Shown: in pieces, positions 1 through 32,476 of the stretch | How positions within the stretch are numbered: the first letter of the stretch is position 1 | Layout of the letters: every line of letters begins with the position of its first letter | Origin: a bacterium | GTDB taxonomy: Bacteria; Omnitrophota; Gorgyraeia; Gygaellales; Profunditerraquicolaceae | Assembly (NCBI GenBank): GCA_021813045.1 | Contig: JAKAMF010000003.1 | Location: 1-32,476, forward strand | Direction: 5' to 3' | DNA length: 32,476 nt | Translations under genes and position numbers: made by a program | The notes under the pieces: generated by a model | The model's input: only the letters and a program-made list of their open reading frames with translations | Told to the model about the DNA's origin: nothing | Databases searched by the model: none

Positions 1-1
1 T

Positions 2-874
2 ATTCCGGTTTTCTACGCTATAAAAGATACTTTTCGCGATTCCCGGCTAACCGTAATTGTTAATCCGGATACCGAACCGCTGGCGAAGATGATCAAGCCA
101 ATCAATGAAATTTTGACCTGGGAGAATCGAAAACATTCTTTAACGGAAATTTTTCGTTTTAGCCGCCAAATTAAAAAAAAACAATTTGATGCCTGCCTGA
201 TCCTTAACCCGTCACAAGAAATGAATGTGATATGTTTTCTGGCGGGGGTACCTTTACGGGCAGGATTTGACCGGAAATGCGGCTTTCTTTTGAATAAAAA
301 AATAAAAGACCAGAAACATTTAGCGTTAAAACATGAAATTGACTACAATCTTGAGCTAGCTGAATTAATCAATGCCAAAACCGGTATAATAAATTATACA
401 ATTAACCTTGGCGATAGCCTTGTTAGTAAGGATAACCTAATTGCCATTCATCCCTGGACCAGCGACCCAAGAAAACAATGGCCAATAGAAAATTTTATTG
501 CATTAGCCAAACAATGCGTGGTTAAATTCGAAAACAAAGTTATAATAGTGGGTAAAACAAACAGCCCGGAAAATAAGTTATTTGATAATCTGGGAGAAAA
601 AATCAAGAATTTAACCAACCAGACATCATTGGAAGAGCTTGGGCTGCTTTTAAAAAAATCCCGGCTTTTAATTTCAACCGATAGCGGCCCGGCGCATTTA
701 GCTGCGGCGGTTGGCACTCCGGTAATCGCGTTATTCCGTAATGACTTGGCCGGAAAAACCGCCAAACGCTGGGGCCCCTGGGGGAAACAGCACATAATCA
801 TTGAAAAAGATAGTTTAGGCGAAATCAAAGTTGAAGAAGTGCTCGAAAAAATAAAGGGGTTATTAAACCGATGA
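2..874 (+). CDS. Glycosyltransferase family 9 (LPS heptosyltransferase-like), 5'-truncated by window edge
   Basis: Frame is open from position 2 (IPVFYAIKDTF...), upstream of the ORF-track ATG at 89. GT9 motifs IAIHPW...KQWP and ISTDSGPAHLAAAVGTPVIALF...WGPW. Confidence 0.88.
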   Translation: MPVFYAIKDTFRDSRLTVIVNPDTEPLAKMIKPINEILTWENRKHSLTEIFRFSRQIKKKQFDACLILNPSQEMNVICFLAGVPLRAGFDRKCGFLLNKKIKDQKHLALKHEIDYNLELAELINAKTGIINYTINLGDSLVSKDNLIAIHPWTSDPRKQWPIENFIALAKQCVVKFENKVIIVGKTNSPENKLFDNLGEKIKNLTNQTSLEELGLLLKKSRLLISTDSGPAHLAAAVGTPVIALFRNDLAGKTAKRWGPWGKQHIIIEKDSLGEIKVEEVLEKIKGLLNR

Positions 875-1899
875 ATTATGCGATAATTTTAGCCGGTGGT
901 ATCGGCAGTCGATTTTGGCCGTTAAGCAGCGATAGTGAGCCAAAACAATTCTTGCCGGTCTATTCCTCCAAGCCGATGCTTAAAGAAACAATAGAGAGGA
1001 TCGCGCATTTTATTAAAAAAAAGAATACTTATGTGGCTGCTAACGCCAAACACCGCGGTAAAATCAATACCTGCTTAAAAGGCGCGGGAATTAAAACAGA
1101 AAATATCTTTTTTGAGCCTCGAGGGAAAAATACCTTTGCGCCAATCGCATATTTGGCCCAGAGAATCCAAAAAATAGACCCCGAAGCGGTAATCTCTATT
1201 TTGCCCTGCGACCATGTTATCCAAAATAATAAAAAGTTTCTGCAATACCTGGCAGTAGCTAACAAAATAGCCGATCGACAGCGTGCGATTGTTACCTTTG
1301 GGATTAAACCCAAAAGGCCGGAAACAGGGTATGGATACATTAAAATAAAATCCCAAGTACTAAATTCCAAATCCCAAAATTATTTTAGTGTGGAAAAATT
1401 TGTCGAAAAGCCGGATGAAAAAAGAGCAAAAGAATATATTAAAGACGGCAGATATTACTGGAATAGCGGAATATTTATTTTCCGCGCTGATCTCATTTTA
1501 AGTGAAATCGCCAAATTACAGCCGCAGGCATTTAAAGATTTAAATAAAAGCCTTGCTTTAAAATGCCTTTGGGAAAAATTGCCTACAATATCCATTGATT
1601 ACGCAATTATGGAAAAAACTAAAAAAATAGCCCTGTTGCCTGTTCAATACGGCTGGATAGACTTAGGCAGCTGGCAAGCAATCGAGGAGATTATGAAAAA
1701 GGATAAAAACGGGAATATCTTTAAGGGCGACTGCGTTGATATCGGCAGCAAGAATACTCTTGTCTGGTCTAGCTGCCGGAAAGTTGCTACCGTCGGGCTA
1801 AAAGATACGGTAATCGTAGAGACCAAAGACGCAATTTTAGTCTGCGCTAAGGGCCAAACGCAAGCAGTTAAGCAAATCGCGCAAAAGATCAAAAAATGA
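871..1899 (+). CDS. manC: Mannose-1-phosphate guanylyltransferase (monofunctional, no C-terminal PMI cupin)
   Basis: ILAGGIGSRFWPLS...PKQF, PCDH, PETGYGYI, FVEKP, WNSGIF, SIDYAIMEK, WIDLGSW. ATGA overlap with the upstream gene. Confidence 0.9.
   Translation: MNYAIILAGGIGSRFWPLSSDSEPKQFLPVYSSKPMLKETIERIAHFIKKKNTYVAANAKHRGKINTCLKGAGIKTENIFFEPRGKNTFAPIAYLAQRIQKIDPEAVISILPCDHVIQNNKKFLQYLAVANKIADRQRAIVTFGIKPKRPETGYGYIKIKSQVLNSKSQNYFSVEKFVEKPDEKRAKEYIKDGRYYWNSGIFIFRADLILSEIAKLQPQAFKDLNKSLALKCLWEKLPTISIDYAIMEKTKKIALLPVQYGWIDLGSWQAIEEIMKKDKNGNIFKGDCVDIGSKNTLVWSSCRKVATVGLKDTVIVETKDAILVCAKGQTQAVKQIAQKIKK
1348..1375 (+). repeat. Degenerate heptamer tandem repeat inside manC
   Basis: AAATCCC-AAGTACT-AAATTCC-AAATCCC, encoding KSQVLNSKS in the loop after GYGYI. 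Confidence 0.6.
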
Positions 1900-2960
1900 A
1901 GTACCTGATAGTTAATCCTTTTGGGATCGGCGACGTCCTGTTTACTTCCGGAATAATCAGGGAAATTAAAGAGGCATCTGCCCAAAATCGCGTAAGCTAC
2001 TGGTGTAACTTACGCGTAAAAGAAATCCTCGAGCATAACCCCCGCCTAGACAGGGTATTTGCTTTATCGCGCGGGGACTTAAAAAATATCCATCAACAAT
2101 CCCCCTGGTTGGCTCTAAAAGAGTTTTTAAAGCTTGCCGCGGGAATAAAAAAAGAGCATTTTGACGCGCTGATTGACTTTTCCCTGGACCATCGCTATTG
2201 CCTTTTAGCAAAAATTCTGGGGATAAAAAAAAGGGTGGGATTTAATTATAAGAATCGCGGCAGATTCTTAACCGAAAAAATTGAAATCTCCTCCTACGAC
2301 AAACAGCATATTGTGGATTACTATTTAAAAATTCTAGAAATTTTAAATATCCGGCCGCGATCAAAAGATTTAGAAATTTTTACTTCAGATAAAGATAATA
2401 AAACAGCCGGCCATATCTTTTCCAAAAACAACATTGGCGATACCGATATAGTAATCGGCATTGCCGCGGGAGCTGGAGCCAGCTGGGGAAAAGACGCCAG
2501 TTTAAAACGCTGGCCGGCAATTAAATATGCTCAAATTTGCGATAAGATCTCGGAAGATTGCCGCGCCAAAATAATCTTATTGGGCGATAAATCAGAAAAG
2601 CCGATTGCCGATGTAATTTGCGCGGCAATGAAAAATAAGCCGATCGACTTAACTGGAAAATTAGGATTGGGCGAACTGGTGGCGGTAATTAAAAAATTAA
2701 CCATGCTGATTACTAATGACGGCGGGCCTTTGCATATAGCGGTAGCAAATAATATAAAAACTGTCTCTATATTCGGGCCGGTTGACGAAAAAGTTTACGG
2801 GCCGTATCCGGTTTCGCCAAAGCATGCCGTTATTACCGCCGAGGTAAGCTGCCGGCCGTGCTACCGTAATTTCAAAATGCCGCCATGCGATAAAGACAGG
2901 CAATGCATATACTCTATAGATTCACAAACGGTTTTTCAGGCAGTAAGGAGACAACTATGA
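1896..2960 (+). CDS. waaF: LPS heptosyltransferase II-like GT9
   Basis: N-terminal GIGDVLF, GAGASWG...KRWP, TNDGGPLHIAVA, SIFGP, C-terminal CRPC...C...C. Confidence 0.8.
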   Translation: MKYLIVNPFGIGDVLFTSGIIREIKEASAQNRVSYWCNLRVKEILEHNPRLDRVFALSRGDLKNIHQQSPWLALKEFLKLAAGIKKEHFDALIDFSLDHRYCLLAKILGIKKRVGFNYKNRGRFLTEKIEISSYDKQHIVDYYLKILEILNIRPRSKDLEIFTSDKDNKTAGHIFSKNNIGDTDIVIGIAAGAGASWGKDASLKRWPAIKYAQICDKISEDCRAKIILLGDKSEKPIADVICAAMKNKPIDLTGKLGLGELVAVIKKLTMLITNDGGPLHIAVANNIKTVSIFGPVDEKVYGPYPVSPKHAVITAEVSCRPCYRNFKMPPCDKDRQCIYSIDSQTVFQAVRRQL

Positions 2961-4075
2961 AAGTTCCTTTTATTGACTTAAAGATACAACACCAAAAGAT
3001 AAACCAAGAGCTTAAAAAGGCAATAGCTGCTGTTCTAAAAAGGAATGATTTTATCTTAGGCCAAGATACCGCGCTTTTTGAGCAGGAATTTGCCAAATTC
3101 TGCCTGGCTAAATACGCAATCGGCGTAGCCTCTGGCACAGACGGTATTTTTTTGGGCCTGCTGGCCTTAGGGATTAAGCAGGGCGACGAAGTCCTTGTCC
3201 CTGATTTTACTTATATTGCTACGGCAAACGCGGTTTCCTACACGCAAGCCAAGCCGGTTTTTGTGGATATTGATGAAAAGACTTATAATATAGATGTAAA
3301 ATGCCTTAAAAAAGCGATTACCAAGCGCACTAAAGCAATTATTCCCGTACATTTATTTGGACAAGCGGCAAATATGCCGGAAATTCAAAAAATTACCGCG
3401 CAATACGGCCTAAAAATTATTGAAGACGCAGCCCAAGCGCACGGCACAAGCGTAAAACTTAATGACCGGCAATGGCATAACACCGGTACATTAGGCGATT
3501 TAGCAGCATTCAGTTTTTATCCGACTAAAAATTTAGGCGGGATGGGCGATGGCGGAATGATAACCACAAATAACGAAAGGATCTACAAAAAAATCCTTAT
3601 GTTGCGTGATTGCGGCAGGGTTTCAAAATACGACCATCAAATAATCGGCTATAATTCAAGGCTAGATACCCTGCAAGCGGCAATCCTGAGGGTTAAACTA
3701 AAAAAAATTGCTTTTGGGAACCAGCTGCGCCAGGAATCAGCTCAGCTCTATAATCAACTTCTTGAAAATACGAACGTCGTCACGCCGTTTTGCGCTGATT
3801 TTTCTTCTCATATTTACCATGCCTATGTAATCAGGGTTAAAAACAGGCGAAACGAATTACTGGCTCATTTTAAGAAAAAAGGCATCGGTTCAATCGTATA
3901 CTACCCGATACCGCTGCATTTACAAGGCGCTTACAAAAATCTAAATTATAAAAAAGGTGATTTTCCGATTACGGAAAAATTAGCCCAAGAAGTAATTTCT
4001 TTGCCGATCTATCCCTATATCAGTAAAAAACAGATTGAGTACGTAGCTCAAACCATAAAGGAGTTTTATCGATAA
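2957..4075 (+). CDS. DegT/DnrJ/EryC1/StrS-family PLP-dependent nucleotide-sugar aminotransferase
   Basis: Start reassigned to ATG 2957 (MKVPFIDL): AAGGAG SD at 2945-2950 and ATGA overlap. Motifs IEDAAQAHG, SFYPTKNLG (PLP Lys), GYNSRLD. Confidence 0.92.
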   Translation: MKVPFIDLKIQHQKINQELKKAIAAVLKRNDFILGQDTALFEQEFAKFCLAKYAIGVASGTDGIFLGLLALGIKQGDEVLVPDFTYIATANAVSYTQAKPVFVDIDEKTYNIDVKCLKKAITKRTKAIIPVHLFGQAANMPEIQKITAQYGLKIIEDAAQAHGTSVKLNDRQWHNTGTLGDLAAFSFYPTKNLGGMGDGGMITTNNERIYKKILMLRDCGRVSKYDHQIIGYNSRLDTLQAAILRVKLKKIAFGNQLRQESAQLYNQLLENTNVVTPFCADFSSHIYHAYVIRVKNRRNELLAHFKKKGIGSIVYYPIPLHLQGAYKNLNYKKGDFPITEKLAQEVISLPIYPYISKKQIEYVAQTIKEFYR

Positions 4076-4851
4076 TGGAAAAGACACCGCTATCCGTGGT
4101 AATTCTTACTAAAAATGAAGAGGCGCGGATCACCAAGTGCCTTGACTCAGCCAGCTTTGCCGATGATATTATCGTGGTTGATGATTTAAGTTCTGACAAA
4201 ACCGTTGAGATTGCCAAAAAATACACCGATCGGATTTTTATCAGAAAAATGGAAATAGAGGGAACACACAGAAACTGGGCTTACGCTCAAGCAAAAAATA
4301 CCTGGGTCTTAAGTTTAGACGCCGATGAAATCGTTACGCCGGAGCTAAAAGAAGAAATAATCCGTACTTTAAAAAATACTCCACCGGAGAACGGCTTTAC
4401 TATCCCGCGCAGAAACTATTTTGGCGATTACTGGGTAAAGCACGGCGGATGGTATCCCAGCCCGCAGTTAAAACTTTTTAGAAAAGATAAATTCCGTTAT
4501 GAAGAAGTGGCAGTGCATCCGCGGGCCTTTATGGATGACCCTTGCGGCCATTTAAAATCCGACCTGATTCACCATTCCTACCGGAACTTAGAAGATTTCC
4601 TGCGGAAATTAAACAACCAAACCACCTATGAAGCGCAAAAATGGTATAATCAAGGCAAACCGATGCGCTTGGGCAGATTTTCCTACCGCGCGATTGACCG
4701 GTTTATCCGAACCTATATTGCCAGAAAAGGCTACAAGGACGGTTTTATCGGCCTGATCATTGGTTTTAACGCCGCACTCTATCAAATTATCAGTTATCTT
4801 AAATACAGAGAAATTATCTTTAATAAAAAAAATGAAAGCCATCTTTCTTGA
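4075..4851 (+). CDS. Glycosyltransferase family 2 (WaaE/KdtX-like LPS core glucosyltransferase)
   Basis: LSVVILTKNEE, VVDDLSSDKT, WVLSLDADE, VH, GYKDGFIG. Confidence 0.88.
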   Translation: MEKTPLSVVILTKNEEARITKCLDSASFADDIIVVDDLSSDKTVEIAKKYTDRIFIRKMEIEGTHRNWAYAQAKNTWVLSLDADEIVTPELKEEIIRTLKNTPPENGFTIPRRNYFGDYWVKHGGWYPSPQLKLFRKDKFRYEEVAVHPRAFMDDPCGHLKSDLIHHSYRNLEDFLRKLNNQTTYEAQKWYNQGKPMRLGRFSYRAIDRFIRTYIARKGYKDGFIGLIIGFNAALYQIISYLKYREIIFNKKNESHLS

Positions 4852-5392
4852 CCGAGACGGAGTAATTAACCGGCACCCCGGAGATTTTAAATACGTTACC
4901 AGCTGGAAAAAGTTTAAATTTTTAAAAGGCGTTAAATCCGCTTTGAGAGGGCTTTTTCAAGAAGGATACCTGCTTTTTGTCATTTCAAACCAAGCCGGAG
5001 TCTCCAAAGGGGTCTATTCGCAAAAAACCCTGGACGAAATTACCGCTAAAATGCTCTGTCAATTACAAAAAGCGAATGCTTTATTTCAAGCGGTATATTA
5101 TTGCGTTCATAAAAAAGAGGAGAATTGCGGATGCCGGAAACCCAAGCCCGGCCTAATTAAAAAAGCGATTAAAGAAGCGAAAGAATTCGGAATAAAAATT
5201 AACCCTAAAGAAAGTTATTTTGTTGGCGATACCCAAAGGGATATCGAAGCGGGAAATAGCGCAGGCCTAAAAACTATACTTGTTTTTTCCGGTAAAGAAA
5301 AACCGGGAGGACAAAGGGATTGGAAAATTAAGCCGGATTTTTACGCGAAAGATATTCTGGCAGCAGCAAAAATTATCCTAAAAGAAAAATGA
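4832..5392 (+). CDS. gmhB: D,D-heptose 1,7-bisphosphate phosphatase (HAD)
   Basis: Start reassigned to ATG 4832 (MKAIFLDRDGVIN). Motifs SNQAGV, CVH...CGCRKPKPG, FVGD. Confidence 0.88.
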   Translation: MKAIFLDRDGVINRHPGDFKYVTSWKKFKFLKGVKSALRGLFQEGYLLFVISNQAGVSKGVYSQKTLDEITAKMLCQLQKANALFQAVYYCVHKKEENCGCRKPKPGLIKKAIKEAKEFGIKINPKESYFVGDTQRDIEAGNSAGLKTILVFSGKEKPGGQRDWKIKPDFYAKDILAAAKIILKEK

Positions 5393-6480
5393 AAATCATT
5401 ATCGTCCATGCCTCAGCAGGAGCCGGACACAAAAAAGCCGCGGAAGCGCTTTATGTCTATTTTAAACAGCGTTCGCCGCAAGATAAAATTGAAATTATCG
5501 ATATCCTGGAAAAAACCCGGCCATTTTTTAAAAAAGTTTATATCCACGGTTATAATTTTTTAATCAATAACTGCCTGTGGTTATGGCACTTCTTATTCTG
5601 GGTTACTTCTTTGAAATTCCTGCGCGGTTTCCACAGCTATTGGAGTATGGGCTTGAACCGTATTTTTACCGCAGAATTCAGCCAGTATATCATTAAAGAA
5701 AATCCTGATTTGATTATCTCCACGCATTTTCTTCCCCCGGAAATCTGCACCTGCCTAAAACAAAAGAATAAAATTTCTTCTCAATTAGCCACCGTAGTCA
5801 CTGACTACGGTATCCATCCGTTCTGGATACATAAAGGCACGGATAAATACATTGTTGCTTCCCAGCTTTCCCGGCAAATATTAGAAAAACAAGGGGTTGA
5901 AAAAGAAAAAATCTTCGTCTGCGGCATACCGATTGACCCTAAATTTACCACGGTTGGAGATAAAAGATCAATTTGCGAAAAAATAGGGATCAGAAACGAT
6001 ATCTTTACCGTGCTAATCACAACCGGGTCATCGGGGATCGGGCCGATCGAAAAAATCGTTGAGATGTTAAACGACGGGCTGCAGGTTTTGGTTGTCTGCG
6101 CCAATAACCAAGCGCTCTTTCAAAAACTCAACGCCAAAAATTACGCTTATTTAAAAGTTTTTGGGTTTGTTAACAATATTGAAGAATTAATGCGAGTGTC
6201 GGATATAGTTATTGCCAAACCGGGAGGCATGACCACTTCTGAAATATTGTGCATGGAGTTGGTGCCAATATTTATCAGCCCAATACCCGGACAGGAAACT
6301 ATGAATTTAAAAGTAATGACGGAATTAGGCATCGGGCATTTCCCCTCAAATATTAACGAAATAAAGAAGACCATCTTTGAATACCGCGACAACCCTCAAA
6401 AAATTATCCTGCAAAAAGAAAAAATCCGCAAAATTAAAAAGCCAGACGCAGCTCAGGAAATTTATAATGCCTTACGCTAG
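5389..6480 (+). CDS. MGDG synthase/UgtP-like diacylglycerol glycosyltransferase (GT28)
   Basis: SAGAGHKKAAEA, ISTHF, VVTDYGIHPFW, GIPID, KPGGMTTSE, PIPGQE. Confidence 0.85.
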   Translation: MKIIIVHASAGAGHKKAAEALYVYFKQRSPQDKIEIIDILEKTRPFFKKVYIHGYNFLINNCLWLWHFLFWVTSLKFLRGFHSYWSMGLNRIFTAEFSQYIIKENPDLIISTHFLPPEICTCLKQKNKISSQLATVVTDYGIHPFWIHKGTDKYIVASQLSRQILEKQGVEKEKIFVCGIPIDPKFTTVGDKRSICEKIGIRNDIFTVLITTGSSGIGPIEKIVEMLNDGLQVLVVCANNQALFQKLNAKNYAYLKVFGFVNNIEELMRVSDIVIAKPGGMTTSEILCMELVPIFISPIPGQETMNLKVMTELGIGHFPSNINEIKKTIFEYRDNPQKIILQKEKIRKIKKPDAAQEIYNALR

Positions 6481-8302
6481 GGTTGTTTTAGGCCTGCCGT
6501 TAGAAGGGCCATTCGATTACAGCCTAAGCCAGGAAATAAGCCAAAAAGCCAAACCCGGCTGCCGGGCACTGGTATCTTTTGGCAGTCGTAAGCTGACCGG
6601 TTATATAATTGAGCTAACCGACAAAACCAAAGTTAAAAATATTAAAGAGGTTATCCGGTTGATCGACGACAAACCGATCTTAAACCAAAACCAGCTGCTC
6701 TTAACTAAGAAAATTTCTGATTACTATTGCGCCAGCTGGGGGCAGGTAATTGAATCGTCATTGCCAGTGCTATTGAGAAAAGGCAAGCCGATAGATATTG
6801 CGCAATCCGCGGCGGCAAACCAAGGAACAGGAAAAATTACCCTTGCTCATTTTGAAGGTAAAGACAATCGCTGGCAAACGTATTATCCGGAAAAGATCAA
6901 ACAAACGCTATCCGCAAATAAATCCGTAATCATTTTAATTTCTGACTTAGAGAAAATTTCCGGCATTGAGCTGGACTTAAAAGAAAAACTTAACTGCTCC
7001 TTAACAGTTTTAATGCGTAAAGATAAGCAGGAGTTAACCGCCTGGCAGGAGATAAAGGAATCAAAGGTGAAAATTGCTTTAGGCAGCCGCTCAGCCGTGT
7101 TTGCTCCGTTTAGCGATCTGGGCCTGATCATTATGGATGAAGAGCAGTCTTACGGGTATAAACAAGACCAGGCACCGCATTACCACGCCAGAATCGCGGC
7201 AATTACGCGCAGCCAAATTGAAAACGCGGATTTAATTTTAGGCAGCTCCATTCCATCGCTGGAAAGCATGCATCTAGCAAAAGAAGGAATTATTCAATAC
7301 GAACACCTATTATCTTCCCAGCCTAAACCGGAAGTAAAAATTATCGACATGAAAGGGCTGCCGCTAATCTCGCCCAAAAAACACGTAATTCTTTCCAAAT
7401 ACCTGCAAGACGCGATTTCCCACGCTTTGCATAACCAAGAAAAAATATTAATTTTTCTTAACCGCCGCGGATATGCCACTACTGCTTCTTGCGCAACTTG
7501 CGGTTTTACCCTAAAATGCCCTCGCTGCAATTTAAATCTGGTCTTATATTATAAAGAAAACATCCTACGCTGCCATCATTGTAATTTTAAAATTACGCCG
7601 CCCAAAATCTGCCCGTCTTGTAATAAAGGCTATATCCACTATTCAGGAGCAGGAACAGAAAAAATAGAAAGCGAGCTGGCGCGGATTTTTCCGCAGGCAA
7701 AAATTACTTTGCTGGATACGGACAATAAACAGGGAATGTCCGGAGGAGGGATTTTTATCTCTACGCAAAAAGCGCTGAACAGCCAAGATAATTTTGATTT
7801 GACCGTTATCCTGGCCATTGACTCTTCCTTAAACCATGCTGAACTCAGTTCCGCGGAAAGAACTTTTGAAATACTCTGGGCCTTAAATAAAATTACTCTT
7901 AAAAAAATGGTCATCCAGACCGGTTTGAGCCAGCACTATATATTTGAAGCCCTAAACAAAGCCGACAGCCGGATATTTTACGATAGAGAACTAAAACAAA
8001 GAAAAGAACTCAAGCTTCCGCCATTTACTCATATCGGGATAGTAAAAATCCGCGCTAAAATAGAAGATAAAGCCGAGGCCGCCGCGAATAAACTTTTTGC
8101 CCAGCTTGAATCTGCCAAAAATAAAAAGGTGAAAATTATTTCGCTGAATAAACACAGCCCGTATAAATTAAGAGGCAACTACTACTGGAGAATATTGTTG
8201 AGTGCTAAATCCGCTTTAGATATCAGCGGCTTCCTAAAAAGCCAATTTAAGGATTGCCGATATTCTGGTATAATTACTACCGTAGATATCGACCCGGTTT
8301 AA
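6467..8302 (+). CDS. priA: Primosomal protein N' (PriA) with degenerate helicase motifs
   Basis: Start at ATG 6467 (MPYARVVL...FDY). 3'-binding domain, LNRRGYA, Cys-rich region with four CxxC pairs, GTEKIE, LPPF C-terminal domain. Lies directly upstream of fmt. Confidence 0.88.
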   Translation: MPYARVVLGLPLEGPFDYSLSQEISQKAKPGCRALVSFGSRKLTGYIIELTDKTKVKNIKEVIRLIDDKPILNQNQLLLTKKISDYYCASWGQVIESSLPVLLRKGKPIDIAQSAAANQGTGKITLAHFEGKDNRWQTYYPEKIKQTLSANKSVIILISDLEKISGIELDLKEKLNCSLTVLMRKDKQELTAWQEIKESKVKIALGSRSAVFAPFSDLGLIIMDEEQSYGYKQDQAPHYHARIAAITRSQIENADLILGSSIPSLESMHLAKEGIIQYEHLLSSQPKPEVKIIDMKGLPLISPKKHVILSKYLQDAISHALHNQEKILIFLNRRGYATTASCATCGFTLKCPRCNLNLVLYYKENILRCHHCNFKITPPKICPSCNKGYIHYSGAGTEKIESELARIFPQAKITLLDTDNKQGMSGGGIFISTQKALNSQDNFDLTVILAIDSSLNHAELSSAERTFEILWALNKITLKKMVIQTGLSQHYIFEALNKADSRIFYDRELKQRKELKLPPFTHIGIVKIRAKIEDKAEAAANKLFAQLESAKNKKVKIISLNKHSPYKLRGNYYWRILLSAKSALDISGFLKSQFKDCRYSGIITTVDIDPV

Positions 8303-8316
8303 AGGAAAATAAAAAC

Positions 8317-9258
8317 ATGAATATCATATTTTTCGGAAGCTCGGAATTTGCCTTACCGGCCCTCGAGGAATTGCTTGAGGCAGGCAATAAAATCTCCTGT
8401 GTTATCACACAAGAAGATAAAAAACAGGGGCGCGGTATGCAGATTCGTTATACCCCAATAAAAGAATTTGCCTTAAAAAACGGATTAAATATTTTTCAGC
8501 CGGCTAATATTAATTCTCCCCAAAGTTCGGAATTTCTAAAAAAACATCAGCCAGACTTATTCATTGTAGCCGCCTACGGGCAAATTCTCTCTCCGGAAAT
8601 CTTAGCGATACCTAAAATCATGCCCTTAAATATCCACGGATCATTGTTACCTAGTTTTCGCGGAGCAGCTCCTATAAATTGGGCGGTAATTAAAGGAGAA
8701 AGCAAAACCGGGGTGAGCATAATTAAAATGAGCCCCCGCATGGATGCCGGGCCGATAATTCTTACCAAGCAGACTGCCATCGAAGAAAACGATGACGCTT
8801 TAACCTTAGAAAATAAACTGTCAGAATTAGGGGCGCAGGCTATGTTAGAATCAATCAGTCTGATCAAAAGCGGAAAATATACTTTGATCCCGCAGGAAGA
8901 AAATAAGGCCACTCTGGCGCCAAAACTTAAAAAGGACAACGGCAGGATCAACTGGGAAGACAGTGCGTTAAATATACGTAACCTTATCCGCGGATGTTTA
9001 GGATGGCCGGATGCCTTTACGAGTTATAATGGTAAAATACTAAAGATACTTAAGGCACAAGACACAGGGCACAAGGCACAAGAAAAAAATAAGCCGGGAA
9101 CCATAATACAGGTTTCTCCGGAAGGTATATTAGTAGCTACGGGAGAAGGCAGCCTTTTAATTAAAGAATTACAGCTGGAAGGTAAAAAAAGAATGCCTAG
9201 CGCGGATTTTGTTGCCGGGCATAAAATTAAACCGGGCGAAATCCTGGATAATTTTTAA
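8317..9258 (+). CDS. fmt: Methionyl-tRNA formyltransferase
   Basis: Start at ATG 8317 (MNIIFFGSSEFA). Motifs AAYGQIL, NIHGSLLPSFRGAAPI, MDAGP, QLEGKKRM. Confidence 0.95.
   Translation: MNIIFFGSSEFALPALEELLEAGNKISCVITQEDKKQGRGMQIRYTPIKEFALKNGLNIFQPANINSPQSSEFLKKHQPDLFIVAAYGQILSPEILAIPKIMPLNIHGSLLPSFRGAAPINWAVIKGESKTGVSIIKMSPRMDAGPIILTKQTAIEENDDALTLENKLSELGAQAMLESISLIKSGKYTLIPQEENKATLAPKLKKDNGRINWEDSALNIRNLIRGCLGWPDAFTSYNGKILKILKAQDTGHKAQEKNKPGTIIQVSPEGILVATGEGSLLIKELQLEGKKRMPSADFVAGHKIKPGEILDNF
9054..9081 (+). repeat. Heptamer tandem repeat inside fmt
   Basis: GGCACAA-GACACAG-GGCACAA-GGCACAA, encoding (K)AQDTGHKAQ in the C-terminal domain loop. Confidence 0.7.
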
Positions 9259-9272
9259 GATTGTGTTAAAAT
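9244..9272 (+). promoter_or_regulatory. Putative sigma70 promoter (extended -10) for the galT pair
   Basis: CTGGAT-N17-TAAAAT (9267-9272) with TG at 9264-9265. ATG lies 8 nt downstream; no SD. Confidence 0.5.
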
Positions 9273-9280
9273 AGGCCATT

Positions 9281-10309
9281 ATGCCAGAATTAAGAAAAGA
9301 TCCGATTGTCGGAAGATGGGTAATTATTTCCACTGAACGGGCTAAGCGCCCGGATCAGTTCGGAGCGAATTTTGACCCCGGGCCGCAGGAATTGACGCCT
9401 TGTCCGTTTTGCGAGGGAAACGAATCGCAAACCCCCAAAGAAATCTTTAGCTTAAGGCCAAAACAAGCTCCGGCTAACTCTCCCGGCTGGGAATTAAGGG
9501 TTGTGCCGAGCATCGGCCCGTTTTTACGCATTGAAGGGAGCCTGGATCGCCGCGGCAAAGGCGTTTACGACTTAACCAACGGCATTGGTGCGCACGAAGT
9601 AGTAATCGAAACCAGCCAGCATATCAGTAATATGGCTGACCTGCCGCAAGAACAAATCTTAAAAGTAATTAACTGCTATATTGACCGAATCAATGACCTG
9701 GAAAGAGATAAACGGTTCAAATATGTTTTAGTTTTTAAAAATTACGGCTGGACTGCCGGCGGCAGCATGATCAAACATGCCAAATCACAGCTAATCGCCA
9801 CACCGGTAAATCCCAAGCGGGTTAAAGAAGAGCTTGCCGGAGCTAAACAATATTTTGATTTTCATGAAAGGTGCATTTTTTGCGACTTAATCAAGCAAGA
9901 GCTCGATTCGCCGGAAAGGGTTGTTTTGGATATTGACGGCTTTATCGCGGTTGTCCCTTTTGCCCCGCGTTTTCCTTTTGAAACCTGGATCCTGCCGAAA
10001 AAACACTCCTGCGATTTTGCCGCTTTAGAAAACCAGAACCGCGGCAATCTGGCGGAAATTTTAAGAAGGGTGCTCTTGAAATTAAAAACCGGGCTAAACG
10101 ACCCTCCGTATAATTATGTGATCCATTCCGCGCCTTTCCGACGGGCAAAAGCCGGATATTGGAAAAGCATCGACCAGGATTATCACTGGCACATTGAAAT
10201 TATCCCCCGGCTTACCCGCGTGGCCGGATTCGAATGGGGGACCGGTTTTTACATCTGTCCGTTGTCTCCGGAGGACGCGGCAAAATTTTTAAGAGAGGTT
10301 AACGCCTGA
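9281..10309 (+). CDS. GalT-like nucleotidyltransferase paralog 1 (HxH motif altered to HAK)
   Basis: MPELRKDP...WVII...R..RP, CPFC, GAHEVVIE, CIFC, YHWHIEI, AGFEWGTG. Active-site segment reads GGSMIKHAKSQ. Confidence 0.85.
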   Translation: MPELRKDPIVGRWVIISTERAKRPDQFGANFDPGPQELTPCPFCEGNESQTPKEIFSLRPKQAPANSPGWELRVVPSIGPFLRIEGSLDRRGKGVYDLTNGIGAHEVVIETSQHISNMADLPQEQILKVINCYIDRINDLERDKRFKYVLVFKNYGWTAGGSMIKHAKSQLIATPVNPKRVKEELAGAKQYFDFHERCIFCDLIKQELDSPERVVLDIDGFIAVVPFAPRFPFETWILPKKHSCDFAALENQNRGNLAEILRRVLLKLKTGLNDPPYNYVIHSAPFRRAKAGYWKSIDQDYHWHIEIIPRLTRVAGFEWGTGFYICPLSPEDAAKFLREVNA

Positions 10310-11307
10310 TGTCTGATTTAAGAAGAGATCCGATTGTCGGCAGATGGATTATTGTTGATACTGACCATCCCAAAGCTCCGACAGATTACAAAGCAGTAGA
10401 AACGCATTCACCGCTTGGCGGGCATTGCCCTTTTTGCTACGGCAATGAAATGGATACGCCGTTTGAAATTGACTCGATCCGCGACCCGCAAACGCAAAGC
10501 AATACCCCCGGTTGGCAGGTACGCGTGGTTTCCAATAAATATCCGGCCTTAAGGATCGAAGGGAACCTAGACAGAAAAGGCATCGGTATCTATGATATGT
10601 CTAATGGTATCGGCGCACATGAAGTATTAGTCGAGACTCCTTATCACCATAAGGACATTACTGAACTTTTAGACGAAGAAGCGGAAAAAATTATTCAAAT
10701 GTATTTAAACCGCTCACAGGATCTGGTCCGCGACAAGCGTTTTAAATATGTGATGATTTTTAAGAATTACGGCCCGGCTGCCGGCGCTTCGGTTGAACAT
10801 CCGCACACGCAAATTATCGCCTTGCCCATGGTGCCGAAAAACGTGCTGGATGAGATTCATGGAGCGGAAAGGTATTTTGAATTTCACGAAAGATGCATCT
10901 TCTGCGATATTATCCGCCAGGAAAAAGAAGAGAAAGAAAGGATAGTCCTGGAAAATGACGATTTTCTGGCATTCTGCCCGTTCATCTCGCGATTTCCTTT
11001 TGAAATCTGGATTGCGCCGAAAGAACACCATAGCCACTTTTCTCATTTACCGAAACAGGCGATCGGAAGCCTGGCGATGATATTAAAACAAACAATCAGC
11101 GCGACAAAAAAACTCTTTGGAAATATCTCATATAATTATATAATACATACTTCTCCGGAAAACAGCGAAACCGGAAACGCGGGATATCATTGGCATATCG
11201 AATTTATACCGAAGTTAATGCGCGTGGCTGGATTTGAGTGGGGTTCGGGATTTTATCTGGTGCCCACCCCGCCGGAACTGGCCGCGAAATACCTAAAAAC
11301 ACAATAA
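10309..11307 (+). CDS. galT: Galactose-1-phosphate uridylyltransferase / GalT-like nucleotidyltransferase paralog 2 (intact HPH)
   Basis: [25 protein letters not shown] (HPH at 10798-10806), [17 protein letters not shown] stop/start overlap. Confidence 0.85.
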
Positions 11308-11332
11308 CCAGAAAAATCAAAAGGAGGAACAC

Positions 11333-12385
11333 ATGGCAGTAAAAGTCGGTATCAATGGTTTTGGCAGAATTGGCCGGTTAGTTGCCCGGGCGATTCTGGA
11401 AAAAACAAATACAAATTTAGAATTAGTGGCTGTTAATGATTTAACTGACGCTAAATCTAACGCGCTGCTCTTAAAATACGACTCTGTGCACGGCAGGTTT
11501 CCCGGAGAAGTGAAGGCGGTTTCCAGCGACGAGATCAGCGTAAACGGTAAAATAATTAAGGTGCTTTCCAAGAAAGACCCGGCGGAACTCCCCTGGAAAG
11601 ATTTAGGGGTAGATATTGTAATTGAATCAACCGGACTTTTTACCGTAAAAAAAGACGGAGTAAACAAAAAAGGCAAAGAAGTGCGCGGCGCAGAAAACCA
11701 CATTACCAAGGGCGGCGCTAAAAAAGTAATTATTTCCGCTCCGGCAGAAGGCGAAGATATTACGATCGTTTTGGGCGTTAATGAGGATAAATATGACCCC
11801 AAAAACCATAACGTGGTATCTAACGCTTCTTGCACCACCAATTGCTTGGCTCCGATTGCCAAGGTATTAAATGACAATTGGGGAATCGTAAAAGGCCTGA
11901 TGACCACGATCCATTCTTACACCAATGACCAAAGGGTGCAGGATATGGCGCATTCCGACCCGCGCAGGGCCAGGGCAGCCGCTTTATCCATGATTCCCAC
12001 ATCAACTGGTGCAGCCAAAGCAATTTCTCTAGTCATTCCCGAACTAAAGGGTAAGCTTGACGGTTTTGCTATCCGTGTGCCTACGCCTAATGTCTCTGTA
12101 GTCGACCTGACCTGTTCCTTAAGCAAAAAAACGACTGCCGCGGATATCAACGCAGCGCTCAAGGCGGCCAGCGAAGGGAAGATGAAAGGCATCTTGGGAT
12201 ACACCGAAGACCCGGTAGTTTCGGTTGATTTTAACCACTGCCTTTTAAGCTCGGTAGTCGACGGACTAAGCACTAAACTAATTCAGGATGATTTTGTCAA
12301 AGTTCTTTCCTGGTATGATAATGAATGGGGTTATTCCAATAGAGTAGTGGACCTTTGCGAATACATGATTAAAAAAGGATTATAA
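11333..12385 (+). CDS. gap: Type I glyceraldehyde-3-phosphate dehydrogenase
   Basis: [45 protein letters not shown]. Confidence 0.98.
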
Positions 12386-12395
12386 TTACCAACTC

Positions 12396-12435
12396 TTAAA
12401 AAGGACGGCTTAATTTCCTAAGCCGTCCTTTTTAA
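12396..12435 (+). terminator. Intrinsic (bidirectional-type) terminator after gap
   Basis: Perfect 17-bp inverted repeat TTAAAAAGGACGGCTTA / TAAGCCGTCCTTTTTAA with a 6-nt loop and A/T tracts on both sides. Confidence 0.85.
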
Positions 12436-12444
12436 TTTATATCC

Positions 12445-14619
12445 ATGCTTAACTTAATCCTGATTATCGGCTTAAGCGGAATTGTCGCGCAAACCCTGCT
12501 TTTAAGGGAACTGCTGATTAATTTCAGCGGAAATGAACTCGCCTTAGGGATTATTTTTTCCTGCTGGGTGTTAGCTGAAGCAACCGGAGCCTTGACCGTA
12601 GGAAGAATTATCAGCCGGATAAAAAATAAATACGACCTGATTACCTGGCTGCAAATCTGCTTTACGGTTGCCTTTATCTTGTCGATTTTTTCTTGCCGCT
12701 TTTTCCGGCCGGTATTTGGAATTGCCAGCGGAGAAACCACCGGAATACTGACTACCGGTTTAGCTTCGCTGCTTTATATTTTTCTGCCGGCATTCTGCCA
12801 CGGCGCGCTTTTTTCGGTGATCTGTTCGTTAATTAATATTGGGCGAGCATATTCTCTGGAAACACTCGGCACACTAGCCGGAGGGATAGCCCTGACCTAT
12901 ATATTCCTGCCTAACCTTAATTCTTTTCAAACCGCGCTATTGGTTTGTTTAGCTAATCTTTTGCTTTGCCTGTATTTCTTCCGGCGGATCAGCCTTAAAA
13001 CTAAAATTACCTGCGGATTAGCTGTTCTTTTATTGCTAATGGGAACGCTTAAGTCAAACCAAGCGCAGCTTTATTCAATTAATCAGCAATTTAAGCCAAC
13101 CCGGGTTTTAGATTACCGTAATTCCCCTTACGGCAATATCTGCGTGGGCGAAAAAAACAAACAATATACTTTCTTTTATAACGGCGCTCCGCTAATCACA
13201 GTACCCAAACCAGATATCTTTTTCGTAGAAGAATTCGGTAATTTACCTTTATTATTCCATCCTAACCCGCAAAAAATACTAATTATTCAAGCGGGAGCAG
13301 GAGGGCTGATCAATGAAATCTTAAAATACCCGGTAGAAAAAATTGATTACCTGGAGCTTGACCCATTGCTAATCCAAGAAATCAAAAAATTCCCCACAGA
13401 GTTAACGAGCAAAGAATTAACCAGCCCGCAGGTAAAGATCTTTTACGCTGACCATCGGGATTTTTTCCGAAGAACGAAAGAAAAATACGATTGTATCTTT
13501 ATCGGTATTGCTAAACCATCAAATTTAACCGCCAACCGCCTTTTTAGCCAAGAATTTTTCGCCATAGCCAGACAACACCTTGCCTCCGAAGGAATTTTAA
13601 CTTTTAACTTACCCGGCTCATTAACTTATCTTAGCCAAGAGCTAAAAGACCTTAATTCCTGCGTACTGAATGCCTGCCAAAAAGAGTTCCCTTATTTAAA
13701 AGTAATCCCCGGAGACAATAATTTATTCCTGGCTTCCGGTTCAAATGAAATACTGAAGATCTCCAGTCAAGCCATAACCGAAAGAATAAAAGAAAGGGGC
13801 ATCAATACTAATATATTTACCTCCGGATACCTAAATTACCGCCTAAGCAATCAATGGCTGGATTGGTTTAAACAAAATATGCGAAACGCTACCAGAAAAA
13901 TCAATCAAGACAGCCGGCCGATTGCGGTTTTAGAAACATTAGCCCTTTGGAATAAACAATACAACCCTGGATCCGCCGGCCTGCTACGCGCCTTAACTAA
14001 AATCAGCATGAAATGGATAATCATCCTGATTGCCGGAATTACCTGCCTGATTATTTTACTTACCTTGCGCCGGAAAAACAATAAAGAGACTATCACCATG
14101 CCGTACGCTATTTTTACTACCGGTTTTTTTGGCATGTTAATTACCCTGATCTTAAATTTTAATTTTCAACTTGCCTTTGGCTACCTCTATCAGCAAATCG
14201 GCTTATTACTAAGCTTATTCATGGCCGGCTCAAGCATAGGCAGCCTGATCACTGTCCGGCTCAAAAAAGAAAATAAACCAATGCTAAGAATTTTTCTTTT
14301 AGCCGAAGCTTCAATTATAGCTATAACCTTAACTATTTCAGGATTAGGCCACAGAATAAATTACCCGGCTTTCTTAATTTTGTTCTTTACAGCCGGCCTG
14401 CCACTGGGATTTGAATTTGCCTTAGCCGGAAAAATTTCCTGGCGCGGACGGGAGAATATCGGCGCGGTTGCCGGACGGTTATACTTTTTTGATCTGCTTG
14501 GCGGCTTGCTGGCCGGAGTTTTCTCCGGTATACTGCTTTTACCGGCCCTCGGCATAACCAACTCCTGCCTGATTATTGCTGTTTTAAAAATCAGCAGCAT
14601 AATTATCTTTTTAATTTGA
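12445..14619 (+). CDS. Membrane protein with central spermidine-synthase-like (class I SAM-binding) domain
   Basis: Several N-terminal TM segments (SGIVAQTLLLREL, YSLETLGTLAGG), SPYGNI, KILIIQAGAGG, YLELDP, RLFSQEFF, then a second C-terminal TM block (YFFDLLGG). Confidence 0.8.
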   Translation: MLNLILIIGLSGIVAQTLLLRELLINFSGNELALGIIFSCWVLAEATGALTVGRIISRIKNKYDLITWLQICFTVAFILSIFSCRFFRPVFGIASGETTGILTTGLASLLYIFLPAFCHGALFSVICSLINIGRAYSLETLGTLAGGIALTYIFLPNLNSFQTALLVCLANLLLCLYFFRRISLKTKITCGLAVLLLLMGTLKSNQAQLYSINQQFKPTRVLDYRNSPYGNICVGEKNKQYTFFYNGAPLITVPKPDIFFVEEFGNLPLLFHPNPQKILIIQAGAGGLINEILKYPVEKIDYLELDPLLIQEIKKFPTELTSKELTSPQVKIFYADHRDFFRRTKEKYDCIFIGIAKPSNLTANRLFSQEFFAIARQHLASEGILTFNLPGSLTYLSQELKDLNSCVLNACQKEFPYLKVIPGDNNLFLASGSNEILKISSQAITERIKERGINTNIFTSGYLNYRLSNQWLDWFKQNMRNATRKINQDSRPIAVLETLALWNKQYNPGSAGLLRALTKISMKWIIILIAGITCLIILLTLRRKNNKETITMPYAIFTTGFFGMLITLILNFNFQLAFGYLYQQIGLLLSLFMAGSSIGSLITVRLKKENKPMLRIFLLAEASIIAITLTISGLGHRINYPAFLILFFTAGLPLGFEFALAGKISWRGRENIGAVAGRLYFFDLLGGLLAGVFSGILLLPALGITNSCLIIAVLKISSIIIFLI

Positions 14620-14644
14620 CAAAATAAACGTTTTCATATATACT
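14616..14644 (+). promoter_or_regulatory. Near-consensus sigma70 promoter for pgk-tpiA-secG
   Basis: TTGACA (14616-14621, containing the upstream TGA stop)-N17-TATACT (14639-14644). AAGGAGG SD before ATG 14680. Confidence 0.8.
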
Positions 14645-14679
14645 TATCCTTCAATTTATACTTAAGGAGGCAATTTTCC

Positions 14680-15861
14680 ATGGCAAAAATGACGATCAAA
14701 GATGTTGATTTAAAACAAAAAATTGTATTGATGCGTGCGGATTTCAACGTTCCGCAAGATGCCAATCTTAATATTACCGACGATACGCGCATCAGAGCCA
14801 CTTTACCGACAATCAAATATATCCTGCAAAACGGCGCGAAAAAACTGGTCCTGATGAGCCATTTAGGCCGCCCGGACGGTAAAGTCGTGGCCAAATACAG
14901 CTTAAAGCCGGTGGCAACGCGTTTACAGGAATTGCTGGCTGAACCGGTTTTATTTTTAAACGAGTGCGCGGGAGATGCGGTTAAACAGGAAATCGCTAAA
15001 TCAAAAGAAAGAATAATTTTACTGGAAAATTTAAGGTTCCACGCCGAAGAAGAAGCTAATGACCAGAATTTCGCCAAGTCCCTAGCCGGCCTAGGCGATA
15101 TTTACGTTAACGATGCCTTTGGCACGGCCCACCGCGCACATGCTTCCACAGAAGGCGTAGCGCACTATTTAAAAGCGGTTTCCGGATTTTTACTAGCCAA
15201 AGAAATTGAATACTTGGGCACCGCCGTAGCCAATCCGCAAAGGCCGTTTGTGGTAATTTTAGGCGGAGCCAAGGTCTCGGATAAAATCGGAGTAATCGAA
15301 AACCTTCTGCCGAAAGCCGACGCAATCATTATCGGCGGTGGCATGGCTTATACATTTTTAAAAGCAATGGGCAAGCAAATTGGAAATTCCAAGCTGGAAA
15401 AAGATAAGCTTGATCTGGCAAAAACAATCCTGGAAAAATCTGCTTCCCTGAAAAAACAAATCCTCTTACCGGTAGATAACATTATTGTCGATACTATCGA
15501 CCCTAATGCCAAAACTGAGTTGGTCGGCGAAAACATCCCCGAAGGTAAAATCGCCGTAGATATCGGTCCGGCTACGGTAAAGCTTTTTGAAGATACGCTA
15601 AAAACCGCCAAAACTATTGTCTGGAACGGACCTTTGGGTATTTTTGAAATGGATGCCTTTGCCAAGGGAACGAAAGCAATTGCAGAATACATCGCCGGCC
15701 TCAAAACTACTTCGATTATCGGAGGAGGAGACACTGCCGCGGCAATCGCCAAATTTAAATTAGAAGATAAAATGACGCATATCTCTACCGGCGGCGGGGC
15801 AAGCTTGGAATACTTGGAAGGCAAAACCCTCCCCGGGGTGGCAGCATTAGCGGAGAAATAA
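14680..15861 (+). CDS. pgk: Phosphoglycerate kinase
   Basis: RADFNVP, SHLGRP, LLENLRFH, NDAFGTAHRAHAS, GGAKVSDK, HISTGGGASLE. Confidence 0.98.
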   Translation: MAKMTIKDVDLKQKIVLMRADFNVPQDANLNITDDTRIRATLPTIKYILQNGAKKLVLMSHLGRPDGKVVAKYSLKPVATRLQELLAEPVLFLNECAGDAVKQEIAKSKERIILLENLRFHAEEEANDQNFAKSLAGLGDIYVNDAFGTAHRAHASTEGVAHYLKAVSGFLLAKEIEYLGTAVANPQRPFVVILGGAKVSDKIGVIENLLPKADAIIIGGGMAYTFLKAMGKQIGNSKLEKDKLDLAKTILEKSASLKKQILLPVDNIIVDTIDPNAKTELVGENIPEGKIAVDIGPATVKLFEDTLKTAKTIVWNGPLGIFEMDAFAKGTKAIAEYIAGLKTTSIIGGGDTAAAIAKFKLEDKMTHISTGGGASLEYLEGKTLPGVAALAEK

Positions 15862-15864
15862 AAT

Positions 15865-16632
15865 ATGAGAAAGACAATCATTGCCGGAAACTGGAAAATG
15901 TATAAGACCATAGCCGAAGGCAGCGAATTGGTCAACGGCTTAAAAAGAGAATTGATCGACCTGGAAGCCGTAGATATCGTCGTTTGCCCGCCGTTTACTT
16001 TGCTGCCGCTCTTATCGGATATGCTTACTTCCTCAAATATCAGCGTCGGCGCCCAGGACTGCTATTGGCAGGAAGAAGGGGCCTTTACCGGAGAAGTTTC
16101 CTGCAAGATGATTAAAGACAGCGGAGCCAAATACGTGATCATCGGGCATTCGGAAAGAAGGCAGTTCTTCGGCGAGACTAATGAAACCGTGAACAAAAAA
16201 ATCAAAGCTGCGTTAAAAGCCGGGCTTTTGCCGATCGTTTGCGTAGGAGAAACCTTGGCCGAAAGAGAAAAAAATAAAACCTTTGACGTGCTTAGCGACC
16301 ATATTAAAAACGGACTGGCCGATATCACTGCCGAGGAGATGGAAAAAATCACCATTGCCTACGAACCGGTCTGGGCGATCGGCACAGGTAAAACCGCCAC
16401 TCCGGCGCAAGCGCAAGAGGCGCATAAATTTATCCGCGATTTGCTGGAAAAAATATTCGACAAAGAAACTGCTCAAGAAACCAGGATCCAATACGGCGGA
16501 AGTGTCAAGCCGGAAAATACTGCAGAATTAATCAATCAGCCGGATATTGACGGCGCATTGGTGGGAGGGGCCAGCCTGAAAGTTGATTCCTTTGCTGCCA
16601 TTGTTAAGAAAGCGAGCGAAGTGACCAAATGA
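15865..16632 (+). CDS. tpiA: Triosephosphate isomerase
   Basis: AGNWKM, IGHSERR, AYEPVWAIGTG, YGGSVK, LVGGASL. Confidence 0.98.
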   Translation: MRKTIIAGNWKMYKTIAEGSELVNGLKRELIDLEAVDIVVCPPFTLLPLLSDMLTSSNISVGAQDCYWQEEGAFTGEVSCKMIKDSGAKYVIIGHSERRQFFGETNETVNKKIKAALKAGLLPIVCVGETLAEREKNKTFDVLSDHIKNGLADITAEEMEKITIAYEPVWAIGTGKTATPAQAQEAHKFIRDLLEKIFDKETAQETRIQYGGSVKPENTAELINQPDIDGALVGGASLKVDSFAAIVKKASEVTK

Positions 16633-16991
16633 TGGGCCTAATAATCGGAATTCACGTACTTGCCTGTATCATCTTAATCATTCTTATCCTGATCCAAGCC
16701 GGCAGAGGCGGAGGACTGGTAGAGGGTTTTTCCGGAGTAGAATCAATGTTTGGCACCAAGACCAATACTTTTCTTACCCGCACCACAACAGTATTTTCGA
16801 CAATTTTTATTATTACTTGTATATCTCTGGCGCTTTTGTCGGCGAGAAAAAGCCGTTCGCTGATGAAAAACGTACAGTCACAGGCAACAGTCCAAACACA
16901 AGCTCAAGTTCCGGCTACTGCGCCAATAGACCAAACACAGCCGCAGACAGCGCAAACAACACAACCGGAAGCAGCCAGCCCAACCAAATAG
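16629..16991 (+). CDS. secG: Preprotein translocase subunit SecG
   Basis: Two TM helices with a Q..RGGGL...FG loop and LTRTT. Follows tpiA. Q/T/P-rich C-terminal tail. Confidence 0.93.
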   Translation: MMGLIIGIHVLACIILIILILIQAGRGGGLVEGFSGVESMFGTKTNTFLTRTTTVFSTIFIITCISLALLSARKSRSLMKNVQSQATVQTQAQVPATAPIDQTQPQTAQTTQPEAASPTK

Positions 16992-16992
16992 G

Positions 16993-18144
16993 TTGAATAA
17001 AAAACTATTTTGGATTTTTGCGCTCAGTTCTACTATCTATTTTACCCAAGGAATAGAAGCGCTTCCTTCCCAAGGGCTTTTCTACTATTTTAAAGAAACT
17101 CTTAATTTTTCTCCGCAAAAAATCATGGCTCTATCCAGCATTGTCATGGCTGCCTGGCTGGTTAAGCCGGTAATCGGATATATTATTGATAATTCCCTCA
17201 ATAAAAAGATCTGGATCATCCTTGCCTCGATCCTTTCGATTGGTACAGTAACCCTGTTAGGCACAATTCAATTTTCAATACTAGCGTTGATAATTTTTCT
17301 TTTACTGCATTCAACTTATGCCGCTTTTCGCGACGTAGCAGTTGACGGAATTATGTGCGTGGAAGGCAAAAAAGCCAATGCCACCGGAAAAATCCAAAGC
17401 GTGCAATGGACTGCCATAAACATTGCCATTATTTTAGTCGGTATAGGAGGAGGGTACCTGGCAGAAAAGGCCGGCTACAAATTAGCTTTTCTCTATCTAA
17501 CCCCGGTTTACCTTTTAATTATCTTCACGGCCCTAAAATATAATGAAGAAAAAACAGAAAAAAAACTAAAAAACAGCTTAGCCGGCGACTTAAAAAAGAT
17601 ATTTGCCGACAAAAACATGTTGGTTGTAGCCTTATTTATCTTTCTCTATAAATATTCTCCGTCTTTCGGCACGCCGCTATTTTTTATCCAAAGGGATAAT
17701 TTTGGCTGGGGCAAGATCTGGATCGGCACTTTAAGCACGATCGGAGTTGTCTTCGGAATCGCCGGCTCGCTGTGTTATTACAAAATGAGCACGCGGATCA
17801 ACCTGAAAAAATGGCTCTACTGGTCAGTATTCCTCGGGGCAATTACCACCCTAAGCTATCTTTACTACACCCCGGTAACCGCCATAATTTACGACATCAT
17901 CTACAGTTTTATGGGAATGTTTATTTTTCTGATGCTGATGGATTTCATGGCGCGCAATTCCGCCGAAGGGCTAGAGGCAACTTCGTTCGCCTTTCTCTGC
18001 AGTATCAGCAATCTAGCGCTGATAACCAGCAATCTCTCCGGCGCGTTCTTCTTGCCCAAACTCGGCCTATCCTGGCTGATCATCATCTCCGCCCTGACCA
18101 GTTTTCTCTGCCTTCCGCTGATTAGACATTTAAAAGATAAGTAA
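16993..18144 (+). CDS. MFS transporter, BT1/folate-biopterin transporter-like
   Basis: About 12 TM segments. YFTQG, W..KP..G...D, DVAVDG...E, G..QS..W, EG.EAT.FA.L.SISN. TTG start 1 nt after the secG stop. Confidence 0.8.
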   Translation: MNKKLFWIFALSSTIYFTQGIEALPSQGLFYYFKETLNFSPQKIMALSSIVMAAWLVKPVIGYIIDNSLNKKIWIILASILSIGTVTLLGTIQFSILALIIFLLLHSTYAAFRDVAVDGIMCVEGKKANATGKIQSVQWTAINIAIILVGIGGGYLAEKAGYKLAFLYLTPVYLLIIFTALKYNEEKTEKKLKNSLAGDLKKIFADKNMLVVALFIFLYKYSPSFGTPLFFIQRDNFGWGKIWIGTLSTIGVVFGIAGSLCYYKMSTRINLKKWLYWSVFLGAITTLSYLYYTPVTAIIYDIIYSFMGMFIFLMLMDFMARNSAEGLEATSFAFLCSISNLALITSNLSGAFFLPKLGLSWLIIISALTSFLCLPLIRHLKDK

Positions 18145-18151
18145 ATAGTCC

Positions 18152-18356
18152 GTATTAGTTTATTTTAGCTTTTGCGCACGCTCACTGAAAATTCCTGGCC
18201 GTCGGCTGCGGTTTACTCCTCGCTTTCGGCAGACATAGAAGCGTCGTCTGCCTTCGCTCGTCGTAAAGCCTTGCCGACCAAACTTAAAATACTAATTGGC
18301 GGAATTTTCAATGTTCGCTTAGCGCAAAAGCTAAAATTCATTTACCAGCCTAATAC
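18152..18356. repeat. Long imperfect palindromic element A (REP/MITE-like or structured RNA)
   Basis: Nested stems 18152-58/18350-56, 18162-77/18322-37 (16 bp perfect), 18186-95/18301-10, 18201-06/18273-78, 18228-34/18246-52. Confidence 0.75.
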
Positions 18357-18375
18357 TTGTAGCTTTATATAAATA

Positions 18376-18595
18376 AATCTGCCCGGTTTCGAGCGAATGT
18401 TGATTTTTAGCCAAAAAGGCGAATAATTTCGGAAATCCCCGCGTGAGTGCGCGTATAAGCGCACAACCAAAGCGGGGACGGCGAAGCTGTCCGAGCCCTT
18501 TTTGTTAGAACAAAAAGGGCGAGTTCTGCAGCCGCCGAAATTATGAGCTCTTTTTGGCGTGAAAAAAATCAACCTAGCGAGAAACCGGGCAGATT
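18376..18595. repeat. Long branched palindromic element B (REP/MITE-like or structured RNA)
   Basis: Stems 18376-90/18581-95 (15 bp), 18399-408/18564-73, 18410-18/18550-58, 18423-32/18535-44, then two branches at 18436-78 and 18479-534. Confidence 0.75.
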
Positions 18596-18618
18596 CATTA
18601 ACGCTATGCACAAAGTTA

Positions 18619-18646
18619 TTGACTATCCTAACCGGCGTGTTATCAT
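18619..18646 (+). promoter_or_regulatory. Sigma70 promoter for marC-glgC-GNAT (probably leaderless)
   Basis: TTGACT-N16-TATCAT with TG extension. ATG lies 6 nt after the -10. Confidence 0.65.
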
Positions 18647-18652
18647 ATCGTT

Positions 18653-19261
18653 ATGCAAGAAATACTTAAGCCATACCTGTTAACTTTTATCCCGATTTTT
18701 GTCGCGGTGGACATTATCGGCACAATACCTTTGTTCATCGGCCTGGTGGAAGGCGCTGGCAAGACCCAAAGGCATAAGGTAATTGTCGATTCCGTAAGCA
18801 CTGCCACGGCAATGGCGATCATCTTTATGTTTTTCGGCAAGCTGATCTTCGGCTTATTAGGCATTACCATCGCCGACTTTCAAATCGCCGGCGGCGCGCT
18901 GCTTTTTGTAATTGCCTTAAAGCTACTTTTACCCGGCAGCCACAAATCATCACTTGCTGACGGACACGATAAACAAGTAGGCATCTTCCCCTTAGGCACG
19001 CCTTTAATTACCGGTCCGGCTGTCTTAACCACAACCTTGATCATGCTTGATTCCTATGGCTGGATGCCGACTTTTATCTCTTTGATTGTAAATATGTTTA
19101 TCGCCTGGCTGGCCTTAGCCAAAGCTGATTTCATCATGAAAGTCTTCGGCCAGGCCGGTACGCGCGCATTTTCTAAAGTAATGTTTATTCTGCTGGCGGC
19201 GATCAGCATTATGATGATCCGTAAAGGCGTTTTCGGAATCATTGCAACGGCGGTAAAATGA
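18653..19261 (+). CDS. MarC-family (UPF0056) integral membrane protein
   Basis: FVAVD..G.IPLF, GIT..DFQIAGG.LL, FPLGTPLITGP, six TM segments. Confidence 0.88.
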   Translation: MQEILKPYLLTFIPIFVAVDIIGTIPLFIGLVEGAGKTQRHKVIVDSVSTATAMAIIFMFFGKLIFGLLGITIADFQIAGGALLFVIALKLLLPGSHKSSLADGHDKQVGIFPLGTPLITGPAVLTTTLIMLDSYGWMPTFISLIVNMFIAWLALAKADFIMKVFGQAGTRAFSKVMFILLAAISIMMIRKGVFGIIATAVK

Positions 19262-20487
19262 GCACAAAAAATGTCCTAACCTATATCATGGCTGGCGGCA
19301 AAGGAGAGCGGCTCCTGCCTTTGACCAAAGACCGTACCAAACCGGCGGTGCCGTTCGGCGGAATTTACCGGATTATCGATTTTACCTTAAGCAACTGCAT
19401 TAATTCCGGCCTGCGCCATATTTACGTACTCACCCAATATAAATCAGAGTCTTTACAAAAACACATCCGCTTAGGCTGGAATATCCTGCCGTCTGAACTC
19501 GGCCAGTATATTGAACTTTTGCCGGCGCAGCAGAGAATCAGCGATACCTGGTATTTAGGCACTGCCGACGCGATTTTTCAAAATCTTTATACGCTAGAAA
19601 GCGAAAAACCGGATGACGTATTAATTCTCGCCGGGGATCATATCTATAAAATGAACTACTACAATTTATTGAATTATCATCGCCAATCAGAAGCGGAACT
19701 CACGGTCGGCGTAGTGGAAATAGAAAAAGAAAGGGCCTCGCAATTAGGCGTAGTAGTAGTTGATGATTCCGGCCGGGTAACCGGCTTCGAAGAAAAACCC
19801 AAGCAACCCAAGACCATTCCCGGCAACCCGAATAAAATTTACGCCTCCATGGGTATTTATGTTTTTAAACGCCAGGCCCTGGAAAGCCAATTGCACGAAA
19901 ACGCCAAGAATCAGCACTCGCAGCACGACTTTGGCAAAGATATCATTCCGCAGATGCTTAAAAAAGGAACGAAAATTGCCGCTTATAACTTCATCGACGA
20001 GAATAAAAAAGAGGCGAAATACTGGCGCGATATCGGAACCCTTGACGCTTATTATGCGGCGAATATGGACCTGGTCAGCGTTGACCCGGAATTTAACCTC
20101 TATGACCGCGAATGGCCGATCAGAACCTATCAAGAGCAGTTTCCGCCGGCAAAAACCGTATTCTCCGGAGAAGAAATCACCGGTAGAGTCGGACTGGTGC
20201 TTGATTCTATGGTCGCTTCCGGATGTATTATCAGCGGCGGCAAAATCCAGCGCTCGGTGCTTTCTCCCAATGTGCGCGTGAACAGCTACGCCCAAGTTTA
20301 CGATTCCATACTTATGGAAGGGGTAAATGTCGGGCGGCACGCCAAGATCAAACGCGCGATCATCGATAAGGATATTTCTATTCCGCAGGGCATGGTCATT
20401 GGTTATGACCCGATAGAAGATAAAAAAAGGTTCTTTGTCAGCGAAGAAGGAATTGTGGTAGTCGCCAAAGGCACGGAAATCAAATGA
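19258..20487 (+). CDS. glgC: Glucose-1-phosphate adenylyltransferase
   Basis: AGGKGERLLPLT..R.KPAVPFGG.YRIIDF.LSNC.NSG, GTADA, LAGDHIYKM, FEEKP, YWRDIGT. Confidence 0.97.
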   Translation: MSTKNVLTYIMAGGKGERLLPLTKDRTKPAVPFGGIYRIIDFTLSNCINSGLRHIYVLTQYKSESLQKHIRLGWNILPSELGQYIELLPAQQRISDTWYLGTADAIFQNLYTLESEKPDDVLILAGDHIYKMNYYNLLNYHRQSEAELTVGVVEIEKERASQLGVVVVDDSGRVTGFEEKPKQPKTIPGNPNKIYASMGIYVFKRQALESQLHENAKNQHSQHDFGKDIIPQMLKKGTKIAAYNFIDENKKEAKYWRDIGTLDAYYAANMDLVSVDPEFNLYDREWPIRTYQEQFPPAKTVFSGEEITGRVGLVLDSMVASGCIISGGKIQRSVLSPNVRVNSYAQVYDSILMEGVNVGRHAKIKRAIIDKDISIPQGMVIGYDPIEDKKRFFVSEEGIVVVAKGTEIK

Positions 20488-20933
20488 TCAGAAAAGCAAA
20501 AATCAAAGACATAAAACAAATTCAGGCGCTGATCAATAATTTCGCTAAAAAAGACCTTATGCTGCCGCGTTCTCTAAACGAGCTTTACGAAAATATCCGC
20601 GATTTCTGGGTTAACGAAGAAAACCGTAAAATTTTAGGGTGTGCCGCGCTACATGTTTCCTGGCAGGACTTAGCCGAAATAAAATCACTGGCGGTTGCTA
20701 AAAACAAACAGAAGAAGGGGATCGGAAAAGAATTAATCCGCTCATGCTTAAAAGAAGCCGGGGAATTAGGCGCAAAAAAGATTTTTGTTCTTACTTATAA
20801 ACCAAAATATTTCCAAAAGTTCGGGTTTCGCCGCATCAAGCACGCAAAGCTTCCCCACAAAGTCTGGGCAGAATGCATCAACTGCCACAAATTCAGCGAC
20901 TGCCAGGAGATCGCCCTAATAAAAAACTTGTAA
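20484..20933 (+). CDS. GNAT N-acetyltransferase, short ArgA/N-acetylglutamate synthase-like
   Basis: MLPRS..ELYE..RDF, LAEIKSLAV, KGIG..L, FVLT, LPHKVW.EC..C.....C.E. Confidence 0.82.
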   Translation: MIRKAKIKDIKQIQALINNFAKKDLMLPRSLNELYENIRDFWVNEENRKILGCAALHVSWQDLAEIKSLAVAKNKQKKGIGKELIRSCLKEAGELGAKKIFVLTYKPKYFQKFGFRRIKHAKLPHKVWAECINCHKFSDCQEIALIKNL

Positions 20934-20955
20934 AATAATTTGTTTATGCTAATAT
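20928..20955 (+). promoter_or_regulatory. Putative sigma70 promoter for bcd-etfBA
   Basis: TTGTAA-N16-TAATAT with TG extension. AAGGAGG SD at 20976-20982. Confidence 0.5.
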
Positions 20956-20986
20956 ATTCTGGTTTTTAAAAAGCCAAGGAGGAAAT

Positions 20987-22138
20987 ATGGACTATTTATT
21001 GACTGACGAACAAAAAATGATCAAAGAGCTGGCGCATAAGATTGCCGAAGAAAAAATCCGGCCGGTAGCGGCTAAATATGACGCAAGCGAAGAATACCCC
21101 TGGGATGTAATTAAGGTAATTGCCGAGTCAGATTTGTTCGGCTTATTTATCCCTGAAGAATACGGCGGGATGGGAGTCAATGTATTCAATCTCTGCCTGG
21201 CCACCGAAGAGATGTCCCGCGCCTGCGGCGGCATCGCGGTTTGCTATGCGGCTTCGGCCTTGGGCACTTTCCCGATCGTGCTCTTTGGCAATGACGAACA
21301 AAAGAAAAAATATTTGCCGGATTTAGCTCGCGGCAAAAAAGTCGCGGCCTTTGGCATTACCGAACCGGAAGCCGGTTCAGACGCCTCGGCAATCAAAACC
21401 ACAGCTAAAAAAGTCGGCGATCATTATGTTTTAAACGGGCTGAAGCATTTTATTACCAATGGCGGAGACGCGGAAACCTATGTAGTTATCGCGATGACCG
21501 ATAAAAATAAAGGCGCGCGCGGCGCGTCGGCTTTTATCGTAGAAAAAGGCACTCCCGGATTTACCTTTGGCAAAAAAGAAGATAAATTCGGTATTCGCGC
21601 TTCTTCCACCCGCGAATTGATTTTTACCGACTGCAAGATCCCTGCGGAAAATTTGCTCGCCAAAGAAGGCATGGGCTTTATCGTAACCATGCGCACCTTT
21701 GACATGTCGCGTCCGGGCGTAGCCGCTCAGGCGCTGGGCATTGGCCAAGGCGCTTTGGAATTAGCCGTCAAATACGCCAAAGAAAGGCACCAATTCGGAA
21801 AATCGATTTCCAGTTTTCAGGGAATCCAATGGATGCTGGCAGATATGGCCACGGAAATTGAAGCTGCCCGGGCATTGGTCTATGCTACCGCAAAGATGGT
21901 TGATGCCGGAGTAAAAGACGTTGCCAAAGGCTCAGCCATGGCTAAGATGTACGCTTCTGATGTAGCCATGAAAGTTACCGTCGACGCCTTACAGATCTTC
22001 GGCGGCTATGGCTATATGAAAGATTACCCAATTGAAAAATATGTGCGCGACGCCAAAATCACCCAGATCTACGAAGGGACCAATCAGATCCAAAGAGGCA
22101 TCATCGCGCTGCAAATAATTAAGGAATTAGCCAAATAA
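20987..22138 (+). CDS. Acyl-CoA (butyryl-CoA-like) dehydrogenase
   Basis: [43 protein letters not shown]...[12 protein letters not shown]. Confidence 0.95.
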
Positions 22139-22920
22139 TGAATATCATCGTCTGCATAAAACAGGTTCCGGAAACTACCGAAGTAAGGATTAATCCGGAG
22201 ACCAATACCTTGATCCGTGAAGGGGTAAAATCAATCATCAATCCCTTTGACATGTACGCGATCGAAGAAGCCGTGCGGCTGAAAGAAAAATTCGGCGGCA
22301 AGGCAATTGCTTTAACCATGGGCCCGCCGCAGGCTGAGGCGGCTTTAAGGGAAGCGATCTCCATGGGTATTGACGAAGGATATCTGGTTTGCGACCGCGC
22401 CTTTGCCGGCAGCGACACCTGGGCAACCAGCTACACCTTAGCCGGCGCGATTAAAAAAATCGGGCAGTTTGATTTGATCATCTGCGGAAAACAAGCCTCA
22501 GACGGCGACACAGCACAAGTCGGCCCCGGCATTGCCACGCATTTGGACCTGCCGCAAGTAACCTATGTTAAAAAGGTAGAAGAAGCAACTGCTACTTCGC
22601 TGACATTAGAAAGAATGATGGAGGAGGGCTTTGAAATTATTCAAACACCCTTGCCTTGTTTAATTACCGTAGTTAAAGAAATTAACGAACCGCGCATTCC
22701 TTCTTTAAAAGGAATGATGCGCGCCAAAAGCGCTAAGATTACCGCTTTAGGACAAAAAGATTTAGACCTTGACCCGCAGTCAATCGGGCTTTGCGGCTCG
22801 CCCACGCAGGTAGTAAAAATTTTTACTCCGCCCCAGCGGGTAGGCGGCCAGATTTTAAACGGAGAACCGGAAGAAGTCGCGGAAAAACTGGTAAAATTAA
22901 TTAAGGACGAAATCCACTAA
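22138..22920 (+). CDS. etfB: Electron transfer flavoprotein beta subunit
   Basis: VCIKQVP, NPFD.YA.E.A, FAGSDTWAT, GKQASDGDTAQVGP, NEPR.PS, G..GSPT.V. Confidence 0.95.
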   Translation: MNIIVCIKQVPETTEVRINPETNTLIREGVKSIINPFDMYAIEEAVRLKEKFGGKAIALTMGPPQAEAALREAISMGIDEGYLVCDRAFAGSDTWATSYTLAGAIKKIGQFDLIICGKQASDGDTAQVGPGIATHLDLPQVTYVKKVEEATATSLTLERMMEEGFEIIQTPLPCLITVVKEINEPRIPSLKGMMRAKSAKITALGQKDLDLDPQSIGLCGSPTQVVKIFTPPQRVGGQILNGEPEEVAEKLVKLIKDEIH

Positions 22921-24122
22921 TGTCTATTCAAATCATTATTGAAAAATGCACCGGCTGCACCTTATGCGTCAAGGCCTGCCCGTTTGATGCCATCCGCATA
23001 ATGGATAAAAAAGCATTTATTGATTTAAATAAATGCACGCTCTGCGGAGCCTGTAAAGACGCCTGTAAATTTAAAGCCGTGCTTTTAGAAAAAACTCCCG
23101 CTGTTTGCGCGGTTCCGGATATTAAAGATTACAAGGGAATCTGGGTTTTTATTGAACAAAAAAACGGCAAGGTGCAATCGGTAGCTTATGAACTCTTAGG
23201 CAAAGCCCAGGAATTGGCTAAAAAACTTAACTGCCAGGTAAGCGGGGTACTCATCGGCAATAACCTCGGTAATCAACTAGACGAATTAATCTGGCAGGGC
23301 GCGGATAATATCTATTTGGTCGAAGCGCCGGAAATCGCTAATTTTCAGGATGAGCCATATACGAATATCCTTGTTGAATTAATCAAAAAATATAAGCCGG
23401 AAATTTTACTTTGCGGGGCAACATCGATTGGCAGGTCATTGATCGCCAGAGTGGCGATTAAAATCAAGGCCGGTTTAACCGCTGACTGCACCGGATTGGA
23501 TATTGACCCGGAAAAGAAAATTCTTTTACAAACCCGCCCGGCGTTCGGCGGCAATATTATGGCCACGATTATCAGCCCGAATTACCGCCCGCAGATGGCC
23601 ACCGTGCGGCATAAGGTAATGCAGCCAATGGCGGCGGATAAACGCAGAAAAGGAAAAATCATTAAAGAAACTTTTGACAGCTCGCTTTATGCTTCACGCA
23701 CAAAACTTTTAGATATTGTTGAAGAAATTGAATCGTTAGTTAATTTGGCGGAAGCGGATATTATTGTCTCCGGGGGCAGAGGCATGGGCAATGCGGAGAA
23801 TTTTAAGCTTCTGGAAGACTTTGCGCATGTCTTAGGCGCGGCAGTCGGATCATCACGCGCCGCGGTTGACTCCGGCTGGATGCCCTACTCGCACCAGGTC
23901 GGGCAGACCGGCAGGACAGTAGCGCCCAAAATATATTTTGCCTGCGGCATTTCCGGCCAGATCCAGCACATAGTCGGCATGTCCAGCTCAAAAATCATTA
24001 TTGCGATCAACAAAGACCCGGAAGCCCCAATCTTTAAATACGCTACTTACGGCATAGTCGGAGATCTCTTTCAAATTATCCCGGCCTTAACGAAAAAATT
24101 TAAAGAAACCTTAAAAAAATAA
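22920..24122 (+). CDS. etfA: Electron transfer flavoprotein alpha subunit with N-terminal 2[4Fe-4S] ferredoxin domain
   Basis: CTGCTLC...CP and CTLCGAC...[38 protein letters not shown]. Confidence 0.95.
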
Positions 24123-24126
24123 AATA

Positions 24127-24153
24127 TTGACATTTTGGTATTTGTAGTATAAT
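24127..24153 (+). promoter_or_regulatory. Putative sigma70 promoter downstream of etfA
   Basis: Perfect TTGACA (24127-32) and TATAAT (24148-53), but the spacer is only 15 bp. Confidence 0.55.
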
Positions 24154-24195
24154 AACACTGTAAGCATTAGCAAACCTCCAACAGGAGACCAAGCT

Positions 24196-24222
24196 ATGCG
24201 TGTACAGAAAAGAAAAATCTAA
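24196..24222 (+). CDS. Putative 8-aa leader peptide MRVQKRKI
   Basis: AGGAG SD (24183-87) 8 nt before the ATG. The stop codon abuts the terminator 5' arm. Too short to prove from sequence alone. Confidence 0.35.
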   Translation: MRVQKRKI

Positions 24223-24256
24223 AAAGGCAATTCTCGAAAGGGAATTGCCTTTTTTT
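24221..24256 (+). terminator. Intrinsic terminator/attenuator hairpin
   Basis: AAAAAGGCAATTCTC-GAAA-GGGAATTGCC-T7. GNRA loop and a U.G pair are consistent with + strand folding. Confidence 0.85.
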
Positions 24257-24322
24257 GTCGCCGCAGAAGGCGGCGCACCGGCCGATCCGATAAGGCCGGG
24301 TGCATGAAAGGAGGTAAAGCCA

Positions 24323-24382
24323 ATGTGTAAATCATGCGGATGTAGCCCTAAGAAAAAGGCTAAAAAGAAAAAGAAAAAATAA
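24323..24382 (+). CDS. Putative 19-aa Cys/Lys-rich microprotein MCKSCGCSPKKKAKKKKKK
   Basis: Textbook SD AAAGGAGGT (24307-15) 7 nt before the ATG. CxxCGC N-terminus. Not in the ORF track. Confidence 0.65.
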   Translation: MCKSCGCSPKKKAKKKKKK

Positions 24383-24400
24383 AAAAGGGAGGACTTAGGG

Positions 24401-24730
24401 ATGATAAAAAACAGAGTATTTCCCGTAGCATTGGATGAAAAAGAATCTTTCCGCCAGTTTGCCGAACGGCTTACCGGCTGGGAAGTCAAAGACAGCCACA
24501 TCAGAAAAATAAAAGTCCGCTCCTTCAGTGACCGTATTAAACGCCAAATCAGTTCCGATATCTGCGTAGGCCAGGAATTAGATAATAATCTTTCTAACAT
24601 ACCCGGCGAGCCGGTTTTAGCGATTTTTGAATCCAAAGAATACCTGGTAATTACTCCGGATAAAAGCAACCTTAAGGCAACGGTCTATCTTTTTGACCAG
24701 TCCGAAGTATTAGGCATAGAAAAAGAATAA
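24401..24730 (+). CDS. Hypothetical protein (109 aa)
   Basis: GGGAGG SD, protein-like composition, fills the intergenic space. No family recognised. Confidence 0.75.
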   Translation: MIKNRVFPVALDEKESFRQFAERLTGWEVKDSHIRKIKVRSFSDRIKRQISSDICVGQELDNNLSNIPGEPVLAIFESKEYLVITPDKSNLKATVYLFDQSEVLGIEKE

Positions 24731-24795
24731 TTTTTACTTTTCTTTAATCCAACTAAGACAAGAGGGTTGTTTTGTCTTTATAAAATTATTTTTTA

Positions 24796-24823
24796 TTGAC
24801 TGTTAATCTGGTTATGTTATCAT
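24796..24823 (+). promoter_or_regulatory. Sigma70 promoter for smc (probably leaderless)
   Basis: TTGACT-N16-TATCAT with TG extension, the same layout as the marC promoter. ATG lies 7 nt after the -10. Confidence 0.65.
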
Positions 24824-24830
24824 TAATGCC

Positions 24831-27800
24831 ATGTATTTTAAAAAATTAGAGCTTATCGGCTTCAAGTCGTTCTGCAATAAAACCACTCTGCATTTCGAGC
24901 CGGGGATTACCGCGATAGTCGGCCCGAATGGCTGCGGCAAAAGCAACATTTTTGATTCTATCCGCTGGGTTCTCGGCGAACAATCCGTAAAATCACTGCG
25001 CGGCTCAAGCATGGAAGATGTAATCTTCAACGGTACGGACACCAAAGAGCCGGTAGGCATGGCCGAAGTAAGCTTAACTTTCGATAATACCAATAAATTT
25101 TTCCCCGTAGAAAGCGAAGAAGTAACTATTTCCCGCCGTATTTTCCGCTCCGGAGAAAGTGAATACCTGCTGAACAAAACCCAGGTCCGCTTAAAAGACA
25201 TTATGGATATCCTGCTCGGCACGGGTATCGGCGCAGAGAGTTATTCGATCGTCCCGCAGGGAAAAATCGACATGATCCTCAGTTCGCGGCCGGAAGACCG
25301 GCGGCTGATTTTTGACGAAGCCAGCGGTATCACTAAATATAAGGCGCAAAAAAGAGAAGCCTTGCGCCGCCTGGAAGAAACCGAACAAAATTTACTCCGG
25401 GTCAATGATATTATTACCGAAGTAAAGCGGCAGATCGGCTCACTGGAAAGACAGGCTAATAAAGCCCGCAAATATAAAGACGCTTTTGAAGAATTAAAAA
25501 ATAAAGAGTTAGTTTTAGGCGTTTTGCAAAAAAATGAAATCAATAAATTAAAGATCCAGATCGCAGAAAACATCAGCGCGCTCACCCAGGAAGAAAACCG
25601 GTTAAGCCAAATAATCAAAGAACAGGAAGACGGTATTTCCGGCTCGCAAACAGAATTAAAAAACCTGGAAGAACAAATTTTAAGCTCTCGCACGCAATTA
25701 ATTACCCTGGAAAACTTAATTACCCGCAGCAAAGAGCGCATTGAATTAAACAAAGAAAGAATGAACGAACTGGACACCAACAAAACATCTTTGGCTGCAC
25801 AAGCAGAACAATCAAAAAGCCGGCTTTTAACTGACGGAGAAAAAATAAACCTGCTGCGCCTGGAATATGCTAATCTTAAAAATAATATTGAATCCAAATC
25901 CGCGATTTTTAAAGAAAAGGAATTACTCTTAAATAACATTGCCGAAGCAATAAAATTATCCCTGGAAAACATTGCTTCCGGAAAAAAGTCAATTCTGGAT
26001 ATTCTCACTAAAATCACCCACACCAAGAACGAATTAACCGATTGCAATTCTAAACAGCAAATCCAGCAGGCCCGTAAAAAACGCTTGGAAATCGAACGGG
26101 CAAAAATAAACGAGGAGAAGGCGTCAGCCGAAGCATCGCTTGCCGCCACCAAACAGGAACTAGACCAGATTAACGCGGGATACGAAACTATCAGTTCTAA
26201 AACATCCTCGCTAAAAAATGCGCTGGAAGAAGAAAAAAACTCCTTAAAGAACCTTGGGCAAATCATCGAAGAACTGGCAAAACAAAAACTTACCTTAGAA
26301 TCGCAAAAACAATTTATCCAGGAACTGCGCACTAAGTATGATGATATCAGCGAAACAATGAACGCAGTAATCTATCTGGATAAGCTGCCTAATGAAAAAA
26401 TTAGCGGCCTGGTAGTAAGGATTACTGACAGCGCTAATCAACCGAACCATGAAAATAACTACCAGCTCAAGGTTTCCGGCGAAGCTAAGCCGTTTGACTT
26501 AGATACACAAAAAATCGCGGAAAGAATCCTGAGCCTGGAAGAAAAAATCAACGCTTTAAAAAATAACCAAACCGATAAGCAAACCACAATCTCCAACCAG
26601 GAAAACCAGCTAAACGCCCTGCATGATGAGCTGCGCGCTCAAGAAATAATCCTGGCCAATAAAAAAGCCTCTTATCAAGTTAACCTCGACCAGTTCAACC
26701 GGCTAAACGAAGAATATACTTTAGCTAACTTGGAATTAGAAGAGGTTGAAACAGATTTAATTGCCATAGGCCAGAAGAATACCGCTTTACAAGCCCAGCT
26801 TAACGAATTGGATAACCAGCAAAAAACTAAAGAAAGCCTGATCACCAATGAACAAAATAATATTTCTATCAACAATAGCCAAAAAGAAGGGGCGCTGGTT
26901 ATTATTACCCAGATCAAAACCGAACTTGAGGCGTTGACTAAACGGATTAATTCCGATGATATAAACTTAAAGGCGCTGGAAGAAAGATATAACCAGGACA
27001 AAGAAAGCGTCTCGAATATTGAAACGCAAATTAACGACTGCGCGGCCAAACATAAAATATTAGAGGCGGAAAACGAAGAATTGGGCAATAAAATCGTCCA
27101 GACCAACCTGGATATCGTTGACCAAAGCACTTCGCTTAAAGAAACTGAAGCTAAATTTAAAGGCATCTCTTCCGGCATTAGCGAGATTATCAAACGGATA
27201 GACACGGATAAACAATCCCTGGACAGCCTAAAAAACAGAACCTACCAGCTGCAAATGCAGGATAAAGACGCGCAATATAAGTACCTGGCCCTGAGCGAGC
27301 GCCTGGCGCAAGCCTATAAGATCGACCTGGAACAACTAAACGAGACATCCCTGCTAGACGTTGACCTGCAGCAGATTAACCTTGAGATACTCTCTGAAGA
27401 AATTAACCGTATGAAAGACAGGGTGAATTCTTACGGCTCGGTAAACCTGGTGGCAATTGAAGAATACGACGAATTAAAGAAACGCTATGACTTTCTTACC
27501 CAACAACAAACCGACCTGGTCACAGCCAAAGAATCCCTGCGCGAAGCGATCAATAAAATCAACCGCACCACTAAACAAATGTTTTTAGAAACGTTTGAAA
27601 AGGTGCGCGTGGAATTCCGCAATTATTTCAAACTCTTATTTAACGGCGGAGACGCGCAGGTCTACCTGATCGATGAACAGGACCCGCTGGAATCCGGCAT
27701 AGAAATTATCTGCCGGCCTCCGGGTAAAAAACTGCAGAATGTCCTGCTTTTATCGGGCGGTGAAAAATCAATGTCAGCTATCGCATTGATCTTCGCGATC

Positions 27801-28085
27801 TTCAAGATTAAGCCGGCGCCATTCTGTGTCTTAGATGAAATTGACGCTGCGCTGGATGAAGCGAATGTAGACAGATTCGGCCGGGCACTACAGGACTTTT
27901 CCAAACTCTCGCAATTTATCGTGATTACCCACAATAAAAAAACCATAGCCAATGCCAATATCATGTACGGCATCACTATGGAAGAATCCGGTGTTTCAAA
28001 AATTGTCTCCGTGAAATTTGCCCAGGATAAACCCGCCGCCAAAGAATCAAATCCCGAAACTCAAGCAGTCCCCGAACCGGTTTAA
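24831..28085 (+). CDS. smc: Chromosome segregation protein SMC with non-canonical short hinge
   Basis: GFKSF, GPNGCGKSN, LRG..M.DVIF.G, Q-loop PQG.I, FDEASGI, LSGGEK, PAPFCVLDEIDAALD, ITHN, long coiled coils. Confidence 0.92.
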   Translation: MYFKKLELIGFKSFCNKTTLHFEPGITAIVGPNGCGKSNIFDSIRWVLGEQSVKSLRGSSMEDVIFNGTDTKEPVGMAEVSLTFDNTNKFFPVESEEVTISRRIFRSGESEYLLNKTQVRLKDIMDILLGTGIGAESYSIVPQGKIDMILSSRPEDRRLIFDEASGITKYKAQKREALRRLEETEQNLLRVNDIITEVKRQIGSLERQANKARKYKDAFEELKNKELVLGVLQKNEINKLKIQIAENISALTQEENRLSQIIKEQEDGISGSQTELKNLEEQILSSRTQLITLENLITRSKERIELNKERMNELDTNKTSLAAQAEQSKSRLLTDGEKINLLRLEYANLKNNIESKSAIFKEKELLLNNIAEAIKLSLENIASGKKSILDILTKITHTKNELTDCNSKQQIQQARKKRLEIERAKINEEKASAEASLAATKQELDQINAGYETISSKTSSLKNALEEEKNSLKNLGQIIEELAKQKLTLESQKQFIQELRTKYDDISETMNAVIYLDKLPNEKISGLVVRITDSANQPNHENNYQLKVSGEAKPFDLDTQKIAERILSLEEKINALKNNQTDKQTTISNQENQLNALHDELRAQEIILANKKASYQVNLDQFNRLNEEYTLANLELEEVETDLIAIGQKNTALQAQLNELDNQQKTKESLITNEQNNISINNSQKEGALVIITQIKTELEALTKRINSDDINLKALEERYNQDKESVSNIETQINDCAAKHKILEAENEELGNKIVQTNLDIVDQSTSLKETEAKFKGISSGISEIIKRIDTDKQSLDSLKNRTYQLQMQDKDAQYKYLALSERLAQAYKIDLEQLNETSLLDVDLQQINLEILSEEINRMKDRVNSYGSVNLVAIEEYDELKKRYDFLTQQQTDLVTAKESLREAINKINRTTKQMFLETFEKVRVEFRNYFKLLFNGGDAQVYLIDEQDPLESGIEIICRPPGKKLQNVLLLSGGEKSMSAIALIFAIFKIKPAPFCVLDEIDAALDEANVDRFGRALQDFSKLSQFIVITHNKKTIANANIMYGITMEESGVSKIVSVKFAQDKPAAKESNPETQAVPEPV

Positions 28086-29245
28086 AAACAAGTATTATTT
28101 TTACCTTTGTGTTTGGCCTGATAAAGCGCCTTATCAGCGTAGGAGATTAATTCAGAAGGAGTGCTGCCGTTAGCATCAAAAGTGGCTAAACCGATACTGA
28201 CGGTCAGCTTTTTATTGGGGAGTATTTCTTCGTGCATAAATTTATATTTTTCTACATCCTGCCTAAGCCGTTCGGCAATCACAAACGCCTCATTCTTATC
28301 CGTCTGCGGCAAAATGATCATAAATTCCTCTCCGCCATAACGGCAAACATAGTCCATCTTACGGGAATACCCTTTTAATAAGGCGGCCAGATCCTTTAAA
28401 ATCGTATCGCCGGCCTGATGCCCTAAAGAATCATTATAAACTTTAAAATCGTCGATATCCACCGCTAATAAGCTCAGCGGGCGCTGATTAACCCGTGATT
28501 TTTCCACTTCTTCCTGTAGCAAAAATTGAAAATAACCGTGGTTCCATAAGTCGGTCAAATGATCGGTGTGGCTGCGCAAAGCGGTGAGCTCAAAAAGCCG
28601 CGAGTTTTCAATTGCCAAGCCGGCCTGGTTAGCCAGCATAATCAGCATTCTTAAATCATCTTTGCTAATCGGTTTCTTGGTAATAAAATTATCCGCTAAA
28701 ATTATCCCGTTTACCTTGTCTTTTGCCTTCAGCGGCACAACCGCGATTTCCTCCGGATGCAAAAGATTAACAATCGGATCAGCACTATAATTCTGGATTG
28801 TCTCGCGGGTCAAAAGCAAGGGCATTCCGTCTAACACGCCAAGAGTAAGAATATTGCCTTTTTGTTCTTTAAGCGGAATTTTAATATGGCGGATCTGGTC
28901 ATTAAAACTGGACTGATGGACATGGCCAGAGTCCTTATAAACGCTGATCAAATCATCCAAATCCATTTTTTGGTGCTCGATCTGGTTCCAAATGCGGTTG
29001 GCGTCAGAGCCGGTTTCCGGGCCGATTGCCATTTTACCTTCGATCAGGCCGTCTTTTTCATTAACCAAAAACAAAAGGGCGCGGTTAAAGCCAAGCCCGG
29101 CATGCGCAGTAACTCCGGTAAGGATAATATATAAAATTTCATCCAGTTTTAAGGTTGTGCGCATAGCGTTAGAAATTTCGTAAAGTATGGCTAACTCAAG
29201 CTTTGCGCGTTCTAAGTCCTTGGATATTTTAACTGTTTCTTCCAT
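28082..29245 (-). CDS. GAF-GGDEF diguanylate cyclase
   Basis: GAF region (GLGFNRALLFL...ANQAGLAIEN), TDHLTDLWN, DIDDFK.YND..GH..GD, RKMD I-site followed by RYGGEEF. Start moved to ATG 29245 because the ORF-track GTG lies inside the predicted promoter. Confidence 0.92.
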   Translation of the reverse strand: MEETVKISKDLERAKLELAILYEISNAMRTTLKLDEILYIILTGVTAHAGLGFNRALLFLVNEKDGLIEGKMAIGPETGSDANRIWNQIEHQKMDLDDLISVYKDSGHVHQSSFNDQIRHIKIPLKEQKGNILTLGVLDGMPLLLTRETIQNYSADPIVNLLHPEEIAVVPLKAKDKVNGIILADNFITKKPISKDDLRMLIMLANQAGLAIENSRLFELTALRSHTDHLTDLWNHGYFQFLLQEEVEKSRVNQRPLSLLAVDIDDFKVYNDSLGHQAGDTILKDLAALLKGYSRKMDYVCRYGGEEFMIILPQTDKNEAFVIAERLRQDVEKYKFMHEEILPNKKLTVSIGLATFDANGSTPSELISYADKALYQAKHKGKNNTCF

Positions 29246-29253
29246 AATGGATA

Positions 29254-29282
29254 AATCTATCACACATTTATCCGGCGGTCAA
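29254..29282 (-). promoter_or_regulatory. Putative sigma70 promoter for the diguanylate cyclase
   Basis: Minus-strand TTGACC (29282-77)-N17-TAGATT (29259-54) with TG extension. ATG lies 8 nt downstream. Confidence 0.55.
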
Positions 29283-29292
29283 CTTAAAATAA

Positions 29293-29321
29293 TTGACACC
29301 TTAAAAAAAGAGTGCTATATT
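29293..29321 (+). promoter_or_regulatory. Sigma70 promoter for the rpsU operon
   Basis: TTGACA-N17-TATATT with TG extension. Confidence 0.75.
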
Positions 29322-29360
29322 ATGAGCCTATAAAAAATAAAATGAAAGGGGATGATTATT

Positions 29361-29525
29361 GTGCCGGAAGTAGAAGTAAAAAAAGACGAGTCGTTTGAAG
29401 CGGCCTTGCGCAGATTTAAAAAACAGATCGAGCAAGAAGGAATTTTACGTGAATTGCGCGACCGCAAACACTACGAAAAGCCGAGCGAAAAAAAGAGAAA
29501 AAAAATGCGCAAAGGCAGAAGGTAA
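29361..29525 (+). CDS. rpsU: 30S ribosomal protein S21 (bS21), missed by the ORF track
   Basis: GTG start after AAAGGGGATG. Translation [54 protein letters not shown]. Confidence 0.95.
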
Positions 29526-29552
29526 CGTTTTTTCGCGCAATTTTCCTTAAAA

Positions 29553-30377
29553 ATGGAAGCACTTAAAATAAAACTGCCGGCTTATGCCGGCAGTTTCTAT
29601 CCTCAGGGCCCGAAAGAAATCAAGGCCTTAATCAAAGTTTTCCTGGCCGGCGCCAAGCCGGGTAAAACTGAGTGCTTAGGTTGTGTCTTACCGCACGCCG
29701 GGTATATCTACTCTGGCAAAACTGCCAGCTTGACTGCCGCGCAAATCAATATACCGGATACGGTAGTGCTTTTAGGGCCAAATCATACCGGGCTGGGGCA
29801 AGAATTTAGCCTTTTTTCTTCCAGCCCTTGGCAAACGCCGCTGGGCAAACTTGAGATCAACCAGCTCTTGGCTAAACAAATTTTTAAAAGCTGTCCGTGG
29901 ATAAAAGAAGATTCCTTAGCGCACATTAACGAGCATTCTCTGGAAGTAGAATTACCTATATTGCAATATTTCCGGCAGGATTTTAAGATTGTACCAATAG
30001 CCATAGCCAGCGACAACTTAAGCCGGCTCAAAGAAACAGGAATAGGAATCGCCGCGGCGATCCAAGAAACCAAACAAGCCGGCAATGTACTAATCGCCGC
30101 CAGCTCAGACATGACTCATTATGAGCCGCTGGCCCAAGCCCGGGAAAAAGATAACCTGGCTATCGAGGCGATCTTACGGCTGGACGAAGACGGCTTAATG
30201 GAAAGCTTAAAAAAATTTAAAATTACCATGTGCGGATACGCTCCGGTTATAATCATGTTATCCTGCGTAAAAAAACTAGGGGCTAAATCAGCACAATTAG
30301 TTAATTATTCAACCAGTGCCGAACGGACTAACGACCCTTCAAGTGTAGTCGGCTACGCAGGAATAAAGGTATATTAG
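29553..30377 (+). CDS. amrB: MEMO1-family protein (AmmeMemoRadiSam system protein B)
   Basis: AGSFYP, PHAGYIYSG, GPNHTG, EHSLEVELP, ASSDMTHY, TMCG, VVGY. Confidence 0.9.
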   Translation: MEALKIKLPAYAGSFYPQGPKEIKALIKVFLAGAKPGKTECLGCVLPHAGYIYSGKTASLTAAQINIPDTVVLLGPNHTGLGQEFSLFSSSPWQTPLGKLEINQLLAKQIFKSCPWIKEDSLAHINEHSLEVELPILQYFRQDFKIVPIAIASDNLSRLKETGIGIAAAIQETKQAGNVLIAASSDMTHYEPLAQAREKDNLAIEAILRLDEDGLMESLKKFKITMCGYAPVIIMLSCVKKLGAKSAQLVNYSTSAERTNDPSSVVGYAGIKVY

Positions 30378-30378
30378 C

Positions 30379-30729
30379 ATGGAAGAAAAAGATAAACACA
30401 TCGATGAAAGCTGGAAAGAATCAGTGGAAAAAGAAAAACAAAACTTAAATAGCGCTCCGCAGGGGTCTCCGGCGGAAAAACCAGACTTTAATTTTTTTAT
30501 CACTACCCTGGCCATACAAGCGGCAATCTGCCTGGGACAGCTGGATAACCCGGTAACTAACAAAAAAGAAGAGAATCTCCCGCAGGCTAAATTTATCATC
30601 GATACTATCGACCTCTTAAAAGAAAAAACCAAGGGTAATTTAACCAAAGAAGAAAACACTATGCTGGAAAATATACTTTATGAACTAAAACTGCAATTTG
30701 TGGAGAAAAACAAGGAGGCCAAGCCATGA
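30379..30729 (+). CDS. DUF1844-family protein
   Basis: F..FITTLA.QA...LG...NP, A...ID..DLL.EKTKGNL..EE...L...LYEL...FV. Confidence 0.82.
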   Translation: MEEKDKHIDESWKESVEKEKQNLNSAPQGSPAEKPDFNFFITTLAIQAAICLGQLDNPVTNKKEENLPQAKFIIDTIDLLKEKTKGNLTKEENTMLENILYELKLQFVEKNKEAKP

Positions 30730-30881
30730 TCGACAAAGAATTGCTGGAAATTCTCGCCTGCCCGGCTTGCAAGGCCGATGTAGAGTTAAAAGAAGAAAAA
30801 ATCGTTTGCACCAAATGCGGCAAAAAATATCCGATCCGCGACGGTATTCCAATTATGCTGATTGACGAAGCAGAGGAATAA
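30726..30881 (+). CDS. Trm112/YcaR-like Zn-ribbon protein, missed by the ORF track
   Basis: AAGGAGG SD and ATGA overlap. Translation [16 protein letters not shown]...[24 protein letters not shown]. Confidence 0.92.
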
Positions 30882-30882
30882 G

Positions 30883-31323
30883 ATGATCAAGATCCTAGTA
30901 ATCCACGGCCCTAACCTGCACCAATTAGGCAAACGCGAGCCACAGGTCTACGGAAGAACTTCTTTAGCCCAAATCAACCAGGCGATAGAAAAATTGGCCA
31001 AGTCAAAAAAAGCCAAAGTGGTAATTAAACAGTCCAATCACGAAGGTGAAATTGTTGATCTGATCACAAAAAATAAAATTAAATTCGACGGCATATTGAT
31101 TAATCCGGCCGCCTACACACACACCAGCGTCGCGATCAGAGACGCGATCGCTGCCAGCGGCATACCTACCGTAGAAGTGCACCTTTCTAATATCCACAGC
31201 CGCGAAACCTTCCGGCATAAATCCTTGATCAGTCCGGTGGCGCGCGGCACTATTCTCGGTTTTGGGCCAAACAGCTACCTTTTAGGCCTAGAGGCCCTAA
31301 TCGACCTTATTGATCACAAATGA
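30883..31323 (+). CDS. aroQ: Type II 3-dehydroquinate dehydratase
   Basis: Start at ATG 30883. Motifs [34 protein letters not shown]...RE.FR. Confidence 0.96.
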
Positions 31324-32381
31324 GCAATAAGGTTAACCAAATATCCTCGCTTTATAAAGAAAAAAACTTAGACGGGATTTTAATCACCAGCCCGGCTAAT
31401 ATTTCCTATCTCACCAATTACCTTAGCCGCGATTCCTGGCTGTTGCTTTCTAAAAAAGGCAACTATTACCTTACTGACTCCCGCTATACAGCTGAAGCAA
31501 ATAAATATTTAAAGCCGGTTTTTCTGGTTAAACAAATCAACGGGACAGGCAATGAATGCCTAAAAAAACTCTCTCGGCAGCTTAAATTGAAAAACCTCGG
31601 ATTTGAAGGCAGGCACCTTACCTATGCGCAATACCATAGATTAAGCCAATCGCTGGGAAAAACCGTTAATCTTGTGCATACCCATAATTTGGTCGAAGAC
31701 TTGCGGCAGGTTAAATCAGCTGACGAAATCGAAAAAATCAGGTTCGCTACAAAAATTACGGTTAATGCCTTAAACTTTATCCGCGATTTTATCCAACCGG
31801 GAAAAAGCGAAATCGAAATTGCCGGAGAATTAGAGCGTTTTATCCGCTACAACGGAGGAATGGGCTCGGCTTTCAATATAATTGTCGCTTCCGGGCCGAA
31901 TTCCGCCTTTGCGCACCACATCACTTCCAGCCGGATAATCGGCAAAAATGAGACGGTGCTTATAGACGTAGGAGCGGAATTCCAAGGCTATAAAAGCGAC
32001 TTGACAAGGGTGTTCTTTTCAGGTAAAATACCTTTTCTTGCGCAAAGGGTTTATGCTATTGTACTTAAGGCGCAAAAAGAAGCGATTCGCCGGATCAAAC
32101 CCGGGGTTTCTACGGCTAAAATTGACCAGGCCGCCCGGCAGATTATCGCTAAAAACGGGCTGGCCAAGGCTTTTGGCCATAACCTCGGCCACGGATTGGG
32201 ATTAGAAGTCCATGAATCGCCCAGCATTTCCAGCGCGTCAGCCAGCGTTTTAAAGAAAAATATGGTCTTTACTATTGAGCCGGGGATTTATTTACCCGGT
32301 AAATTCGGAATAAGAATAGAGGATGTAATTCTAGTAACTCAGAAAGGGGGGGAAATACTCAGTGGCTCTCTCAATAAATGA
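31320..32381 (+). CDS. Xaa-Pro aminopeptidase/dipeptidase (M24B)
   Basis: Creatinase-N domain (TDSRY), ID.GA...[33 protein letters not shown]. aroQ-peptidase-efp synteny. Confidence 0.93.
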
Positions 32382-32476
32382 AGTTAAAGCAGGATTAACA
32401 ATTTTAGTGGATGACCAGGTCTGGCTGGTAATCGAAACTCAACACGTCAAGCCGGGCAAGGGCTCTGCCTTTGTGC
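32362..32476 (+). CDS. efp: Elongation factor P, 3'-truncated by window edge
   Basis: GTG start. Translation [38 protein letters not shown] with the KPGKG motif. Confidence 0.93.

Follow-up and report, generated by a model that had tools for sequence, protein, structure and literature searches.

The Smc protein described here lacks the canonical hinge; a short, conserved, beta-rich element replaces it between full-length coiled-coil arms. The hinge is treated as a defining SMC domain. It comprises ~170 residues in other Smc proteins and is credited with dimerisation and DNA binding and, in some models, with acting as a gate for DNA or obstacles. The gene lies in a 32,476-nucleotide stretch of DNA (the window) from a fragmented Omnitrophota metagenome bin (102 contigs, 89% complete), and the replacing element is referred to below as the mini-hinge. 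Taken as a whole, we consider it probable that the mini-hinge arose by collapse of a canonical hinge and now serves as a minimal module for closure and homodimerisation at the apex.

Identity of the smc gene and its complex

The gene is almost certainly a genuine single-copy orthologous Smc of an Smc-ScpAB complex from an Omnitrophota bacterium. Its main parts are as follows.

24831..28085, + strand: smc, 1084 codons plus stop (open reading frame list and translation)
24831..25310, + strand: N-terminal part of the split ATPase head, residues 1-160, containing Walker A GPNGCGKS (31) and the Q-loop (141) (motif scan)
25323..26342, + strand: N-terminal coiled-coil arm, about residues 165-504; start approximate, helix modelled over 421-504 (alignment)
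26337..26504, + strand: mini-hinge, residues 503-558, the sole non-helical part between the arms (AlphaFold2, motif scan, conservation)
26505..27530, + strand: C-terminal coiled-coil arm, about residues 559-900; end approximate, helix modelled over 559-639 (alignment)
27531..28082, + strand: C-terminal part of the split ATPase head, containing the signature motif LSGGE (974), the Walker B/D-loop (997-1009) and the H-loop ITH (1032) (motif scan)

The TIGR02168 (SMC_prok_B) profile matches the 1084-residue protein in two stretches with 873.5 bits (cut-off 567.35), and the best stretch pairs residues 2-515 with profile positions 1-515. In the Pfam search, SMC_N spans residues 3-1056 (223.6 bits) and the other matches are to generic AAA families only. 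Because the TIGR02168 score lies above its cut-off and all head ATPase motifs are indeed present, as originally predicted, the protein is identified as Smc. The D-loop reads DEIDAALD, at residue 1002, and both head halves are well conserved among 40 orthologues (mean majority fraction 0.81 over the 160 N-terminal columns and 0.83 over residues 900-1060). A genome search identified it as the sole strong Smc-like gene of the 1.18-Mb genome, and it sits in a housekeeping neighbourhood. The arms were predicted to be full length, and they align to the arms of hinged Smcs from the same class without large gaps (1057 common head and arm columns, <15% gaps).

Neither scpA nor scpB is in the window, as had been noted, yet both are encoded elsewhere in the genome: ScpA (PF02616, 138.8 bits) on contig C36 and ScpB (PF04079, 188.4 bits) on contig C62. 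ScpA was found in 40 and ScpB in 38 of the 41 related genomes, and all 20 high-quality genomes carry both. The presence of ScpA and ScpB indicates an orthologous Smc-ScpAB rather than a separate type of condensin. The proposal of a distinct condensin subtype was thus overstated, since the gene is a single-copy Smc orthologue nested in the class tree with ScpA and ScpB kept.

Absence of the canonical hinge

The hinge domain was searched for with PF06470. No match was obtained in the Smc protein even at E<=10, and none was obtained in its own genome (0/1) or in any of the 41 related genomes, while a control search gave matches in 10 of 14 known genomes. The glycine-rich hinge motif GX6GX3GG was likewise not found by motif scan. 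CxxC is absent from the whole protein, whose cysteines are at 15, 35, 405, 737, 961 and 999, which bears out the statement that there is no Rad50 hook.

The protein was also said to be shorter than a typical Smc, and the comparison within its class agrees: hinged Smcs are 1173-1240 residues long (roughly 1200) versus 1063-1099 for mini-hinge Smcs. The apex occupies 196-212 residues in hinged forms and 70-95 in mini-hinge forms; ~120 residues are gone.

Sequence and predicted fold of the mini-hinge

Nucleotides 26337-26504 translate exactly into residues 503-558, the segment originally singled out as the only central non-coil part. An AlphaFold2 monomer model of residues 420-639 (32-row alignment, pLDDT 91.1) agrees closely: residues 505-558 alone are non-helical, between two helices (421-504 and 559-639) that together form a hairpin. 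A second monomer model, of 78 residues, contains the same elements. Within the mini-hinge these are:

26361..26390, + strand: hydrophobic stretch NAVIYLDKLP, residues 511-520, extended and without assigned secondary structure (DSSP, both models)
26406..26435, + strand: beta-strand 1 of the hairpin, residues 526-535, GLVVRITDSA (strand 107-116 and 32-41 of the two models)
26436..26468, + strand: variable hairpin-tip loop, residues 536-546 (alignments)
26469..26495, + strand: beta-strand 2, residues 547-555, KVSGEAKPF (strand 128-136 and 53-61 of the two models)

Strand 2 is followed by DLD and then by the C-arm helix from residue 559. The fold had been expected to be three-stranded; both models instead give a two-stranded hairpin (526-535 and 547-555) plus the extended hydrophobic segment, which has a pLDDT of ~80 in these monomer models, without a partner.

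Conservation in relatives was also examined, and the segment is kept in all 40 aligned orthologues, which indicates that it is not a chance feature. Y503 is present in 40/40 and K553 in 39/40. In strand 1, G526 is found in 34 and K/R530 in 35 of the 40. Majority fractions across the same 40 orthologues are 0.70 for A512, 0.68 for L516, 0.65 for D517 and 0.72 for P520 in the hydrophobic stretch, and 0.80 for E551, 0.80 for A552 and 0.72 for P554 in strand 2. The mean majority fraction is 0.62 over 546-558, higher than in the arms (0.45-0.49) and in the tip loop (0.26 over 536-545). Insertions and deletions are concentrated in this loop, with orthologues of the same family being a few to ~25 residues longer. 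Judging from the alignment, the mini-hinge is under purifying selection across the clade. It is net acidic (10 K+R versus 14 D+E over residues 496-572), which argues against a role in DNA binding and is silent on dimerisation.

Phylogenetic distribution and origin

An orthologous Smc of the same short form is present in 40 of the 41 related genomes (a count that includes G000; 39 other related genomes matched), and the full-length matches span the query end to end, most of these orthologues being 1059-1125 residues long. In the source records, relatives of the protein are labelled Candidatus Omnitrophota or Omnitrophica, and more than 170 orthologues are on record. In a tree built on the 1057 head and arm columns, all 40 mini-hinge Smcs group together with support 1.0, and no hinged sequence falls among them. 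This clade is nested among the Smcs of the class, of which other members keep a hinged Smc. The phylogeny shows a single apparent origin of the mini-hinge, within one class of Omnitrophota.

A further genome of the class, G048, from a related family, encodes an Smc of 988 residues that has ~24 residues in place of query residues 434-569. This protein branches within the hinged Smcs with support 1.0. It represents a second, independent loss of the hinge, with an apex that we read, from sequence, as a short loop.

Possible derivation from an ancestral hinge

A profile of the mini-hinge was searched against 1.84 billion proteins and returned 50 cluster representatives at E<=1e-3. All of these are either proteins of Smc size, matched around position 495-575, or fragments of such proteins. 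Against PDB sequences, the best E-value of the profile was 0.41, with no SMC chain. A check for a hinge-like fold found none by either structural method. When the 221-residue model was compared with the PDB by Foldseek, there was no match at E<=1e-3, and all hits were coiled-coil hairpins (V-ATPase stalk subunits, a fragment of an Smc arm and, at rank 50, prefoldin). A VIA-align comparison of the 78-residue model with 48,161 chains gave none at Z>=2, with little power for so small and extended a model.

Alignment of the mini-hinge with its arm flanks to the canonical hinge by hhalign gave a probability of 37% over the entry helix and first strand. Without the flanks, only two tiny colinear matches were left, one to the first strand of the hinge and one to its GRA.F..L-type strand (P 0.03-0.05, probability about 1%). 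In the ESM Atlas, the features of residues 498-565 lead to clusters of SMC_hinge fragments at 0.90, which is a lead only, with 97 of 256 features being common. We hypothesize that the mini-hinge is a hinge remnant carrying a faint, weakly colinear trace of the N-terminal half of the canonical hinge, and the element may derive from the stripped-down first and third strands of that ancestral half. The claim that the module is new is therefore uncertain, since the entry helix and two short motifs are weakly colinear with the N-terminal half of the hinge.

Proposed function of the mini-hinge

In the mechanism proposed here, the common ancestor of a large clade in one class would have reduced a roughly 170-residue doughnut hinge to a mini-hinge of 55-95 residues, consisting of the end of the N-arm helix, the extended NAVIYLDKLP segment, a hairpin with a length-variable tip, and the start of the C-arm helix. 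The heads and the full-length arms are kept, as are ScpA (the kleisin) and ScpB (the kite), so that the machine is still an Smc-ScpAB complex. Two mini-hinges would pair via an exposed hydrophobic strand or segment and hold both arms together at the apex, and the lumen and DNA-contacting surfaces of the canonical hinge would have been lost.

Experiments in B. subtilis tip the balance slightly toward the mini-hinge being a minimal module of constitutive closure and homodimerisation. According to the available text of PMC5344682, abolishing hinge dimerisation inactivates B. subtilis Smc, yet cells in which a Rad50 zinc hook takes the place of the hinge grow normally on rich medium. Apex dimerisation is thus expected, because B. 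subtilis Smc needs it and an unrelated zinc hook can stand in for the hinge. More tentatively, the apex could be of a new kind, a small beta-sheet shared by two chains, in which hairpin and NAVIYL-type segment pair across a two-fold axis and close the ring without a lumen or a DNA-binding surface. A complex prediction with two copies of residues 420-639 scored 0.29 against a mark of 0.42, in a run without controls, and so carries no weight for or against pairing. Counted against dimerisation are the monomer models, in which the hydrophobic segment may be buried within one chain, and the independent loss in G048, which suggests that these bacteria may be able to do without an apex domain. The lack of any PDB structure or sequence resembling the mini-hinge was counted in the same way.

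Alternative explanations

The same monomer models are confident without a partner, and they would also fit a mini-hinge that merely caps a folded-back arm without dimerising. The two chains would then be joined by ScpA-bridged heads and by zipping of the arms, giving a rod or clamp with an open apex. The G048 protein, whose independent loss left no apex domain, is consistent with such a cap, as are the hinge-less SMCs of oceanic Actinobacteria, which are described in the available text of PMC12153180 without any hinge or CxxC. However, a cap would not need an invariant tyrosine, a near-invariant lysine and a conserved hydrophobic stretch across 40 genus-level lineages, and in B. subtilis the loss of apex dimerisation inactivates Smc (PMC5344682, available text). 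We regard this explanation as unlikely. A docking site for another molecule, either a partner protein or DNA, which would close or regulate the apex without self-association, is quite improbable. The conserved charged residues K530, E551 and K553 on a small exposed hairpin with a tip loop of variable length would suit such a site, and a conserved 109-residue open reading frame lies directly upstream of smc here and at four related loci. This frame does not track the mini-hinge, however, since just 6 of the 41 related genomes have it, and one of these carries it and smc on separate contigs. With that distribution and no Pfam family, it was rejected as a partner of the mini-hinge; no other conserved neighbour of smc was seen, and the net acidic charge makes direct binding of DNA unlikely.

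It is very improbable that the short middle reflects an assembly error or a decaying gene. The fragmentation of the bin would allow for the former, and the contigs of run X3 do break inside the mini-hinge, between 26445 and 26478. However, contigs of two other samples bridge it without joints or indels, one from run X2 (25981-27000) with a single substitution and one from run X4 (26084-26674) with no difference. Misassembly, for which a check had been proposed, is excluded by these contigs and by the orthologues in 40 of 41 relatives. The reading frame is intact, the orthologues are of similarly short length, PF06470 is missing from all 41 related genomes, and the segment is under purifying selection. 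Taken together, the bridging contigs, orthologues, PF06470 absence and selection refute error and decay for practical purposes.

Comparison with known SMC proteins

Compared with canonical Smc (TIGR02168; B. subtilis reference), the mini-hinge protein has the same head motifs, a score above the cut-off and arms as long as those of hinged Smcs of its class, and it is likewise a single-copy orthologue in a housekeeping neighbourhood with ScpA and ScpB present. It differs in lacking PF06470, the glycine-rich dimer motif and ~120 residues, and in having a hairpin-based element instead. The engineered B. subtilis Smc(Zh), which carries the Pyrococcus Rad50 zinc hook, similarly combines normal heads and arms with a very small apex module and, in the available text of PMC5344682, shows that a small-apex Smc design can work. 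Unlike Smc(Zh), the mini-hinge is natural, contains no CxxC and is not metal-based as far as can be told from sequence, and its dimerisation is presumed.

Rad50/SbcC, RecN and MukB/MksB share ABC-type heads, an antiparallel coiled coil and a compact apex. The protein was rejected as Rad50 (34-60 bits versus cut-offs of 700-1087; no CxxC), as RecN (TIGR00634, 48.5 bits versus 407.85) and as SbcC (20.4 bits versus 478.5). A match to an already described MukB or MksB had been named as a competing outcome; no MukB/Mks family appears in Pfam at E<=10 or among the best 25 of 27 NCBIfam families at E<=1.

A natural parallel is the hinge-less SMC clade of oceanic Actinobacteria, which, like the mini-hinge Smcs, combines heads with an antiparallel coiled coil, lacks a hinge and CxxC, and forms a monophyletic environmental group (Environ Microbiome 2025; PMC12153180, available text). 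It belongs to a different phylum and is thus an independent event; the two were compared by description only, and no conserved apex beta element is described for it in the text available. Natural hinge-less SMCs had thus already been published in 2025 from another phylum, which counts against the novelty originally claimed. The name Omnitrophota has 0 occurrences in the available text of PMC12153180, and no paper on an Omnitrophota Smc hinge was found in the literature searched.

Significance

These results describe a large natural clade in which heads, full-length arms, kleisin and kite are kept and the hinge is cut to ~55 conserved residues. It is a natural counterpart of the engineered zinc-hook Smc and a natural test of what a hinge is for, and it opens to direct experiment the question of which hinge functions loading and loop extrusion cannot do without. 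If the beta-sheet apex is true, hinge functions beyond joining the arms would be dispensable for Smc-ScpAB in nature, across a whole clade. The second, more radical loss in the class, together with the hinge-less SMCs reported elsewhere in 2025, suggests repeated reduction of the hinge among bacteria with small genomes. The small size of the fragment allows rapid biophysical work, and B. subtilis Smc can be given it by a domain swap. The findings are also of use for annotation, as NCBI records label mini-hinge Smc proteins just 'AAA family ATPase'.

Smc identity and absence of the canonical hinge

The protein examined is encoded within an ordinary housekeeping region:
24831..28085, + strand: smc, an open reading frame of 1084 residues.
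Nucleotides 26337-26504 of this frame translate exactly to residues 503-558, for which the original prediction had claimed a miniature domain (here, the mini-hinge) in place of the hinge and no Rad50-type hook. A Pfam scan placed SMC_N over residues 3-1056 (223.6 bits), together with generic P-loop families, and SMC_hinge (PF06470) was not found even at E<=10. Against TIGR02168 (SMC_prok_B) the protein scores 873.5 bits (cut-off 567.35), and the best stretch aligns residues 2-515 with profile positions 1-515 of 1181. The head motifs are present, namely Walker A (31), Q-loop (141), LSGGE (974), D-loop (1002) and H-loop (1032), and motif scans found neither CxxC nor GX6GX3GG in the sequence. Thus, the observation of an Smc lacking both canonical hinge and hook stands as first written. 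Rad50, RecN and SbcC were also considered as identities and rejected, as every model score was far under its cut-off.

The short middle of this Smc is very improbable as an assembly artifact. Four public sequencing runs, all from one study, contain the stretch, and one of these is a possible source of the window DNA. The mini-hinge is bridged by contigs of two other samples, X2 (25981-27000, one substitution) and X4 (26084-26674, no substitution), with no joints or indels seen across it, while those of a further run, X3, break at 26445-26478 and leave it unbridged. Of 41 genomes from the same family or order (source genome included), 40 have an Smc ortholog, and PF06470 was found in 0/41; the control for this genome search gave matches in 10 of 14 control genomes. 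Full-length orthologs, in frames of 1059-1125 aa, match query residues 1-1084 with 43-60% identity; several others end at contig ends. The misassembly concern is therefore set aside, with the relatives providing stronger evidence than the read-run contigs.

Predicted structure and conservation of the mini-hinge

Residues 420-639 were modeled with AlphaFold2 from an alignment of 32 orthologs (32 of 36 Smc loci; L043, L021, L010 and L012 were dropped). The model (pLDDT 91.1) contains:
residues 421-504 and 559-639: arm helices flanking the mini-hinge
residues 505-525: extended segment (pLDDT ~80)
residues 526-535 and 547-555: mini-hinge strands, with a loop between them
A separate model of residues 495-572 shows the same elements (pLDDT 79.7), and the third beta strand originally proposed is absent from both monomer models. 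As read from the sequence, residues 512-516 are all hydrophobic, and hydrophobic and charged residues alternate in strand 2.

The mini-hinge is kept in 40 orthologs, as a conservation check confirmed: Y503 occurs in 40/40, F495, L499 and K553 in 39/40 each, G526 in 34/40, E551 and A552 in 32/40 each, and P520 and P554 in 29/40 each. Within it, the mean majority fraction is 0.50 for residues 503-535, 0.62 for 546-558 and 0.26 for the tip loop (536-545), whose length is highly variable in the alignments; outside it, the arms reach 0.45-0.49 and the heads 0.81-0.83.

Distribution and origin

A protein database search with Smc residues 470-600 returned 175 proteins at E<=1e-3; PF06470 is absent from all 120 that were listed. 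These relatives are named Candidatus Omnitrophota or Omnitrophica in their sources. In a class sample of 121 genomes, a PF06470 hinge was detected in 82 (frames of ~1170-1300 aa) and in none of the other 39. Fifteen of these 39 were examined for Smc: 13 encode a mini-hinge Smc (1063-1099 aa, one truncated at a contig end), one (G048) encodes an Smc with neither hinge nor mini-hinge, and in one (G074, 89% complete) no Smc was matched. In a phylum-wide sample of 201 genomes, a mini-hinge profile (A2) matched 40, all labeled as the same family, order or class, the share of the sample outside the class being unstated. Against 1.84 billion cluster representatives, A2 gave only 50 matches at E<=1e-3. 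Smc-sized proteins with the match at ~495-575, or fragments of such proteins, make up most of these; in a few of the weakest, only short profile parts matched, elsewhere. From these matches in the phylum sample and the cluster representatives, the mini-hinge appears to be confined to one Smc lineage.

A tree (FastTree, LG+gamma, 1057 head and arm columns) was built from 40 Smcs of PF06470-negative genomes and 23 found through PF06470, leaving out L021 and L025 (inteins), L010 and L012 (internal stop) and L049 (truncated). When midpoint-rooted, it places all 40 mini-hinge Smcs in one clade (SH-like support 1.0) with no hinged sequence within, which fits a single collapse event behind all mini-hinges; these relatives are kin, and counts across them do not represent independent events.

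One genome, G076, contains both a mini-hinge Smc (L074, a 1137-aa frame on the 270-kb contig C61) and a PF06470 hinge fragment (L073, 47 bits) on the 2812-base contig C23. The simplest explanation is that C23 is a contig misplaced in this bin, with a second SMC-like gene as a conceivable alternative.

Relatives' Smcs are named 'AAA family ATPase' by NCBI and 'chromosome segregation protein' by JGI. P0007, P0034, P0035 and other database proteins carry the NCBI names 'AAA family ATPase' or 'hypothetical protein', though the Smc of the window exceeds the TIGR02168 cut-off; the absent hinge may be the reason why NCBI records miss the Smc name.

Relation to the canonical hinge

Within the class, the arms of mini-hinge and hinged Smcs can be aligned as far as the borders of the hinge, the gap being the hinge itself: the region equivalent to residues 495-572 spans 196-212 aa in hinged Smcs versus 70-95 aa in mini-hinge Smcs. 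In profile-profile comparison with flanks, the entry helix and first strand align to the hinge start (probability 37%). Without flanks, there are two short colinear matches (each P 0.03-0.05, probability ~1%), pairing the first strands of both elements and the GEAKP-type strand of the mini-hinge with the GRA.F..L-type strand of the hinge. ESM Atlas features also point weakly to hinge kinship (0.90, 97/256 shared features). We hypothesize that the hinge may have lost its entire C-terminal half and the intervening helices, leaving a stripped N-terminal half as the mini-hinge.

ScpAB partners and proposed working of the apex

The source genome has a single Smc, and a search for the partners that the original prediction had noted as missing from the window recovered both ScpA (138.8 bits, contig C36) and ScpB (188.4 bits, contig C62). 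Among relatives, ScpA was found in 40/41 and ScpB in 38/41, and both occur in 20/20 genomes of at least 90% completeness. The protein is the Smc of an orthologous Smc-ScpAB complex whose miniature apex is conserved.

PMC5344682 describes B. subtilis Smc as inactive without apex dimerization and as tolerating an unrelated Rad50 zinc hook in place of the hinge, and gives a natural arm-length mode of 341 residues (B. subtilis arm, 344); with boundaries set here, the arms of the window Smc (~340 residues) fit this mode. Since B. subtilis Smc needs apex dimerization and tolerates the zinc hook, the conserved hydrophobic segment and hairpin would best be interpreted as a minimal module for closure and dimerization of the Smc apex, and we lean towards a mini-hinge that dimerizes. 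The main rival, a non-dimerizing cap, is rather unlikely; in its favor, the independent, loop-only Smc of G048 groups, at support 1.0, with the hinged Smcs from its family. That the mini-hinge is a docking site is more doubtful still.

The G048 genome (98% complete, 10 contigs) belongs to another family of the same class. Its 988-aa Smc (L043, C10:35065-39363) has ~24 residues in place of the stretch equivalent to query residues 434-569 and arms ~30 residues shorter, and neither PF06470 nor a mini-hinge match was found in it. Judged from its sequence, L043 represents a second hinge loss, independent of that in the mini-hinge clade and more radical. PMC12153180 (2025) reports a monophyletic cluster of 'hinge-less' SMCs without CxxC, assigned to oceanic Actinobacteria; it mentions no Omnitrophota and describes no apex element. 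We found no paper on an Omnitrophota Smc hinge in the published literature.

Gene neighborhood and inteins

Upstream of smc lie genes for glycosyltransferases, PriA, Fmt, GAPDH, PGK, TIM, SecG and an ETF pair, and a convergent GGDEF gene follows it. Other features of the window are:
9281-10309, + strand: GalT/HIT-type gene
10309-11307, + strand: adjacent paralogous GalT/HIT-type gene
12445-14619, + strand: 724-aa protein
24401-24730, + strand: 109-aa open reading frame directly upstream of smc
The GalT/HIT-type pair is galactose-1-phosphate uridylyltransferase-like, with DUF4931/DUF4921 matches. Only residues 262-417 of the 724-aa protein match a spermidine synthase domain, and no Pfam family was found in its long flanks at E<=1e-5. 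A Pfam search at E<=10 gave no family for the 109-aa frame. Six of 41 related genomes (source genome included) have it, at 51-68% identity; it lies immediately upstream of smc in four and on another contig in one. By these matches, it is a real small gene whose distribution is not that of the mini-hinge.

Several Omnitrophota Smc genes, hinged and mini-hinge, contain inteins, including L021 (G017:C57), L025 (G065:C67) and those for proteins P0006, P0027, P0043, P0091 and P0099. Intein and LAGLIDADG domains (PF14890, PF14528) occur in these frames, which span 1600-1800 aa. The Smc head close to the P-loop is the apparent insertion site, since the match to query residues 1-45 is ~1.6 kb upstream of the remaining match.
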